Below are positions 1 to 64,000 of a DNA stretch of 64,000 nucleotides, in pieces. The notes under the pieces are model-generated. The model did no database searches. It saw only the letters and a list, made by a program, of their open reading frames with translations, and had not been told where the DNA came from. This DNA is from a virus. The stretch is from positions 3,205-67,204 of IMG/VR virus record IMGVR_UViG_3300025466_000029; one strand, given 5' to 3'. Within the stretch, counting starts at the first letter, position 1. The number at the start of each line of letters is the position of its first letter. The position numbers were made by a program, and so were the translations under genes.

Positions 1-215
1 CTACTGGTGGCTTTGGTCGTAGTGGCGTTCCTGACATCGTTGTTTGTTTCAATGGTCACTTCATTGGTATCGAATGTAAGGCAGGGGATAACACAACGAC
101 TGCACTGCAAGACCGAGAGTTAGAAAAGATTGACAAGGCTGGTGGTATTGCAATGGTTGTTAATGAAACAAATATTGAGCGCGTGAGGGAGGTACTAGAT
201 GCACACCGCAATTGA
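1..215 (+). CDS. VRR-NUC domain nuclease (5' truncated by the window edge)
   Basis: Frame from nt 3 reads TGGFGRSGVPDIVVCFNGHFIGIECKAG...TALQ, a PD-(D/E)xK VRR-NUC signature; stop TGA at 213-215. Confidence 0.85.
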   Translation, partial: TGGFGRSGVPDIVVCFNGHFIGIECKAGDNTTTALQDRELEKIDKAGGIAMVVNETNIERVREVLDAHRN

Positions 216-372
216 ATATATACTTTGTTATAGTACAGCTTTTCTATTAGGTGCTTTCATTGGCGGCTTGATTGTTGGTTACTACTATAACGAGCGTCAG
301 CGTAAGCATGAGGTAATAGAAAGACGTATGAAACAAATCCGTAGAGATAATAGTAGGAGAAGGTATGGCTAG
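199..372 (+). CDS. small membrane protein (57 aa)
   Basis: MHTAIEYILCYSTAFLLGAFIGGLIVGYYY...: one TM helix and a basic tail; overlaps both neighbours; GGAGG upstream. Confidence 0.55.
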   Translation: MHTAIEYILCYSTAFLLGAFIGGLIVGYYYNERQRKHEVIERRMKQIRRDNSRRRYG

Positions 373-631
373 CTTTAACGATGTAACAGGTGACCCATTA
401 GTCAGTCGCCCAAGTTCAAAAGAGTTTAACGAGAACTTCGATAAGATTTTTGGTAAGAAGAAAACCAATGGCGGATGGAAGCCACCGCTTACGCCACTAG
501 CAACTACACCAAAACAATTTTTTGAGAATGGTAATCAAGTAGCTAAGAGCCTTGATGAATGGAATGAAGCCCGAGTCGACACCATCGGTCAGAATGGCAA
601 TGAAGGTTTGCACTACGAGGAAAATAAGTAA
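365..631 (+). CDS. hypothetical protein
   Basis: AGGAG RBS; TAATG coupling to the next gene. Confidence 0.7.
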   Translation: MASFNDVTGDPLVSRPSSKEFNENFDKIFGKKKTNGGWKPPLTPLATTPKQFFENGNQVAKSLDEWNEARVDTIGQNGNEGLHYEENK

Positions 632-828
632 TGGCAGATGAAGCAGATTTAGCACAGGCTAATTCAGAACTGGACGATTTGATTCGTCGCAAGTATACTA
701 AGAAACCAACGCTTGAAGCAGAGGCTACAGGCGAATGCTTGAATTGCTTTGAACCCATTGATGAAGTTGGTAGGCGTTGGTGTAATTCAGATTGCCAACA
801 TGACTGGGAGTTACGAAGGAGGAGATAA
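631..828 (+). CDS. DksA/TraR-type C4 zinc-finger protein
   Basis: MADEADLA start; CLNC...RRWCNSDC. Confidence 0.75.
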   Translation: MADEADLAQANSELDDLIRRKYTKKPTLEAEATGECLNCFEPIDEVGRRWCNSDCQHDWELRRRR

Positions 829-831
829 TGG

Positions 832-1128
832 ATGGATTTGGCGACACAATTAATGATGATGGCTGTTCGAGTACACAACAGCTTATCAGTGGAGCAAACA
901 GATATGTTTAGTAAAGTGGTTTATAAGATTGACGACCACAAGTATAAAGTTGAAAGTACCAACACAGACGGCAAGCTAGATAGGATTCAATACTATAAAA
1001 GTCTAGATGCCATGCCTGATAACTTAGGCGATAAAGTAAAACAGTTAATGTGGACGGGTACTAATGACCAAACAATCACCGACGAGCTTGGGGTGCGAAT
1101 CGGTGATAATATTTTTTGGATTATCTAG
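832..1128 (+). CDS. hypothetical protein
   Basis: ORF in operon with GGAGGAG RBS. Confidence 0.65.
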   Translation: MDLATQLMMMAVRVHNSLSVEQTDMFSKVVYKIDDHKYKVESTNTDGKLDRIQYYKSLDAMPDNLGDKVKQLMWTGTNDQTITDELGVRIGDNIFWII

Positions 1129-1138
1129 GAGAATGATA

Positions 1139-1573
1139 ATGGAAATGCAAGAACGTATCGACGCGCTCATTCGTATGCGCAAAGAAAAACCTGATTTAAA
1201 AGACCAATGGGATAGACTCAAAGGCAGACTACTTCGTTTAATTCCTGAAACAAAAACACACGAGCTAAATAATGCCTTCGAAAAGATTGAGTTCAATGAG
1301 GCAGTGGAACGATACGACCAGCTATTCAACGAGGTACTAATCGTTGGTAAAAAAGCACAGCAATCCTTAGATGAAATGATAATGGTTGATGAAGACAGAG
1401 GCTTTGGCGCCGTACCAATTAAAGCCGAGGGTAGTCGTGTAACGCTAGGTGGTAACGTAGGTACAGGAACATGGGCATCGGCAACAAGCACAGTCAAACA
1501 CACAGTGACTGATGAAATGATTAAGGCATATACCGAATACAAAAAAGATAAGGCGACTAAACATGCCAAATAA
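1139..1573 (+). CDS. hypothetical protein
   Basis: Start moved to ATG 1139 behind the GGAGAA RBS at 1128. Confidence 0.65.
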   Translation: MEMQERIDALIRMRKEKPDLKDQWDRLKGRLLRLIPETKTHELNNAFEKIEFNEAVERYDQLFNEVLIVGKKAQQSLDEMIMVDEDRGFGAVPIKAEGSRVTLGGNVGTGTWASATSTVKHTVTDEMIKAYTEYKKDKATKHAK

Positions 1574-1976
1574 ACGAATTGATGATTTCATTGCAGTGGC
1601 GGCTCAACGCTATGATGCTAACCCTAGGGTGTGGACACACATATATGAACTATTAAGAAAGCTATTAGATTTTGATGATGCAAAAGAATTAGATGCTAAA
1701 TGGCATTCCATCAAACATAAGAAAGACCTTGAGGCATGGGATGAACTGTTCCTAGAGAACACGATTGATGAATCAAAGCTAGCTAAAAGATACACATTAG
1801 AAGAAGTAGCTAAACTTCAACGCGAGCAATATGAATATCAAGCGCTTCAACAACGTATGGCATTACAGAATGCGTATCAATATACAACAGCTACAGGGGC
1901 AGGCGGGTTGCAACCAGTACAAACAGACTCAAGCGTTACCACAACATTGTGGGACAGAATGCTAGGAAGAAATTAA
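1563..1976 (+). CDS. hypothetical protein
   Basis: Overlaps both neighbours; TAATG coupling to the polymerase. Confidence 0.65.
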   Translation: MPNKRIDDFIAVAAQRYDANPRVWTHIYELLRKLLDFDDAKELDAKWHSIKHKKDLEAWDELFLENTIDESKLAKRYTLEEVAKLQREQYEYQALQQRMALQNAYQYTTATGAGGLQPVQTDSSVTTTLWDRMLGRN

Positions 1977-3835
1977 TGAACATAATAACGCTAGACTTTG
2001 AAACCTATTACGATAAAGACTTTAGCCTTTCAAAGATAACCACAGAAGAATACGTACGCAGTAAACAGTTTGAAGTGATTGGTGTTGCTACTAAAGTAAA
2101 TGACGGTCCGATTGTGTGGGTGTCAGGTACGTACAAAGAACTTAAGGCACACTTGGATTCATTGCCGTGGGGTAACCATCTACTGCTTGCACAGAACACT
2201 GCATTCGATGCGGCTATCCTCAACTGGCGATTCGGAATTAAACCCGTAGGCTACTTGGATACGATGAGCATGGCGATGGCTATTCATGGGTTAGAACAAT
2301 CAGTAAGCCTAGCTAATCTAGCTAAGGTCTATGGTGAGGAAGATAAGGGCGAGCAGGTCAAGCAGTACATCGGCTATCATCGCAAGGACTTCTCACCAAT
2401 AGAACTTGAGGACTATGGTGTGTACTGTACACACGACGTAGAGATTTGCTACAACGTGTTTAACAAGATGCTACCTAACTTCCCTAAGTCTGAACTACGC
2501 GTGGTTGATTTAACTATCCGTATGTTTGCCGAGCCTATCCTAGAACTAGACGAGAAGCTATTGGTGAATGACCTGATGCAGATTCGTGCTGACAAGCGTG
2601 GCTCTTTAGTTACCTTGATGCACTTGCTTGGTGTTAAGAATGAGGACGACCTCAAAAAGCAACTGATGAGCAACGACAAGTTTGCGGAGTTACTCAAGTC
2701 GCGTGGTGTTGAACCGCCTACTAAGGTCAGTGAAAAGACAGGCAAGGAAGCATGGGCATTTGCTAAGACAGACGAGGAGTTTACAGACCTCATGGACAGT
2801 GAAGACCCTTTGATTGCTACCCTAGTATCAACACGCTTGGCTAACAAGTCGACCATTGGTGAGACAAGAACAGAATCATATGCAGACATTGCATCACGTG
2901 GCACATATCCGTTCTCATTGAAATACTCAGGTGCGATGATTACACACCGTTGGTCAGGCTTTGATACTAACCCACAGAACTTGCCACGTGGTTCAACGCT
3001 ACGCAAAGCAATCATGGCACCCGAAGGACATCAGCTAGTAGTAGCTGACTTGAGTAACATTGAGTTGCGATTAGGGATGTGGCTTGCTGGTCAGCATGAT
3101 GCGATTGAACAGATTAACGAAGGTATGGACTTGTATCGTGTGTTTGCATCTGAGGCGTTTAACTTGGACTATAACAAGATTGGAAAAGATAGTAACGAGC
3201 GGTTCATTGCGAAGGTATGTTGCCTATCACTTATCTATGGTACAGGCGCATTAAAGCTACGTGAGACAATCCGTATCCAAAGCAAGGGCAAGACTACCGT
3301 GTCAGCTAACGAAGCGGAACGCTTAAAGAACTTGTATCGTGAGAAGAATACTAACGTCGCTGATGCGTGGCGCGAAGGTGGGTATGTACTGGAGTGGATT
3401 AAGAACAACGAGTCGCATACTGTGTATGACTTCTTACCTGTGCTTGGTTCAGCTGGGATTATTAAACCTAATGGCTTGGCATTACCTTACCCTAACTTGA
3501 CCGAGACGATGGGTGCCAAAGGTATGGAGTGGCACTATGATGTGCGCCGTGGTCGTGCAACGATGAAGGACAAAGTGTACGGCTCTAAAGTATTCCAACG
3601 CACAACACAAAGCCTAGCACGTGACATTATGGCAGAGCATACCATCAACATTAACAAACGTTACTGGGTTGCAGGGTTAGTACATGATGAGGTAATATGT
3701 GTGGTACCTGATGGTGAAGTGGAAGAAGCAAAGACATACATCACACAGATGATGCGCACACCACCAGCATGGGCTAAAGACTTACCACTCGATTGCGAAG
3801 TAGGTTCGGGGAAACGATATGGGAATGCAAAGTAA
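1976..3835 (+). CDS. polA: DNA polymerase family A with 3'-5' exonuclease
   Basis: ExoI LDFET, ExoII AQNTAFD, motif A DLSNIELR, motif B RFIAKVCCLSLIYG, motif C VHDE. Confidence 0.95.
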   Translation: MNIITLDFETYYDKDFSLSKITTEEYVRSKQFEVIGVATKVNDGPIVWVSGTYKELKAHLDSLPWGNHLLLAQNTAFDAAILNWRFGIKPVGYLDTMSMAMAIHGLEQSVSLANLAKVYGEEDKGEQVKQYIGYHRKDFSPIELEDYGVYCTHDVEICYNVFNKMLPNFPKSELRVVDLTIRMFAEPILELDEKLLVNDLMQIRADKRGSLVTLMHLLGVKNEDDLKKQLMSNDKFAELLKSRGVEPPTKVSEKTGKEAWAFAKTDEEFTDLMDSEDPLIATLVSTRLANKSTIGETRTESYADIASRGTYPFSLKYSGAMITHRWSGFDTNPQNLPRGSTLRKAIMAPEGHQLVVADLSNIELRLGMWLAGQHDAIEQINEGMDLYRVFASEAFNLDYNKIGKDSNERFIAKVCCLSLIYGTGALKLRETIRIQSKGKTTVSANEAERLKNLYREKNTNVADAWREGGYVLEWIKNNESHTVYDFLPVLGSAGIIKPNGLALPYPNLTETMGAKGMEWHYDVRRGRATMKDKVYGSKVFQRTTQSLARDIMAEHTININKRYWVAGLVHDEVICVVPDGEVEEAKTYITQMMRTPPAWAKDLPLDCEVGSGKRYGNAK

Positions 3836-4421
3836 TTACAAACATACAACACCATCAGAGCGTAAACAATTAGTTGAATGGTTAGAAGGACAAGAAACTT
3901 TTTGGCTTAAGTACACAGGTAACACTTGGTATGATGATGGGCACGATACTGATGATGTAAATGAAATTGTTGCGTGTATAAGAAATGGCATAGACCAAGG
4001 CACAAGCAAAACGCTCAGGGATTATGTTGCATCAGGTACGTCGCTAGAAGATGCGCGGCATATGAAAGTACCTAAATGGAAACCCATTGACGTACTAGAC
4101 CCTAAAGAACCAAAGGTCACAAAGGCAACTGTTAGAGAGCATTACATCAACATGCCGAATGTTACTAGAGTAATACCTAAGGTAATGGAAGCGCCTAAGT
4201 ATGTACCGCCAAAGAGATACACAGTAGCAGAAGATTGCCAAGAAGTAGAGCGGCTATTATTTATTATCGAGGCAGTGGATAACATACAAATCATTCGGAC
4301 ACCTGAATCGGTTAAACGAATTGCTGGATGGATTAGGGCTGATGAACATATAAACTATAGATATAAACAACCCATCTCATGTACGCAAGTGCGTGAGATA
4401 TTACAGAAAGTGTATGGATAA
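3819..4421 (+). CDS. hypothetical protein
   Basis: 200-aa ORF between polymerase and exonuclease. Confidence 0.6.
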   Translation: MGMQSNYKHTTPSERKQLVEWLEGQETFWLKYTGNTWYDDGHDTDDVNEIVACIRNGIDQGTSKTLRDYVASGTSLEDARHMKVPKWKPIDVLDPKEPKVTKATVREHYINMPNVTRVIPKVMEAPKYVPPKRYTVAEDCQEVERLLFIIEAVDNIQIIRTPESVKRIAGWIRADEHINYRYKQPISCTQVREILQKVYG

Positions 4422-4424
4422 CAA

Positions 4425-5105
4425 ATGGCATATAGTTACTCGGCAATAAAAGCATTCAAGAACTGTCAACGTCAGTACTACGAAACACGGATACTAAAGA
4501 ACTGGCCGTTTCCCGAAACGGAAGCCATCATGTACGGCAAGGATGTGCATAAGGCGCTTGAAGATTATATTGGTGAGAACAAGCCATTGGGACCGCACTC
4601 AAGGTTTCAACCGATAGCTGATGCTATCCTAGCTTTGGAAGGTGAGAAGCTAACTGAGTTTGAAATGGCACTGGATGATAACCTTGAGCCATGTGAGTTC
4701 TTAGGTAAAGATGTTTTCATTCGTGGTATCGCTGACATCGTAGTAGTAGATAAAGAAAAGAAACGCGCCTACATTGGCGACTATAAAACAGGCAGTGCGA
4801 AGTACCCTGATACAGACCAGCTAGAGCTTATGGCATTGATGATATTCAGATATTTCCCTGAGATTGAACATGTCAAAGCTGCCCTTTTATTTATCGTTCA
4901 TGATAAAGTAGTGACTGCTGAGTACCACAAAAAAGACGCGAAGCCTAAATGGATTCAGTGGCTGGCTAAAGTAGAAACAATGGAACAAGCCGCCGCTATG
5001 AATATGTACCATGAGAATCCGACAGGGCTATGCGGATGGTGTGAAGTAACAACCTGCCCTCATAACACTAAAGATAGACGAATAAGGAAATCAAAATATG
5101 CCTAG
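4425..5105 (+). CDS. PD-(D/E)XK (RecB/Cas4-like) exonuclease
   Basis: SYS..KAF..C..QY, G.DVH, RGIAD, DYKTG, QL.LMA, C-terminal CGWC...CPH. Confidence 0.9.
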   Translation: MAYSYSAIKAFKNCQRQYYETRILKNWPFPETEAIMYGKDVHKALEDYIGENKPLGPHSRFQPIADAILALEGEKLTEFEMALDDNLEPCEFLGKDVFIRGIADIVVVDKEKKRAYIGDYKTGSAKYPDTDQLELMALMIFRYFPEIEHVKAALLFIVHDKVVTAEYHKKDAKPKWIQWLAKVETMEQAAAMNMYHENPTGLCGWCEVTTCPHNTKDRRIRKSKYA

Positions 5106-5373
5106 AAAGAAAAACTTAGCCAAAGGTGACCCTGAGTGGCACCGCGAATGGGAATATCAGAAAGCCACAGGCGAGAATAAAAAGAACACCGAACGTGCCA
5201 AAGCTCGCAGAATGTATGATAAACTTGGAATCGACCGTAAAGGAAAACAGATAGACCACGTTAAACCACTTGAAGCTGGTGGTAAAACAACCAAGGGTAA
5301 CTTGAAACTCATTTCTGTAAATGCAAACGAAAAGAAAAATCTCCATAAAAAAGGAGAAAAGAAAGGGAAGTAA
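5098..5373 (+). CDS. small HNH endonuclease
   Basis: IDHVKPL..GG....NL...S.N.N. Confidence 0.8.
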   Translation: MPRKKNLAKGDPEWHREWEYQKATGENKKNTERAKARRMYDKLGIDRKGKQIDHVKPLEAGGKTTKGNLKLISVNANEKKNLHKKGEKKGK

Positions 5374-6938
5374 TGGAGATAGTCGATAACAAAGCACTTC
5401 TAGTAACAGTAAGAAACCCAAAAAGATTTACCGATGTAATACCAAGCAGTGTAAACCTAGGCGAAGTATCCGAAGGTATATACGAACTAATGGTTAAGTG
5501 GGACTACGAGAATGTAGATACGCTAACCAAGCTAGGCTTAAAGAAAGTACCATCTGTTATTGATAAAGAATATAGATGGGCAGGTAAATTCAAACCAATG
5601 GCTCACCAAAAAGAGACTGCTGGGTTCATCGTTAATAATCAGAAGTGCTTTGTTTTCAACGAACAAGGTGTTGGTAAGACAGCAAGCGCGGCATGGGCAG
5701 TAGACTACTTGATGACCAAAGGTAAGGTTAAACGAGTATTAGTCGTCTGCCCATTGTCTATTATGAAAGCTGCATGGCAACGCGACCTATTCCAAGTCCT
5801 ACCACATCGTTCCGTAGGCATTGCACATGGCACACCAAAATCACGTCGTAATATCATTCAAGGTAACTACGAGTTTGTTATCTTAAACTTTGATGGTATT
5901 GAGATTGTGCTACAAGAATTAAAAGATGCTGACTTCGACTGTATCATTGTGGATGAAGCCAATGCACTTAAGTCTACACAGACACGTAGATGGAAAGCGT
6001 TTAAACAGTTAGTCAAACCCACCACTCGCCTAGTCTTAATGACAGGTACACCAGCGGCACAATCACCTGAGGATGCATACGGCTTGGCTAAGTTAGTCAG
6101 CCCACATAATGTACCAGCGTTCATGAGCGGATGGAAAGACCTCGTGATGCAGAAGATTAGTACATTCAAATGGATACCACGCCCACGTGCGAAAGACATT
6201 GTATTCAAGGCACTGCAGCCAGCTATCCGATTTACTAAAGAAGAATGCCTAGACCTACCTGACATCACATACGAAACGCGTGAAGTTCCTATGACTCCGC
6301 AACAAGCTAAATACTATGATGTTTTGAGGAAGCAGTTGCTCATTGAAGCGGCTGGTGAATCTGTAAGTGCAGTCAATGCGGCGGCAAAGCTAAACAAGTT
6401 ATTACAAATCTCATGTGGTGCAGTGTACTCAGATGAAGGCGCTCCGCTTTACTTTGATATTAGTAACCGCTTGTCAGAACTAGAAGCTGTGATTGACGAG
6501 AGCCTAAAGAAAGTGATTGTGTTCGCACCATTCACGCATACGATTGAAGTCATCGAGCAGTACCTAACCAAGAAAAAGATTACCTGTGCTGTGATTAACG
6601 GAGCAGTATCGTCTAACAAACGCGCTTCGCATATCCAAAACTTCCAAGAATTACCTGACCCACGTGTACTGATTATCCAACCACAAGCGGCGGCTCATGG
6701 TATTACTTTGACTGCGGCGAACACCGTTGTTTGGTTTGGACCTACGTCAAGCGTTGAGACCTACCTACAGGCAAATGCACGTGCGCATCGTAAAGGGCAA
6801 GACCATAAGGTTACCGTTATTATGATTCAAGGTAGCCCTGCGGAGAGCCACATGTACACCATGCTGAATGGTAAAGTTGATTCCCACAACCAACTTATTG
6901 ATTTATATAACAACATATTGACTGAAAAGACCGAATAA
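5373..6938 (+). CDS. SNF2-like SF2 helicase
   Basis: EQGVGKT, VDEA, MTGTP, HGITLT, QANARAHRKGQ. Confidence 0.92.
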   Translation: MEIVDNKALLVTVRNPKRFTDVIPSSVNLGEVSEGIYELMVKWDYENVDTLTKLGLKKVPSVIDKEYRWAGKFKPMAHQKETAGFIVNNQKCFVFNEQGVGKTASAAWAVDYLMTKGKVKRVLVVCPLSIMKAAWQRDLFQVLPHRSVGIAHGTPKSRRNIIQGNYEFVILNFDGIEIVLQELKDADFDCIIVDEANALKSTQTRRWKAFKQLVKPTTRLVLMTGTPAAQSPEDAYGLAKLVSPHNVPAFMSGWKDLVMQKISTFKWIPRPRAKDIVFKALQPAIRFTKEECLDLPDITYETREVPMTPQQAKYYDVLRKQLLIEAAGESVSAVNAAAKLNKLLQISCGAVYSDEGAPLYFDISNRLSELEAVIDESLKKVIVFAPFTHTIEVIEQYLTKKKITCAVINGAVSSNKRASHIQNFQELPDPRVLIIQPQAAAHGITLTAANTVVWFGPTSSVETYLQANARAHRKGQDHKVTVIMIQGSPAESHMYTMLNGKVDSHNQLIDLYNNILTEKTE

Positions 6939-6943
6939 AATAG

Positions 6944-6972
6944 TTGACGACCTTGTATGATAGCGATACAAT
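6944..6972 (+). promoter_or_regulatory. sigma70-type promoter
   Basis: TTGACG-17 bp-TACAAT upstream of 7003. Confidence 0.7.
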
Positions 6973-7002
6973 GGTTCCTGCTGTTTATATAAGGAGAATG
7001 AT

Positions 7003-7398
7003 ATGGCTGTTACAATCGATAAGTTGGTTGCTATTCATCGTAAGATGGAAGCGGCTATGGCTGAATATCAAGCCAAGATTGACGAGATTGAAGAACAGCG
7101 CCAAGAAGTTCGCAATACGATTCTAGAAATTATGAAGGAACAAAAACTAGAATCAGTGCGTACTGACCACGGCACTGTTACCAAAGGAGTCAAAGATAGA
7201 TACTGGTCAAATGACTGGGCGGCATTATCTCAATACATTATTGAGCACGGTGCTGTAGGGTTACTGCAACAACGTATCCATGAAACAAATATGCGTGAAT
7301 GGATTGCCGCGCATCCGAATGATTTTCCACCTAGTCTGAACATCGACAGGGAGTTTGGAATTACAATCCGTAAACCATCAACAAAGAAGGAGCTGTAA
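7003..7398 (+). CDS. conserved phage replication-region protein (coiled-coil N-terminus)
   Basis: AAGGAG RBS; SVRTDHGTV...W; typical position before the SSB-like gene. Confidence 0.7.
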   Translation: MAVTIDKLVAIHRKMEAAMAEYQAKIDEIEEQRQEVRNTILEIMKEQKLESVRTDHGTVTKGVKDRYWSNDWAALSQYIIEHGAVGLLQQRIHETNMREWIAAHPNDFPPSLNIDREFGITIRKPSTKKEL

Positions 7399-7587
7399 AT
7401 GAGTGACGTTCAAGAAACGCCGTTGTTAAATATTGAACAGGCATCGAAGTATATCCAATTAAGTACTGCGACTTTGGCACGTATGCGAAAGGATAACAGC
7501 GGACCAGCGTATGTTAAGTTGGGCGCTCGTGTGTTGTACCGTAAGACAGATTTAGATGCTTACATCGAATCTAAAATCAGCCAATAA
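7399..7587 (+). CDS. excisionase/AlpA-like HTH DNA-binding protein
   Basis: LLNIEQAS.YI.LS..TL..MR....GPAYVKLG.RVLYR..DLD.YI. Confidence 0.85.
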   Translation: MSDVQETPLLNIEQASKYIQLSTATLARMRKDNSGPAYVKLGARVLYRKTDLDAYIESKISQ

Positions 7588-7598
7588 AGGAGAATGAA

Positions 7599-8534
7599 AT
7601 GGCAACAGAACTATCATTATTTAGTGGTAATGCAGTACCAGCCCACATCGCTAATCGTGAATTAAGTAAAGCGACCTTAGCGCTAGCCAGTGCAGGTACT
7701 ACTACAAAACGTATCTCTATCGAAGGCGGTGTATTCCGCATGATGGTAGGCGGTAAAGAGATTGCTAAGAACACAGACCGTTCAATGAATGTAGCTATCG
7801 TTAGCACAGCACCAGCGAACAGTCGTATCTATTATGACCCAGCAGTTCCATATGTACGTGGTCAAGCATCTGCACCGACTTGCTCATCAACAGATGGCGT
7901 TAAACCAAACCCAGGCACTAAGTCACCACAAGCGGCATCATGCGCTACATGCCCACAGAACATCTCAGGTTCAGGTAATGGTGAATCACGTGCTTGCCGT
8001 TACCAACGTCGCCTAGCAGTTGTGCTTGAAGGTGATATGTCAGGTGATGTGTACCAAGTTATCTTACCAGCGACATCTATCTTTGGTCGTGGTCAAGGCA
8101 CACAACAATTGCCATTAGAAGCCTATGCTCGTATGTTGCATGGTAACCGTGTTGGTGTTGACTCAGTAGTGACTAAGATGGAATTTGATACAGACTCATC
8201 TACACCTAAATTGGTATTCTCACCAGTACGTTTCTTGGAAGAGAATGAGCAAGCTATTGTAGACCGTCAATCTGATACACCTGAGGCAGAACACGCAATT
8301 GGTTTGAACGCATATCAAACTGATACAGCATCAAGTGCACCAGCTATCGCGGCGCCAAAACCTACTCCTGTAGTGGATACTACAGCGGCACCTAAACAAT
8401 CAGGTTTCCAACCAGTAGCGGCACCAGTGGCAGATGAAGAAGAAGCTATCCCTGAACCAGTCAAGGCTACACCAGTTGATGCAGATGCACGTTCTGCGAA
8501 AATTGCAAATGTACTAGACGCATGGGGTGACTAG
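7599..8534 (+). CDS. putative ssDNA-binding/annealing protein
   Basis: RISI.GG.F, C.S.DG..P, CATCPQN, RAC; Pro/Ala-rich acidic tail ending WGD. Confidence 0.65.
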   Translation: MATELSLFSGNAVPAHIANRELSKATLALASAGTTTKRISIEGGVFRMMVGGKEIAKNTDRSMNVAIVSTAPANSRIYYDPAVPYVRGQASAPTCSSTDGVKPNPGTKSPQAASCATCPQNISGSGNGESRACRYQRRLAVVLEGDMSGDVYQVILPATSIFGRGQGTQQLPLEAYARMLHGNRVGVDSVVTKMEFDTDSSTPKLVFSPVRFLEENEQAIVDRQSDTPEAEHAIGLNAYQTDTASSAPAIAAPKPTPVVDTTAAPKQSGFQPVAAPVADEEEAIPEPVKATPVDADARSAKIANVLDAWGD

Positions 8535-8546
8535 TTTTATAATTCG

Positions 8547-8578
8547 TACACCTGCCCTCTTGGGTAGGTGTATTTTTT
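8547..8578 (+). terminator. intrinsic terminator
   Basis: TACACCTGCCC-TCTT-GGGTAGGTGTA followed by a T-run. Confidence 0.8.
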
Positions 8579-8597
8579 ACGCCTTCGGAGAACAACA

Positions 8598-8759
8598 ATG
8601 CAAACAAAACTAAAAGATTTTACAGTTCATGAACTTACAAGGCTCGTAGAAGCACGTTCAGAATTAATCAAAGATTTACAAGCAGAAATCAATATATTTA
8701 CAGCTGAGTTAGAATCACGCCAAGACCCTAATCGTCCAGTTCAACTAGAATTATTTTAA
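8598..8759 (+). CDS. hypothetical protein
   Basis: ATG 8598 behind CGGAGAA; ends QLELF. Confidence 0.6.
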   Translation: MQTKLKDFTVHELTRLVEARSELIKDLQAEINIFTAELESRQDPNRPVQLELF

Positions 8760-8771
8760 CAAAGGCACGTT

Positions 8772-11702
8772 ATGAATACGCTTATTAATAGCGTGGTGCC
8801 TTCTATTGGGACCTACTGCCTCACTACCATTCAAGGTAAAGCGATTGTACAAACCTTTTACGACAGTAAAGATGTACTCGTAGCCGCTGGTATTGACGCG
8901 TCAGCGCAAGGTAAAAACGCATACTATGCTATGGCATCGTTCAAAGATGCAAGCACACGCACACAAGATAATGTGTTGCGCCTCAAAGCGTTTTGGCTTG
9001 ACGTAGACTGCAAGAACAAAGACCCCCTAAAAGACTACGCAAACAAACAAGATGGTATCCTTGCCATCCAAAACTTCTGCGCACGTCACTCGTTCCCTCG
9101 TCCTACTATCGTTGACTCAGGCAATGGCTGGCATGTTTATTGGATTTTAGACACCGAAGTTACAAAAGATGAATGGCAACCTGTTGCCGACAAACTAAAG
9201 TCATTATGTTTGAATGATGGCTTACGCATTGACCCAGCATGTACAGCGGATAGCGCTCGGATTTTACGTATCCCAACCACAATGAACTATCGCTTTGACC
9301 CACCATCCTCAGTTGATTTAGTGATGGAAGGTAAGCCTGTTATGTTCGATGCCTTCAAGGGTTTGATTGACCTAGGCTTCGCGACACTGAATATAAAGCC
9401 TACACTGAAAATTGCTGGTACACCTACAAAGAAAGAAATGAGTGCTGTCACTAAGGCATTGATTAACAATTCAACTTCATCATTTAAAAAGATTATGAAG
9501 CGTAGCTGTGCAGGTAACGGATGCGAACAGTTGTTTCATGGTGTGACTGAACAAGCTACTATTGATGAACCTTTTTGGAGGGCTGTGCTGTCTGTAGCAC
9601 AACATTGCCATGATAACGATACAGCAATACACTTGGCTTCTAATCAGCATCCTGACTATGACTTCGATGCTACTGTGGCGAAGGCTGAACAAACAAAAGG
9701 TCCGTATACTTGTGCTACGTTTGATTCTCTGCGTGGTAATGTATGCCATAACTGCCCTAGTTTTAATAAGATTACTAGCCCAATCCAGTTAGGTACAGAA
9801 GTCCTTGCAGCCACTGCGCCAGTAACGGTATCTACTGCACCAGCACCAGCGCCTATTCAAGTAGCACAAGTAGCACAAGTAGCACATCAAGAAGAATTAG
9901 CGGACATAGAGAAAATTGAACCAGTTGATACAGCAAAGATTGATGCTTCACTTGCAGCTTTTTATAAGGACAAAGACAAGGTCACAATCCCCATCCCGCC
10001 TAAACCGTATCTACGAGGGCAGAATGGTGGGGTATATAAACAAACTAAATTAGAGGACGGCACGTTCGAAGACGTAATGATTTATCAAAACGACTTCTAT
10101 GCGTATGCTCGTTTAAGAGACCCCGATGAGGGACAGGTTTTGGCATGTAGACTGCACTTGCCATTAGACGGTGTTAGAGTATTTAACATCCCATTAAAAT
10201 CAGTAGGTTCGAGAGACAAGCTGAGAGAAATAATCTGCAGTCAAGGTGTAGCGGCTAACGACAAAAAGATAGCGGAGTTAAGCAACTACTTATTAGCATT
10301 AACAACGGAGATTGAAACTATGCAACATGAAGAAAAAGCAAGAACCCAAATGGGTTGGCAAGAAGATGGTACGTTTGTACTAGGCGCACGTGAGTACTCT
10401 AAGAATGGTATTCGCAATTGCCCACCATCAAATGCCACAACTAACTACCAAGCTATGTTCCGTATGGAAGGTGATATGGCTAACTGGCGCAGGGTGGTTG
10501 ATGTATACAATGCCCCAGGATTTGAAGTCCACCAGTTTATATTCTACTTGGCGCTAAGTTCACCACTACTACGAGCAATGGGGCATCCAGGGATGTTGAC
10601 TACGCTTATCAGTGATGAGTCAGGTATTGGTAAAACAACTTTAGGTATGTTGTGCAACAGCGTATGGGGTCACCCACGAGAAATGCTTTCTATGCCACAC
10701 GATACAATCAATGCAACAGTTAACCGCATGGGTGTATTCAACAGCGTATCGCTATTTCTAGATGAGTTTACTAACAAGACACCTGAAGTATGTAGTGACA
10801 TTGTTTATATGGCTACGATGGGTCGTGGTAAGAACCGCAGTACTATCACTGGTGTAGAGCGTGTGAACAACACGACATGGAATCTAAACTCATTTGCTAC
10901 AGCCAATGCTGCATTACGTGATAAGTTAGGTTCATTAAAGGCATCTGCTGAAGGTGAGAACATGCGTCTGTTTGAGTTTGATATGCGTGGTACCCCTGTA
11001 CTACCTAAAGAGATTGCAGATACTATATTCCCATTGATGCAAACAAACTTCGGTATCGGTGGTCACTTCTTGGCATCATGGTTGGTTGAGAACGTTGATA
11101 ATCTACGTCCGATGGTAGAGCGTGTACAACGTAAGATGGATTTGAAATTCAAGTTCACTAGCAAGGAACGTAACTGGTCTATGAGCGTAGCTTGTGCATA
11201 TACAATCGCTTACGTGGCTAAAGAATTAAAGATTCATGACTTCCCTATCCAAGAAAACATTGATGCAATGGTTAAACAAATTGACCGTATGCGTGGTGAA
11301 GTAGAACAAAGCGTTACTCATTTCGATGCGTTGATTGCAGACTTCTTGGTAGAGAACCATAGCTATATCCTAGTAGTTGATGGCTTACCTGATGCTAATG
11401 GTTTACAAGCACTGCCGCGTAATAGAAGCATCAACAAAATCGTAGCGCGATATGAACCCGATACTGGCAAGTTGTATGTGGCTGCCAAAGCGTTACGCGA
11501 CTATTGCGTAGACCGTCAGTTCTCATTTAACAGCTTGATTGCATTATCTAAAGCAGGTCTAGGTAACAAGCGCTTATCAGCTGGGTCAGGTGTTGTAGCA
11601 GGTAATACTCGCATCGTTGAGTTTGATACGAACTTGGTCAACATTGATATGGGTATGTGGCATGACATGGAAGCGGAAGCGGATGATACTCCAGCTGCCT
11701 GA
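8772..11702 (+). CDS. primase-helicase (RepB/AEP-like primase, Cys cluster, DUF927-like and P-loop helicase domains)
   Basis: WLDVD, SGNGWHVYW, RILRIP, GPYTC...C..CP, GW...FV, Walker A SGIGKT, Walker B LDE. Confidence 0.88.
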   Translation: MNTLINSVVPSIGTYCLTTIQGKAIVQTFYDSKDVLVAAGIDASAQGKNAYYAMASFKDASTRTQDNVLRLKAFWLDVDCKNKDPLKDYANKQDGILAIQNFCARHSFPRPTIVDSGNGWHVYWILDTEVTKDEWQPVADKLKSLCLNDGLRIDPACTADSARILRIPTTMNYRFDPPSSVDLVMEGKPVMFDAFKGLIDLGFATLNIKPTLKIAGTPTKKEMSAVTKALINNSTSSFKKIMKRSCAGNGCEQLFHGVTEQATIDEPFWRAVLSVAQHCHDNDTAIHLASNQHPDYDFDATVAKAEQTKGPYTCATFDSLRGNVCHNCPSFNKITSPIQLGTEVLAATAPVTVSTAPAPAPIQVAQVAQVAHQEELADIEKIEPVDTAKIDASLAAFYKDKDKVTIPIPPKPYLRGQNGGVYKQTKLEDGTFEDVMIYQNDFYAYARLRDPDEGQVLACRLHLPLDGVRVFNIPLKSVGSRDKLREIICSQGVAANDKKIAELSNYLLALTTEIETMQHEEKARTQMGWQEDGTFVLGAREYSKNGIRNCPPSNATTNYQAMFRMEGDMANWRRVVDVYNAPGFEVHQFIFYLALSSPLLRAMGHPGMLTTLISDESGIGKTTLGMLCNSVWGHPREMLSMPHDTINATVNRMGVFNSVSLFLDEFTNKTPEVCSDIVYMATMGRGKNRSTITGVERVNNTTWNLNSFATANAALRDKLGSLKASAEGENMRLFEFDMRGTPVLPKEIADTIFPLMQTNFGIGGHFLASWLVENVDNLRPMVERVQRKMDLKFKFTSKERNWSMSVACAYTIAYVAKELKIHDFPIQENIDAMVKQIDRMRGEVEQSVTHFDALIADFLVENHSYILVVDGLPDANGLQALPRNRSINKIVARYEPDTGKLYVAAKALRDYCVDRQFSFNSLIALSKAGLGNKRLSAGSGVVAGNTRIVEFDTNLVNIDMGMWHDMEAEADDTPAA

Positions 11703-11889
11703 TGGGGTGGAGATGGAAGTGCCTATCGAACACATGATTGTGAAAGATAGCGTTTTCATCCCTACACTAAAACCTACGGAATTGAGAGTGATAGTAAAGC
11801 GGATTGCTAGGGAACTAGAAATTACTATAGAAATGCGTAATGCAGTTGAAGAAGGTTACTTAGGCTTAATGGTATGGAGAGTCCAATAG
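11683..11889 (+). CDS. small hypothetical protein
   Basis: SVFIP...G.MVWRV pattern; overlaps the end of the primase. Confidence 0.65.
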   Translation: MILQLPDGVEMEVPIEHMIVKDSVFIPTLKPTELRVIVKRIARELEITIEMRNAVEEGYLGLMVWRVQ

Positions 11890-11923
11890 TGTCCATTAAT
11901 GTCTTATACAGTATCATAATGTA

Positions 11924-11952
11924 TTGATTTGTATTCATCTGTATAGTATAGT
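11924..11952 (+). promoter_or_regulatory. sigma70-type promoter of putative sRNA
   Basis: TTGATT-17 bp-TATAGT with no credible ORF downstream. Confidence 0.6.
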
Positions 11953-11957
11953 TCGCC

Positions 11958-12032
11958 TTGACAGTTGTTGCATTCTGTCATTCTCCGTAATACCCCTTAA
12001 ACCCTCAGCCTCTCCAGCTGGGGGTTTTTTTT
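11958..12032 (+). ncRNA. putative trans-acting sRNA with anti-RBS seeds
   Basis: Bounded by a promoter and a terminator; 5' hairpin TGACAG/CTGTCA; TCATTCTCCGTAATACCCCTTA is complementary to several phage RBSs. Confidence 0.6.
11999..12032 (+). terminator. intrinsic terminator at the convergence of the replication and virion arms
   Basis: AACCCTCAGC-loop-GCTGGGGGTT followed by a T-run. Confidence 0.8.
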
Positions 12033-15000
12033 ATTCGTTTTCTGCTCTAATTTTTCTAATTGGCATTGCTCTTAAGGTAGCTTCAACGTTCGCCATTAGC
12101 TCATTAACCCGTTGTCGTTTCTCTTCAGATGATAGGTTAGGGTCGTTCTCAATAATATTTCGAGCGTGACTTACATCATTCAACTGAGCGTGAAGCGCTT
12201 CTACAGCATCATGCATACCAATCAATGCGCGTTTCTTAGGGTCGGCTAGATATTCTTGTAGCTTCTCAGGGTTTTGTTCAGCCGCTAATTGGTTAGCAGT
12301 GTTGTATGCCTTATCGGACATGTCACGAAGTGCGTAGTACTCTTCAGCGTTACGACCGCCAACAGTTTTTTGTTGGAATGAACTGATGATAGGAAGTTTA
12401 TCACTAGCCATCTTATTGCTACCCATAGATACGTCAGCTAATTGAAGTAGCGCACCAGCAGATGTACCACCGATTGCATTAAGGATGTAATCAATCTGTA
12501 TTGGGGATTGACCAGTAATCTCACCAACTTCTCTAGCTAATCCACTTGTACTTGCTGTGTATTGGAACTGAGGGTCTATACCTTGTAAACGTTGACTAAC
12601 AATCGGTAAGTCTGAGAAGAAGCTCTTATTAAGCATTAACTCAACAGCAGGTGTTACACCATACACAGCGGCAGGTGGTAGATACCCAGCAGCAAACGAT
12701 TGTAGTAGACCTTGGCGTAAGCGTTTAGCTGACTCAGGGCTATCTGTACCTTCTTGCAGTACGTAATCTGTAATGCGTTCAGGTACTACTTTAGCCAAGA
12801 AGCCAACATCGGTAGGTACAGGAAGCATAAACTTAGTGCCTGGGATTAAGAAGTTACGGTCAGTGATTACACCTTTTTGGTCTTCATAATCATCATCGCC
12901 TGACATCGCCATAGTGTATGCAATAACAAGACCCGCGTACATTGCCATGTTACCCCAGTAGGCTTTAGCGGCAGCTTTACGAGCTTGCATAGAGTTACCA
13001 CGACCAACCATACTGCGATAGTTAACATCCATACCTTGAAGGTATGCACCCAAGAACGGAATAGTTTGTTTTAGCGTGTGCATTAACTCGCTTGTACCAG
13101 CCTTTTGGAAGTTGATAATTTCACGAGCGCGCGTAGCGGCAAGCGTTTCATCACCAGTTTCTGCTAGTGTTTGACGATAGATACCTAAACGCACTGCTAG
13201 GTCGGCACTGTAAGCTAACTTATGTAAGAAGTTATATGCTGGGCTCTGTACCCATTTATCAGTAATTGTTTTTGGTTTTTCACCTACACCAAACTGAGTA
13301 GCACGACCACGAGTAGTATCCATCGCAGTAAAGTCAGCACCACCAACAACGCCGTGTTGCATTAGAGTTTGGATGTCTGCATGTTGACCACGGAACGCTT
13401 CGCCTGATAGGAATGATTTATAGATATGACCCATCATAGCCCAAGGATGTTTAACACCAGCTTCAACAAAGGCACGTTGTGAGTCCATTACTACTTGGCG
13501 TAATGGGAAGGCAGGGAACAACACAATGCCAGCACGTAGAGTACCAAGCGCTTTACCAATAGCTTTCATTGTAGGGCTATTTATACCGCGTACTGATTGG
13601 AATGCAGCTAGGTCATATGGGTTATCAACAGTCCAGAACGTAGGCTTACCATCGGTATAGGTCATTACCACGTGAGCAGGATTAACACCGCCTGGACGAC
13701 CTGCGTGGCGCGTTGCTGTACCCATAGTGGTCATCGTTTCGAGCGCACTATTAGCAGTGTGGTTAGATACACCTGAACGTACACACCAGCCAATCATTTG
13801 TGCCATGTTCTCAAGCATGTCATTAACTTCTTCAGTGCCACCGACAAGGGCTTTCATCTGTTGCAAGTCGACCATCTTACCCATGTTGCCAAGTCCAGGC
13901 ATTACATCTTGGTAGTCTTTCAAGCGTAGCCACGGTGCGTATGAGTCATCTTTTAGGAAGGCATCAGCCTTCTCTTTAGTTAAAAACCCAGCTTTACGTA
14001 GGAACTTAACCATCTGATTCTTAGAACCAATGAACTCATTTTGCATAGCACGTAGTTCAGGGAAAGCATTAAACGCTGCCATTGCCGCATTGATTTGTGC
14101 TTGAGTTGGAACCATACGTGGGTCTTTTAACCAATTCTCAGGCCACTGGTCTTTAGGCAATGTATCAATAATAGCTTTGGCACGGTAGTGATAGAACGAA
14201 TCGGTAATCAATTTACGTGCTTGCTCTACACCAATCTTATCGCTTAACTTTTGAGCGTGGCGGAAAATGTTGTCTACACTGTACTTACCTTGTTTAGCTT
14301 GGATAGCACCGTTACCTAAGATGTCAATGTCACCAAAAGTAAATACTGAGTTGATGTAGTTGTTAGTATTATTAGCCGCACTCAATAACAAGTCAGCGCG
14401 CATTTGACCATTAACATTATAGAAAGCACCATCATTATGGTCTTGGATAGCTGCAGATAGATGAGCCGCCTTATCAATACCTCTGACACGGACACGGTTA
14501 ATCATATCTTCAATCATACCTAGCGCACCAGTAGGACTCTTATAAGCTTGAGCAACAAAGTTCTGTGCCGCTTGTGCAGGTGTAATAGTTGTTTTAGGTG
14601 CTGACTGAGCAAGCGTACCTGACATACCAGCGATGAACTGATTAGCTTTAGCTTGCGCTTGAGGGTCAATATGAAGGGCAAAACCTGCATTCCCTGCCGT
14701 CTGTTTCACTGCTGATATATCAGCATTTAATATGCCTTCAGATGCACTTAATACTTCTGACAATGCTGTGTTAGCACTAGCAGGTAAACCTAATATGTTG
14801 CGGATAGTATTAACGAACTCAGACCATAGGGATTGATTAGCGTTATATGGGATAGATTCCAAATACTCTTGCATGTCTTTATCAGTTAAAGCCCATGTCA
14901 CCATCTCATGCAAGTTGTCTAATGCATTATTGTTTCCTGCTAAAGCATCCTGCTCAAATTTAGTGAGTTGGGTTTTACCTAATTTAGATTCTGCTACACG

Positions 15001-17742
15001 TCTATTAAAACGATTAAGCACCATGTTGCGTACATCATTTAATTTAAGAACATCGGCACTAAATTTAGTACCAGCTGCCCCTCTAGTATTACCAAATGTA
15101 ATAACCGCTTGTGTAGCCGCATGGATTAACTCGTGTAAAGCCGTCTTAAATGTAGTTCCTACATTACCTTCGCTAAAATCAGTCCCTTTAAGGTAGACAT
15201 GCACAAAAGGATTCTTAGCTTCGTAGCTATAGTGAGAAATACCTAGCACACCATGAGGATGTAATTTTTGTGGAGCTATATCACCAAGATGAACAACAGT
15301 AAGTTTTTGGTTAACGCCAGCGTCTTTTAGTTTTTGTAATTGAACTGCTACCTTCTCAGCAATTAATTTCATTGACTTGTCAGGCGCATGTTCAGCTAAC
15401 CACTTAGCAGCTTCAACTTGATTCTTGCCTGTAAGTGCTTGTTCTACTTGCTTAGTTTCTTCGACAGGAGCAGCCTGTGTACCTACAGATGGAGCAACTT
15501 CTTCGGATGTAATCTTTTCAAGTTGCTTTTGCAGTTTAGCAACTTTCTTAGCAGACGCGTCTTTCTTAGCTTGTGTAGCTTTCTTATCAGCAAGTAACTC
15601 AGTGTGCGCTTCAACAGCTTCGTCTAATTTTTTAGATGCTAATTGAGCAGCCATTTCAGGACTACCTGTAGCTATCTTATTAGCCACATTTGTTTTTGCT
15701 ACATTTGCAGTTTCTATACGTTCAATGTCATCTGCAAGGTCTTGTGTTAAGTAGTTACCAGCATGAGCATCTTGTACTTTATTTTTAGCAATCTTAGATA
15801 AATCAACGAATGGGATATCACTAAAGTACGACCATGTAGTTGCAACAGGTTCTTTCTTCAATGCAGCTGCAGCTTCTCGCGCAACCTTTTTCGGTACTGG
15901 TGCTAGTGTACTTGGTTGATTCTCTGTGCTTCCTGGAGGTTGTCCAATGTTTCCGTCAGTAGGTTCGCTAGATACATCCACTCCTCCTCCGACAGGTTCT
16001 TCAACTTTTGTAGTCGGGGCTGCTTGTTGTTGTACAGGCTGTCCCATGCCTTGCTTACTTCCTGGCTCGACAGTAGTAGTTCCGTCCTCTGAAACACCAA
16101 AGAGGTTTTGTTGTACAGGTTCTGCTTGGGCTTTTGTTTGCGGCGCATTAGGAACTCCAGAGAAGTCAGGTTGAACTGCATTAGGATTGTAATGGGGGAA
16201 CGCTTCTAAGATGCGGTTAGCTTTAACACCAAAGTCAGTATTGGTTGATGCCGCTGTAGTAAGCAAGTTGTAAGTAGTTGGGTCAGATAAATGTGCATTC
16301 TCTAACGCTGTGTATTGTTTAGCGCGTGGAGTAATACCAAATGATTTTAATACCGCAGGGGTAAGGGTACCCTCTCGAGCAGCAGGTGCCTCGGTTGGCG
16401 CTACGCCGTATGTGCCAGCTTGAATTTGTGGACGTAGCTTATTACGTTCCTGTGTAGTCAAGTCAGGGAAATACACCTTCATGTTCTTAGCAAGTTCAGC
16501 ACGACCTTCTGGTGTTTGGTTTAACTCTTCAATCTGTGCTGGTAAACCTTGCAGACGAGCGGCCTCAACAGATGCCTTAGCTTCTTTAGTTGGTGCACCT
16601 CTTGGTGTAAACAACTCGCCTTGTCCTTCAGGTACTGGTTGCTCTACAGGCGCTTCTTCAGGGGCTACAGTAGAGATAGGCTCTTGGCCTGGCATTGTAG
16701 TTGTTGGTTCTGGAATCGGTGCTTCTTGTGGAGTGAATAGCGGTTGTTGCTCCATTACCCCAGTAGCTTGGCGCTGTGCTTTCTCAACGGCAGCTGCTTT
16801 TTCAGCTTCATCTTTAGCAACAACTTGTTTAGCTTCACTGCGTTCTTGTACATTACCAATAGCACCCAATGGACCGAGCAATGCTGTTTGGTATGCAGTG
16901 TCTGCATATTCTTTTCGTGCATCTGCATCAGTTAAAGATAGACCAGCTTGATAACGCTCAAGCATTTGCTGTGCAACTTCGGTAGGAACTTCGGCAGCAA
17001 CGCCTTTTAATGTACCTTCTGCAAGCGTACGTTTTAATGATTTAGCTACAACAGCATTAGCAGCTTCAGTACCCAACTCTTTAACAGGAATACCCATTAA
17101 CTTACTGAACATTAACTTATCAGTAAAGACATCCAATCCAGCTTGAGGGACTGCAGCTGCATATGCAGCACCAGCATTAATTGGTTTACCTTCTTGGGCT
17201 TGGCGTTCTAAGTTAGAACCTGATTGCTGTACGTATGATGGAAGGAAAGCGCCAGCCAATGCACCTAGTGGAACGGTAACAGGAGCGTAAGGTCCGCCTA
17301 ATTCACCAAGCGCAGCGCCAGCTCGTGCACCTGCTAGATTAACACCTAGGTTAGATGCTTGCTCTGCAATGGCACTTGGGACTTCACTGATAGCTTCACG
17401 TGCGGCAGGGAATAAACCTTTTTGACGGTATACGTCTTTGACTTTTTCTAGACTAGCACCAGGTTTTTCAGTGATAGCTTCTTGACGGGCTTGTCCAGCT
17501 TTAGCAGCTTCTTCAGCGCCGAATAGACCTGATACGCCTGTCTCCATAGAACCAAGCATACGCTTTGCACCACCCATGAAGGCTTCGCCAATACCAGCAG
17601 TTTCAGGACCTTTAGGTGCTTCTGTTGTAGCGGTAGGAGTAGCTTGAGCTTGGATATACTGTGTTAAACGTCTGGCAGCTTCTTTATCTCCAGCAGCATC
17701 TGCTTTTCGCAAGGCGCTGTAGAGTTCTTCCATAGTGTACAT
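12031..17742 (-). CDS. large polyvalent internal virion/ejection protein (zincin HExxH domain, LPD38-like C-terminus)
   Basis: 1903 aa; TALHELIHAAT...HEMV; C-terminal R..INF..G, IPFL.A..QG, E...NKSFF...PI; last gene of the virion arm. Confidence 0.7.
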   Translation of the reverse strand: MYTMEELYSALRKADAAGDKEAARRLTQYIQAQATPTATTEAPKGPETAGIGEAFMGGAKRMLGSMETGVSGLFGAEEAAKAGQARQEAITEKPGASLEKVKDVYRQKGLFPAAREAISEVPSAIAEQASNLGVNLAGARAGAALGELGGPYAPVTVPLGALAGAFLPSYVQQSGSNLERQAQEGKPINAGAAYAAAVPQAGLDVFTDKLMFSKLMGIPVKELGTEAANAVVAKSLKRTLAEGTLKGVAAEVPTEVAQQMLERYQAGLSLTDADARKEYADTAYQTALLGPLGAIGNVQERSEAKQVVAKDEAEKAAAVEKAQRQATGVMEQQPLFTPQEAPIPEPTTTMPGQEPISTVAPEEAPVEQPVPEGQGELFTPRGAPTKEAKASVEAARLQGLPAQIEELNQTPEGRAELAKNMKVYFPDLTTQERNKLRPQIQAGTYGVAPTEAPAAREGTLTPAVLKSFGITPRAKQYTALENAHLSDPTTYNLLTTAASTNTDFGVKANRILEAFPHYNPNAVQPDFSGVPNAPQTKAQAEPVQQNLFGVSEDGTTTVEPGSKQGMGQPVQQQAAPTTKVEEPVGGGVDVSSEPTDGNIGQPPGSTENQPSTLAPVPKKVAREAAAALKKEPVATTWSYFSDIPFVDLSKIAKNKVQDAHAGNYLTQDLADDIERIETANVAKTNVANKIATGSPEMAAQLASKKLDEAVEAHTELLADKKATQAKKDASAKKVAKLQKQLEKITSEEVAPSVGTQAAPVEETKQVEQALTGKNQVEAAKWLAEHAPDKSMKLIAEKVAVQLQKLKDAGVNQKLTVVHLGDIAPQKLHPHGVLGISHYSYEAKNPFVHVYLKGTDFSEGNVGTTFKTALHELIHAATQAVITFGNTRGAAGTKFSADVLKLNDVRNMVLNRFNRRVAESKLGKTQLTKFEQDALAGNNNALDNLHEMVTWALTDKDMQEYLESIPYNANQSLWSEFVNTIRNILGLPASANTALSEVLSASEGILNADISAVKQTAGNAGFALHIDPQAQAKANQFIAGMSGTLAQSAPKTTITPAQAAQNFVAQAYKSPTGALGMIEDMINRVRVRGIDKAAHLSAAIQDHNDGAFYNVNGQMRADLLLSAANNTNNYINSVFTFGDIDILGNGAIQAKQGKYSVDNIFRHAQKLSDKIGVEQARKLITDSFYHYRAKAIIDTLPKDQWPENWLKDPRMVPTQAQINAAMAAFNAFPELRAMQNEFIGSKNQMVKFLRKAGFLTKEKADAFLKDDSYAPWLRLKDYQDVMPGLGNMGKMVDLQQMKALVGGTEEVNDMLENMAQMIGWCVRSGVSNHTANSALETMTTMGTATRHAGRPGGVNPAHVVMTYTDGKPTFWTVDNPYDLAAFQSVRGINSPTMKAIGKALGTLRAGIVLFPAFPLRQVVMDSQRAFVEAGVKHPWAMMGHIYKSFLSGEAFRGQHADIQTLMQHGVVGGADFTAMDTTRGRATQFGVGEKPKTITDKWVQSPAYNFLHKLAYSADLAVRLGIYRQTLAETGDETLAATRAREIINFQKAGTSELMHTLKQTIPFLGAYLQGMDVNYRSMVGRGNSMQARKAAAKAYWGNMAMYAGLVIAYTMAMSGDDDYEDQKGVITDRNFLIPGTKFMLPVPTDVGFLAKVVPERITDYVLQEGTDSPESAKRLRQGLLQSFAAGYLPPAAVYGVTPAVELMLNKSFFSDLPIVSQRLQGIDPQFQYTASTSGLAREVGEITGQSPIQIDYILNAIGGTSAGALLQLADVSMGSNKMASDKLPIISSFQQKTVGGRNAEEYYALRDMSDKAYNTANQLAAEQNPEKLQEYLADPKKRALIGMHDAVEALHAQLNDVSHARNIIENDPNLSSEEKRQRVNELMANVEATLRAMPIRKIRAENE

Positions 17743-17755
17743 GCACTGCTCCTAA

Positions 17756-19489
17756 TTAACCGCGGTATTTACTCATTATATCAGTAATATCGTTTGGAAT
17801 GGCGGCCATCGAACCACCTGCTCCTCCAAGCCATTTCTCATAAGATAGTGGTTGTTTACCGTAGTTAGCTAAGTTCTTGCTAAAGTCACTAGCATATTTA
17901 TTGTATTGAGTTAGTTTATTCTTATCTGCACCAACATCCGCACCATAAACACTTGCCGCGCCTTTAGTTAAGTATGCTTGTTTAAGAGCATCGGATACAG
18001 ACATCTCAGGATGGTCAGCCATAATAGCTTTAGCGATGCCTTTAATCGTTTGTTCGTCTTTACCATATCGAGCGTTAGCACCTTGCTCTTGCATTTGTGC
18101 AATCTGCATTTTAGTTTGCGCTTCAAAAATAGTTTTAGACAACTCGTTTTGTTGGTCGATGCCTTTAACACCTAGATTAGCCAAGTTCATACGAGCAGTT
18201 TTTACTGCATTATCAGCATCTTTCAAATCAGCCTTATTACCTGTGTATTGTGCTTGGTTAAATTGATTTTGTGCAAGTGCCAATGCATTACCTTTATCAG
18301 TAAGTTTCTCTTGACGGGCTTGTTCTTTTTCATCAATCTCTGTAGCTGATTTACCATATCCAGCAAGACCACGAGTAGCGGCAGTAATGAATGAAGGAGC
18401 AGCCTCACCTGCTTTAGGCGCTTGTCCAAGACCTTCTGCTAATGCAAACCAAGGCATTGCGGAATCTAGTTTAGAACGCTCTGCAGATTTCTCTTTCAGT
18501 TTATCAAGGTCCTCACGTTGTGATTTGTAAATGTCAGGGTCAACACCAGCGGCTGTAGCTTCTGCTTTGTTTCGGTCAGCAATCTCGCTATATGTCCAAG
18601 GTTTACCAGTATCAGGATTATTTTCGCTACTAAGGATAGTTTTTAATTCAGAGTCGTCATACGGTTTAATCTTGTATGCGCCAATGCCTTGACTACCTGC
18701 ACCAGTACCTTTAGTTTTACTGCTAGCTGAACCTGTGTCACCTCTACCAAAGTATGCATCTAACTCAGCGTTCCTATCTTGGGTCTGTTGTTGATTCTGT
18801 TGTTGGTCTTGTTGTTGGGCTTGTTGTTGCACAGCTTGTGCACCCATGTTATTAAACCCAAATAGACTATTAACATAATCACCCACTTGAGGATTATTGT
18901 TAGTAGCATCTGCTGGCTGCGCATTTGCTGCTGGGCTAGCAAGATTAATAGGTTTATTACGTAAAGCAGCCAAACTAATAGGTTGCTTAGTTACAGGGTC
19001 AATGACCATTTTGTTTTTATTACGTAAATTAGTTATGGCATCGCCCAAATAATCCATGCCTCTACCCATCATTCTAGGGCCAGGGAAAGCTAAATCAGTA
19101 GCTCCGTTTACAATCCATGAGTTATTTAAGTCTCTACCTAATGGGTCCTCAACCAATTGCTCTCTACTATCTTGTAAACCAAAACGTTTAACTTCGCCAC
19201 CTTCATCAAATGCAATGATACCACCAGCTGCCATACCAGCAGCAGGTAAGTTAGTAGGCAGTGCAGGTACCCCTTGACCATAAGCCATGTCTTGTTGAAC
19301 AACAGGTGGTTGTTTAGGAGTTTGAGCAGCTACTGCCATCTTAGCGTCTTTAGATTGTTTGATTTTAGAAGCCAAGACAATCTGACCCACTTGTGGGTCA
19401 ATCGTACCGTCACGTAGTGCTTGTTGTAACTGAGGGATAGATAGCTTTTGGGCTTGAGACATTTGGCTCATTGGGTCTTGCATACTCAT
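17756..19489 (-). CDS. internal virion (ejection) protein
   Basis: Q/A-rich, helical; MAAGGIIAFDEGG; position between other internal proteins. Confidence 0.6.
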   Translation of the reverse strand: MSMQDPMSQMSQAQKLSIPQLQQALRDGTIDPQVGQIVLASKIKQSKDAKMAVAAQTPKQPPVVQQDMAYGQGVPALPTNLPAAGMAAGGIIAFDEGGEVKRFGLQDSREQLVEDPLGRDLNNSWIVNGATDLAFPGPRMMGRGMDYLGDAITNLRNKNKMVIDPVTKQPISLAALRNKPINLASPAANAQPADATNNNPQVGDYVNSLFGFNNMGAQAVQQQAQQQDQQQNQQQTQDRNAELDAYFGRGDTGSASSKTKGTGAGSQGIGAYKIKPYDDSELKTILSSENNPDTGKPWTYSEIADRNKAEATAAGVDPDIYKSQREDLDKLKEKSAERSKLDSAMPWFALAEGLGQAPKAGEAAPSFITAATRGLAGYGKSATEIDEKEQARQEKLTDKGNALALAQNQFNQAQYTGNKADLKDADNAVKTARMNLANLGVKGIDQQNELSKTIFEAQTKMQIAQMQEQGANARYGKDEQTIKGIAKAIMADHPEMSVSDALKQAYLTKGAASVYGADVGADKNKLTQYNKYASDFSKNLANYGKQPLSYEKWLGGAGGSMAAIPNDITDIMSKYRG

Positions 19490-19491
19490 AA

Positions 19492-20631
19492 TTATTCCTT
19501 ATAGCTCAACAATTCATGTAAGTGCATTTCATCAATGCCTGTACCACCACGCTTACTAATTTCTTTAGTGCTACCACCCTTTTTAGCGCCAGCTAATTTT
19601 GATACCCCAACGGCACCAGCACCTAACGCACCAATTTGAGAAGCAAGACCAGGCTGTGCTTGGTATGTTTGAGTCGTTGTAGACTGCATTGGTAAACCGT
19701 GTAGCAAATTGCTGATGTTGCCCAACTGCATCATTGGGTATTGTTGTGCAGTCGCATAGTTTTGGATTGCTTGGTTAATCATATTTTGTTGGGCTGTTTG
19801 TTGTTGTGCGCCCATTGTATTTTGTGTACCTAAGATACCTTGTTGTGCGGCAAGTTGATTAGAACCTAGATTGCCTAATGTACCAGCCGCAGTGTTAGCT
19901 TGACCCAAACCTTGAAGCGCAGTTTGTTGTCCTTGTAGCCCTAACCCAGCACCATACTGCATTGCGTTTTGTGCTTGTTGATATGCAGTATTGTAACCTT
20001 GACCGATAGCTTGTTGTTGCGCATTCAATGCATTTTGCTGTGCTAAGTTTTGAGCAAGAGCACTACGAGTACCACCGAACGCACCTGAACCTGTAGCTTG
20101 TGAAGCCGCTTGTGTCGAAGCAATATTGCCTTGTTGGGCTAACTGATTAAGCTGTGGTTGTAATGATTGGCTAACATAAGGGTTCATGAACGCACCAACC
20201 GCATATGGGTTAGTCGCCATCTGATTGTATTGATTGCCAGCTTGTGAAGCTTGACCAGCAACCCCTAGAGAACCCATACCCGCTGCGCCAGCTAGACCAG
20301 TAGCTTGACCATATTGGCCAGGCAATTGTAAGTTAGCTGCTTCATTAAATGATTGTTCTTGTAACGGAGAGAATGCGGCTTGATAGTCCTGCATGTTTGT
20401 ACTGTATGGTACGTATGGTTGGAACCCTGATACATTGCCTGTTGTAGGGTCAGTAGTATATACCTGTTGTTGCGCTGCGCCGAGCATTGACTCAACGTAT
20501 GGTTGTGCATAGGCAGGGATAGTATTTTGGTTAACCGTCGTTGTTGTAGGAGCTGATTGTCCACCGCCGCCACCTACTCCAAAAGTAAACTGGTCAATCA
20601 TAAACCATTTAAGGGCTTTTAATAAACTCAT
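19492..20631 (-). CDS. internal virion/DNA transfer protein
   Basis: GGGGG N-terminus, FMNPY, GAFGG.R, Q-rich. Confidence 0.65.
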   Translation of the reverse strand: MSLLKALKWFMIDQFTFGVGGGGGQSAPTTTTVNQNTIPAYAQPYVESMLGAAQQQVYTTDPTTGNVSGFQPYVPYSTNMQDYQAAFSPLQEQSFNEAANLQLPGQYGQATGLAGAAGMGSLGVAGQASQAGNQYNQMATNPYAVGAFMNPYVSQSLQPQLNQLAQQGNIASTQAASQATGSGAFGGTRSALAQNLAQQNALNAQQQAIGQGYNTAYQQAQNAMQYGAGLGLQGQQTALQGLGQANTAAGTLGNLGSNQLAAQQGILGTQNTMGAQQQTAQQNMINQAIQNYATAQQYPMMQLGNISNLLHGLPMQSTTTQTYQAQPGLASQIGALGAGAVGVSKLAGAKKGGSTKEISKRGGTGIDEMHLHELLSYKE

Positions 20632-21044
20632 ATCAATTTCTCCACTACTGTCTCAGTAGGTATTAGTCCAAGTTGTTGTTGGTACAATCTAATGCGCGCA
20701 CCTGAAGCATGCGCTCTAATTTTAGTAGCGCCTTGAGATTTGGCCCACGCAACTACTTGCTCCATTACTTCTGGGTTTGTAATGCCTTTGCCCCCAGTGG
20801 CGGTTAATACTGCGACTCTATGATTTGGGTAATTATACACGCCAATAGAAGCAGCACCTATGATTTGGTTTTCTTTAACTGCAACTAATAAGGCTTGTGC
20901 CCCAGCACCTAACTGGCTTTTCAATTGGTCTATAGTGCAATCTAAATCACCTATAGCCACATCACATGCGGCTTTTAACATAGGCCCTACCACATCCCAT
21001 AATTGAGGTACTTGAAGCGTGTCAACTTGCTGTATTTTTATCAT
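20628..21044 (-). CDS. GNAT-fold virion assembly protein (T7 gp13-like position)
   Basis: YPN.RV..L...GG; WAK.QG..KI; RLY. Confidence 0.55.
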   Translation of the reverse strand: MIKIQQVDTLQVPQLWDVVGPMLKAACDVAIGDLDCTIDQLKSQLGAGAQALLVAVKENQIIGAASIGVYNYPNHRVAVLTATGGKGITNPEVMEQVVAWAKSQGATKIRAHASGARIRLYQQQLGLIPTETVVEKLI

Positions 21045-22420
21045 GCAGGCATGAACTTAGCTGGGTTGATTTCTTTGCCTTGTTTCTTAGAACCTGTGCG
21101 AGCCTTACGAACTTTATCCATCATGTTGTAAAGATGTTTAGCACCTGCATCTGTTGAGCCATTACCTAAGTGACTTACTACATCAGCTGGAACTACAAAC
21201 TCACCGTCAGCCAAACGAGCAGGCTGTTTGCCACCAATTGTAGCTGGTATGTTATCAGACATTCCATCGCCAGGACCTTTCAATAAACGTGGGTTACCAC
21301 CCGCAGCGTAGCCACCTAAACTATAACCTGCGATACCACCTTTAGCCATACCTACAGTTGGTTGACCTGTTAGTGGGTTTGTATTTGGTTCGTAGCTTGC
21401 CATTGCCTGTTGTGCGCTAGTTGGCATCTGAGTTGGTGTTGCGTAGAAAGAACGTTGTTGCTGGCTTTGTGGGTACATATCACCACCCATGAAGTCTACG
21501 TTAGCTGGGGTGTTATCCATCTGACCACCTGAAGCTAAAGCCGCAATACCACCTTCTGCATAATGCGCTGATGGGTATGGACTAGGTAGTGGTGCAACAT
21601 AACGAGTAAACTTATTAGGGTCATATCCAGCAAGGTTGCTTTTCTCTGGAACAATAACAGGTTGTTCAGGAATCTCAGGGTTCAACGCACCATAAGTCAA
21701 ACCAGCTAAACCTGAATACATTGCTTGACCGCCAAGACCTTGATTAGCCCACCAGTCAGCTGCTCGATTAGGCAAAGTGCCAGGTGTTGTGTATTTACGA
21801 ATATCAAATCCAGGCTTGTCGCCAAGTAAAGTTGTACTAGGTGTAGTAGAAGTACCTGCAGCATTGTTAATCGCGTTCTGCATAGGGTCGCCCATAATGC
21901 TTTGGGATGTGTCTACTGGAGCAACTTCTTCACCACTTGGAACACCGATACCTTGTGATTGACTAATGCCACCAAGATTATTGATATTCACACCTGAGTT
22001 AGTTAGTGTAGGATTTTGAACTGCGTTAGCAATTGCATCTTGTTGTAATGTTTCAGTGGCTGGCAATACTTGTGGATTAACTAAATCTGAAATACCTGCA
22101 GGAGTTTGTGTTGCTGTACCATAAGTAAATGCAGGGTTAACGCCATCTGCGCCAATACCTACTGTGTTAATTGCTGTTGGTGCCCCTGTTTCTGCACCTT
22201 GTAAGATTTGATTTGAAGGTCCTAAGATAGCACCTGTAATACCGCTCATTGCCCCACCAGTAAGACCGCCAAGTAAAGCAGACTCTAATGGGTCTTGTCC
22301 TGTAGCAATAGCTTTAGCGCCACCAAATGCGGCGCCGATAAGGGCAGCTTCACCAATCCCACCCCCAACGTTATAGCCTGGGTGCTTTAAAATACCTACG
22401 CCGAATTTACTGTTAAACAT
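21041..22420 (-). CDS. internal virion protein with C-terminal GPGDGxSD...DGEFV domain
   Basis: Five hydrophobic-x-x-GG motifs, then KGPGDGMSDNIPA...LADGEFVVPADVV. Confidence 0.7.
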   Translation of the reverse strand: MFNSKFGVGILKHPGYNVGGGIGEAALIGAAFGGAKAIATGQDPLESALLGGLTGGAMSGITGAILGPSNQILQGAETGAPTAINTVGIGADGVNPAFTYGTATQTPAGISDLVNPQVLPATETLQQDAIANAVQNPTLTNSGVNINNLGGISQSQGIGVPSGEEVAPVDTSQSIMGDPMQNAINNAAGTSTTPSTTLLGDKPGFDIRKYTTPGTLPNRAADWWANQGLGGQAMYSGLAGLTYGALNPEIPEQPVIVPEKSNLAGYDPNKFTRYVAPLPSPYPSAHYAEGGIAALASGGQMDNTPANVDFMGGDMYPQSQQQRSFYATPTQMPTSAQQAMASYEPNTNPLTGQPTVGMAKGGIAGYSLGGYAAGGNPRLLKGPGDGMSDNIPATIGGKQPARLADGEFVVPADVVSHLGNGSTDAGAKHLYNMMDKVRKARTGSKKQGKEINPAKFMPA

Positions 22421-22460
22421 AATTTAAATCCTTGTTTATTTGAGCGAATAATACCATGTA

Positions 22461-22754
22461 TTAAACTGTTGTACCACTAGCATTGACCCAGTGACTGCCA
22501 CTCCACCAGATAGGAATGTTAAGCGTGGTATCAAAATATGTTTGTCCTATTTGCAAATATGCAGTGGGTCGGTTTGCAGTTACTCCGCTGTCAGGAATAT
22601 TAGTGCCTTGAGCAAAGTTATCAATCTGTGCAAAGTACAGACGCATCGCGTTGTTTAACTGGTCTTGGTAGGACTGTGCATACTGCACTGGAGCAATGGG
22701 TAAGTTTGGTGCCTGTGTTGGTCTTAAAGACCTGATTTTTATGGTTGTCGCCAT
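22461..22754 (-). CDS. small tail-associated protein
   Basis: SG.TANRP...GQ.YFDTTL..PIWW.G..W.NA.G. Confidence 0.7.
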   Translation of the reverse strand: MATTIKIRSLRPTQAPNLPIAPVQYAQSYQDQLNNAMRLYFAQIDNFAQGTNIPDSGVTANRPTAYLQIGQTYFDTTLNIPIWWSGSHWVNASGTTV

Positions 22755-24859
22755 TATCTACGCCCGTCTGGTCTAATATCAATACGTGGGGAACCTAACT
22801 GCCATGCAACACCTAAGCCTGTTGACTCAATACGGAACGCCATTTGACGACCACGAAGTCTTGTATATACCTGACCTGTGAATTGCTGCACTGTATATTC
22901 AGGCGCTGTCGTATAGTTCTGTGCACTTTGAACTTGTGGGTTATCCGCACTACCATAAGGCGTACCTGAGTTCTCACGTGGTTTAACCGTCATTGTGACT
23001 GCGGGTGTATTTACTGTTGAACCATTAAAGTTTACATCAGGCAAGATACGCCATACAAACCCAAAATTGTGTCCATCCCCAATATCAAAATCAGACGATT
23101 GCACGTATGCATCAATAGGTTGAGGGCTTGCAGTTGATTGGTCATCACATCCGTTTTCATGGTATAAAAGCCTCCCGTTATAATCTGCTGCGACTGGATA
23201 TTGAACTGAACCTGTTTGTGCCCAAGCAGTGCGAGCCATTGTGCCATAGTACCAAACGCGGTCAAGATAGTTATAGATTACATATTTATCTACTGTGGTG
23301 TTATCACTTGATTCACTTACATAGAACCACCACACTTCATTGAATGCTTCGTTAGCACCTGCGAATACTTGGTATGCTTGGTCTTGGTTAATATCATCAA
23401 AAATGTATTGACGTAATGCGCAAGGTAACACTTCAACACGACCTGAGTACATGTAGAAACGGTCTCGACCCATCCAGTAAGTTACGTTATTCACAGTAAT
23501 CATTGCATTAGGTGACATGATAGAAATATTATCCATCAAAATCTGGAAGCCCCAAACATAAGGCGCACCTAAGTACTGCATAGAATAGATAGCAGAATCA
23601 GTCCATACTAAAATTTCTTGGCGAGTCGCACGTGCCCCCATGATGTATGAGCCGTTAGTTAAAGTATACTCACCTGACTGATTAGCTACGGTTGGTACCC
23701 ATTGATATGGATTAGCTTGGTCAGACCAGCGCACTAACATAGGGTTAAATGTCGTTGCATCGTTATTAGGGCTATATGGGTTAGCACCAAAGGCAATTAC
23801 AAACTCTTGAATCGCTGAAGTAATTACTTGATAAGTAGAGGTTGGAACAAAGCCACCTGCATAAGAGAACGAGTAGTTACCTGAGCTTGCACCTGTTGTC
23901 GTTGTTGTAATAGGCACAGTTGTTGAACCTGTTAAATAGCCTGATGCTACTTGCGTACCTGCGGGTAAGTTAGTCCCTGTAATCACCATATAAGGATAAA
24001 TATAAGGTGCATTAGCTGAAGTAACAGTAATACTTGTTGCTGAACCAGAGAATGTAGACGCATCTGTAACCGCAGTTGCTGAGTTAGCCAATGTACTTAA
24101 ATATTGCGCACGGGTACTTACACCACCTGAATCTGACCAATAAAATAATGGGCCACCACGAGGGGCAATGACTAAATCACTACCAAAGTTATCCGCTGAC
24201 CAAAGTCTTAATTGCTGTGCGACACCAGATGAGTAACTAGAACCCCAAGTACCACGAGACCAAGGACCTGCACCCCAACCTGTACCGATTGAAAATGTAT
24301 TTAGACCAGTAGGATATTCGTATTGTGCGCTGACTGACCCACCGCCTGTTGTAGATGATGTTGCAGCTGTAGCGACTGTAATTGTATAAGTAGTTGATGA
24401 AGGTACGGTAATAACTTTATAGTCACCCGCAATTGTTGTACCACCTACTGTATAAGTACCATTAAAGTTGACAAAGTCGCCAACGCTAGGGTTATAAGTA
24501 GCATCAGTTACCGTTACAGTTTTTGATGTATTGACTGTAGTGAATGGGTTAGTTAGTGTGCTTGTATGTACAATGGGGGTAATGTCATTGTAAACACCCC
24601 CGAAGTAAATATAGTATTTAGAACTTGTGCCTACACCTGTATAAACGTTACCAGCTCCAGCATCCGCATCAGACCAAATCCAAATAGAACGCGCTACGCC
24701 TTGATAAGTATTATTAGACACTTGCGTCCAACCACCAATCTTCTCAGGAAAGCCTGAACGAAAGCGAACTTTCTCGCAATCGTACCACCCGCCTTCATTA
24801 GAATAATCTGTACCTTCTCTATTAATACCAGGTCTAAATTGTAGCTTCTGTAATGGCAT
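22754..24859 (-). CDS. tail nozzle/stabilisation protein (tail tubular protein B-like)
   Basis: PGI.REGT.Y..EGGW, RWSDQ, EVWWFY, ends PDGRR. Confidence 0.75.
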   Translation of the reverse strand: MPLQKLQFRPGINREGTDYSNEGGWYDCEKVRFRSGFPEKIGGWTQVSNNTYQGVARSIWIWSDADAGAGNVYTGVGTSSKYYIYFGGVYNDITPIVHTSTLTNPFTTVNTSKTVTVTDATYNPSVGDFVNFNGTYTVGGTTIAGDYKVITVPSSTTYTITVATAATSSTTGGGSVSAQYEYPTGLNTFSIGTGWGAGPWSRGTWGSSYSSGVAQQLRLWSADNFGSDLVIAPRGGPLFYWSDSGGVSTRAQYLSTLANSATAVTDASTFSGSATSITVTSANAPYIYPYMVITGTNLPAGTQVASGYLTGSTTVPITTTTTGASSGNYSFSYAGGFVPTSTYQVITSAIQEFVIAFGANPYSPNNDATTFNPMLVRWSDQANPYQWVPTVANQSGEYTLTNGSYIMGARATRQEILVWTDSAIYSMQYLGAPYVWGFQILMDNISIMSPNAMITVNNVTYWMGRDRFYMYSGRVEVLPCALRQYIFDDINQDQAYQVFAGANEAFNEVWWFYVSESSDNTTVDKYVIYNYLDRVWYYGTMARTAWAQTGSVQYPVAADYNGRLLYHENGCDDQSTASPQPIDAYVQSSDFDIGDGHNFGFVWRILPDVNFNGSTVNTPAVTMTVKPRENSGTPYGSADNPQVQSAQNYTTAPEYTVQQFTGQVYTRLRGRQMAFRIESTGLGVAWQLGSPRIDIRPDGRR

Positions 24860-24861
24860 CT

Positions 24862-25299
24862 TTATATAACCTCATGCTTATTGGCTTTAGCTAAATTTTG
24901 TTTAGCTGGTATAACTTGTAAATTGTGTATTGTATGCAACCCGCTAACACGTTCATTTCGTAAAGGCACTATATGGTCGACATGCCAAGCAAACCCATGA
25001 AGTCTGGTCCGTGCTTCAGCCAATATATAAGCTTCTTTAATTAACCAGCGCTCATCTGCGTCTACCCATTTAGGAGTTCGTAATTTTATATATTTTTTAC
25101 GTGCTGTAGTGTTAGCTATTACTTGGCCTGGATTATCTTTTTTCCATTTAGCAGCACGAACCCGAGCTTTTTCTTTTTGTTCTTCATTGGTCGACAATGC
25201 ACGACGTGTACGTTGCTGCTCGTTTTCCCTAGCTTTATACTCTGGGTCTTTACGTTTTTTTGTGCGCCAAGCATTTTTATATGCGTTCTTATCTTGCAT
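24862..25299 (-). CDS. HNH homing endonuclease
   Basis: RTPKW, HVDHIVPL...VSGLH..NLQVI...N..K.N. Confidence 0.88.
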   Translation of the reverse strand: MQDKNAYKNAWRTKKRKDPEYKARENEQQRTRRALSTNEEQKEKARVRAAKWKKDNPGQVIANTTARKKYIKLRTPKWVDADERWLIKEAYILAEARTRLHGFAWHVDHIVPLRNERVSGLHTIHNLQVIPAKQNLAKANKHEVI

Positions 25300-25736
25300 T
25301 ATTTATATTCCGATGTGCCTGAAGCATTAATAGTTAACTTTTGTCTACGTGGTACCATGCCAGCCATAGCAAATCCAATATGGCACCAACTATTAAACTC
25401 CCAGATAATTTGGTCATACCGAATATCACTATTAATAATTGCTTCAACGATATCTCTAGGCGTACCAAAAGCAGGGCATACAATATCTGCAGCTAGTCCT
25501 TTTACATGATAGCTTGTTGGTTTACTTCCTACGATAGCATTAACTGCAGGTGCACGATACGCAGAATTAACATGGATAGGATGACCTAATAACAATCTTA
25601 CTTTCTCCAATTGCTCAGCTAATACTTTTAAATTAGCCAATACTACTGGGTCAGTAGGAATGTTATTAAGATTGTGCCTAGCTGCAACTTCTGAAGCGGT
25701 AAGTTCTTCTAAGCTAAAATGCTCAGAGATTTGCAT
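25299..25736 (-). CDS. endolysin, peptidase M15 family
   Basis: SEHFSL.E, SAYR...N..VG....SYH..G.AAD, WCHI. Confidence 0.9.
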   Translation of the reverse strand: MQISEHFSLEELTASEVAARHNLNNIPTDPVVLANLKVLAEQLEKVRLLLGHPIHVNSAYRAPAVNAIVGSKPTSYHVKGLAADIVCPAFGTPRDIVEAIINSDIRYDQIIWEFNSWCHIGFAMAGMVPRRQKLTINASGTSEYK

Positions 25737-26014
25737 TATGCAGCTTTAGCTGGGTTGCCTAGTTTTGTATTTGCTGCAGCAACTGCTGTTTCGATACCTA
25801 GGTTTAAAGCCCAACCTGCTGTACCTTTAACTGCTGAACCTAAGTCACCTTCTGCTGCTTGCAATGAAGCTTTAACTGCAGCTTGTTTTTCTGCACCTGA
25901 TTTATCAGTTCCCAGTTCGATTTGGACTAGGCGTTCTATTTCTGCGAATACTCCAGAACCAATGATTGCTTGGACTAGGTGGGCTAGAGCTGACATTAAA
26001 AAAGAGTTAATCAT
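25736..26014 (-). CDS. putative holin (LL-H-like)
   Basis: Hydrophobic N-terminus; KSGAEK...IETAV; adjacent to the endolysin. Confidence 0.45.
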   Translation of the reverse strand: MINSFLMSALAHLVQAIIGSGVFAEIERLVQIELGTDKSGAEKQAAVKASLQAAEGDLGSAVKGTAGWALNLGIETAVAAANTKLGNPAKAA

Positions 26015-26024
26015 ATTATTTCCT

Positions 26025-26240
26025 TTATTGTTTACATGTTACTTTAAAAAATATACCGTCTATACTACTTAACCAGCCATTAGGTCCCTGAGAAGCCTGG
26101 GAAGTTCGGGTTTCCTTGGTCATTAGCTCCGCTGACGGGTGACAATCCAACTTTGTCGGAACTAACGACTGTGGCTGTTGGGTTAAGGAACAAGCCTGCA
26201 ATAGCAACAATAGCACCACCAATAGTAAGTAGTTGGTCAT
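26025..26240 (-). CDS. putative lipoprotein (o-spanin-like) overlapping the holin in another frame
   Basis: MTNYLLLVVLLLLLQAC lipobox; two further Cys; stop overlaps the RBS of the next gene; weak SD. Confidence 0.45.
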   Translation of the reverse strand: MTNYLLLVVLLLLLQACSLTQQPQSLVPTKLDCHPSAELMTKETRTSQASQGPNGWLSSIDGIFFKVTCKQ

Positions 26241-26403
26241 CACTAATAGGAAGGGAATAGCCAAAGGTTTTAGCAAGCGCAACAAGCGCCCCCAAAAGAC
26301 CAGCAACAACAGAAGCCGTAACTTGCCCATTTTTCCAAGCTGTAGGATTTGCAACTACATTTCCTTTTCTATAAACCTGTAATGCTGCTAAAATTTTATT
26401 CAT
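26080..26403 (-). CDS. putative holin (two TM segments)
   Basis: Two hydrophobic helices; AAGGAG RBS; lysis cassette. Confidence 0.55.
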   Translation of the reverse strand: MNKILAALQVYRKGNVVANPTAWKNGQVTASVVAGLLGALVALAKTFGYSLPISDDQLLTIGGAIVAIAGLFLNPTATVVSSDKVGLSPVSGANDQGNPNFPGFSGT

Positions 26404-26414
26404 ATAATACTCCT

Positions 26415-26765
26415 TTAAACTTTAACCCAATTTTCAGTTGGTATTGTAGGCCATATAATATTACCATCTACAGGATACACTGCATATTGACGCACTGCAT
26501 TTCTATATGCAATAAATTCAGTTTGGTTAGCCAAATATGGATTGCTCATGGCAGGATTTCCTACGTCAGCAGTGCCAGCCCAGTCAGTTTGACTTAATAA
26601 ATAAGATGCAGTTGATTTATTTTGTTCAGCAGTTGAAACATAAACAGGAGGATAATATCCTGTAATATTCTCCCATCCATTAGTGATAGCAGTATTAATT
26701 AAATCTTGTTGATTTAAAGGGTCGTAGCCATAAACTTCGCCCATCGGTGACTTAAAATATTCCAT
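26415..26765 (-). CDS. tail fibre assembly chaperone-like protein
   Basis: LL..TDW...YR..VR...WP..P; follows a fibre gene. Confidence 0.65.
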   Translation of the reverse strand: MEYFKSPMGEVYGYDPLNQQDLINTAITNGWENITGYYPPVYVSTAEQNKSTASYLLSQTDWAGTADVGNPAMSNPYLANQTEFIAYRNAVRQYAVYPVDGNIIWPTIPTENWVKV

Positions 26766-26774
26766 AATTTATCC

Positions 26775-27899
26775 TTAGCGTAATTCTGACCAACCCTGCC
26801 ATGTAGCAGAACTTGAAAGTGAATATGTAGAGCCGTTAGGGACAATCCAGCTCATTCCTAAAGCTACCGCACTATTTCCAGATGAAGTACTACCCAAAGC
26901 TACTCCATTAACATAAGCAGTTAAACTATAACCATTGCTAGAGCTTACTAAAACGTAAATAGGTTTTCCTGTTGAATTAGTATATGTTGTATTAAAAGCT
27001 CTAGTAGTGCTATTAAATACAGTCCATGTTTGATTTACACCAATACCAGCATTTAAATTGTTAGCTGTTCCTGAAGCGTTTGTAGCAACAAGATTGCTTG
27101 GAGTTCCTAAATCAGGAGTTGTTAATGCAGGACTGTTAGAAAGTACAGCATTTCCAGAACCTGTAGAAGTTGTTACACCTGTACCGCCCGAAGCAACAGG
27201 AAGTGCTGTTCCTAACCCACTAATGCTACCACCAGTAATATTAACATTATTGGCATTTTGAGTAGACATTGTTCCTAATGAACCTGTGGCGTTTGTCACT
27301 GCAGTTGTTACATAAGCTGTTGTTGCAATCTTAGTTGAGTTATCACTTGAAGATTGTGTTGTGCCTGTAACGGTTGAAGCTAGTGTCCCTGCAATGGTTC
27401 CTGAGAATGTTGCATTTCCTGTTACTGACAGTGTACCGCCAATTGTTTCATTACCTGCTACTGTATTGTTACCTGGAATATTAAAGTTACCTGCAACACC
27501 TGATACACCTGAATAGAAGTTAGTACCATCACAATAAACGAGTACCGAAGCACCATTAGGTACAGTCACTAAAGTACCTGTTGCACCACCCACAGTAATA
27601 GCATATCCGCCTGAAGTATTGTTGTTGACCATATATACTTTAGGAACTAGTGGGGCAATTATTTGACGAATCGCTGAGTTTGAACCGCCAACAACAAGCA
27701 CCATGTTACGAGACTCATCTGATACGCCGTTAAGCACTGATAAAGTATAGTTAGCATTTGACATGGTGATGGCTTGAACGCCAGCCACTGCCTGCTCGAT
27801 AAGGTTCCAGTTAGTATTAGTAGTTGTACCCCAAACACCTGATTGTTCGCCATTACTAATTAGCTGTAGTTGTAGACTTGTACTATAGGTCGAAGCCAT
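26775..27899 (-). CDS. tail fibre protein
   Basis: MASTYS...GEQSG.WG, DNSTKIATTA.V, C-terminal QTW...YTN.TGKPI. Confidence 0.8.
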   Translation of the reverse strand: MASTYSTSLQLQLISNGEQSGVWGTTTNTNWNLIEQAVAGVQAITMSNANYTLSVLNGVSDESRNMVLVVGGSNSAIRQIIAPLVPKVYMVNNNTSGGYAITVGGATGTLVTVPNGASVLVYCDGTNFYSGVSGVAGNFNIPGNNTVAGNETIGGTLSVTGNATFSGTIAGTLASTVTGTTQSSSDNSTKIATTAYVTTAVTNATGSLGTMSTQNANNVNITGGSISGLGTALPVASGGTGVTTSTGSGNAVLSNSPALTTPDLGTPSNLVATNASGTANNLNAGIGVNQTWTVFNSTTRAFNTTYTNSTGKPIYVLVSSSNGYSLTAYVNGVALGSTSSGNSAVALGMSWIVPNGSTYSLSSSATWQGWSELR

Positions 27900-27902
27900 A
27901 AT

Positions 27903-28877
27903 TTATCCTTGTGAATCATCTATATTCGTCCATGAGGACGATTGGGTATTGTTTATATTATCCCAGTTTGTGGAAGTATTGTCATTAATCTTTGTCCAAG
28001 TATTTGATTGAGCATTATTAATAGCATTCCAGTTTGAGCTTTGGTTATCATTTATTTTAGCCCATGTAGCAGTTTGCGTGTCGTCAATCTTAAACCAACC
28101 ACGTGGGAACTGTTGGTCTAGTAAAGTGAATGATTCAATAATAGCTGCTTTAAACTGTGCTGTTACTTGGTTTCGGTCTGCTAAATTAATGTTTTCTGAA
28201 ATGCTCGATATAAAAGCGGCAGTAATTGTTGCAGAATCAGCTGCATTGAAGTTCTCAGTAATCGAAAAGAAATACACTGAGATGATGGTTTCAATGTCAG
28301 CTAATGTAATGTTTTCTGTAATACTAGAATTAAAGTTTGCAATTATACTAATTGCGTCAAGTAAAGTAATATTTTCAACAATACTTGATTGAAATTGAGC
28401 CGTTATTGCTAATATATCTGCTGAAGTAATTGATTCTGTAGTACTTGATTGGAACTGAGCAGCAATAGCTACTACATCAGCCATCGTAAAGTTTTCCGTA
28501 ATATTTTCAAGTGCTGCAAAATATGGTACTAAAACATCTTGTATATTACTATTTTCAGTTACGCTTTGTGCAAAACCTGCTGTGATTGACTCTGTATCGC
28601 CCAATGTAAATGGTTCAGTAATGCTTTCTAGAAATGTACTTAGCTGTGTACTTGAATCTCCTAGTCCAAAATTTTCATTTATACTAAAAATTAAAATAGA
28701 CCCTGCTTCAGAGTTATTATCAGTTACCCCAAAGTTTTCAGTAATTGTCTGTCCAAATGTCCATGATTGAGTATTTGCATTAGCTACGCCAATATTTTCA
28801 CTTATTGATAAAGTATATAATACTCCAGGATTACCTCCAGCAAATGATGTTTGCGCAAATGCGCTAAAACCAAACAT
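27903..28877 (-). CDS. repetitive tail-associated protein
   Basis: MFGFSAFAQ start; ~20-aa ITEN repeats; C-terminal 11-aa W..I..Q repeats. Confidence 0.65.
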   Translation of the reverse strand: MFGFSAFAQTSFAGGNPGVLYTLSISENIGVANANTQSWTFGQTITENFGVTDNNSEAGSILIFSINENFGLGDSSTQLSTFLESITEPFTLGDTESITAGFAQSVTENSNIQDVLVPYFAALENITENFTMADVVAIAAQFQSSTTESITSADILAITAQFQSSIVENITLLDAISIIANFNSSITENITLADIETIISVYFFSITENFNAADSATITAAFISSISENINLADRNQVTAQFKAAIIESFTLLDQQFPRGWFKIDDTQTATWAKINDNQSSNWNAINNAQSNTWTKINDNTSTNWDNINNTQSSSWTNIDDSQG

Positions 28878-29248
28878 TAATTTATAACCTCAACCCAAGA
28901 AGTAGTAGATTCATCCCATCTATAATTTTTACCATCCGTAGGCATTGGGGTTGGAGCTTGCCATAGCCATGTATCATGATTTAATACCCATGATGGAAAT
29001 GGGCTTTGTGAATAAAATACATCATATTCAGAATCATAAATCATGCCAATACCAGCATAATTACCGCGCAATGCAATACCGCCATCAGGTATATTAGAAT
29101 CAGGAGCATAATGCACATTACCTCTTGTATTGTATGAGGTTTGTAACCATGTACCTGGTGATGAATCTACAAATGTTTCAAAGTAACTTTCATCTGCTGA
29201 AATTACTTGTATTACTTCACCATTTAAAACTTTTGCGTAATATCCCAT
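28877..29248 (-). CDS. tail fibre-associated protein
   Basis: W.QTSYN, R.NYAGIG..YD...D.F...PFPSW, W.AP.P.P.DG..Y.WDE. Confidence 0.7.
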   Translation of the reverse strand: MGYYAKVLNGEVIQVISADESYFETFVDSSPGTWLQTSYNTRGNVHYAPDSNIPDGGIALRGNYAGIGMIYDSEYDVFYSQSPFPSWVLNHDTWLWQAPTPMPTDGKNYRWDESTTSWVEVIN

Positions 29249-29257
29249 TATTAATCC

Positions 29258-32200
29258 CTAAGCAACATAAGTTCCACTAGCTGTGAATTTAATGATTGTA
29301 TTTGAACCTGAAGTTGTCACCGTTGGGGAACCTGTTACTGTACCTGTATAGTATGTCGTAGGAACAGAAATAATTACTACACCTGAACCACCTGCACCGC
29401 CTGTAGATGAAGAAGCGTTATTTGAGCCTCCGCCACCGCCACCTCCAGTATTTGCACTTCCTGCCGTGCCTGGGTTTCCTACTACACCGCCTGTGTTACC
29501 AGTTGAAGCAGTAGAACCAGTTGAGCCACCACCAGCATAGTAAATAGCTGTACCTGTAATTGAGTTTTGTGTAGCTGCACCGCCAGTACCACCAGCAGCA
29601 CCACTTTGACCAACAGCAGCAGAACCACCACCAGCACCACCATAGTAGGGAGCTGCACCGTTTGACATACCAGTGCCACCAGCATTGCCTTGTCCAGCAG
29701 TACCTGAACCACCACCTTGACCAGGATAACCACCACCGCCACCTGACCCACCAGCACCACCAGCAGTGCTATATCCGCCTCCTCTACCACCACCTGAAGC
29801 AGTTGTAGCAACGCCTGTTAATGTAGAATTATTACCTACTGTTCCACTTGTTGCTCCACCGCCAGCACCACCTCCGCCAACTGTCGCAGTGTATGTAGAA
29901 CCAACTGTGAGTGTTTGTGTTCCTGTTAAATATCCACCAGCACCGCCAGCACCTCCAGCACCTGAACCTGAAGGAGTACCACCGCCACCACCACCGCCAG
30001 CAACAACTAAATATGTCGATGAGTATGATGTGTTTAATGTAGTAATTGAGTTAGATGCAGCACTTGATGCACTATTACCAACTGCGTTAGTAGCATAGAC
30101 AGTAAATGTGTACGTTGTATTAGCGGTTAAACCACTGACTGTAATAGTACCTGAGCCAGAAGTGGATAAAGTTCCAGTAATACCGCCAGGACTTGATACA
30201 GCTGTATATGAGGTAATTGGAGTTCCACCGTTGAAGGATGGAGCAGTATATGAAATTGTTGCTTTTGTTTGACCTGGGGAGCCAAGAGCAGCAGTGCCAA
30301 TAGTCGGAGCATTAGGCACCGTCCAAGTTGTTACAGAGTTAGATGCGGCACTAGATGACCCATTACCTATAGCGTTAGTAGCATAAACTGTAAATGTATA
30401 TGCTGTATTAGGTGTTAATCCTGAAACTGTTATACTACCTGAACCCGATGTAGATACTGTTCCTGTTAATCCACCAGGGCTTGATACCGCCGTATAAGAT
30501 GTAATTGGAGTTCCACCGTTATTAGTTGGTGCAGTATAAGCAACGGATACAGAAGTAGAGCCTGTAACAGTGGCAGTTCCAATAGTAGGTGCACCAGGGA
30601 CTGATAACGTAGTAATTGCATTGGAAGCAGCACTTGCCGCACTATTACCAGCTTGGTTAGTTGCATACACTGTAAATGTATATGTAGTGCCAGTAGTCAA
30701 CCCTGAAACTGTAATTGTGCCTGAACCTGACTGAGAAACGGTACCTGTTGCACCGCCTGGGCTTGCTACCGCTGTATAGCTAGTAATCGTATTCCCTGGG
30801 CCTCCAGTATTAGATGGGGCTGTATATGTCACAGTAGCTGATGTAGCTCCTGTGGTTGTGGCTGTGCCTATAGTAGGCGCATTAGGGACTGTAAACCATG
30901 CAACAACTTCCCATACTCCGCCATAGTAAGACTCAATTGCACCAATGTCTGAATTTACACGGGTCATACCACTGTTTGGAGTTCCTGGACGCTGAGTCGA
31001 TGTTCCAACTGGAAGACTAAAGTATCCAGTACTTGTATTTGATTGGTCTGAAACAAGCGCTGGAGTAATCAATGTCCATGCAGTTGTTGACCCGTTTGTT
31101 TGCAAGAAGTAATTTGTTTTGCTAGTTTGAGATGGCAACAATGCATTTAATGCTGCATTTGCTGTCGTTTGGCCCGTACCCCCAGCTGCAATAGGTAATG
31201 TGCCTGCAGTTAAAGCGTTAGCAGATGTTGAGTATAATGCATTATTAGCTGCGCCAAATGTTGTTAATCCTGTACCACCATAGTTATAGGCAATTGGATT
31301 ACCGTTCCAAGTACCATTAGTAAGCGTTGCCGTACCAAAGTTAGCAGTTGTTGTACTAAAGTCATATGAAGATGGGATATAGCTATAAGCAACCCATGTA
31401 CCTGCGGTAGTCCCATTAGCAGTTAATACTAAAATAGAAGTACCACCAGTAACAGTTGTATCTATCGTAGTAGAAGCACTGTCTTTAATAGTTACATTGC
31501 CAGTTGAGTTATTAGCAATAGTAAATGCTAACCCCTTATAGAGCGTTGTTGCATTTGGTAGTTGGATAGTTTGTGTTGTTGTACCTACTACTTGTTGCCA
31601 GCCTGAGGATGCGTTTGTTAATACTGTAGTACCAGCAGCTGCAGTGATTGTATTAAAGCCTAGATATACGTTATTTGCATATAAAGTACCAAGACCTGGG
31701 TCTGGATTACCACCTAGTGAAACACCGCCAGATGCATATAACGTCATTGAATCTGTTGTGGCTGTAGACGCGTTTTGAATAAAATGGATGTTATTATTAT
31801 TCCAAGTAACAATACCTAAGTCCGCCATATTAGATTCAATATAGTTTACGTTAGGTTGGTTTACTGAGTTATTTGGGTATCCAGCCGCAGAATAGCTATA
31901 AGTTGAGCTGTTTGTGCCAAGCTCTAAAAAGTACCCTGTATTATAGTTATTTGCGCCTACTTGAATAGAACTATAGGCTGTATTACTTGAACTTGTATTT
32001 TGAACAGTAACAGTATTAACAACAGGTTCAGCAGAAGCAAAAGTAGCAAGTTGACCTAATTGAGCAAAGTTATATGTCCCATCACCTACGTTTAAAGTAC
32101 CAACAGTAGTAGATGTGTTAGGTACATTGGTAAGGATATTAACTGAACCATTTGCATCTATATTGACAGATTTTTCAGATGGGTATGTACAAAATACATT

Positions 32201-32464
32201 AGAAGCCCCAACAAGTGTAATTGGAGCTGTATTACCGTTAGAATTAGATAATATGGTAGTTCTAGTAAGAGTAGGCCCAGTTGTCGAATAGGTACCAATC
32301 CCAACTTCCCATGATGAACCATTAACAATACAATAAAAAGTACTATTACCATTACCAATAACCGCAAATGTTTGAAACCCTGATACGGCACCGCCTAATG
32401 TAATGGTGCCTGTACCAGTAGTAGCTGTCGTCTCTTGAACGCGGTCTTGTAACACTAGAGCCAT
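29258..32464 (-). CDS. long tail fibre/adhesin with three FN3 domains and a glycine-rich C-terminal domain
   Basis: DRV.ET..T.GTG N-terminus; 3x P.APTIGTA...YTFTVYATN..G; YLVVAGGGGGG...GGSGVVII. Confidence 0.8.
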   Translation of the reverse strand: MALVLQDRVQETTATTGTGTITLGGAVSGFQTFAVIGNGNSTFYCIVNGSSWEVGIGTYSTTGPTLTRTTILSNSNGNTAPITLVGASNVFCTYPSEKSVNIDANGSVNILTNVPNTSTTVGTLNVGDGTYNFAQLGQLATFASAEPVVNTVTVQNTSSSNTAYSSIQVGANNYNTGYFLELGTNSSTYSYSAAGYPNNSVNQPNVNYIESNMADLGIVTWNNNNIHFIQNASTATTDSMTLYASGGVSLGGNPDPGLGTLYANNVYLGFNTITAAAGTTVLTNASSGWQQVVGTTTQTIQLPNATTLYKGLAFTIANNSTGNVTIKDSASTTIDTTVTGGTSILVLTANGTTAGTWVAYSYIPSSYDFSTTTANFGTATLTNGTWNGNPIAYNYGGTGLTTFGAANNALYSTSANALTAGTLPIAAGGTGQTTANAALNALLPSQTSKTNYFLQTNGSTTAWTLITPALVSDQSNTSTGYFSLPVGTSTQRPGTPNSGMTRVNSDIGAIESYYGGVWEVVAWFTVPNAPTIGTATTTGATSATVTYTAPSNTGGPGNTITSYTAVASPGGATGTVSQSGSGTITVSGLTTGTTYTFTVYATNQAGNSAASAASNAITTLSVPGAPTIGTATVTGSTSVSVAYTAPTNNGGTPITSYTAVSSPGGLTGTVSTSGSGSITVSGLTPNTAYTFTVYATNAIGNGSSSAASNSVTTWTVPNAPTIGTAALGSPGQTKATISYTAPSFNGGTPITSYTAVSSPGGITGTLSTSGSGTITVSGLTANTTYTFTVYATNAVGNSASSAASNSITTLNTSYSSTYLVVAGGGGGGGTPSGSGAGGAGGAGGYLTGTQTLTVGSTYTATVGGGGAGGGATSGTVGNNSTLTGVATTASGGGRGGGYSTAGGAGGSGGGGGYPGQGGGSGTAGQGNAGGTGMSNGAAPYYGGAGGGSAAVGQSGAAGGTGGAATQNSITGTAIYYAGGGSTGSTASTGNTGGVVGNPGTAGSANTGGGGGGGSNNASSSTGGAGGSGVVIISVPTTYYTGTVTGSPTVTTSGSNTIIKFTASGTYVA
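30040..30890 (-). repeat. three tandem ~285-bp FN3-coding repeats
   Basis: Three near-identical ~95-aa units. Confidence 0.8.
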
Positions 32465-32474
32465 TTAGGACTCC

Positions 32475-33083
32475 TTAGCTTGTTGCAGTTGTAGAGTATG
32501 TAACGCTTACTGTATCACCAGCTGTTGTAATTTTGGCTGTTGCAAATGCGCCTGCACTGTATAAAGTACCGCTTGTATTGTTTTGAGTACTTGAAGCACC
32601 TGAACCTGTAGTTAAGAAACAACCACCAACTGTACCACCTGCACCTGTAATAGTGTAAGTAATAGCTGTAGCTGTAGATGTTGTTACGTTAGTAGGTGTT
32701 GTACCTGTTGAGCTTGATGCACCAAATACTGCTGTGCCACGTACTGCTGAACCACCAACTGTGTAGTTAACAAACTCTGTCCAACCTGAGTGTGATGTCA
32801 TTGTATCAGATGCAGCGAATGTTGGGCTTGCACCTGAAATCAAACCTAAGAATGGACCTGTAGTTGTATAAGTACCTGATGTACGTAATAGCGTATCAAG
32901 CAATAATTGTTTGCCTACAGCATTTACTAAGTTAGGAAATGAATCTTCCCATTTTAAGTTACCAGCTGCATCACGGCATTCAACGTGATATACACCCTCA
33001 ATACCAACTGTTTCATTATCAGCTACATTTGTAGCCATTGTAGCTACAGCATTATCACCGAAGCCTTGTAGTTCTTTAATCAT
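32475..33083 (-). CDS. virion structural protein
   Basis: KWED...NLV...G, DTM.SH.GW.E, GD...VTY. Confidence 0.65.
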   Translation of the reverse strand: MIKELQGFGDNAVATMATNVADNETVGIEGVYHVECRDAAGNLKWEDSFPNLVNAVGKQLLLDTLLRTSGTYTTTGPFLGLISGASPTFAASDTMTSHSGWTEFVNYTVGGSAVRGTAVFGASSSTGTTPTNVTTSTATAITYTITGAGGTVGGCFLTTGSGASSTQNNTSGTLYSAGAFATAKITTAGDTVSVTYSTTATS

Positions 33084-33093
33084 GTTGTTACTC

Positions 33094-33516
33094 CTATGAA
33101 ATGCGAATTACAGCGTTCGATGCGTCGGCTGTAGGAAAAGTTACTGTAAATGTATTTGTTGCAGTTTTATCTGACCCAAAATTTAGTACCGCAACCGCGG
33201 CTCCAGTAGTGCTATTATATATTAATGCACCCCTAGTAGTGAAACTTGCTGGATTCCAGGTTACGTTATTAAATGATACATAAGCAGTTGAACCGCTGTA
33301 GGCTGGTGGAATAATTACCAAAGTCCTACCCCCTGCTGTATACCCTGTACCTGTAACCTCATTAACTGAAGTATATGCAGTTGTTGTAGCATCTAAATTA
33401 GCATTAGCATTATATAAAGCAATCTTATATACGTATGGGGTTGTTAAAGAGAAGTTCTCTAATCCATTCAATAAGTTATCTTTAAATATAGTGCACTGGG
33501 TTTGAACAATAGCCAT
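33094..33516 (-). CDS. virion structural protein
   Basis: KIALY, TT.Y...NEV.GTGYTAGG, GALIYN, FG.DK. Confidence 0.7.
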   Translation of the reverse strand: MAIVQTQCTIFKDNLLNGLENFSLTTPYVYKIALYNANANLDATTTAYTSVNEVTGTGYTAGGRTLVIIPPAYSGSTAYVSFNNVTWNPASFTTRGALIYNSTTGAAVAVLNFGSDKTATNTFTVTFPTADASNAVIRIS

Positions 33517-34442
33517 TATAGACCTTTATATTCCAAGCTAGTCTGCCCCTTGCGGTAAGCATCATTACGTTCAAGACCATCACCAAGACGTTTAACTTGC
33601 ATCAATGCTTCTTGATATTTTTGCTCGTAGTACTGAACCATATCTTGCTCCCCCTTCATGAAGATGAGAGCCTCACGCATAGCGCCATAGAATAATACTG
33701 GGTCGTAGTTATCACCTAACCATGAGGTACCTTTGGTGTTAGATATAGCCGTTACAGCAATAGAAAAGCCTGAACCTGAATTACCAATAGTCGTAGTAGA
33801 TGCAGATAACACATCACCAACTACATAAAAATTACCACCAAACTTCAAGGTTACTGAAGTAACTGCACCGCCAACAATCACGATGTCAGCAGAAGCGCCT
33901 GAACCTGAACCACCTGTCAATGGAATATTTTGGTATACGCCATTGGTATATAGTGAGCCACCACTGAATGAAGCGGTATTAAGCGTAGTAATTTGACCTT
34001 GCACAATGGTAGGTGGGTAGTAATAGTAATGCATCTCTACACCATAGCTAGCATCAGGTGTTGGCCCTAAGATTAAAGACATCTCATTGATGTCAGTGTA
34101 CTGAGACCCAAAAAGCGCATAGTACTTAGGCAAGCCTGTAGATGTAGGGTTTGGATATGCTTCGCGCATATAGTTCACATCTTTGTTTAGTAGGTAGTTA
34201 TAGTTACCTGAAGCATCAATCACAGCAATAGAATAATTCGATAACCAATCACTTGGTAAAGATACATATTGATTAGTCGCTGTTAGTGTACCTGTTACGT
34301 TCTTACGTAATGCTGGAATTTGAACAGAGTTATATATGCGGTCTTCAGCTTCCTGAATAAAAACAGGAATAGAGGCAACAAATAGTGACTCTGTGTTTTC
34401 AGCATAAGCTTGAATGTTGTTATACAGTTGCTCGTAATTCAT
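33516..34442 (-). CDS. head-tail adaptor (tail tubular protein A-like) with inserted beta domain
   Basis: FIQ.AE.RI, G.PKYYA, GPTPD, WL..N....LFYG. Confidence 0.7.
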   Translation of the reverse strand: MNYEQLYNNIQAYAENTESLFVASIPVFIQEAEDRIYNSVQIPALRKNVTGTLTATNQYVSLPSDWLSNYSIAVIDASGNYNYLLNKDVNYMREAYPNPTSTGLPKYYALFGSQYTDINEMSLILGPTPDASYGVEMHYYYYPPTIVQGQITTLNTASFSGGSLYTNGVYQNIPLTGGSGSGASADIVIVGGAVTSVTLKFGGNFYVVGDVLSASTTTIGNSGSGFSIAVTAISNTKGTSWLGDNYDPVLFYGAMREALIFMKGEQDMVQYYEQKYQEALMQVKRLGDGLERNDAYRKGQTSLEYKGL

Positions 34443-34446
34443 CTAG

Positions 34447-34506
34447 TTACATAACCTCAAATTTATTTCGTTTTAATCTAGCTATTTCTGGGTCTTTATA
34501 TGGCAT
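34447..34506 (-). pseudogene. internally deleted HNH endonuclease remnant (19 aa)
   Basis: MPYKDPEIARLKRNKFEVM: start matches the HNH at 39245 (MPYKDPE), end matches the HNH at 24862 (KANKHEVI). Confidence 0.6.
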
Positions 34507-34847
34507 TAGGCTAAAGGCCCACGTGCTTTAGTACCTTTAGTAGCTGCGCCATTTCCGCGAGTAACAACACCTTCTGATTTAACTCTTTCAACTCTATTGC
34601 CAATACTTACGCGACGTGCAGGCATGCCGCCTGGAGTAGATTCATTAGCCGCCATAGAGTTAGGGTCAGTAGCCCATTGGATATCTTCATTACCGATAAC
34701 CATAGGTTGTTTATAGACATTAATATCATTGCCACCACCTGCTGGATATTTAAAGCCTGTGTATGCGCTAGCGTCTTTATTTTCTTTAGCATTACCTAAT
34801 GGATAAGCTTCTGCTGGTGTTGCTTTTACAAAATCATTTTTAGCCAT
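34506..34847 (-). CDS. small virion-module protein
   Basis: Start MAKNDF behind AAGGA; ends RGNGAATKGTKARGPLA. Confidence 0.7.
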   Translation of the reverse strand: MAKNDFVKATPAEAYPLGNAKENKDASAYTGFKYPAGGGNDINVYKQPMVIGNEDIQWATDPNSMAANESTPGGMPARRVSIGNRVERVKSEGVVTRGNGAATKGTKARGPLA

Positions 34848-34851
34848 GATG

Positions 34852-35028
34852 TTATCCTTGGTTTTTAGCACGTGCCAAATTACGACCAACTGATTTCATT
34901 GAATCAGTAGTAACGCCTTTTGAGCCTTTGCCTGATTGAATGCCGACTTTTTTACCGTCGTCACCTAGATTTGTACCTTTTGTTTTACCTGACTTAGTGA
35001 TGCCGTCAGCTGCTGTTCTATAACCCAT
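34852..35028 (-). CDS. small basic virion-module protein (58 aa, not in ORF track)
   Basis: MGYRTAADGITKSGKTKG...GRNLARAKNQG; AAGGAG RBS. Confidence 0.7.
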   Translation of the reverse strand: MGYRTAADGITKSGKTKGTNLGDDGKKVGIQSGKGSKGVTTDSMKSVGRNLARAKNQG

Positions 35029-35040
35029 TTTAAAACTCCT

Positions 35041-35430
35041 TTAAGTTGTTGTGATTGTAACACTTCCTACTAAACCTTGCGATATTAATGCACTAGGTGT
35101 AAGAACGGAGTCAAACTGTCTGGCTCCACCCACAGGTGCCCAACCCCATTCAAATTGTCGACTACCGTCTGAGATAAAGCCATCAGCACCCAAACCTGAA
35201 GTATAGTAACTAGTATCAGGGCGTGGGTCTCTAATCGCTTGCGGGTCATTCACTGGGTACATACCCAAATGAAGTTGCGGTTGGTCAGGGTCCCAGCACT
35301 CAGGACAAACTAGTATGTTCACTTGTTTCGTCTTGATAATAAGCTTCTTTAATTCCTTTAGCTTATATCGTTCACCGCATCTATCGCATTCGGCAATTGC
35401 GTTCTTACCACTAGCATACTTGGTAGGCAT
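35041..35430 (-). CDS. Zn-ribbon virion-module protein
   Basis: CDRCG...VCPECWD..QPQ...DPQA..PRPD. Confidence 0.75.
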   Translation of the reverse strand: MPTKYASGKNAIAECDRCGERYKLKELKKLIIKTKQVNILVCPECWDPDQPQLHLGMYPVNDPQAIRDPRPDTSYYTSGLGADGFISDGSRQFEWGWAPVGGARQFDSVLTPSALISQGLVGSVTITTT

Positions 35431-35433
35431 TAC

Positions 35434-36363
35434 TTACCTCGTGTAGCTCATGTTGCGTGGTACAAATCGAATCGGTGCTTTCTCTCTATCTTCATCAGCA
35501 GCTAGTTGGAACTGTTGTTCGTAGTCTGCTTTTAAACCCATGATGCGGTCAGATGCTACACCTTCTAACTTAACTGACAAGTAGTATGCTAAACCAGCAA
35601 CCATTGCTGGGATAAAGCGGAATGGGATGTCTTCTGTATTAACACCATCACCTGCATTGTTTAGACGACGTAAGCGCCAGTAAATCAATGTGTATTGTGT
35701 GCCTGAAACACCTGTAGGCCAGATGTTTACGTTAGGAAGTCTTGTAACAGTAACGCTATCACCAGATGAATGTGCTGCTGCAGTTGTATTATTAACGCCA
35801 CGATAGCAGTTTAGTAACTGATTGCCACTCACGTTTTGATATAGGATAGTCTCTGAACCAATGTTGATATAGCCTTGAGTAGCTAGGTTAGCTGCGCTTG
35901 TCACATTGATTGTTGTATCAGTTGAGGCTATACCTGCTGATAATGTCGTTGTAGCTGACATATTTATATTGCCTGATTGGCGGTCAACCCACACTTGAAT
36001 CGGACGGCCTGTAGCATTCTTATTAGGAATGGTTGAGTAGGTAGACTCAGAGATGCGGTTGATGTTGATGTCAGTTTGGTTTTGACCAGTACCCGTACGG
36101 ATAACCGTGTCGAGTAAATCAATAGTATCAATCGGTAGCGGGTAACTAATCTGACTGGCATTGATGTTGATTGGGATTTGACCTTGCTCGATAGTCCACA
36201 AGTTAATACCGCGATTAGCCCACTCAATCGTCATGATGTTCAATGAACGACGTGCTGTACGGAAGTCATAACCTGTACGAAGTTCTTTACCACAACGTTC
36301 AAAAGCCTCTTCAATGAGGTCATTTAAATCTAAATTAAATGTTGATACACCAGTAGTTGTCAT
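35434..36363 (-). CDS. head-tail connector/neck protein
   Basis: EEAFERCG, ARRSLN, WANRG.NLW, P.RF.P...GLAYY. Confidence 0.72.
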   Translation of the reverse strand: MTTTGVSTFNLDLNDLIEEAFERCGKELRTGYDFRTARRSLNIMTIEWANRGINLWTIEQGQIPININASQISYPLPIDTIDLLDTVIRTGTGQNQTDININRISESTYSTIPNKNATGRPIQVWVDRQSGNINMSATTTLSAGIASTDTTINVTSAANLATQGYINIGSETILYQNVSGNQLLNCYRGVNNTTAAAHSSGDSVTVTRLPNVNIWPTGVSGTQYTLIYWRLRRLNNAGDGVNTEDIPFRFIPAMVAGLAYYLSVKLEGVASDRIMGLKADYEQQFQLAADEDREKAPIRFVPRNMSYTR

Positions 36364-36367
36364 GTAG

Positions 36368-36493
36368 TTACCAAATAAAAATAATTTGAATCAAACCTAA
36401 GTTAATGATGAGATAGTCATCGCCTTCTAGTTCTTCATATTCAACCCCAAACATTACCCCTTTAATTAAGTTAATGCTATGGAGTTCAATCAT
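36368..36493 (-). CDS. small hypothetical protein (41 aa, not in ORF track)
   Basis: MIELHSINLIKGVMFGVEYEE...YLIINLGLIQIIFIW; TAATG coupling; fills the intergenic gap. Confidence 0.55.
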   Translation of the reverse strand: MIELHSINLIKGVMFGVEYEELEGDDYLIINLGLIQIIFIW

Positions 36494-36771
36494 TATTTTA
36501 GTCCTTTTAAAGTTTCAGCCAATCGTACTCGTTTACCTAACTTGCCTGGTGCTTTCGCTGCTTTAGCTAATTTCTTAGCAGGGATTTTTTCGCCTTCTTT
36601 TACACCAAGTTCTGCACGTAGTGCGCCTGGCTTACGGATAGCATCGCCAATCCAATTAACCTTACCGCCTTTTTTATATTGGGTAAAGTCCGTATTATCT
36701 CGACGAGATTTCTTTTCACCCTTCGGCATCTTTGAAGGATTAATATCACCCATGCCACGAGACGCGCGCAT
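36493..36771 (-). CDS. small basic virion-module protein
   Basis: MRASRGMG...YKKGG...KPGALR..LG...KIP..KL. Confidence 0.75.
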   Translation of the reverse strand: MRASRGMGDINPSKMPKGEKKSRRDNTDFTQYKKGGKVNWIGDAIRKPGALRAELGVKEGEKIPAKKLAKAAKAPGKLGKRVRLAETLKGLK

Positions 36772-37196
36772 TATACAAATCTTCCTCTTGTTTTACCACG
36801 GATAGCACAGCCATCTGCACGGGCTGAAGCTGAACCACCTTTAGCCATTTTCTTAACTTTACCACCGCGTTTCATACCTTCGCTAGCATCATAGCCACCA
36901 GCATTTACTTGACCCATATTAGCGCCTGTTTCACCTGATGCAGAACCCATGTCACCAGAAAGACCGTCAGCAGACCAGTAGTCGCCACTTGTATCTTTAA
37001 GTTTTTTAACTGTAGCTTTAGCCTTAGGTTTAGCTTTAGGTTTTTCTTTCTCTACAGCTTTAGCATCGCGACCCATATTAGGGCCTACTTTTTCATCGCT
37101 GAAATCCTGACGTGCCATTACTTTAGCTTGGTCTGCTTCTTTACCTTTGTACGGTTCGTATGATTTAGATACCGCTTTGTTCCATTCATTAGCCAT
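36771..37196 (-). CDS. basic protein with C-terminal SARADG-RGKTRG motif
   Basis: Ends MAKGGSASARADGCAIRGKTRGRFV. Confidence 0.7.
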   Translation of the reverse strand: MANEWNKAVSKSYEPYKGKEADQAKVMARQDFSDEKVGPNMGRDAKAVEKEKPKAKPKAKATVKKLKDTSGDYWSADGLSGDMGSASGETGANMGQVNAGGYDASEGMKRGGKVKKMAKGGSASARADGCAIRGKTRGRFV

Positions 37197-37198
37197 GA

Positions 37199-37438
37199 TT
37201 AAACAATCCTTCCACGAGTTTTGCCACGTTGAGCGCAACCATCTGCACGAGCTGAAGCAGAACCACCTTTACTATACCCAACTGGTTTAATTACTTTATT
37301 AATTTTTGCTTGAGCACTATCAGGATTCTTAGTATCTTGTGCTTTCATCTCAGCAGCAGCCTTAGCGTTTTGCTCAGGTGTACCAATAAAAAACTCTTTA
37401 ACCTTTGTTAGCGCACTTTTATCTTTGTCGTCAGCCAT
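37199..37438 (-). CDS. basic protein with C-terminal SARADG-RGKTRG motif
   Basis: Ends YSKGGSASARADGCAQRGKTRGRIV. Confidence 0.7.
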   Translation of the reverse strand: MADDKDKSALTKVKEFFIGTPEQNAKAAAEMKAQDTKNPDSAQAKINKVIKPVGYSKGGSASARADGCAQRGKTRGRIV

Positions 37439-37668
37439 TATACGAAGGTTCCTCTAGTTTTACCGCGTTGAGCAATACCATCAGCACGAGCTGAAGCAGA
37501 ACCACCTTTAGCAAGTTTGAGTGTGGTTTTCTTGCCACCATGCAGTTGGTCATCGTGTTGTTTGATTGCTGATTTAATCATGGCTTTATCTTGAGCCATG
37601 TCCATTTTTGTATCTTCTTTAGCCATACCGCCTTCTTTCATTTTTTTACATCCACATGATTTACTCAT
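37438..37668 (-). CDS. basic protein with C-terminal SARADG-RGKTRG motif
   Basis: Ends LAKGGSASARADGIAQRGKTRGTFV. Confidence 0.7.
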   Translation of the reverse strand: MSKSCGCKKMKEGGMAKEDTKMDMAQDKAMIKSAIKQHDDQLHGGKKTTLKLAKGGSASARADGIAQRGKTRGTFV

Positions 37669-38051
37669 TAGCATTTCCACCTTTTTAATGATGCTGCCTT
37701 GCGTGTTGGTTTGCCGTTCTCATCTTTCATAGGGCCTGGCATACCTGACATACGTGCGCAGAATGATTTTTTACGTGGACCGCCTTCTGGTTGAGGGGCT
37801 TTTAGATGACTGCCTGTCTCGCGATTGTATTTTTCACGCCCTTTGGCAGTTAACCCAGCACCTTTTTCGGTAGATAGCTTTTCACCACGACCAACGGCAA
37901 GTGATACACCGCCTTTTTTAAACTTTTTACCTTTATCAGCGGCAGCAAAGTCTTTACCTACAGACTGTTTGATACCAACCTTTTTAGCAAATTTAGGGCT
38001 ATTAGCCACTGCTTCCATCAAGTTGTGTTGTTTTTTAGATACGCTTGGCAT
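37668..38051 (-). CDS. basic virion-module protein (two modules joined at FKKGG)
   Basis: MPSVSKKQH.LM.AVA...; GL.AKGR..Y...LKAP...RKKSFCARM...RWKC. Confidence 0.75.
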   Translation of the reverse strand: MPSVSKKQHNLMEAVANSPKFAKKVGIKQSVGKDFAAADKGKKFKKGGVSLAVGRGEKLSTEKGAGLTAKGREKYNRETGSHLKAPQPEGGPRKKSFCARMSGMPGPMKDENGKPTRKAASLKRWKC

Positions 38052-38053
38052 AA

Positions 38054-38299
38054 TTATTTACTCGCATGTTCTATAAACCAAGCTACTAAACCGCCAACAA
38101 TACTAGCGGCGCTACCAACGGCAAGAAGCATTCTCCAACCGCCGTGAGCGGCAGACAATGTGTCATTAATTTTAGCAAGAGTGTCTTTAATCTCCTGCAT
38201 GTCTTTAACCATCTTGTCCATATCAGCTTGTAAGTGTTTGATTTCGTTTGCATGGGTAGCTAACTCTCTGGCGGTTTCTAATTCAGCAGGAACACTCAT
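38054..38299 (-). CDS. coiled-coil protein with C-terminal TM helix
   Basis: Heptad N-terminus; GGWRMLLAVGSAASIVGGLVAWF. Confidence 0.7.
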   Translation of the reverse strand: MSVPAELETARELATHANEIKHLQADMDKMVKDMQEIKDTLAKINDTLSAAHGGWRMLLAVGSAASIVGGLVAWFIEHASK

Positions 38300-38306
38300 A
38301 TCTCAC

Positions 38307-38594
38307 CTAACCGTAACAAATAGTAACTGAAGTAATATTAGAAGCAGCTACATAGATGCCATTATTAACTAAGATACCTTCACCTGGAATAATAACTTGG
38401 AATGGTTGTACACCTGAGCTTGTTTTAGTTTGCCAAATGATAGGACCTGTATTATCGGTACCATCATAGAAAGTAACTGTACCAGCTGTACCATTACCGA
38501 TAAAAACAGCTTGTTTAAAACGAGCTCTTCCTGAAGTTAACTGAGCTGGGAATGTACCCGCATAGGCGCTCTTTACATCATATTGCATAGTCAT
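38307..38594 (-). CDS. small virion structural protein
   Basis: MQYDVKS...IPGEGI....GIY. Confidence 0.7.
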   Translation of the reverse strand: MTMQYDVKSAYAGTFPAQLTSGRARFKQAVFIGNGTAGTVTFYDGTDNTGPIIWQTKTSSGVQPFQVIIPGEGILVNNGIYVAASNITSVTICYG

Positions 38595-38643
38595 AATTAA
38601 TCTCCTTAGATTTTAAAGTGGGGATCGAAGTCCCCTAGATTAA

Positions 38644-39111
38644 TTAAACTTGGCTAGGGTTAGCTGAACCGTCAGAACCACGTACGATGTATGTAGCTGA
38701 GATAACACCTGAACCAGCAGTTACAGTACCGAATGTGTAAGTAATGATAGCATCAGATGAACCTACGTTTGTTACCAATGTTGGGTTTGATGTACCGATT
38801 GCTAATGATTGTTTACCTGTGCTACCAGTAGAAATAGTAATTGCTGAAGTGATAGCTGAACCATTTACGTAAACTGTGATTGTGCCTGTACCACCTGAAG
38901 TGAAAGCTACGTTTTGGAATAAATCAACAGCAAGGATTGAAGCACCTGCTGGAAGAACAAACGCTGCGGTAGCTGTGCCGTCTGTATATGTTACTGGAGC
39001 TTGTTGAGCAACGATAGTTGCACCCATATTGCGGATTGTACCTGCAGTAGTTCCTGTGGTATTCTTAACTGTGCCCAATAACCAAGGGCCTAAATGTGAA
39101 GCGAAAGCCAT
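38644..39111 (-). CDS. virion structural protein (capsid-associated)
   Basis: Beta-rich; LPAGA.I..V; has its own promoter and structured leader. Confidence 0.7.
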   Translation of the reverse strand: MAFASHLGPWLLGTVKNTTGTTAGTIRNMGATIVAQQAPVTYTDGTATAAFVLPAGASILAVDLFQNVAFTSGGTGTITVYVNGSAITSAITISTGSTGKQSLAIGTSNPTLVTNVGSSDAIITYTFGTVTAGSGVISATYIVRGSDGSANPSQV

Positions 39112-39193
39112 AATAATTTCCTTTATGCAAAAGTCTTCTTACCATCTTTGCATCGTCTGCTGGGGCAGTTGGTAAGAATATGTTTCCCAGATA
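39112..39193 (-). ncRNA. candidate double-pseudoknot 5' leader RNA
   Basis: Three interleaved helices: CUGGG/CCCAG, UUCUUACCA/UGGUAAGAA, AUGCAAA/UUUGCAU, ending next to the SD. Confidence 0.55.
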
Positions 39194-39198
39194 GTTGA

Positions 39199-39227
39199 TT
39201 TATACTTGAATTTTTAAATATACGCAA
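39199..39227 (-). promoter_or_regulatory. sigma70-type promoter
   Basis: TTGCGT-17 bp-TATAAA on the minus strand. Confidence 0.7.
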
Positions 39228-39244
39228 GTGGTTTTGGAGAGTGT

Positions 39245-39598
39245 ATGCCGTATAAAGACCCAGAACGTAGACGTGCCAAAGCAAGAGAGCTGTATAAGGC
39301 TAACCCCGCGCCAAGCATAGCCAGAGCAGCAAAGACAAAACGCAGGGCGCGAGCGGAGTTCGCTGAATTTAAAGCCCGACTTTCCTGTGTTCAATGTGGC
39401 GAAAACCACCCAGCAACTTTAGATTTCCACCATCACACCCCCCACCCCGACAATATCAAGATTAATGAGTTAGTTCGTTCAGGCAGATTAGGTTTTGCTA
39501 TGGAAGAAATTATGAATAAGTGTATTGTCCTCTGCAGCAACTGCCACCGAAAACATCACTACGAAGAAAATAAAGCTAAAAAAGATGGTGCCCAGTGA
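39245..39598 (+). CDS. HNH endonuclease (opposite to the late strand)
   Basis: CVQCGE.HPA.LDFHH...KCIVLCSNCHRK.H. Confidence 0.85.
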   Translation: MPYKDPERRRAKARELYKANPAPSIARAAKTKRRARAEFAEFKARLSCVQCGENHPATLDFHHHTPHPDNIKINELVRSGRLGFAMEEIMNKCIVLCSNCHRKHHYEENKAKKDGAQ

Positions 39599-39660
39599 GA
39601 GAATCGAACTCCCGATATCCTCATTACAAGTGAGGCGCATTACCACTCTGCTAACTGGGC
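39586..39660 (-). tRNA. tRNA-Thr(UGU)
   Basis: GCCCAGT/ACTGGGC acceptor stem, anticodon arm CCTCA-CT-TGT-AA-TGAGG, T-loop GTTCGAT, encoded CCA. Confidence 0.93.
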
Positions 39661-39741
39661 AAAAGAACCCCCAAGCAGAATTAACCGATGGGGGCCGTGT
39701 TCACGTTCGGCTAGGTACCCCCAGCCCGTATGAATTATAAC

Positions 39742-39813
39742 TTATTTATTCATTACGTACATAGTCACTTCAAAGCCAAAACGCATTTCAGTAGCAGCTG
39801 GTTTAGTCCACAT
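39742..39813 (-). CDS. pqqA: pyrroloquinoline quinone precursor peptide PqqA
   Basis: MWTKPAATEMRFGFEVTMYVMNK with the E-x-x-x-Y motif; AGGAG RBS at 39821-39825. Confidence 0.93.
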   Translation of the reverse strand: MWTKPAATEMRFGFEVTMYVMNK

Positions 39814-39863
39814 GATGTATCTCCTAATAGTCATTAAAATATCCATTACCTCGGATAAGCTTC

Positions 39864-39891
39864 ACTATAGACACTTTTATAGCTACTACAA
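39864..39891 (-). promoter_or_regulatory. possible pqqA promoter
   Basis: TTGTAG-16 bp-TATAGT downstream of the capsid terminator. Confidence 0.4.
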
Positions 39892-39928
39892 TACGTAAAA
39901 TCATGAATTACTGAGCGGTAATAAACAA

Positions 39929-39956
39929 CAAAAAAGCCCACCGAAGTGGGCTTTTT
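39929..39956 (-). terminator. intrinsic terminator after the major capsid gene (bidirectional form)
   Basis: AAAAAGCCCAC-CGAA-GTGGGCTTTTT. Confidence 0.88.
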
Positions 39957-39970
39957 ATTACCGAGCGGGA

Positions 39971-40879
39971 TTAAGCGCCTGGAGAACCGTACATACCTAG
40001 TGGGTCTGAGTAACCAAAGCTGTAACGTTCACGAGCTTTGTAACGTACGTTACCAGTGTCGAAATCACCATCCATAGAATTTTGCAATGGTGTACGAACA
40101 AAGTGTTTCATACCGTTTGGTACATCTGTAGTCAAGAACCAAGCGTTGTTGTCGGTCAAGAAGTGGTTAATTGTGTAACCTTCTGGAATTGAACCATTGT
40201 TTTCAATCGCATTGATATCATTGTCTGTAGTACCTACACGAAGCTTAGTTTCCAACAAACGTGTTGCAACGAATTGCAATGCTGGTGGAACGATAAGTTT
40301 CTTAGGTTTAGCTGCAATCAATAGACCACGTTCATCAGTCCAAGCTGCGATTTGAATAACTGCATTTTCCAATGAAGTTTCGTTCAAGTCAGCTGCAACT
40401 GTTGGTGTGTTGCTATTAGTGCCACCGTTAACAAGAGTGTGTGATGTAGAGAACAATGATACACCGTCGCCACCAACATAAGCGCCGTTGAAACCGTTAT
40501 TCAATACAGCAGCAGCTTTAACTTGTTTAGTGTAAGCCATAGCGCGAGCCAATGCTTTAGTATAACGAGCAGACAATGAGTCATACAAGTTATCTTCAAC
40601 AGCTTCTTCAGTTAGAGCGAAGCCATAAGCAATTGTTTCGTGGTTGTATCGAGCTGTCCAAGCTTCTTGAGCATTGTCATAAGCGATGGCTTGGCCTTCG
40701 TTTTTAACTGGAGCTGCTGAGAAGCCAGACAATTTTGTTTCTTCTTCGAAAGAACGTTCTGAAGTTTCTGTTTCATAGATTTCAGTATGTTCTTCACCAT
40801 ATCGTGCATACTCCAAACCGAACAAAGCGTTCAAGCCTGGGAGTAACTCTTTCAATAGTTGTGCGCGTGAAATAGCCAT
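39971..40879 (-). CDS. major capsid protein
   Basis: MAISRAQL.KEL.PGLNALFG.EY, D.DFDTGN.RYKARERYSFG.SDP. Confidence 0.92.
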   Translation of the reverse strand: MAISRAQLLKELLPGLNALFGLEYARYGEEHTEIYETETSERSFEEETKLSGFSAAPVKNEGQAIAYDNAQEAWTARYNHETIAYGFALTEEAVEDNLYDSLSARYTKALARAMAYTKQVKAAAVLNNGFNGAYVGGDGVSLFSTSHTLVNGGTNSNTPTVAADLNETSLENAVIQIAAWTDERGLLIAAKPKKLIVPPALQFVATRLLETKLRVGTTDNDINAIENNGSIPEGYTINHFLTDNNAWFLTTDVPNGMKHFVRTPLQNSMDGDFDTGNVRYKARERYSFGYSDPLGMYGSPGA

Positions 40880-40892
40880 ATTATATTACTCC

Positions 40893-41714
40893 TTAAGCTA
40901 CGTTATAACGATGAACGCCAAAGTTCGTTTTCACCAAAGCTTCTGGTGTTTGAACTAAAGCAACGGTACCTGAAACTGTAGCTGTTGAAGCTGTTACAGT
41001 TAAAGTTGTACTACCTGTTGTAGTAACAGTTGATGCAGCTGTCAAGCTAGAGCCTGTAAATTGCAATTGACCGTTAATTACGTTGTACACATCTGTACCG
41101 ATTGGAAGTACTGTACCTACTGGTAAACCAGAAACAACTAATGAAGTTGTACCTGTACCTGAAACGTATGTACCACCTGTTGATACTTGTGTATCTGGAA
41201 CTAATTGCAATACACGGAAGCCAGCAGTAGTAGCCGCTGGAGCAGTAGCTGCAACAACACCCATTGATGAATCACCGTTATTTACTGAACCAACTTGTGT
41301 ACCACCAACTACGTTACCACCAACCAACAATTGTGAGAATGAAGCAACAGCTGTAGAAGAAGCTGAAGCAGTAGCTACAACTTTCAATACGACATCTGGG
41401 TCATCAACAATGATAGCTGTAATATCACCAGCAGTAACACTGCCTGGATAGTACTGTGAGTACAAACGTTGTTTTGTTGTTGGGTTTGTGTAATAACAAC
41501 CAGCAAAATAACCAACTACTTTATTAGTTGAGTTAACTGGGGCTGTTGCAAGTGTTGCAAAACCTGATGTAATAACAACAGGGTCGCCATTGTAAATAGC
41601 ATTAGTGTCGCCGTATGCGATAGGTAGGTTACGTGTTGAACCTGCGTATACTTGACCGCCAATAAGATTTACAGGCTTGAACCCGTAAGGGGCTGAAACG
41701 GTAGGATAAGCCAT
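40893..41714 (-). CDS. capsid decoration/minor capsid protein
   Basis: APYGFKP, I.NGD.V, G.F.GC.YT.P, DDPD; precedes the major capsid gene. Confidence 0.7.
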   Translation of the reverse strand: MAYPTVSAPYGFKPVNLIGGQVYAGSTRNLPIAYGDTNAIYNGDPVVITSGFATLATAPVNSTNKVVGYFAGCYYTNPTTKQRLYSQYYPGSVTAGDITAIIVDDPDVVLKVVATASASSTAVASFSQLLVGGNVVGGTQVGSVNNGDSSMGVVAATAPAATTAGFRVLQLVPDTQVSTGGTYVSGTGTTSLVVSGLPVGTVLPIGTDVYNVINGQLQFTGSSLTAASTVTTTGSTTLTVTASTATVSGTVALVQTPEALVKTNFGVHRYNVA

Positions 41715-41734
41715 AAAATACTCCTAGATTAAAA

Positions 41735-42184
41735 TTAATTGCCTTTGCCAAATGATGTTGTAGACTTACGCTCAGAGAACATAGGCATACGGGCATCGCT
41801 TTGACGCATTATGTTATTATCTACAGACTCTGTTTGAGATTTTGACAAGTTGTCGAAATGTGCATTTCGTTGCTCAACAAACTCTTTAGGAGTCTTACAT
41901 AGTAATAAACCGCCGATTTCGATATTGTCTTTATAACGACTATCTGGGTCGACCAATATTGCCAACTGTGGTTGTTCTTCAACCTTTACTGCTTCCCAAC
42001 CTTCTCTGAGTTTGGCAGATAAGTTACGTGGGTCCGCAGCGTTTAGTGTTGATACGCGAATCCAGCGGTAAGCATAACCTTCTTGCTTGTCTGGTTCAGG
42101 TAACAACTCAGGTTGTTGCCACTGTTTAGGACGTTCAGTTACTGCACGAGTATCTATATTGCGAGTGATTCTTGTATCGGTCAT
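41735..42184 (-). CDS. conserved head-module protein
   Basis: W..P..L..P, YRWIR, REGWE.V, GGLLLCK. Confidence 0.75.
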   Translation of the reverse strand: MTDTRITRNIDTRAVTERPKQWQQPELLPEPDKQEGYAYRWIRVSTLNAADPRNLSAKLREGWEAVKVEEQPQLAILVDPDSRYKDNIEIGGLLLCKTPKEFVEQRNAHFDNLSKSQTESVDNNIMRQSDARMPMFSERKSTTSFGKGN

Positions 42185-42185
42185 T

Positions 42186-43142
42186 TTAAGCCTCCAGTTT
42201 CTTCATTGCGATAGCATATTGCTCATTAGTTAATCCTAGTTTTTTAGCTAGGGCGACTTGCCTTTGTGTCAGCTTAATTTTGTTTGAAGCTGTACTACGC
42301 GTGGCTGGAGCAACAACAGTACTCAGTTTTGTAGGAGCACTTTCACTTTTACTTTTTGAATCCTCTGGTTCGGAATCCTCAAAATACTCTGAAAATCTCT
42401 TCCGCATTGTTTTGTCCAACGTAGAATAGTAATCATCAGAACCAACAACAACACCATTACGTTTAAGTTTTTCATGTAAACCTAACGCTGCTGCGGTCAT
42501 CTCTTCATCTGCGCCAAACCAATCATTTTTGTCACGCCATGCTTGTGCTCGTGCATCTGGTACAGCTACCGCGGGTTGTTGATACTGTTCTTGCTGACTT
42601 TTTACATTAAAGTCATCGTCTTGTAAAGGGGGTAGCTTAAAGCTCTTAGCTTGAGCAATCTTAATACTTGCTTCTTGCATCGCTTGTTGCGCTTCGACCA
42701 GGCGGTCACTGTCCCCATTATCATACGCATCTTTGTAAGCGCGCTTCGCCATTTCAAGCTCTAGATTAGCTGTTGCTTGGATTGACGACACGTACTCTTT
42801 CTCGCCAGTAGCGAGGGTACTCTTTAACCGTTTGTTTTCTTCTACAACACGGCGAGCAAGTTCAACTGCTTCTTGCTGCTCCCTGTATGCGGACTCCTTA
42901 GCGCGACGCTCGTCGTGCCAGACCTTACGCATTTGTTTAAGTTTTTCTTTTGTTGCCGCATCGTATTTAGATAAGTCGTCATGCTCTAACTCATCAACGA
43001 TAGCTTTTGGCATTGGTTCCCGATTGCGGTCTTCTTCAGGTGTGTCATCTTCGATTTCAAATTCAATCTCAGGTGCTGACGCTTTCACCTTTTCATCTTG
43101 CTCATCAGGAAACGTATATTCTTCTTTCTCAAATTCAGGCAT
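42186..43142 (-). CDS. capsid scaffolding protein
   Basis: Acidic coiled coil; W...N.WFG; C-terminal LT..QVA.AKKLG....YA; start moved to 43142 (AAGGAGG). Confidence 0.75.
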   Translation of the reverse strand: MPEFEKEEYTFPDEQDEKVKASAPEIEFEIEDDTPEEDRNREPMPKAIVDELEHDDLSKYDAATKEKLKQMRKVWHDERRAKESAYREQQEAVELARRVVEENKRLKSTLATGEKEYVSSIQATANLELEMAKRAYKDAYDNGDSDRLVEAQQAMQEASIKIAQAKSFKLPPLQDDDFNVKSQQEQYQQPAVAVPDARAQAWRDKNDWFGADEEMTAAALGLHEKLKRNGVVVGSDDYYSTLDKTMRKRFSEYFEDSEPEDSKSKSESAPTKLSTVVAPATRSTASNKIKLTQRQVALAKKLGLTNEQYAIAMKKLEA

Positions 43143-43152
43143 CTTGTCCTCC

Positions 43153-43617
43153 TTATTTGCGAATAATACCGCGTGGCTCATCAACAGTAGCCTCAACAGT
43201 ATCATCATTGATTAAACGGAACTCACGACCGTGAATTACCAACCTACTCCCAGAATGCGGACGCACTAAAACAAAATCGCCCTCTTTGCACCAAGGACCG
43301 CTCGGAAAGCGTTTTTCATCCTTATAGCAATCAGGGCCAAGCGCAACTACAAATAGAACTGTAGTCAAAGCTTCTTCCATCTTAAGTGTTTCATCAGCCT
43401 TAACCAATCCACTGTCGTACTCACGTTCCTTCTCAGGAATGGCGCATAAGATATGGTAGCCTGACGGCCTTGGTAATTGAGCTGCTTTTTCTATATCAGT
43501 CGCATCACCTACGATTGCTCGTATTTCTGCTTCTTCTTGGGCTTCCTTCTTGGCATTTTCTGCCAGTTTCGATAAATCTAGTGCTTGAGCTAAATTTATG
43601 TTACTCGTCATCTGCAT
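43153..43617 (-). CDS. groES: GroES-like co-chaperonin
   Basis: P.GY.IL, SGLV, VVALGP..Y, PWCKEGD.V, RLINDD.V. Confidence 0.8.
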   Translation of the reverse strand: MQMTSNINLAQALDLSKLAENAKKEAQEEAEIRAIVGDATDIEKAAQLPRPSGYHILCAIPEKEREYDSGLVKADETLKMEEALTTVLFVVALGPDCYKDEKRFPSGPWCKEGDFVLVRPHSGSRLVIHGREFRLINDDTVEATVDEPRGIIRK

Positions 43618-43798
43618 GTTCCAATCGTTTTTTGAGGTCTACAATTATGGCACAAGCAGCTTCGAGACCCCGTAGCTGGCCACTTGTGTATTTATACTCT
43701 TCGAATGATGCGCAGTTACCTCTCGCCATAGCCTCTGTGAGCATGTTGATACGGTCTCTGTACTCCGTTAGAAGAACATCAAATAAGTTTGAATCCAT
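43601..43798 (-). CDS. small head-module protein
   Basis: G....FEEY....G..RGL, typical gene after the portal. Confidence 0.7.
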   Translation of the reverse strand: MDSNLFDVLLTEYRDRINMLTEAMARGNCASFEEYKYTSGQLRGLEAACAIIVDLKKRLEHADDE

Positions 43799-43800
43799 GT

Positions 43801-46386
43801 TTATTCACCTTTTGTCGGTTCAATATTTTGTTGATTGGCAATCGCATCAAGGATGCGTTGGTCTTGCTGATGAGCATGTTGGCCTTTTTGTTGGGCTTGT
43901 TGGTGGTCGTGAGCACCGCTCTGTTGTTTTTGTTGGAAGCGTTGTTGTGATATTTGTTTCATCACTTCAACACCTTTATCTACTGCATGTTGTTTTTGGT
44001 TAGCTTGTAACTGCGCAGCTGTCTTCAATAATTCATTCTTTTGTTGACCTTTACTTGACTCATGCTGTGAGAGGATACGTAATTGCTCAAGCTTCAACTG
44101 TTCAGCTCTGAACTGAGCATCAGTCTGGTCTTTCTGCGCTTTACGTTGTTGTTCCGCTTGTTTCAACTGCATGTCTTGTTGTTGCAACTGCACCATTGGG
44201 TCTTGCTGTTGTTGAGCTGCTTGTTGTTGAGCAACTTGCGCTTGGTTTTGTTGTAGCAATTGTTGAGCAGCTTGAGCCAACATCGGAGCCAATTTAGCTT
44301 CTACTTCTGGGTCCATGTGCATGTCTTCACCCATCTCATCTTTCTGAGGAGGCAACGCCATACCAAGTTGTTGTTCAATCTGTTGACGGTATGCAAAGCC
44401 CATGTGCTCATTGATATGAGCCATCATTGCAGCTTGTAGCTGTTGTGCCATAGGGTTACCCTGTAGCATCTGTTGGATTTTAGGGTCTTGCATTGCTGAC
44501 ATGTGCACGGTGATATGTGCTTGATGGTCTTGATAGTTAAACGCCTTAACTGGCTTCATCATTAAGATGTTTTGGTTTTCAGTCACAGGGTCTAATGGTT
44601 TTTGGTCTTCATCCATCGGAACCAACTTAGCTGCTTCTTTAATCCCAAGTACATCTAGCATCTGACGATGTAGTAATGGCATGTTGTAAATCTGTGGTGA
44701 TTGTGTAGCAAGCTGCATAACTGCTTGATATTGAACAATCTTTTGCGCCATTGTTGACGCATTAGGGTCTGAAACAGGGATTACCGTAACGCTGTCGTAG
44801 TCTGATTTCTTAGCTTTACGTGAACCTTCTGTTGGCTCGTAGTTGTATTCTTCAGGTGTATAAGCAGCGATGATGCTTTTTAGTAAGCCCAACTCTTGCT
44901 TCATTGAATAGTGGATACGCGCTTGTACAGCACTCATTACTTTTAATGTACGCTCAAGGATTGCTAGTGTTGTACCAACTGGAGAGTTAGCTGACATATC
45001 ACTGATTTGCAAATCGGCTGTATTAGCGAAGCGACGGCCTTCATCAACGATTTGACCAAGCAATGCCATGAGAACTTGTGATGGTTCTTTGTATGGCAAC
45101 GGCATGATGTTGTCTTTTAGCGCGCCACTTGGTACATCTACATCACGGAACTCACCTGGAGCTATTGGTGTGTCATCGCCTTTGACTCGCAAGCCACGCG
45201 TTTTGAAACCACTTGGGAGATTAGATAATGTACCCGCATCAACCAATTGGCGAATAAGACTAGTACCAGACTTAGCAAAAGCCCCAACAAGATGTATGAG
45301 ACCGAAGTAGTAAAAACCAAAGCCAGGCACGTAACCATAGTGCACAAAATGTTGACGTTTTTGTCTTGTATCATCTTTAGGGTCCCAGTTACGGCGAATA
45401 GCCAAGATAGTATTGCTACCTTTTTCAAGGGTCACAACGTATGGCAATGCAATGCCAGTCAACTCACCACTATCATCTTTGTCTTCATAGCCTGGTAAAT
45501 CAAGGTCGACGTGCATCTCTAGAAGTTTATAGCGGTCATCCGTTGAAGCACGGAAGCCCATCTTCTCTGCAATCTTCTTCTCTACTTCATCCAGTGTGTT
45601 ATTAGGTACGCCCAAATCTACATCTAAGTAGAAGCCAGCAACCTGCAAACGACGTAATTCATTCTCAGTCTTACGCATGACATGCGTTACACGTTCTGCT
45701 GACTCAAGGTTTGATGCACCATAAGGTACTACCATATCTTCAGCTGGGACAAAGATTGATACCTGACGGTCTAGATGTGGGTCGAAGTAAACCTTTTTAA
45801 ATGCGTTTCCGCTTAATCCTAGGCCCCACAGCATGCGTTCGTGCTCTGGTCGATACTCTGTCATCACATCCATTAATTGATAGTTCATATCGTCTTGGAC
45901 GCGGCTTGCTGACTCTTTTTTATCTTGTGTTTCTTTACCGATGATTTGCGTCTTGACTGGACCCATTGCTGGGAACATAGACATCATGGTTTCTGCTTGG
46001 AATTTTACTAAGGCTTCTGAGAGTAGTGGGTGGTAAACACCACATGCACCATCCCAAGGTTCTGTACGTTCTTCAATCTTTAGACCTAGCAACTCTAGGC
46101 CGTCAACGTAAGTCTGCATCCAGTCTTTACGAGAACTAATGTCTTCATCGAAATCAGCATTTAACGTAGATGCCAATGACTGTAGTTCGCCTTCGCTGAT
46201 GTACTCAGCCAAGTTATCATTGAACTCGTCTTCCATTGGGTCTTGAGGTTCCATCAAGATATCAAGCCCATCCATATGAATCGCAACTGATTCAGGGTCT
46301 TCAATCTCAATTTCCAACGGTGATGCTGTTGGGTCTTCAGGTACAATCCCTTGCGGGGCTGCGTACAAACTCTTTTCGATGGCCAT
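43801..46386 (-). CDS. portal protein
   Basis: 861 aa after TerL; F..NLAE, PW.GA.GV.HP, G.AFKKVY.D, LP.KEPS; Q-rich barrel-like tail. Confidence 0.9.
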   Translation of the reverse strand: MAIEKSLYAAPQGIVPEDPTASPLEIEIEDPESVAIHMDGLDILMEPQDPMEDEFNDNLAEYISEGELQSLASTLNADFDEDISSRKDWMQTYVDGLELLGLKIEERTEPWDGACGVYHPLLSEALVKFQAETMMSMFPAMGPVKTQIIGKETQDKKESASRVQDDMNYQLMDVMTEYRPEHERMLWGLGLSGNAFKKVYFDPHLDRQVSIFVPAEDMVVPYGASNLESAERVTHVMRKTENELRRLQVAGFYLDVDLGVPNNTLDEVEKKIAEKMGFRASTDDRYKLLEMHVDLDLPGYEDKDDSGELTGIALPYVVTLEKGSNTILAIRRNWDPKDDTRQKRQHFVHYGYVPGFGFYYFGLIHLVGAFAKSGTSLIRQLVDAGTLSNLPSGFKTRGLRVKGDDTPIAPGEFRDVDVPSGALKDNIMPLPYKEPSQVLMALLGQIVDEGRRFANTADLQISDMSANSPVGTTLAILERTLKVMSAVQARIHYSMKQELGLLKSIIAAYTPEEYNYEPTEGSRKAKKSDYDSVTVIPVSDPNASTMAQKIVQYQAVMQLATQSPQIYNMPLLHRQMLDVLGIKEAAKLVPMDEDQKPLDPVTENQNILMMKPVKAFNYQDHQAHITVHMSAMQDPKIQQMLQGNPMAQQLQAAMMAHINEHMGFAYRQQIEQQLGMALPPQKDEMGEDMHMDPEVEAKLAPMLAQAAQQLLQQNQAQVAQQQAAQQQQDPMVQLQQQDMQLKQAEQQRKAQKDQTDAQFRAEQLKLEQLRILSQHESSKGQQKNELLKTAAQLQANQKQHAVDKGVEVMKQISQQRFQQKQQSGAHDHQQAQQKGQHAHQQDQRILDAIANQQNIEPTKGE

Positions 46387-46395
46387 AGAAATTCC

Positions 46396-47940
46396 TTAGT
46401 AATAGGCTGCTTTACGTTGATACCGATATAATACATCATCATCTGCTTCATCGCTAGGTAATCGGATAAAGCCACCTTTTCTAAACCTGATGAGTGCTTG
46501 TGAGCAACTATCCACAAAGTCATCATGCGTACCTACAGGGAAATCCGCACACTCCTGGATTACTTCCCCAGCCCATCGTCTATCTGTCGGTGCCCAGACC
46601 ATGCCTGATGCAAACAGGTCTGTAATAGAGTTAACTCTAGAAATCTTATCTTTTACTGGTGTGTACTCAGAAACAGGCATGCCCATTGAACGTAGCTCCT
46701 GATAGAGCGCTGCACCGTTTGACTTCTTCTCCACCAGGAACGTATCAGGTTCCCAGTCTTTATACTCCGCTATCATCCTACGTTTGAGTTCTGGGAACTC
46801 CATACGTTCTTTCCACGCATCAAGCAGGATTATATTATTCTGATTGGTCTTTTCATTGAAGAACACGCCCCAGATTGTAACGGCGTTATAGTCGGCACGG
46901 TTGTGGGATTCTTGAGCCGCGTCCAAAGACATAATCGTATACTCACACTGCGGCGGCCTTTCATCATCCCAGTGCTGCCACCATTCTTTCTTAATGAGTT
47001 GAGCGCCTTCTGCAGTCGGATTTTGCAAATACTGGCTCGACCAGTAGCGTGTATCCATACCAGCGCGTTTCTTTTTGAGTTCCTCAAGCGGCCAAAACTC
47101 AGGCCATAATGACCGTTCTTCATCTGTGTTCTCGTCTAAAATCGCTGGAAATTCAACAACTTCCCACTGGTCGGCATCTGGATTCTTGACCATGTGATTA
47201 ATTAACTGACCTGTCAGGTCCATCATAGACCAGCGTGTCATCACCACGATGATAACCCCGTTAGGCATCAACCGTTGTAGCGGACCAGACTGGAACCATT
47301 CCCATGCAGATAGAAATACTGAGGGGTTACCTGTCTTGGCTTCCTGCTCTGAGTGCGGGTCATCAATCACAAACACGTCAGCACCACGACCTGCAAGCGC
47401 ACCGCCCACACCAGCCGCATAATACTGACCACCGTCGCTAGTGTTCCACTGCCCAGCCGCCTTAGCGTCCTGATTTAGCGAAACATTAGGAAAGACACCA
47501 CGATACTCATTACTACCAACCAAATCACGAACTCGACGACCGAAAGTAGTAGACAAATCAGCAGTATGTGTGGCCATGATAATCTTTTTGTCGGGGTGGT
47601 GTCCAAGAAACCAAGCAGGAAACAGGTAAGACACCAGCTCAGACTTACCCATACGGGGTGCGATATTGACAATAATGCGCTTCTTATCCCCATTAATGGC
47701 ATCCTCTAGTAATTTAGCTAGTCTTTTATGGTGTGCACCCACCATATAGTTTGGATACACCGCTTTTACGAAATCTAACAACCCACCTTGCGCAGCTTTA
47801 CGCTTAACACGGGTCATTTTCTCGTCAATCAGGCTTAATGTCTCTTGTTGCTCACGTTCAGGCAGCTTTTTTAGGTTTGCCAGGAACTGAATTCCCTGTT
47901 CATAGGGTAATGTTGCAACATATTCCTTCAGGCTACTCAC
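46396..47940 (-). CDS. terL: terminase large subunit
   Basis: PRMGKS, GRGAD..IDDP, MTRW, YLQNP, RNase H-like nuclease with HDD.VD. Confidence 0.95.
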   Translation of the reverse strand: MSSLKEYVATLPYEQGIQFLANLKKLPEREQQETLSLIDEKMTRVKRKAAQGGLLDFVKAVYPNYMVGAHHKRLAKLLEDAINGDKKRIIVNIAPRMGKSELVSYLFPAWFLGHHPDKKIIMATHTADLSTTFGRRVRDLVGSNEYRGVFPNVSLNQDAKAAGQWNTSDGGQYYAAGVGGALAGRGADVFVIDDPHSEQEAKTGNPSVFLSAWEWFQSGPLQRLMPNGVIIVVMTRWSMMDLTGQLINHMVKNPDADQWEVVEFPAILDENTDEERSLWPEFWPLEELKKKRAGMDTRYWSSQYLQNPTAEGAQLIKKEWWQHWDDERPPQCEYTIMSLDAAQESHNRADYNAVTIWGVFFNEKTNQNNIILLDAWKERMEFPELKRRMIAEYKDWEPDTFLVEKKSNGAALYQELRSMGMPVSEYTPVKDKISRVNSITDLFASGMVWAPTDRRWAGEVIQECADFPVGTHDDFVDSCSQALIRFRKGGFIRLPSDEADDDVLYRYQRKAAYY

Positions 47941-48616
47941 CGATTAGCGCTCCGATGTCTATTTTCGGTACTTCTGGTAGGGGAGCAACCTCTAAAGGGT
48001 CAGTAATTACAGGTTTGGTCGTACCTTTGGAAGCATTCCCCACTTCTTTTGGTGGTTCCGCTACCTTTTCAAAGTCTCCTTCGATAAGGAGGCTCAGTTT
48101 TTCGTTGAGTGCTGCGTCAATTTCTTCATCTGTACGTTGTTTGTAGGTGATTTCCTGTTTCTCGACGAACATTCCTACGTCCGCTAGCTTGCCTAGCAGC
48201 TCTACAGCCTTGAGTTGTACCTTCGGGTCTTTGTTTCCTGACAGTTGCAGTAACTTATTTGTCACTATCATCCGAATTTGGTCCGCATGCTGGATAACTT
48301 TCCAGTCATACTCTGTCACTAGGGCTTCTAATTTGATAATTGCTTCAGGTTTGTCTACCTTAGAAGTAGTCAATGAACCTTTTTGCCCTTCGAGATAGGT
48401 CTGAAATGCCTCTTCTGCATGAACTGCATCTTCTTCGGTGACCTCGATATCGGGTGCACCACTCCTACGGAGTATATCTTTAGCTGTTTTGGCAGCTGCA
48501 CTTACAAATTGTTCAGGCATTAAGTCCTCAGTACGCATTGGTGTACGTAATAAATGCGGTTCGTATGGAACCACTCCTTCAAGCAAATCATATAGTTGTA
48601 TTCTCTGCGAAGCCAT
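47933..48616 (-). CDS. terS: putative terminase small subunit
   Basis: Directly upstream of TerL; LKAVELLGK..VGMF; start placed at MASQR. Confidence 0.65.
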   Translation of the reverse strand: MASQRIQLYDLLEGVVPYEPHLLRTPMRTEDLMPEQFVSAAAKTAKDILRRSGAPDIEVTEEDAVHAEEAFQTYLEGQKGSLTTSKVDKPEAIIKLEALVTEYDWKVIQHADQIRMIVTNKLLQLSGNKDPKVQLKAVELLGKLADVGMFVEKQEITYKQRTDEEIDAALNEKLSLLIEGDFEKVAEPPKEVGNASKGTTKPVITDPLEVAPLPEVPKIDIGALIGE

Positions 48617-48623
48617 AGGGCGT

Positions 48624-48653
48624 AACATACCCCATAAATCAATCACTTGTCAA
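48624..48653 (-). promoter_or_regulatory. possible late promoter
   Basis: TTGACA-18 bp-TATGTT directly before ATG 48616. Confidence 0.45.
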
Positions 48654-48904
48654 CATATAGCAGCTTGCATGTAATATTTTGCTTTTTACTCTATGCAAAC
48701 CGCATTGCTTGTAACGTATGCGATACAAAACCCGTAGCTTGTAACGAACTCCAAAAAATTTTACACAAAAAATTTTAGACCCACTCATATAAAGTCAGGG
48801 GGTGTCATGACATGAGAATAGAAAGATGCTTGTCTAAAACAGAGAGGGGAGGGGAAGGTCTCAATTCCAGGAAAAATGGGGGTAGGGGGTGCGCCTGTAC
48901 CATG

Positions 48905-48918
48905 CGGACAAATGTCCG
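48905..48918. promoter_or_regulatory. palindromic operator-like site 1
   Basis: CGGACAAATGTCCG. Confidence 0.7.
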
Positions 48919-48937
48919 CGCGGGCTTATGATACCTA

Positions 48938-48965
48938 TTGACTTCTTATGATACTTCTATATAAT
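48938..48965 (+). promoter_or_regulatory. early sigma70 promoter
   Basis: TTGACT-16 bp-TATAAT. Confidence 0.7.
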
Positions 48966-49023
48966 GGACACATCGACCAAGCGCAAACATGCAGGCGGCG
49001 ATTAACTTAATAAGGGGTTTACC

Positions 49024-49572
49024 ATGTCTAAGCAATCTTCAGTAGCAGTTGTAGTAACAGTTTCACAAGAGCAGTTCGACCAAGCGCTTGCTGGTATCGC
49101 TACCAATGGCGCAAGTATTAAAGAGCAGTTCGTAACAGCGGCGCAATTCATCGCTCAAGCGACTAACAAGCGCGACCAAGATGCGGCAAAGAAAAAGCTG
49201 GCTGTCGCATACCAAAAGCTTCAAGCGACATTATCAGGCAAAGAATTCAAGTTTGACAGCGCGACCAAGTGGGTGCAACGTAGCGTGAAAGGCTTGAGCG
49301 GCAATACCAAGTTTAAATGGCTGGTAAGTAAAACCACGAAAGCGACAAAGGCAAGAGCGGCGCGAGCAGGTGGCAAAGTAGAAGCGACAACAGCACCAGC
49401 CGCACCAGCACCAGCGAAGCCAACCAGCATTGAGCAATTGCGTAACGCGCTCATTGCAAAAGAAAAGAAAAACCTAGACGATTTTGTGAATGTAATTCCT
49501 AGCGGCAAAATCAAAGAATTTGAGCAAGCTTACGCGGCTTTCATTCAAACACTTGAAATCATCCTAGCATAA
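49024..49572 (+). CDS. first early protein, Ala/Lys-rich, function unknown
   Basis: TAAGGGG RBS; promoter upstream and hairpin downstream. Confidence 0.75.
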   Translation: MSKQSSVAVVVTVSQEQFDQALAGIATNGASIKEQFVTAAQFIAQATNKRDQDAAKKKLAVAYQKLQATLSGKEFKFDSATKWVQRSVKGLSGNTKFKWLVSKTTKATKARAARAGGKVEATTAPAAPAPAKPTSIEQLRNALIAKEKKNLDDFVNVIPSGKIKEFEQAYAAFIQTLEIILA

Positions 49573-49581
49573 GAAAGGCGG

Positions 49582-49602
49582 GGCGGCGAAAGCCGCCTTG
49601 TT
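49582..49602 (+). terminator. GNRA hairpin/weak terminator
   Basis: GGCGGC-GAAA-GCCGCC-TTGTT. Confidence 0.6.
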
Positions 49603-49871
49603 AAAATCATGTCTAAAACAAAATTCTTAATTGGCTACTACGATAGTAACAGTTGTTATAAATGCACGATGGCTTATGGCTGGCGCGATTTGATTTACAA
49701 AAGATTAACGCTACTAGTCACAGGGCAGTTATACGAAAGTACTGAACCCTTCTTTAATTAAGGCTAATATGAAAATGAAATCCTATCAGTACGCGTGCTA
49801 CCAAATGATGACAATGCAAATACTTTGTAACCTTTATTCAAAACGATTATACAGACAGCGTTAAACTTACC

Positions 49872-49902
49872 AACCCACATCTTAATTGATGTGGGTTTTT
49901 TT
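49872..49902 (+). terminator. intrinsic terminator
   Basis: AACCCACATC-TTAATT-GATGTGGGTT followed by a T-run. Confidence 0.8.
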
Positions 49903-50034
49903 ACGTCGGAACGAGTGACAATAAGCAAGCCAGCCAGTTAGCCACCCGACCACGCAGTGTGTGCGTAGGTGCGCGCCACGCGAAAACCACGCGCGCGTTT
50001 CCTCTTGACATAACAAAACAACACAAGTCCCATT

Positions 50035-50048
50035 CGGACAAATGTCCG
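50035..50048. promoter_or_regulatory. palindromic operator-like site 2
   Basis: CCCATT-CGGACAAATGTCCG-CGTGGG. Confidence 0.7.
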
Positions 50049-50099
50049 CGTGGGATTGTTCACATACAAGTTGTGCCGCCTTATTTGGCGCGGGTTTCA

Positions 50100-50655
50100 G
50101 CGATGTTACAGGGAAGTTCACAGGATAGCGAAACAGTCATATGATGTCATACCCTATGTTACGTTGACACCGTAACAACTTACCTGTAACTGGAACAATT
50201 CGTGTGACGCTCGCAAAGCCAATAGCAGTGCGGTGTTACAGGTAAAAAAAGCATCGCGGCACGCGTTACATAAAAATATATAGAACCTAGAAATAATAAT
50301 AGACTGTAACAGTAACAGAGATATAAAAAGACGTGAATGTGTCACTCGTTCCACGAATGTCTAACCCTTATATGTTTTTTTGTGTAACGCGAGAAATCAC
50401 CCAATTCTATTATGTAACACCGCGCCATTAAATGCTCTCAGAGCGTCACACGTTTTGTTGCAGTTACAGGTAACTTATAACGTAACATGCCAAAAACAAC
50501 CCCGTTACAGTTGGCTATTATGTAACAGACTGAAACGATTGTGTAACATGTAACGCTTTACTGTTGACAGGATAGTTGACAACCGAACCCCAAACCCATA
50601 CACTTCTGTCATGTAACTGTCAACGGTTACAGTCTATCTATTATGTAACAGTCAA
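50100..50655. repeat. putative replication origin: GTAAC/GTTAC iterons and a long inverted repeat
   Basis: About 20 GTAAC/GTTAC copies; 50180-50212 vs 50441-50473 are 30/33 inverted matches around an AT-rich centre. Confidence 0.6.
50576..50604 (+). promoter_or_regulatory. sigma70-type promoter
   Basis: TTGACA-17 bp-TACACT. Confidence 0.6.
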
Positions 50656-50671
50656 CAAAAGGAGTTTTAGC

Positions 50672-51169
50672 ATGGGTGAGTTTTTATTAAGTATTCTTGG
50701 ATTTTCCGCAGATGAAAGTCATTTGGTTTATGTCAAAAAAGTATTCCGTTCAAAGTTCAATGTGGGTGATGCAGTCAAGGTCGCCTATCCAAATCCGAAA
50801 CGCGAAGTGCAAACGGCATACTATCGTATATATAACGACTTCTACCCGATTGAGTTATTGCATGAATTAGTGCGAACCCAAAACCCAAACATCATTGACC
50901 GCGATGGGTTCATTCCTTATCAACGCGAGTTACGTGATGCAGATATTGTAGTGGCATTATCAGAGGGCGCACCAATTGAGGCAGTGGCAGAGCAGTACGG
51001 CTGGCATCATGAGGCTATAAAGTTAGCACTCGTTCGTCACAAAGCAAGACAATTTGCAAAGCGCGAAGCTACGTCTACACTGGCTGACGATGAACCACCC
51101 CTACACCAGCAACCACTGACCGCCGAACAGATAGCCAAGCGTGAAGCGTTACTTGCTCAATGGGAGTAA
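50672..51169 (+). CDS. protein with C-terminal HTH (candidate regulator)
   Basis: RDADIVVALSEGAPIEAVAEQYGWHHEAIKLAL; AAGGAG RBS before ATG 50672. Confidence 0.6.
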   Translation: MGEFLLSILGFSADESHLVYVKKVFRSKFNVGDAVKVAYPNPKREVQTAYYRIYNDFYPIELLHELVRTQNPNIIDRDGFIPYQRELRDADIVVALSEGAPIEAVAEQYGWHHEAIKLALVRHKARQFAKREATSTLADDEPPLHQQPLTAEQIAKREALLAQWE

Positions 51170-51172
51170 GCG

Positions 51173-51367
51173 ATGAAGATGAATTCACCAGAGTTTATAG
51201 AGGCAATAAACAAGCACTTGTCTGACCCAATGGTTCGCTTAAATGAACACATGAGGCAAGCGCAATTACGTAGAACAATGGATGAAATAACCGCGATGGA
51301 AAGGCGCGAAACTGAGCAACTATGTAATGATATAGAAGCCATCATTAAGTCTTATAAAACATCATAG
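51173..51367 (+). CDS. hypothetical protein
   Basis: GGGAG RBS. Confidence 0.55.
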   Translation: MKMNSPEFIEAINKHLSDPMVRLNEHMRQAQLRRTMDEITAMERRETEQLCNDIEAIIKSYKTS

Positions 51368-51368
51368 C

Positions 51369-51396
51369 TTGACATAAGAACTCATCAGAGTATAAT
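51369..51396 (+). promoter_or_regulatory. early sigma70 promoter
   Basis: TTGACA-16 bp-TATAAT. Confidence 0.75.
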
Positions 51397-51440
51397 TATA
51401 GATGTTCGGTTAAGACATGACCGACAAACCCTTTCCCACG

Positions 51441-51454
51441 CGGACATTTGTCCG
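51441..51454. promoter_or_regulatory. palindromic operator-like site 3
   Basis: CCCACG-CGGACATTTGTCCG-AGTGGG-TTTTT. Confidence 0.7.
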
Positions 51455-51491
51455 AGTGGGTTTTTAATCAGATATTACGGAGAACAATATC

Positions 51492-53081
51492 ATGTGTAAC
51501 AAATGCGTAGTACCAGCAACACAACTACTCTCACGTTGGGCAGAGTTAGGCGATAGACCTTATCGCCATGTAGTCATCCGCGACCTCTTAAAAGAGCAAC
51601 ATCAATCAGAAAACCGCGAGCATTGGTCACATGCTCGTCACTCATGGGTAACAGACTATAAACCGCGCAACCAGCAAGTAGGTCACGACCTAGCTAAAGC
51701 CAAAGCCATTGTCCATAAACAGGCAACGCGCGAACCTGTTACCCTACTAGAGATGGCTAGCTATACCACATATTTTAAGTCGCTAGAGCATATCATCCCT
51801 AACGTAGGTCACAAGCTAGAGCCAGCGTACATGGCAACCCAAACCAAGTTCCGCGATGGTACATGGGAAGCGATTGACATCATGAACAAGCTACATCCAT
51901 ATCCTAACAATACAGCTACGTCATCGCATGACGCGTATGTAGACGCGCAGACCGCGTTCATCACAATGAACCGCTTGCACAACGTACACATATCAACCGA
52001 GGACATCAATCAGATAGCCTATTATCCAACGCTTGCTCACATGCGCGCTGGTCGCGAGGTTCGTACCCGATTAGGTCGCTATCTTACCAAGTATCAGTCC
52101 GCGCTACGCTTGACCGAGAATGACATCAAGAACATGACAGAGAAACACGCAAGCAATATGCGCTCTCGTGGTGGCTGGGCTGTAGAGTTCGTGGCGCACG
52201 ATGACCCCGATGGTTGGTATAACGTGTATTCAGGCGGTGTACAGAGTTGTATGCAGAGCGAGCCAGCAGTACGTATCTATGCGCATGAGCATAGTGTGTT
52301 GCGCCTAGCGTATGTCAAAGCTGGTAACGATATTATTGCGCGTTGTATTGTGCGTGAGGATGGCGATGCCAAAGGCTGGTTGCGTGTGTACCCTGACCCG
52401 AATGGTCATGCAGAAGGTCGCTATCTCTTGGACTATCTCAAGACACATGGCTATGACCAGCATACCAACCTTGACGGCGCACTGTTACAGTTTATAGAGG
52501 AACGCGAGGGTATCGTGTGTCCATACCTAGACTACGGCAGTGGTGGTGACCAAACTGTGGGCGAAACACATCATAATGGCAAGCGGTATCTTGTAGCTGG
52601 CGGTGGTGACTACAGCGCGACACAGACTAACGGCTACGTTGAGAATAATATGACATCGTGTGATGAGTGTGGTGATAGCATTGACGATGACGAAACGACT
52701 TACGTTGAGCATGATGGTTGCACTGTGTGCGAGTGTTGCCTCAGCAATAACTATACCTATGCGTATGGCTCACGTTATCAAGACTACTTCCCACAAGACG
52801 AGTGCGTACAAGTCGGCGAGGATTATTATTGGGTTGATACCATTGACAACCATGACATCGGTCAGTGCGAGCGTACCTATGACTACCATCCTAACGAGGA
52901 ATTAGTATCTACCTATGATGGTGTGTACCACATGGACTACGTTGTTAGTGTTGACCGCCATACTGACTATGAGTATGTGTATATGGACAACGTGCATACG
53001 TTATCAGATGGTTCAACGTGTCATCAAGATGATGCAGACCATTACCAAATGGAAATTGATATTGAGGCTGGTGCAGTATAA
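51492..53081 (+). CDS. early protein with SCM/PYLD domain and acidic Cys-rich C-terminus
   Basis: QSCM...IIARCIV...RVY...PYLD; CDECG, CECC. Confidence 0.7.
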   Translation: MCNKCVVPATQLLSRWAELGDRPYRHVVIRDLLKEQHQSENREHWSHARHSWVTDYKPRNQQVGHDLAKAKAIVHKQATREPVTLLEMASYTTYFKSLEHIIPNVGHKLEPAYMATQTKFRDGTWEAIDIMNKLHPYPNNTATSSHDAYVDAQTAFITMNRLHNVHISTEDINQIAYYPTLAHMRAGREVRTRLGRYLTKYQSALRLTENDIKNMTEKHASNMRSRGGWAVEFVAHDDPDGWYNVYSGGVQSCMQSEPAVRIYAHEHSVLRLAYVKAGNDIIARCIVREDGDAKGWLRVYPDPNGHAEGRYLLDYLKTHGYDQHTNLDGALLQFIEEREGIVCPYLDYGSGGDQTVGETHHNGKRYLVAGGGDYSATQTNGYVENNMTSCDECGDSIDDDETTYVEHDGCTVCECCLSNNYTYAYGSRYQDYFPQDECVQVGEDYYWVDTIDNHDIGQCERTYDYHPNEELVSTYDGVYHMDYVVSVDRHTDYEYVYMDNVHTLSDGSTCHQDDADHYQMEIDIEAGAV

Positions 53082-53087
53082 CCCACG

Positions 53088-53101
53088 CGGACAAATGTCC
53101 G
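53088..53101. promoter_or_regulatory. palindromic operator-like site 4
   Basis: CCCACG-CGGACAAATGTCCG. Confidence 0.7.
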
Positions 53102-53125
53102 AACGTAACTAACAGGAGAATTAAA

Positions 53126-54190
53126 ATGGAACAACTAATTAGTATTCTAGAAACACGTCGCGAACATGACAGCGTAGGTGAGGCATCATTCATTGACCGC
53201 TTTATCAAGCCACTTAACCCGACACCTTTTGTCAATCCCGAGGGCGAGGTCATTGCGTATGTAGTAGACAACTCACATGGCACAAGCAAAGTACTATGGT
53301 CGGCTCACATTGACACCATGCACAGGGACAAAAAGGGAACGAGTGCGCCTTTGACGCAAGAAGTTTGGGTGTCCGATGACGGCATGGCTTTTGTTACTGA
53401 CCAAGCTGATTGTCTAGGTGCTGACGATGGTGCTGGTATGTATCTCATGTTCAATATGATTATGCAAGACATTGCTGGTACGTACATCTTTCATCGTGGC
53501 GAGGAAGTCGGTTGCTGGGGTAGCGGTGACATGGCTGTGCATCATAGGGATTGGCTCAAGCAGTTCACTCATGCGATTGCATTTGACAGGCGCGGTACGA
53601 CTAGCATCATTACCCATCAGCGTGGCGAACGTGCGTGTAGCGATGCGTTAGGCGAGCAGTTAGCTAGTCTGTTCAATATGCGCTACGAGTTAGACCCGAC
53701 AGGTGTGTACACAGACACAGCAGAATACATGGACATCATTCCAGAGTGTGTCAACGTCAGCATTGGGTACGACAGCGAGCATAGTCACTTTGAGACATTA
53801 GATACTAGCCATGTGCTTGCGTTGCGCGATGCTATATGCGCACTGGATTGGGACACCATCTCTCTTGTAGTAGAGCGTGACCATACCAAGCGTGACCATA
53901 CCAAGCGTGAGTATCTTGCACCAAAACATAGTACATATAACTGGGGTGCGTGGTCAGGCAGTCATCATACCAAGACACCTCATGCCATGAGTCCGTACGA
54001 GATACCTAGTGTTGAGCGTATCTTAACGACATCCACGCGTAGCCTTGCGCAGTGGGTAGCAGAGGCTGACCCTGAGGATGTAGCTATCTTGTTGCAAGAC
54101 CTAGCCGACCAAGTAGAGGAAGCTAGCTATGCACTCAACGATTACTATGACGAGTCAGCTTATAACAACTTGAAAGTGGGGATGATGTGA
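53126..54190 (+). CDS. M28/M20-family Zn-dependent peptidase-like protein
   Basis: SAHIDT, GADDGAG, GEEVG, AFDR, YTD, NVSIGY..EH. Confidence 0.85.
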   Translation: MEQLISILETRREHDSVGEASFIDRFIKPLNPTPFVNPEGEVIAYVVDNSHGTSKVLWSAHIDTMHRDKKGTSAPLTQEVWVSDDGMAFVTDQADCLGADDGAGMYLMFNMIMQDIAGTYIFHRGEEVGCWGSGDMAVHHRDWLKQFTHAIAFDRRGTTSIITHQRGERACSDALGEQLASLFNMRYELDPTGVYTDTAEYMDIIPECVNVSIGYDSEHSHFETLDTSHVLALRDAICALDWDTISLVVERDHTKRDHTKREYLAPKHSTYNWGAWSGSHHTKTPHAMSPYEIPSVERILTTSTRSLAQWVAEADPEDVAILLQDLADQVEEASYALNDYYDESAYNNLKVGMM

Positions 54191-54297
54191 TGAGTTTAGT
54201 CTATGCGTTGGCATGTGCGTACTGTGTAAGCGAAGGCTCGTATGGTTGGGCTGTATTTTGGGCAGCGTGTTATTTATGGGAGTTAAAGAATGAGTAA
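54190..54297 (+). CDS. tiny membrane peptide (35 aa)
   Basis: MSLVYALACAYCVSEGSYGWAVFWAACYLWELKNE; start overlaps the peptidase stop codon. Confidence 0.5.
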   Translation: MSLVYALACAYCVSEGSYGWAVFWAACYLWELKNE

Positions 54298-54433
54298 GAT
54301 TATTAAGTGGGGTTTGTATTTAGTTAGTTGGGCGGTGCTTGTCTATGCGACAAAGGATTTGTCTATAGGTTTGTACTACATGGTGATGTTCAGTGCATTG
54401 GGTTTGTTTGTATCGGGGGCTATCAATGACTAA
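54290..54433 (+). CDS. tiny two-TM membrane protein (47 aa)
   Basis: MSKIIKWGLYLVSWAVLVYATKDLSIGLYYMVMFSALGLFVSGAIND; GGGAG RBS. Confidence 0.55.
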   Translation: MSKIIKWGLYLVSWAVLVYATKDLSIGLYYMVMFSALGLFVSGAIND

Positions 54434-54692
54434 AGAACGTAAGGTACGTATCCGTTGGGATAGGATTGGTGCGACTGTGCTGGCTGTACTGCTACTCATA
54501 GCAGAGGTGATGTCCGAGAACTACCCAGCCTTTATGTGGTGCGGTGTGGCTACCATGTTCATGGTGTTGTTATTCCGTGAGCAAGACCGCGCACTAAATG
54601 CAATGGAGACCGCCGTCAAGATGGCGATGGTGATTAAAGCAATAACTGATAACGATGGAGATAACGATGGCGACAATACGACACAGCCCTAA
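54426..54692 (+). CDS. small two-TM membrane protein
   Basis: IGATVLAVLLLIA...FMWCGVATMFMVLLF. Confidence 0.6.
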   Translation: MTKERKVRIRWDRIGATVLAVLLLIAEVMSENYPAFMWCGVATMFMVLLFREQDRALNAMETAVKMAMVIKAITDNDGDNDGDNTTQP

Positions 54693-54849
54693 TTGGAATA
54701 AGAGAAGCAACCATGAGTACGATGATGTGGTAGTACCACGCTCACAGCTTACTAACTTTGTGCGTGACTATCTTGAGGCTTGCTTTGATGGTAGGGAAGT
54801 GACAGTAATACCCAAGTACCAAGATGAACTTGACCGCCTCTTGTGGTAA
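54667..54849 (+). CDS. hypothetical protein
   Basis: GGAG RBS before ATG 54667. Confidence 0.55.
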   Translation: MATIRHSPNWNKRSNHEYDDVVVPRSQLTNFVRDYLEACFDGREVTVIPKYQDELDRLLW

Positions 54850-54903
54850 GAATTGGTTGGGGTATAATGGTAGACCTAGTAAGAGATAAGTGTTGTACCC
54901 ACT

Positions 54904-54917
54904 CGGACATTTGTCCG
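54904..54917. promoter_or_regulatory. palindromic operator-like site 5
   Basis: CCCACT-CGGACATTTGTCCG-AGTGT. Confidence 0.7.
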
Positions 54918-54944
54918 AGTGTAATTTAGATGAGGAGAAGTATC

Positions 54945-55193
54945 ATGCCAAAAGGTATTTATAAACGTGTTAAGAAAGTAGCACAACCTGTAGTAGCGAA
55001 ACCAACAGTATCAGTCAAAGAAGCTATTGAAGTATTGGCTCGTGCAGTAAGTGTAGTAGATGGCTTGGACATCAAGGTATGGGATGACGCAGTACTGTTT
55101 GATGTGGATGGCTCACGTTACTCAGCGACAGCGAGCAATGCTATGCAGGTACTAGATGCAATCAAGCTATTAGCTTCACATAAGTTTGACTAA
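54945..55193 (+). CDS. hypothetical protein
   Basis: GAGGAG RBS; MPKGIYKR start. Confidence 0.65.
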   Translation: MPKGIYKRVKKVAQPVVAKPTVSVKEAIEVLARAVSVVDGLDIKVWDDAVLFDVDGSRYSATASNAMQVLDAIKLLASHKFD

Positions 55194-55217
55194 CAATAAA
55201 ACACAACGGAGAACGAT

Positions 55218-56315
55218 ATGAATAATGCATATAACTTTGCGGTCAACCACCATGAAGCTGCTTTATTGGTGCGCACAAATGGTAACAAAGTATCATACAT
55301 CTTTGAGGGTGAGCCAGGGGTTGGTAAGTCCAGCATCTTGAAGTCCCTCAAGGAAATGATGGGAACGAGTGATTACGACTTTGTGTACGTTGACGTGCCA
55401 CTCAAAGATATTCCCGACATTGCGCTTTCAATGCCTGACCATGAAGCCAAAGTCACACGTGCGTTTATCAATGAGATTTGGTTAGGCACTGACCCAAAGA
55501 AACCTAAAGTCATTTTGCTTGATGAAGTATTCAAGGGTACAGACTTTGTAAAGCTGATGATGAACCGCCTACTGCTTGAGCAACAGGTCGGGGACTACAA
55601 GTTACCTGAGGGTAGTATTGTGTTTGGTACAACGAACTTCGCGACTGATGGTGTGGGTGACAGAACCAATGCGCACAGTAACAGCCGTGTCGTTCGTATA
55701 CCAATGCGTAAGCCGACAGGCGATGAGTGGCAACCTTGGGCTATTGATAACAATATCCATCCGCTTGTTACTACGTGGGCTAAACAGAACCCAGCTATCT
55801 TCCATTCATATAAGGATACTGAGTTCGATGCGAGAGCGCACAAGGATGGGCAAGGGATATTCCATTACATATTCCACCCACAACATAACAACCAGCAGTA
55901 CGTATGCCCACGTACATTAGAGTTAGCTAGCCATCAAATTTATAGCATGGACATAACAGGCGAGGCTCTCATGACTAAGGCATTGATTGGTACTGTAGGT
56001 GCTAAAGCTGCGTTGGATATGAGCGCGATGTTCGCGTTGGGTAGTGACTTGCCTACACTTGATGACATTGTGCAACAGCCCGACAAGGCAAGAGTACCAA
56101 GAAGCGCACCAGCCCAGCTAATGTTGGTGTTCAAGTCATTACAATACATTGATGCTGGTAACGTAGATGCGTTTGCTACTTACTTCCAACGCTTGCCAAA
56201 AGAAGTAATGAGTACATGGATTAAAACGATTGTATCAACGGACAAGGTGAAAGCCATTGCCCTCAAGAACCAACAGATTAAATCGTTTGCTATTGGTAAT
56301 AGCTGGATACTATGA
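55218..56315 (+). CDS. MoxR-like AAA+ ATPase
   Basis: GEPGVGKS, LLDE, GTTN, R finger, CPRT. Confidence 0.88.
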   Translation: MNNAYNFAVNHHEAALLVRTNGNKVSYIFEGEPGVGKSSILKSLKEMMGTSDYDFVYVDVPLKDIPDIALSMPDHEAKVTRAFINEIWLGTDPKKPKVILLDEVFKGTDFVKLMMNRLLLEQQVGDYKLPEGSIVFGTTNFATDGVGDRTNAHSNSRVVRIPMRKPTGDEWQPWAIDNNIHPLVTTWAKQNPAIFHSYKDTEFDARAHKDGQGIFHYIFHPQHNNQQYVCPRTLELASHQIYSMDITGEALMTKALIGTVGAKAALDMSAMFALGSDLPTLDDIVQQPDKARVPRSAPAQLMLVFKSLQYIDAGNVDAFATYFQRLPKEVMSTWIKTIVSTDKVKAIALKNQQIKSFAIGNSWIL

Positions 56316-56521
56316 AAAAGCTAATGCTTCCGTTCTTAATTGAGTGGCTGATGAAGTATGGTACTAACCCAACGGCTATGTCAGACATGGGATTGTTTGA
56401 CATGGCTGTATTTTACAAGGCAATGCGTAAAGGGTTCATCATTGAGGTATCTAATGGGGTTCCAGTCATCATGAAGCTAACTAAAGAAGGTGTGAAATAC
56501 TTACAGGAGAATCAGAAATGA
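56312..56521 (+). CDS. mini winged-helix-like paralogue 1
   Basis: EWLMKYG...AMRKGFI...KLTKEGVKYL. Confidence 0.6.
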   Translation: MKKLMLPFLIEWLMKYGTNPTAMSDMGLFDMAVFYKAMRKGFIIEVSNGVPVIMKLTKEGVKYLQENQK

Positions 56522-57363
56522 GTTCATTAAATGCAGCAATCGTAGAGTTAAACGTATCAACATGGACGGCGCGTAAGCTAGACAAGAATGCGTCAAAAGA
56601 AGTTAAGGTAAGTAAGGGCGCGAACAGCGATGACGCGGCGCGCGTTAACAAGAACCTACTGGCTGGGATGAATAACCTCAAGCGTGTGACTGACTTCGTA
56701 GCACTAACACGTAACGACTTCTATCGCTTGACCTTGCCTTGGTCTGATAGTGGGCAACGCTTAGTACCTATGATGCAGTTCTTTGAGTTGAAGCAATGGA
56801 TTAACGACCGCGAGGCTACGTTTAATCAGCTAGTGTCAGAGTTCTTACGTGACTACCCGACATTGATTAGTGCGCAAGCATTCCAATTGGGTGCGTTGTT
56901 TGACCGCAATGAGTTCCCCGATGTTGAGGAGATTGCTAGTAAGTTTAGATTTAAGGTGGGGTTTCTGCCACTACCAAGTACTGGTGACTTCCGTATTGAT
57001 GCACCGAATGAAGTTGTAGCTGACATGCAAAAAGAATACGAGGCTATGTACAACGAACGTATTGAACAGGTGAACCAAGACCTATGGAATAGACTGCATG
57101 ACACGCTTACACACATGAGCGACAGGCTGGGCTATGATACCACAGGCAAGGCTAAGATATTCCGTGACAGTATGGTGGACAATGCTGTAGAATTGTGCGA
57201 CATGCTAAAGAGATTGAACGTAACCAATGACCCTAAGCTAGAGAAGGCTAGGGCTAAACTAGAGTCAGCACTACTTGGTGTTGATGCCGATGAACTACGA
57301 GCAGAGGGTGCGCGTGATGAAGTCAAACACAGTGTCGATACCATCATTGCCGACTGGTTCTAG
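56518..57363 (+). CDS. DUF3150-like protein
   Basis: W.ARKLD, TLPWSD.G.RL, F....YP, LNVT.DP.L. Confidence 0.7.
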   Translation: MSSLNAAIVELNVSTWTARKLDKNASKEVKVSKGANSDDAARVNKNLLAGMNNLKRVTDFVALTRNDFYRLTLPWSDSGQRLVPMMQFFELKQWINDREATFNQLVSEFLRDYPTLISAQAFQLGALFDRNEFPDVEEIASKFRFKVGFLPLPSTGDFRIDAPNEVVADMQKEYEAMYNERIEQVNQDLWNRLHDTLTHMSDRLGYDTTGKAKIFRDSMVDNAVELCDMLKRLNVTNDPKLEKARAKLESALLGVDADELRAEGARDEVKHSVDTIIADWF

Positions 57364-57373
57364 AGCTTGGGAT

Positions 57374-57616
57374 ATGCTGGACGCTAACGCTAGTAGGATG
57401 GATAAGATAGCAATGTGCCGAGAAGGGTTGACCGAATGGTTGTTTAAGTTTGGCACCCGCTGGGTAGCATGGCAAGAGATAGGTGACATGGTTGGATTAG
57501 GTTTCCCCGAACGTGAGGGATATGTTGAGCGAAAGACGAAAGAAAATTTTAGGGACACACCTTACCTACACTTTAGGCTGACACAAAAAGGATTGGAGTT
57601 TATAAATGAGAAATGA
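57374..57616 (+). CDS. mini winged-helix-like paralogue 2
   Basis: EWLFKFG...EGYV...FRLTQKGLEFI. Confidence 0.55.
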   Translation: MLDANASRMDKIAMCREGLTEWLFKFGTRWVAWQEIGDMVGLGFPEREGYVERKTKENFRDTPYLHFRLTQKGLEFINEK

Positions 57617-58787
57617 TGGATTGAATGCAGAGCAGTTGATTAGCAAAACCAAAGTTGCTATTATGAATGACGATGAATGGAAATGGCTGGCTGGCATTGT
57701 CATGATGGGTAGCAGTGGGATTGTTGAGGCTGACCATAAGGTTAAGACCGCGGCGACTGACGGCTTGAACGAACTATACAATCGTGACTTTATTGAGGGG
57801 CTATCATTATCACAGATTAAGTTCATTGTGCTACATGAGAACTTCCATAAGATGTTTAGACATCTGTTTGTATGGCAAGCCTTGTGGAAAGAAAGTAAAG
57901 ACCTAGCCAACATCGCTTGCGATGCTGTGATTAACACGCAGTACTTATATGGTAAGGCTGGTCTAGAGTTCGTTGAGGGTGGTATCTATATGCCTGAGTA
58001 TAAAGACCCTGATGTGTGGAACGTCAAGGCTGTGTACGATGACCTTAAAAAGAATGCTAAAGAAGTACCACAAAGCGGGCATGATACGCATGACTGGGAA
58101 GAGGCTGACCAAGTAACAGAGGCAGAGGCTAAAGAGATTGAGGTACAGGTAGACAACGCATTACGTCAAGCGTCATTGGTTGGCAACATCGGTGCGAGTA
58201 TGCCTCGTAGTGTTACTGAGATGCTAGTGCCTGAGGTTGATTGGAAAACATTACTTGCTGAGTTCTTTAAGAGTGCGTGTAGTGGTAACGACAAGCAGAC
58301 ATGGCGCAGACCGCATAAGACTTATGTAGCGTATGACTTGTATATCCCAACACCATACAGCGAGAACATTGGTCGGGTACTGATTGCTGGTGATACGTCA
58401 GGTTCTATTGATGACCGTATGTTGTCCGTCATTATGGGTCACATGCAACAGCTAGTAAACGAAACACAGCCAAGTGGTGTGGACATTGCATGGTGGGGTA
58501 GCAAGGTTGTAGGTGTAGATAGTTTTGAGCGCGGTGCTATGGATAACCTAGCTAATGCAGTTAAGCCTATCGGCGGTGGCGGTACAACCCCAGCATGTAT
58601 TACTGAATGGATGTATGAGGAGAAGCGAGATGATTACGTATGTGCAGTTGTCATTACCGATGGTGAATTTTATGGTGACTCTGTCGGCGATTGGGGTGAT
58701 TTGCCTGTGCTATGGCTTGTTGTTAATAGTCGACCTGTGCCTAACATTCCTGTCGGACAAACAGTCCAAGTAAAGGATGTGTCGTAA
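57606..58787 (+). CDS. DUF2201-like metallopeptidase plus vWA domain protein
   Basis: TAATDG, LHE..H, N.ACD..IN, DTSGS, GGGGT, TDG. Confidence 0.88.
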   Translation: MRNDGLNAEQLISKTKVAIMNDDEWKWLAGIVMMGSSGIVEADHKVKTAATDGLNELYNRDFIEGLSLSQIKFIVLHENFHKMFRHLFVWQALWKESKDLANIACDAVINTQYLYGKAGLEFVEGGIYMPEYKDPDVWNVKAVYDDLKKNAKEVPQSGHDTHDWEEADQVTEAEAKEIEVQVDNALRQASLVGNIGASMPRSVTEMLVPEVDWKTLLAEFFKSACSGNDKQTWRRPHKTYVAYDLYIPTPYSENIGRVLIAGDTSGSIDDRMLSVIMGHMQQLVNETQPSGVDIAWWGSKVVGVDSFERGAMDNLANAVKPIGGGGTTPACITEWMYEEKRDDYVCAVVITDGEFYGDSVGDWGDLPVLWLVVNSRPVPNIPVGQTVQVKDVS

Positions 58788-59005
58788 TGGATACGTATGA
58801 AGAATGGCTGACTGCGTTGTTGATAAAGTACGGCACGTACAAACCATTGACCATAATAATAGGCAGTGATTTTGAGCATGGTAGAAGGTATGGGCATATC
58901 GTATATAAATTCAACCACGCTGATGTAGGAGAACATCTAGGTTGGGTAATCACAGATGCGGCGGTTAAGTATTTGAAAAGGAAACAACGTGAACATATCT
59001 TATAA
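58787..59005 (+). CDS. mini winged-helix-like paralogue 3
   Basis: YEEWLTALLIKYG...YGHI...VITDAAVKYL. Confidence 0.6.
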   Translation: MDTYEEWLTALLIKYGTYKPLTIIIGSDFEHGRRYGHIVYKFNHADVGEHLGWVITDAAVKYLKRKQREHIL

Positions 59006-59216
59006 GGAATGGCTGTTAGATATACTAATCAGATGCGGTGTTGGTGTGATTACTAATAGTGAACTTCCTTGGAGCTTCTTACAAAGGGCAACAGAGATGG
59101 GGCATATAACCTACATGGATGACGATGAGTTTAAAACACTTGCCTACGTACTAACACCTAGCGCGGCTACATACTTGGAGAGATACGATGGCATACGTAT
59201 CAATGTCAACGCTTAA
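58989..59216 (+). CDS. mini winged-helix-like paralogue 4
   Basis: YKEWLLDILIRCG...ATEMGHI...YVLTPSAATYL. Confidence 0.6.
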   Translation: MNISYKEWLLDILIRCGVGVITNSELPWSFLQRATEMGHITYMDDDEFKTLAYVLTPSAATYLERYDGIRINVNA

Positions 59217-59511
59217 TAGATATGCAATAGGATGGAGTGACCCTATGGGAAGTTTTGCAGGCGCACCTAATATGAATACAGGTAGGACAGAACCAATGCG
59301 TGAGCAACCATACGATGAGTGGTTGATGGAGATGCTTATCGAACATGGGACAGCCGTATTTCATGGAGTACCTCACATTAAAGGAGTGGCGGGTATGGCT
59401 ATTGGGCATCTCGAATCATTAGGATTTAGACCTGAGGTAGACAGTGAGCAGTTTAGATTAACAAACAAAGCATCACGCTATTTAGACATTATGAACAAGG
59501 AAACTGAATAA
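59188..59511 (+). CDS. mini winged-helix-like paralogue 5 with capsid-like N-terminal motif
   Basis: RYAIGWSDPMG...; YDEWLMEMLIEHG...GHL...FRLTNKASRYL. Confidence 0.6.
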   Translation: MAYVSMSTLNRYAIGWSDPMGSFAGAPNMNTGRTEPMREQPYDEWLMEMLIEHGTAVFHGVPHIKGVAGMAIGHLESLGFRPEVDSEQFRLTNKASRYLDIMNKETE

Positions 59512-60281
59512 TGATTATCGTCACGTACGGCGGTGGTACTAACTCAACGGCTATATTAGTTGGTATGTATGAGCGTGGAGAAAAGCCTGACCATATTATC
59601 TTTGCTGATACAGGTGGAGAAAAACCCCATACATACAACAACATCACCGAAGTAAATGCGTGGTGTACTAAGGTAGGGTTTCCGTTAATCACTGTCGTTA
59701 AAGGTAGTATGCCTCAGCAAGTATTGGATGGCTCACTAGAAAACGAATGCTTGCGATTGGGTACGCTACCATCAAAAGCCTATGGGTTCAGCCAATGCTC
59801 ACAGAAGTGGAAGATAGACCCAGTTAATAAGTATCTTGTGGCACTATCTAAACAAACAGGGGTAGGGTTAGAAAACATGGTGCGGTATATTGGGTTTAAT
59901 ATGGGTGAAATCCATAGGTATGAGAGGTCGGAAAGTTACAAGGCTAAACATATCAACCCACAGCGATACCCACTTATAGAATGGGGATGGGGGCGCGATG
60001 AATGTGTTGCTGCAATTAAGCGCATGGGTTTATCACAACCAGGAAAGTCAGCGTGTTTCTTTTGCCCATCATCTAAGAAGCATGAAATTATATGGCTTAA
60101 AAAAGAACACCCTGATTTATATGCACGTGCGCTTGAGATAGAACGCAAAGCAATTGCTGGGGAAGGTAGGGCAGAACCAAGCCGATGTGGACTAGGTCGC
60201 TACTTTAATTGGACTGATGTTAAAGATGCGGATGATAACGCGTCCATTGAAATTGATTGTGGTTGTTATGATGGTGATTAA
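59511..60281 (+). CDS. PAPS reductase-like (PP-loop) protein
   Basis: TYGGGTNST, FADTG.E.P.TY, C...WKI.P, KSAC.FCP, CGC. Confidence 0.8.
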   Translation: MIIVTYGGGTNSTAILVGMYERGEKPDHIIFADTGGEKPHTYNNITEVNAWCTKVGFPLITVVKGSMPQQVLDGSLENECLRLGTLPSKAYGFSQCSQKWKIDPVNKYLVALSKQTGVGLENMVRYIGFNMGEIHRYERSESYKAKHINPQRYPLIEWGWGRDECVAAIKRMGLSQPGKSACFFCPSSKKHEIIWLKKEHPDLYARALEIERKAIAGEGRAEPSRCGLGRYFNWTDVKDADDNASIEIDCGCYDGD

Positions 60282-60302
60282 ATTAAATAAGGAGAACGAG
60301 TG

Positions 60303-60443
60303 ATGAGTAGTTTTTACGGCGCAACAACATTAGCACCAACCAAAGAACAAATTAAGTCACGTGAAAAGAAAGTGCGTGAGGCTATCGCATACCTTGGTGA
60401 TAAATACTTATTAGCAAAACCTGTGGAGAAAATAAGTGGATGA
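60303..60443 (+). CDS. small hypothetical protein
   Basis: AAGGAG RBS; ...AIAYLGDKYLLAKPV. Confidence 0.55.
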   Translation: MSSFYGATTLAPTKEQIKSREKKVREAIAYLGDKYLLAKPVEKISG

Positions 60444-60642
60444 TTTTAATGCGAGGGATTTGTTTGCGGGGTTGGCTATGTGTGGGATGATGGCAGAGGG
60501 AGATTGGTTTGGAAATGTAGGGCATTGGAAATCAAAAGAAATAATGACTGAAACATACGCAAAAGAAGCATACGACATAGCAGAAGCAATGTTAAAAGAA
60601 AAGGAGAAGCGTGATGGCGGCGAATCTAAAGTATCAAATTGA
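60436..60642 (+). CDS. conserved small phage protein
   Basis: RD.FAG.AM.G...AY.IA.AML. Confidence 0.7.
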   Translation: MDDFNARDLFAGLAMCGMMAEGDWFGNVGHWKSKEIMTETYAKEAYDIAEAMLKEKEKRDGGESKVSN

Positions 60643-61039
60643 AGGTGAACAAAACCGAGTAGCAATCCTTGAGTACCTCAAGGGTAAAGAATTGTCAGCA
60701 ATGGATGTGGGTTTCGGCTTGGGTATGTCAAAGCAAAAGGTTGAGAACTATCTACGTTCATTGTTGCGGTCAGGTCACATCGTAAACTTTAAGACTGTTA
60801 AGAATAGATTTTTCTACAAGCGCACCAACAAACCATTCTATACGATGGCAATGCGTGACCAACAGATTGATGACCTATACGACGAGTCACAAGACGAAAC
60901 GATTGCACCACCAAACCCACATGCACGTGTGATTAGATTGTTAAGTAAACCACTGCCTCCACCACCACGGTCGAAGCGCAGAAGCACAGGGTACGGCAGT
61001 ATGCAGAGTGCGATGAACATGTTTAGCTTGGAGGGATGA
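60611..61039 (+). CDS. winged-helix DNA-binding protein
   Basis: ILEYL....S..DV...LGMS...V.NYL..L...G.I. Confidence 0.7.
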   Translation: MMAANLKYQIEGEQNRVAILEYLKGKELSAMDVGFGLGMSKQKVENYLRSLLRSGHIVNFKTVKNRFFYKRTNKPFYTMAMRDQQIDDLYDESQDETIAPPNPHARVIRLLSKPLPPPPRSKRRSTGYGSMQSAMNMFSLEG

Positions 61040-61206
61040 TGGACTTACTTAATAATGAAAAGCTATACAATAACTTTGGGTTCAGACTTAAAGCATTAGT
61101 TAAAGACTCACGAGATAATGTATCGCTAGCGATGACAGTAGAACACATATATTTATCTTTACAAAAAGAAGCTGAACGCGATGCTAGGGAGGCGCGAAAC
61201 AAATGA
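61036..61206 (+). CDS. small hypothetical protein
   Basis: GGAGG RBS; ATGA overlaps at both ends. Confidence 0.5.
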   Translation: MMDLLNNEKLYNNFGFRLKALVKDSRDNVSLAMTVEHIYLSLQKEAERDAREARNK

Positions 61207-61691
61207 ATCCATTTCATGAGGTAAAACAGAAGTCGATTATCCGTGAGGCGGCGATACGTGAAGCTATGCGTCCTGATGCTAAGTGGGTTAAGTATTTTAA
61301 CTTTGATGCGACACGCATTCCTAATGACATACTGGCTCAAGACCCTGTGATTGCAGACATTGGCAGTCGTCATCCGTTGATAGGTGGGGTTGTGATGTTA
61401 CCGCCGCATACGTTTTATAACTGGCATAAAGATACTCGTAGGGGTGTTAGTATAAACATGGTGCTGAACCCTCAAGACGGACTAAGCCATTGTGTGTTCA
61501 CTCCTGATAAAGATGTTGTGGTAGGTGAGTTTGTTGAGTTACAATATAAACCCGACACTTACTATGTGTTCAATACACAGGTCGACCATATGGTGTTGAA
61601 CTTTGAAACCCCTCGATTGTTACTGACGATTGAATTTGGTGAGGACAAAGACGCGTTATCTTATGACGACTTGTTGCTGGAGATACTGTGA
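61203..61691 (+). CDS. cupin/2OG-Fe(II) oxygenase-like protein
   Basis: WHKD...NTQVDH.V.N....R. Confidence 0.65.
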   Translation: MNPFHEVKQKSIIREAAIREAMRPDAKWVKYFNFDATRIPNDILAQDPVIADIGSRHPLIGGVVMLPPHTFYNWHKDTRRGVSINMVLNPQDGLSHCVFTPDKDVVVGEFVELQYKPDTYYVFNTQVDHMVLNFETPRLLLTIEFGEDKDALSYDDLLLEIL

Positions 61692-62029
61692 TGAGAGAGT
61701 TAGTCAGTGGTGTTATACATGAGAAATGGATAAACGGAGAAAAGGTTATGGGAAGCGGAGCAGATAAAGATTGGGTAGACCATGAGGTGCATCAAAAAGC
61801 GCACCTAGAAATGCGTGATGCCCTAACAAAACAAGAAGGTGGCAATCATTACAAGGACATGGCTATTCAGCCAGTAGAGTTTATCACGGCTAACAACTTA
61901 GGGTTTCTAGAGGGTAACGTGGTGAAGTATATCTGTAGGCATCATGCTAAGAACGGTGCTGAGGATATAAAGAAAGCAATCCACTATTGTGAGTTGCTAT
62001 TGCAAACTAAGTACGGAGAAACAAAATGA
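61688..62029 (+). CDS. DUF3310 (T7 gp1.7-like) protein
   Basis: GG.HY....IQP..F, GN.VKY..R...KNG.ED..KA.HY. Confidence 0.85.
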   Translation: MMRELVSGVIHEKWINGEKVMGSGADKDWVDHEVHQKAHLEMRDALTKQEGGNHYKDMAIQPVEFITANNLGFLEGNVVKYICRHHAKNGAEDIKKAIHYCELLLQTKYGETK

Positions 62030-62358
62030 GTGACTATTTTAAGGTAATGGGGTTAGTGCTACTGTTAGTATTCTCAGTGGCATTTGTAGGGTTCTTTGGT
62101 AATCTGATTGGATTAGGTAGTTATGCTTTCTTTGCACCGAAGATAGAGCAAGTGCGGTACAACACGTTCAAGGAATCACAGACATATAACGACGGAATGC
62201 TACGTGATTTACAAGAACTAAAGATGCAATACCTAACAGCAAACGATGACCAAAAGGCGGCACTACGTGCGATTACATTACAACGCTTTAGTGTCTATCC
62301 AACTGATAGATTGCCTGCGGATTTACAAAGCTTTTATTTAACACTACGAGGAAACTAA
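62026..62358 (+). CDS. membrane-anchored protein
   Basis: N-terminal TM helix; VR...F.ESQ.Y..G. Confidence 0.7.
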   Translation: MSDYFKVMGLVLLLVFSVAFVGFFGNLIGLGSYAFFAPKIEQVRYNTFKESQTYNDGMLRDLQELKMQYLTANDDQKAALRAITLQRFSVYPTDRLPADLQSFYLTLRGN

Positions 62359-62359
62359 A

Positions 62360-62860
62360 ATGAATAAACTATTATTAGCACTACCATTGGCATTAGTATT
62401 AACAGCGTGTGAGGAAAGACCTAGGTCATCTGATGATGTACAACATGCGCAACAAGAACAGATTATGCAACAAAGCAATATGTCAGTAGGTATGCCAGCG
62501 ATTGTAAACTTCCAAGAAAAACGTATTCTTAAAGATATTTATGAGCGCAGAGATAAGGCAATTGTTACTATCACGTACACACAAGACTTAAATGCAGGGC
62601 TTCATAAACTATGTGACAGTATTGGTTATGGTATTCCAGCCGCGACTCAGTATACAAACCCAATGCACGTATCTCGTGAGCATATTGGTAACGGAGAAGG
62701 TTCAACAATCGTAACCCTACCACAAGCAGACCCGAATGGTTTGTTTAGCCCACCAAGTGCAGAAGGTACATGGGTAATGTGTAAAGACCCTAACAGCGAT
62801 AAAGTAGAGCCTATCTATTCAGAGCCACGCATCATTGTTAGTACGTTTCCATTAAAATAA
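62360..62860 (+). CDS. lipoprotein
   Basis: LALVLTAC lipobox; GYGIP..TQ.TNP, PQADPNGLF, GTWV.C. Confidence 0.8.
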   Translation: MNKLLLALPLALVLTACEERPRSSDDVQHAQQEQIMQQSNMSVGMPAIVNFQEKRILKDIYERRDKAIVTITYTQDLNAGLHKLCDSIGYGIPAATQYTNPMHVSREHIGNGEGSTIVTLPQADPNGLFSPPSAEGTWVMCKDPNSDKVEPIYSEPRIIVSTFPLK

Positions 62861-62904
62861 TATGCGAGCCGTTATTACAAACTAAGTACGGAGATAAAAA
62901 TAAG

Positions 62905-63465
62905 GTGGGTGAATTAAATAACTTTATACCTGCATCATATGCGGATGAGATTGAACATACGTTATCAAGTTCAATGTTTCCATGGTATTGGAATGAGGCT
63001 AGTATTGTATATGAATATAAAGGTACAGTGGATACACCTTTTTCAAGAAAAGATTATCAGTTTACTCACCGATTTTACGCTGACAATGAAGCGGTCTCTG
63101 ATTATTTTATGTTGATAAAGCCATTGGTTTTATTCTTTGAGTCAGCAACAGGTATTAAAGTTAAAAGACTTGTTCGTGCTAAGGCTAACTTGACTACGCG
63201 TATAAACGTGTCTGATTCAGAAATGCTCGAAGCAGTTCATGTAGATGCTTATCATTGCGATACTCAACACATTTCAATGGTGTATTACGTCTGTGATTCT
63301 GATGGTGATACGGTGGTGATGGATGATAATTACAACATTGTTGCTTCTAAATCACCAGCTAAAGGTACAGCGTTTTATTTTTCATCATTTGATAAACATA
63401 GACCTACTCCACCAGTTGAGTATAAACGGCGCATTATAATTAATATAGTAATGGAGATAGAATAA
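62905..63465 (+). CDS. 2OG-Fe(II) oxygenase-like protein
   Basis: FPWY, RAKANL, HVD, YYV..SDG.T, H....P....R.IIN. Confidence 0.75.
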   Translation: MGELNNFIPASYADEIEHTLSSSMFPWYWNEASIVYEYKGTVDTPFSRKDYQFTHRFYADNEAVSDYFMLIKPLVLFFESATGIKVKRLVRAKANLTTRINVSDSEMLEAVHVDAYHCDTQHISMVYYVCDSDGDTVVMDDNYNIVASKSPAKGTAFYFSSFDKHRPTPPVEYKRRIIINIVMEIE

Positions 63466-63555
63466 TATGTGGGTTCTTCTTGACTTTGATGGTGAACCGA
63501 TAAGATACTATGACTTTCCAGCTGAAGGAACGGTTGAATTGTGAATGTGGAGAAC

Positions 63556-64000
63556 ATGATGACCTCTAAAGACGAAGCATTAAAGATGGCGATTGAATAT
63601 TTGGAGTACGAAAAAGAAATATGGAGAGGGCAAGGCGCAATTAAAGGTGCTGAATATTATGATAAGCCTATCAACGCCTGCAAAGAAGCACTAGAACACC
63701 CACTCACAAGAGATTGGAAAGAAACAATAGACGAACGTATTGCTAGAGATAGTGAGTTTAAGGAAGCACTAGAACAACCAGAGATAGGCGATGCTGAAAT
63801 TAAACAGATGCTAAATGATATTGAGTATTATCAAAAGCGTATTGAAGCACTAGAACAACCAGCGCAAGAACCTGTAGCTTGGATGTTGATGGGTATTGAA
63901 GACCAAAAACCAAAATTACTTACATTGCAAATTATTGATAATGTTGAAGGCACTTGGACACCACTCTACACCCACCCTCATCAATGGCAAGGATTAACGG
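63556..64000 (+). CDS. modular accessory protein (3' truncated) with EALE(H/Q)P repeats
   Basis: EALKMAIE..., 3x EALE[HQ]P, QEPVAW, PLYT, W.GLT; runs off the window. Confidence 0.7.
   Translation, partial: MMTSKDEALKMAIEYLEYEKEIWRGQGAIKGAEYYDKPINACKEALEHPLTRDWKETIDERIARDSEFKEALEQPEIGDAEIKQMLNDIEYYQKRIEALEQPAQEPVAWMLMGIEDQKPKLLTLQIIDNVEGTWTPLYTHPHQWQGLT

What the first reader, a model, noticed from the sequence alone, without database searches (positions are those of the whole stretch)
11924..12032. Phage sRNA whose seed matches the ribosome-binding sites of early and replication genes
Seen: promoter TTGATT-17-TATAGT, then ~75 nt with no ORF, then an intrinsic terminator. Between a 5' hairpin (TGACAG/CTGTCA) and the terminator lies TCATTCTCCGTAATACCCCTTA. 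Nt 11981-11992 are perfectly complementary (12 nt) to TATTACGGAGAA, the RBS of the 529-aa early gene at 51492. Nt 11992-11999 match TAAGGGGT, the RBS of the first early gene at 49024. Nt 11978-11986 match GGAGAATGA at the RBSs of 1139, 7003 and 7599. Shorter (C)GGAGAA matches precede 8598, 53126, 55218, 56518, 60303, 62026 and 63556. The leftward late-gene RBSs I checked read GGAGT, GGAGC, GGAGAT or GGAAT instead; the one exception is the gene starting at 20631. Known precedent: RNA-based phage control by P4 CI and P1 C4. Inference: one trans-acting multi-target sRNA silences a class of genes marked by an extended SD, acting as an early-to-late switch or as immunity in a phage with no visible integrase or CI-type repressor.
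Basis: partly seen in the sequence, partly recalled or inferred. Interest (0 to 1): 0.88.

Follow-up and report, generated by a model that had tools for sequence, protein, structure and literature searches.

The report
Phage small RNA matching ribosome-binding sites
An uncultured freshwater phage and its relatives carry a short, conserved promoter-to-terminator RNA gene whose exposed CU-rich stretch is complementary to the ribosome-binding sites of many of the phage's own early and replication genes, so it may silence them by base pairing, though no one has yet seen the RNA.

Summary
Window 11924-12032 holds a sigma70-like promoter, a 5' hairpin, an unpaired UCAUUCUCCGUAAUACCCCUUA and an intrinsic terminator, at the junction of converging early (+) and late (-) genes. 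All the listed RBS matches exist.

New here: the unit is conserved at the same place in 12 phage genomes of two clades (primase identity down to about 31%). Each has a promoter-like box, an unpaired (A/U)(C/U)UCUC(C/U) core and a terminator. No Rfam family reaches its threshold.

Seven close genomes: 40 of 324 + strand start regions have 8 nt or more of perfect complementarity to their own seed, against 3 of 217 late ones. Flank-shuffled seeds rarely reach this in G000 and G004, but do in G003, G005 and G006. One pairing position covaries: genomes whose RNA reads CUCUCC have GGAGAG in 23 of 52 early RBSs, UUCUCC genomes in 8 of 92.

Against: the 12-nt match is not kept in orthologs (5-12 nt), and TAAGGGGT is not kept at all. 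Early genes simply have stronger SDs. The distant clade gives weak counts. There are no expression data.

Verdict: probably a trans-acting anti-SD-type sRNA, a phage variant of the bacterial CU-rich double-hairpin sRNAs. The temporal-switch role is plausible but unproven. The immunity role is unsupported.

The parts
11716..11889 (+). Last gene of the + (early/replication) block. It encodes a small conserved protein (about 57-62 aa, ending ..GYLGLMVWRVQ) that lies upstream of the RNA unit in the family: directly upstream in 12 loci, about 0.8 kb upstream in L008.
   Evidence: ORF list. Alignment A4 of 12 homologs. AlphaFold model pLDDT 92.8, beta-alpha-beta-beta fold. No PDB fold match with E below 0.1. 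No Pfam hit.
11924..11952 (+). Sigma70-like promoter TTGATT-17-TATAGT. The start site is inferred at about 11958-11960.
   Evidence: 9 of 12 consensus positions. A box with a 17-nt spacer stands at the equivalent place in 7 of 7 close genomes. The distant clade has TGaTAnnnn (extended -10-like) 6-7 nt before the hairpin. No start site has been mapped.
11959..11980 (+). 5' hairpin: TGACAG, a 10-nt loop, CTGTCA.
   Evidence: Fold. The stem is present in 6 of 8 aligned close sequences; the loop differs in L011; L003 has another hairpin and L008 none. In the distant clade the stem sequence was required by the search pattern, so its conservation there is not independent.
11978..12001 (+). Single-stranded seed UCAUUCUCCGUAAUACCCCUUAAA. 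The conserved core AUUCUCC is at 11980-11986.
   Evidence: Unpaired in the MFE fold. Mean unpaired probability of the core is 0.73-1.00 in 12 of 12 genomes. CTC is invariant in alignment A3 of 16 sequences.
11999..12032 (.). Intrinsic terminator: an 11-pair stem followed by T8. It is shared by the converging transcription units. The T run overlaps the stop codon (12031-12033, - strand) of the 1903-aa gene.
   Evidence: 4 of 13 predicted pairs of the consensus fold (5' hairpin and terminator) show compensatory changes, all 4 in the terminator stem.
51473..51484 (+). Candidate target: RBS of the 529-aa gene, with 12 nt complementary to 11981-11992.
   Evidence: Orthologs match their own seeds by 8 (G002), 5 (G003), 11 (G006) and 9 nt (G004).
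6993..7001 (+). Candidate target: RBS GGAGAATGA of the 131-aa gene (DUF7307, Pam3 gp33-like), the first gene after promoter-like site 6944.
   Evidence: The ortholog RBS follows the cognate seed in most of the 12 genomes (G003).
7589..7597 (+). Candidate target: RBS GGAGAATGA of the 311-aa gene.
   Evidence: G006 reads GGAGAATAGA against the seed UCUAUUCUCC (10 nt). G012 reads AAGGAGAGA against UCUCUCCUU (9 nt).
1128..1136 (+). Candidate target: RBS GGAGAATGA of the 144-aa gene at 1139.
   Evidence: the G003 ortholog keeps the 9-nt match.
49011..49018 (+). TAAGGGGT at the RBS of the first early gene (49024). It matches 11992-11999, but the match is not conserved.
   Evidence: Orthologs in G002, G003 and G006 show no match.

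Best explanation
The region encodes a small non-coding RNA of about 73 nt here and 54-90 nt in relatives. It is made from its own sigma70-type promoter, or in the distant clade possibly cut from the 3' end of the upstream mRNA. A 5' hairpin and a terminator hairpin with a U tail would stabilise it.

Between the two hairpins lies a permanently single-stranded CU-rich stretch, (A/U)(C/U)UCUCC plus a variable tail. It resembles the anti-Shine-Dalgarno end of 16S rRNA.

The RNA would act in trans. It would pair with the SD and its flanks, GGAGAA(UGA) or (UA)CGGAGAA, on mRNAs of a subset of the phage's own rightward early and replication genes. The best candidates are the 131-aa, 311-aa, 144-aa and 529-aa genes. 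Pairing would block 30S binding and so lower their translation. Leftward late genes, whose RBSs read AAGGAGU or AAGGAU, would escape.

Shown: the anatomy, the conservation, the exposed seed, the strand-specific complementarity, and covariation at one pairing position.

Inferred: that the RNA is made, that it pairs, that pairing represses, and when it acts.
For: 1. Conserved unit. The unit sits at the same junction in 7 close genomes and in a distant clade found by a pattern scan (14 loci). Five of those records were fetched; their primase is 31-42% identical and their GC is 0.40-0.58.

2. Promoter. A box with a 17-nt spacer is present in 7 of 7 close genomes. In the distant clade TGaTAnnnn lies 6-7 nt before the hairpin.

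3. Structure. 4 of 13 predicted pairs of the consensus fold, all 4 in the terminator stem, show compensatory changes. The core is unpaired in 12 of 12 genomes, with probability 0.73-1.00.

4. Seed modules multiply. L039 carries CUCCGUAAUA twice. L072 and L111 carry extra CUCUCC copies.

5. Strand-specific matches. Start regions with a perfect match of 8 nt or more to the cognate seed:
- + strand: 10/56, 4/32, 7/42, 2/44, 5/50, 12/62, 0/38.
- - strand: 0/45, 1/36, 1/18, 0/45, 0/6, 0/25, 1/42.

6. Flank-shuffle control, with CUCC held fixed. Shuffles reaching the observed count: 3/1000 (G000), 12/1000 (G004), 35/1000 (G001), 45/1000 (G002).

7. Covariation at one position.
- G001's RNA reads CUCUCC, and GGAGAG stands in 5 of 17 of its + RBSs, against 7 of 157 in the six other close genomes (p=0.0025).
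- Three orthologous RBSs changed A to G in G001.
- Over 12 genomes, C-class RNAs go with 23 G: 29 A, and U-class RNAs with 8 G: 84 A (p=1.3e-6; 1e-5 without the near-duplicate G011). Late-strand RBSs show no such link (p=0.59).

8. Seed permutation. Permuting seeds among genomes reaches the cognate score in 15 of 20,000 trials.

9. Orthologs follow the seed. The RBSs of the 131-aa and 311-aa gene orthologs follow the local seed: GGAGAATGA, GGAGAATAGA, AAGGAGAGA, GGAGAGT.

10. Location of the longest matches. In G000, 6 of the 7 + strand matches of 9 nt or more lie at an RBS.
Against: - No transcript has been seen. No RNA run holds the stretch, so neither the promoter nor the RNA ends are verified.
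- + strand start regions also bind a generic anti-SD yardstick better than - strand ones (p 0.03 to 4e-5). Part of the asymmetry is therefore just SD strength.
- The flank-shuffle control is not significant in G006 (117/1000) or G003 (185/1000). G005 has 0 of 38 matches.
- In the distant clade the counts are small: + 2/25, 1/30, 0/8, 1/31, 2/16. Shuffles reach them in 42/500, 209/500, 238/500 and 160/500 trials.
- The cognate seed ranks first in only 5 of 12 genomes.
- Covariation at the base 5' of GGAG appears only for the G class (10/35 against 17/197). It is absent for A and T, and is a non-significant trend for C (17/131 against 7/101, p=0.19).
- The 12-nt and TAAGGGGT matches are not conserved.
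- The genomes are related, so the pooled p-values overstate independence. Roughly 3-5 independent contrasts exist.
- Gene starts come from my own crude caller, which itself rewards SD-like sequences.
Confidence: 0.5

Rival explanations
1. The RNA is the same, but its main targets are host mRNAs. On this reading it is a phage copy or mimic of the bacterial CU-rich 'double-hairpin' sRNAs that sit on the RBSs of metabolic genes. The matches to phage RBSs would be a by-product of any anti-SD-like seed.
For: The architecture equals that described for the RF02278 sRNAs: 57-67 nt, two hairpins, and CU-rich unpaired stretches complementary to RBSs (passages read in PMC5688073). RF02278 is among the best sub-threshold Rfam matches: 18 bits in the window and 24.2 bits in L083. 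Known phage sRNAs such as VpdS and PreS act on host genes (review PMC12197685, section 2). The seed tails vary a lot between close phages.
Against: Seed and phage-RBS covariation and the cognate-versus-permuted excess are not expected if phage RBSs are bystanders. The host is unknown, so no host target could be examined. Model R1 found nothing convincing in 151 Burkholderiales genomes.
Confidence: 0.22
2. The region has no trans-acting function. It would be the 3' untranslated end of the early operon together with a bidirectional terminator. The 5' hairpin and pyrimidine tract would serve as a stability, processing or termination-efficiency element, and the SD complementarity would be incidental.
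For: It lies exactly where converging units must terminate, and the T run overlaps the stop codon of the 1903-aa gene. In the distant clade only 6-11 nt separate the upstream stop codon from the hairpin. The promoter here is only a 9-of-12 match, and such matches are no more frequent than in shuffles (11 found, 17.8 expected).
Against: A terminator does not need a sequence-conserved, always-unpaired YUCUCC core, duplicated seed modules, a -10-like box at a fixed distance in all genomes, or covariation with RBS flanks.
Confidence: 0.13
3. A protein-binding element. The hairpin and CU tract, as RNA or as DNA, would be bound by a phage or host protein. Candidates are the conserved small protein encoded just upstream, or a pyrimidine-binding host factor such as S1 or Hfq. 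The RNA would then act as an operator, decoy or sponge rather than by pairing with mRNAs.
For: There is strict synteny with a small, confidently folded protein (pLDDT 92.8) across both clades. The GACAG/CTGTC stem is sequence-conserved in 6 of 8 close sequences with no covariation. Tandem GTGTTGAT-like repeats overlap the -35 in L002, L003, L004 and L039.
Against: The fold search gave no significant match; the weak R3H, KH and ACT-like hits all have E above 0.1. Stem conservation in the distant clade was imposed by the search pattern. L003 and L008 lack that stem yet keep the CU core. A protein-binding reading does not predict RBS covariation.
Confidence: 0.1
4. An immunity RNA in the manner of P1/P7 c4 or P4 CI. 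It would keep a carrier-state or plasmid prophage silent and exclude superinfecting relatives, with the variable seed tails defining immunity types.
For: No integrase, resolvase or HTH_3 repressor was found in the complete record. Seed tails differ between close relatives, as heteroimmune c4 RNAs do (review PMC12197685, section 7).
Against: No C4-family hit in Rfam at the gathering threshold or at E up to 10. No partition or plasmid-maintenance evidence was sought or seen. In one scan of genome contigs with the primase, the only relatives were a 3-kb contig and a 25%-identical locus, so there is no sign of prophage copies. The conserved part of the seed is the generic SD complement, which is not type-specific.
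Confidence: 0.04

Closest known systems
Betaproteobacterial 'double-hairpin' / 'toxic small RNA' family (Rfam RF02278; ncS03, ncS05, ncS27 and ncS62 of Burkholderia cenocepacia), with the similar NmsR sRNAs of Neisseria
   Same: Short RNAs (57-67 nt in the processed form) with two hairpins, the second a terminator. [quoted passage not shown] RF02278 is among the top sub-threshold Rfam matches.
   Different: The scores of 18 and 24.2 bits are far below the gathering score of 50, so this is not a member. It is phage-encoded, single-copy, and at a fixed place between the early and late blocks. Its candidate targets are the phage's own genes. The seed lies between the hairpins.
P1/P7 c4 RNA (and P4 CI RNA), phage antisense RNAs of immunity
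   Same: A phage-encoded small RNA that acts in trans on phage mRNA around a ribosome-binding site to block translation (review PMC12197685, section 7).
   Different: c4 targets one operon (ant) through two specific loop sequences and is part of a lysogenic immunity system. Here the seed is a generic anti-SD type, many genes are candidates, the phage shows no lysogeny genes, and there is no Rfam C4 match. That P4 CI belongs with c4 is recalled, not tested here.
Hfq-dependent phage sRNAs VpdS (VP882) and PreS (lambda)
   Same: Trans-acting sRNAs of phages with a terminator and U tail. VpdS affects both phage and host mRNAs (review PMC12197685, section 2).
   Different: Those come from temperate phages of cultured hosts, their targets were mapped by experiment, and their seeds are not anti-SD-like. 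No sequence relation was found. Hfq dependence is untestable here.
T4 RegA translational repressor (protein)
   Same: The proposed logic is the same: one phage product shuts down translation of a class of early mRNAs by occupying their start regions. This is recalled from general knowledge. The T4 review PMC3014915 was seen only in a search listing.
   Different: RegA is a protein. Here the effector would be an RNA that reads an SD 'flavour'.

Membership tests
Rfam RF02278 Betaproteobacteria toxic sRNA (double-hairpin sRNAs) | Covariance-model score at or above the gathering score (50 bits) | tested here: not met
   18 bits at window 11980-12032. 24.2 bits in L083. No hit at the gathering threshold in the whole window.
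Rfam RF02278 Betaproteobacteria toxic sRNA (double-hairpin sRNAs) | Two hairpins with CU-rich unpaired stretches complementary to RBSs | tested here: met
   Folds of 12 family members. Complementarity counts. Family description taken from passages of PMC5688073.
Rfam RF02278 Betaproteobacteria toxic sRNA (double-hairpin sRNAs) | Chromosomal, with three to five dispersed copies per Burkholderia genome | tested here: not met
   One copy per phage record. Model R1 gave only weak, unconvincing hits in 14 of 151 Burkholderiales genomes.
C4 antisense RNA family (P1/P7 c4, P4 CI) | Match to the Rfam family model | tested here: not met
   Absent from the matches at the gathering threshold and at E up to 10 on 11850-12100.
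C4 antisense RNA family (P1/P7 c4, P4 CI) | Part of a lysogenic or plasmid-prophage immunity system with an antirepressor target | tested here: inconclusive
   No integrase, resolvase or HTH_3 domain. No antirepressor was sought. No prophage copies turned up in one genome-contig scan.
Hfq-type trans-acting sRNA (functional class) | Rho-independent terminator with a U tail, and a single-stranded seed | tested here: met
Hfq-type trans-acting sRNA (functional class) | Own transcript with defined ends; binding to Hfq; target regulation | not testable with these tools
   No RNA run holds the stretch. The host is unknown.
Intrinsic bidirectional terminator | GC-rich stem followed by a T run on one strand, with an A/T stretch before it that gives a T run on the other strand | tested here: met
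   Stem 11999-12027, then T8. On the - strand the stem is followed only by TTTAA, so termination leftward would be weaker.

The most novel reading that the evidence does not exclude
A virulent phage lineage uses one abundant anti-SD-like RNA as a class-specific translational silencer, an RNA counterpart of T4 RegA. On this reading early and replication genes are tagged by an extended SD flavour, GGAGAA(UGA) or CGGAGAA, that pairs with the RNA. Late genes carry AAGGAGU or AAGGAU and escape. The RNA and the tags co-evolve: UUCUCC goes with GGAGAA and CUCUCC with GGAGAG. Duplicated seed modules widen the target set. This would be a temporal switch written in ribosome-binding sites.
Probability: 0.28. 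Interest if true: 0.85.

Novelty: new variant of a known kind. Interest (0 to 1): 0.62.

Why it matters
Phage-encoded sRNAs are known mostly from temperate phages of model hosts. Each has one or a few mapped targets.

If this reading is right, it would be different in three ways:
- It is a conserved RNA family in uncultured, apparently virulent freshwater phages.
- It would regulate a whole temporal class of the phage's own genes through their Shine-Dalgarno regions.
- It shows visible co-evolution of regulator and targets.

That would add post-transcriptional class control by RNA to the repertoire of phage developmental switches. It would also give a simple, portable design: an extended SD flavour paired with a matching RNA.

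Even on the most cautious reading, this is a new, well-delimited non-coding RNA family, not in Rfam 15, with 12 or more distinct members and fixed synteny.

Tried and rejected
DATABASE AND FAMILY SEARCHES
- Rfam at the gathering threshold on the whole window found only tRNA-Thr. At E up to 10 there were only sub-threshold hits.
- blastn of 11700-12300 against 'phages' gave no match.
- tblastn of the primase against 'phages' gave a best hit of 27% identity (Pseudomonas phage Rollin), so there is no cultured relative.
- The C-terminal 400 aa of the 1903-aa protein, used as an anchor, gave one new distant locus (L054). It does not have the element.
- The metagenome-contig scan gave 2 loci; one of them is the same contig as L039.
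- The genome-contig scan gave a 3-kb contig binned with a Saccharibacteria MAG, which has no element, and a 25%-identical locus in Candidimonas. The host remains unknown.
- Model R1 on 151 Burkholderiales genomes gave 16 weak hits in 14 genomes. The 8 I inspected are generic hairpin-plus-terminator sequences; one is a tRNA trailer.

READINGS REJECTED
- A small ORF on the - strand, GGAGAATGAcagaATG: the peptides differ between genomes, and it lies beyond the late terminator (read from the sequences).
- A conserved + strand ORF: indels of 6 and 10 nt between relatives.

PROTEIN FOLD
- The fold search of the upstream small protein gave nothing with E below 0.1.

EXPRESSION AND POPULATION DATA
- No RNA holder is listed for window 9000-15000.
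- Read laying on 4 DNA contig runs showed no substitution between 11692 and 12084 in the one divergent strain, and one T fewer in the T run. This is too little variation to say anything.

TOOLS AND PAPERS
- I did not ask for any supplement. Supplementary Table S1 of review PMC12197685, which lists phage sRNAs, and Table S7 of PMC10914365 could name a similar RNA that I did not see.
- Not in print as far as these searches go. From them I read sections 2 and 7 of PMC12197685, passages of PMC10914365 and passages of PMC5688073. All other papers I saw as listings only.
Full report
WHAT IS THERE

The window is bases 3205-67204 of a 67,204-bp virus record rated 100% complete.
- Genes run rightward from about 49024 to the window end, and rightward again from the window start to 11889. 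This block is early and replication: DNA polymerase, helicase, and a DUF927 primase at 8772-11702.
- Genes run leftward from 48646 to 12031. This block is structural and late. Its last gene encodes a 1903-aa protein with an LPD38 domain.

The finding sits in the 141-bp gap where the two blocks converge.
- TTGATT-17-TATAGT at 11924-11952.
- A hairpin, TGACAG/CTGTCA, at 11959-11980.
- An unpaired UCAUUCUCCGUAAUACCCCUUAAA.
- An 11-pair terminator followed by T8. The T run overlaps the stop codon of the 1903-aa gene on the other strand.

The 75-nt RNA folds to -23.1 kcal/mol (z = -4.1) with the CU-rich stretch fully open. All the quoted RBS matches exist. GGAGAATGA gives 4 hits against 0.39 expected. 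TATTACGGAGAA, allowing at most 1 mismatch, gives 3 hits against 0.22 expected.

IT IS CONSERVED

This is the main addition to the finding.
- Using the primase as an anchor, I found the same unit downstream of the same small gene in L002, L003/L035, L004/5/6, L039 and L011, and about 1.3 kb further on in L008-10. Primase identity runs from 88% down to 58%.
- All 7 distinct genomes have a -35/-10 pair with a 17-nt spacer placed so that the RNA would be 54-90 nt long.
- The core ATTCTCC (TCTCTCC in L002, ATTCTCT in L008) is kept while the tail varies. Four of the 13 predicted pairs of the consensus fold, all four in the terminator stem, show compensatory changes.
- L039 carries the module CUCCGUAAUA twice.

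Seventeen of them have a terminator right after the match. Fourteen of those 17 are new phages with the same synteny. In these:
- The small gene ends ..LGVR(I/M)WR.
- Its TGA stop codon lies inside a TGaTAnnnn box that looks like an extended -10.
- After 6-7 nt comes the hairpin, then (A/U)(C/U)UCUCC, then the terminator.

Five of these records were fetched (G008-G012). Their primase is 31-42% identical to the window's and their GC ranges from 0.40 to 0.58. The core is unpaired in all 12 genomes, with probability 0.73-1.00. L072 and L111 have additional CUCUCC copies. One caveat: in this clade the stem and core were demanded by the search pattern, so their conservation there is not independent evidence.

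DOES THE SEED REALLY MATCH EARLY RBSs MORE THAN CHANCE?

I called genes with a simple ORF-plus-SD scorer. It is crude, and I patched one call by hand. I then took positions -25 to -1 of each start.

Start regions with a perfect match of 8 nt or more to the cognate seed in the 7 close genomes:
- + strand: 10/56, 4/32, 7/42, 2/44, 5/50, 12/62 and 0/38. Total 40/324.
- - strand: 0/45, 1/36, 1/18, 0/45, 0/6, 0/25 and 1/42. Total 3/217.

Control: keep CUCC fixed and shuffle the seed flanks.
- The observed count is reached in 3/1000 shuffles (G000), 12/1000 (G004), 35/1000 (G001) and 45/1000 (G002).
- It is reached in 117/1000 (G006) and 185/1000 (G003), which is not significant.
- G005 has no match at all.

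In the distant clade the counts are small (+ 2/25, 1/30, 0/8, 1/31, 2/16), and shuffles reach them often.

Duplex energies tell the same story, with a warning. In G000 the + median is -8.8 against -6.5 kcal/mol for -, and 12/56 against 0/45 sites are at or below -12. But + start regions also bind a generic anti-SD yardstick better than - ones in every genome (p 0.03 to 4e-5). Part of the early/late contrast is therefore simply stronger SDs in early genes. Conditioning on GGAG removes some of this: in G000 the next two bases are AA in 17 of 31 + RBSs and 2 of 13 - RBSs.

COVARIATION

- The 529-aa gene's RBS matches its own seed by 12 nt (G000), 8 (G002), 5 (G003), 11 (G006) and 9 (G004).
- The TAAGGGGT match is absent in all three orthologs found.

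Other signals are better.
- G001, whose RNA reads CUCUCC where its close relatives read UUCUCC, has GGAGAG in 5 of 17 + RBSs. The other six close genomes have it in 7 of 157 (p=0.0025).
- The orthologs of the window genes at 7003, 7599 and 60303 each changed GGAGAA to GGAGAG in G001.
- Across all 12 genomes, RNAs with C at that position go with 23 GGAGAG: 29 GGAGAA in + RBSs. RNAs with U go with 8: 84 (p=1.3e-6; 1e-5 after dropping the near-duplicate G011). Late RBSs show no link.
- G006's RNA has an inserted U (UCUAUUCUCC), and the RBS of its 311-aa gene reads GGAGAATAGA, a 10-nt match. The junction of its duplicated module (AAUACUCC) matches two RBSs that read GGAGTATT.
- The 131-aa gene's RBS follows the local seed in most genomes: GGAGAATGA, AGGAGAAT, GAGGGAGA, GGAGAGT, AAGGAGAGA.
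- Permuting seeds among the 12 genomes reaches the cognate score in 15 of 20,000 trials at 8 nt, and 76 of 20,000 at 7 nt. However, the cognate seed ranks first in only 5 of 12 genomes.

At the base 5' of GGAG, covariation is seen only for the G class (10/35 against 17/197). It is absent for A and T, and only a non-significant trend for C. Because the genomes are related, I count roughly three to five independent contrasts, not twelve.

WHAT IT MOST LIKELY IS

It is most likely a small trans-acting RNA with an anti-SD-type seed.
- The anatomy is the standard one for base-pairing sRNAs: a protective 5' hairpin, an open seed, and a terminator with a U tail.
- The best candidate targets in G000 are first genes behind strong sigma70-like promoters: 6944 before the 131-aa gene, 51369 before the 529-aa gene, and 48938 before the first early gene.
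- Pairing covers the SD itself, so repression of initiation is the expected outcome.
- When the RNA acts cannot be read from the sequence.
- The phage has no integrase, resolvase or HTH_3 domain and no close prophage relative in one scan. It therefore looks virulent, which fits a developmental role better than an immunity role.

COMPARISON WITH WHAT IS KNOWN

No Rfam family reaches its threshold. The nearest in kind are the betaproteobacterial double-hairpin sRNAs (RF02278).
- These are described as 57-67 nt RNAs with CU-rich unpaired stretches that are reverse complements of RBSs, with many predicted targets at start regions (passages of PMC5688073).
- RF02278 is among the top sub-threshold hits here, at 18 and 24.2 bits against a gathering score of 50.
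- The element therefore works like that class but is not a member of it.

Phage precedents in the 2025 review (PMC12197685, sections 2 and 7 read) are c4, sar, OOP, VpdS, PreS and others. None is described as aimed at a class of the phage's own RBSs. Three full-text searches found no such report. I did not ask for the supplementary tables.

VERDICT

- Its strongest specific claims are not supported: the 12-nt pairing as a conserved interaction, immunity, and a proven switch.
- A host-directed role is the main rival.

Noticed in passing
window 48905-48918, 50035-50048, 51441-51454, 53088-53101, 54904-54917: The 14-nt palindrome CGGACA(AA/TT)TGTCCG occurs five times, all within 6 kb of the early block (0 expected in shuffles). 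At least four of the five copies lie just upstream of an early promoter or RBS. It could be a set of terminator or processing hairpins, or an operator for an early regulator.
   Followed up: partly
window 51369-51470: A perfect TTGACA-16-TATAAT promoter is followed by a 68-nt leader with two hairpins, the second followed by a U run (-25.9 kcal/mol, z = -4.2). The leader ends right before the RBS that carries the 12-nt match. It may be a second short promoter-to-terminator unit, or an attenuator in front of the 529-aa gene.
   Followed up: partly
window 11716-11889 and homologs (alignment A4): A 57-62 aa protein lies upstream of the RNA unit in the family: directly upstream in 12 loci of both clades, about 0.8 kb upstream in L008. 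D, G, F, G, W and R are invariant. The AlphaFold model is confident (pLDDT 92.8, beta-alpha-beta-beta). It has no Pfam family and no significant PDB fold match; the weak hits include R3H and KH domains. It may be a partner of the RNA.
   Followed up: partly
L004 7126-7165; L002 7114-7150; L003 7149-7175; L039 6150-6180: Tandem GTGTTGAT-like repeats, 2-3 copies about 10-11 nt apart, overlap the -35 of the RNA promoter in close relatives. The window has TGTAT repeats instead. L003 and L035 also carry GGACGGTAT tandem repeats just upstream. These may be a regulator binding site.
   Followed up: no
window 48660-48750: Three copies of GCTTG(T/C)A(A/T).. (gcTTGTAACG-like) lie about 35 nt apart in the divergent region between the late and early blocks, upstream of early promoter 48938.
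   Followed up: no
window 8515-8597: A promoter-like site (TAGACG-17-TATAAT) overlaps a 12-pair terminator hairpin (8546-8573). Both lie directly before an RBS that reads CGGAGAA. This terminator-and-restart arrangement resembles the one before the 529-aa gene.
   Followed up: no
G000 bases 453-1640 (before the window start): Four adjacent small genes start behind similar RBSs (AAAGGAAAAGAA..ATG; identical in two of them), which suggests tandem paralogs.
   Followed up: partly
window 39586-39660 (- strand): A tRNA-Thr (UGU) gene lies inside the late block.
   Followed up: no
window 7003-7398: The 131-aa candidate target matches Pfam DUF7307 (Pam3 gp33-like, 27.9 bits against a cut-off of 27) and a PHROG annotated 'minor head protein'. 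If it is structural, the rightward block is not purely early and replication.
   Followed up: no
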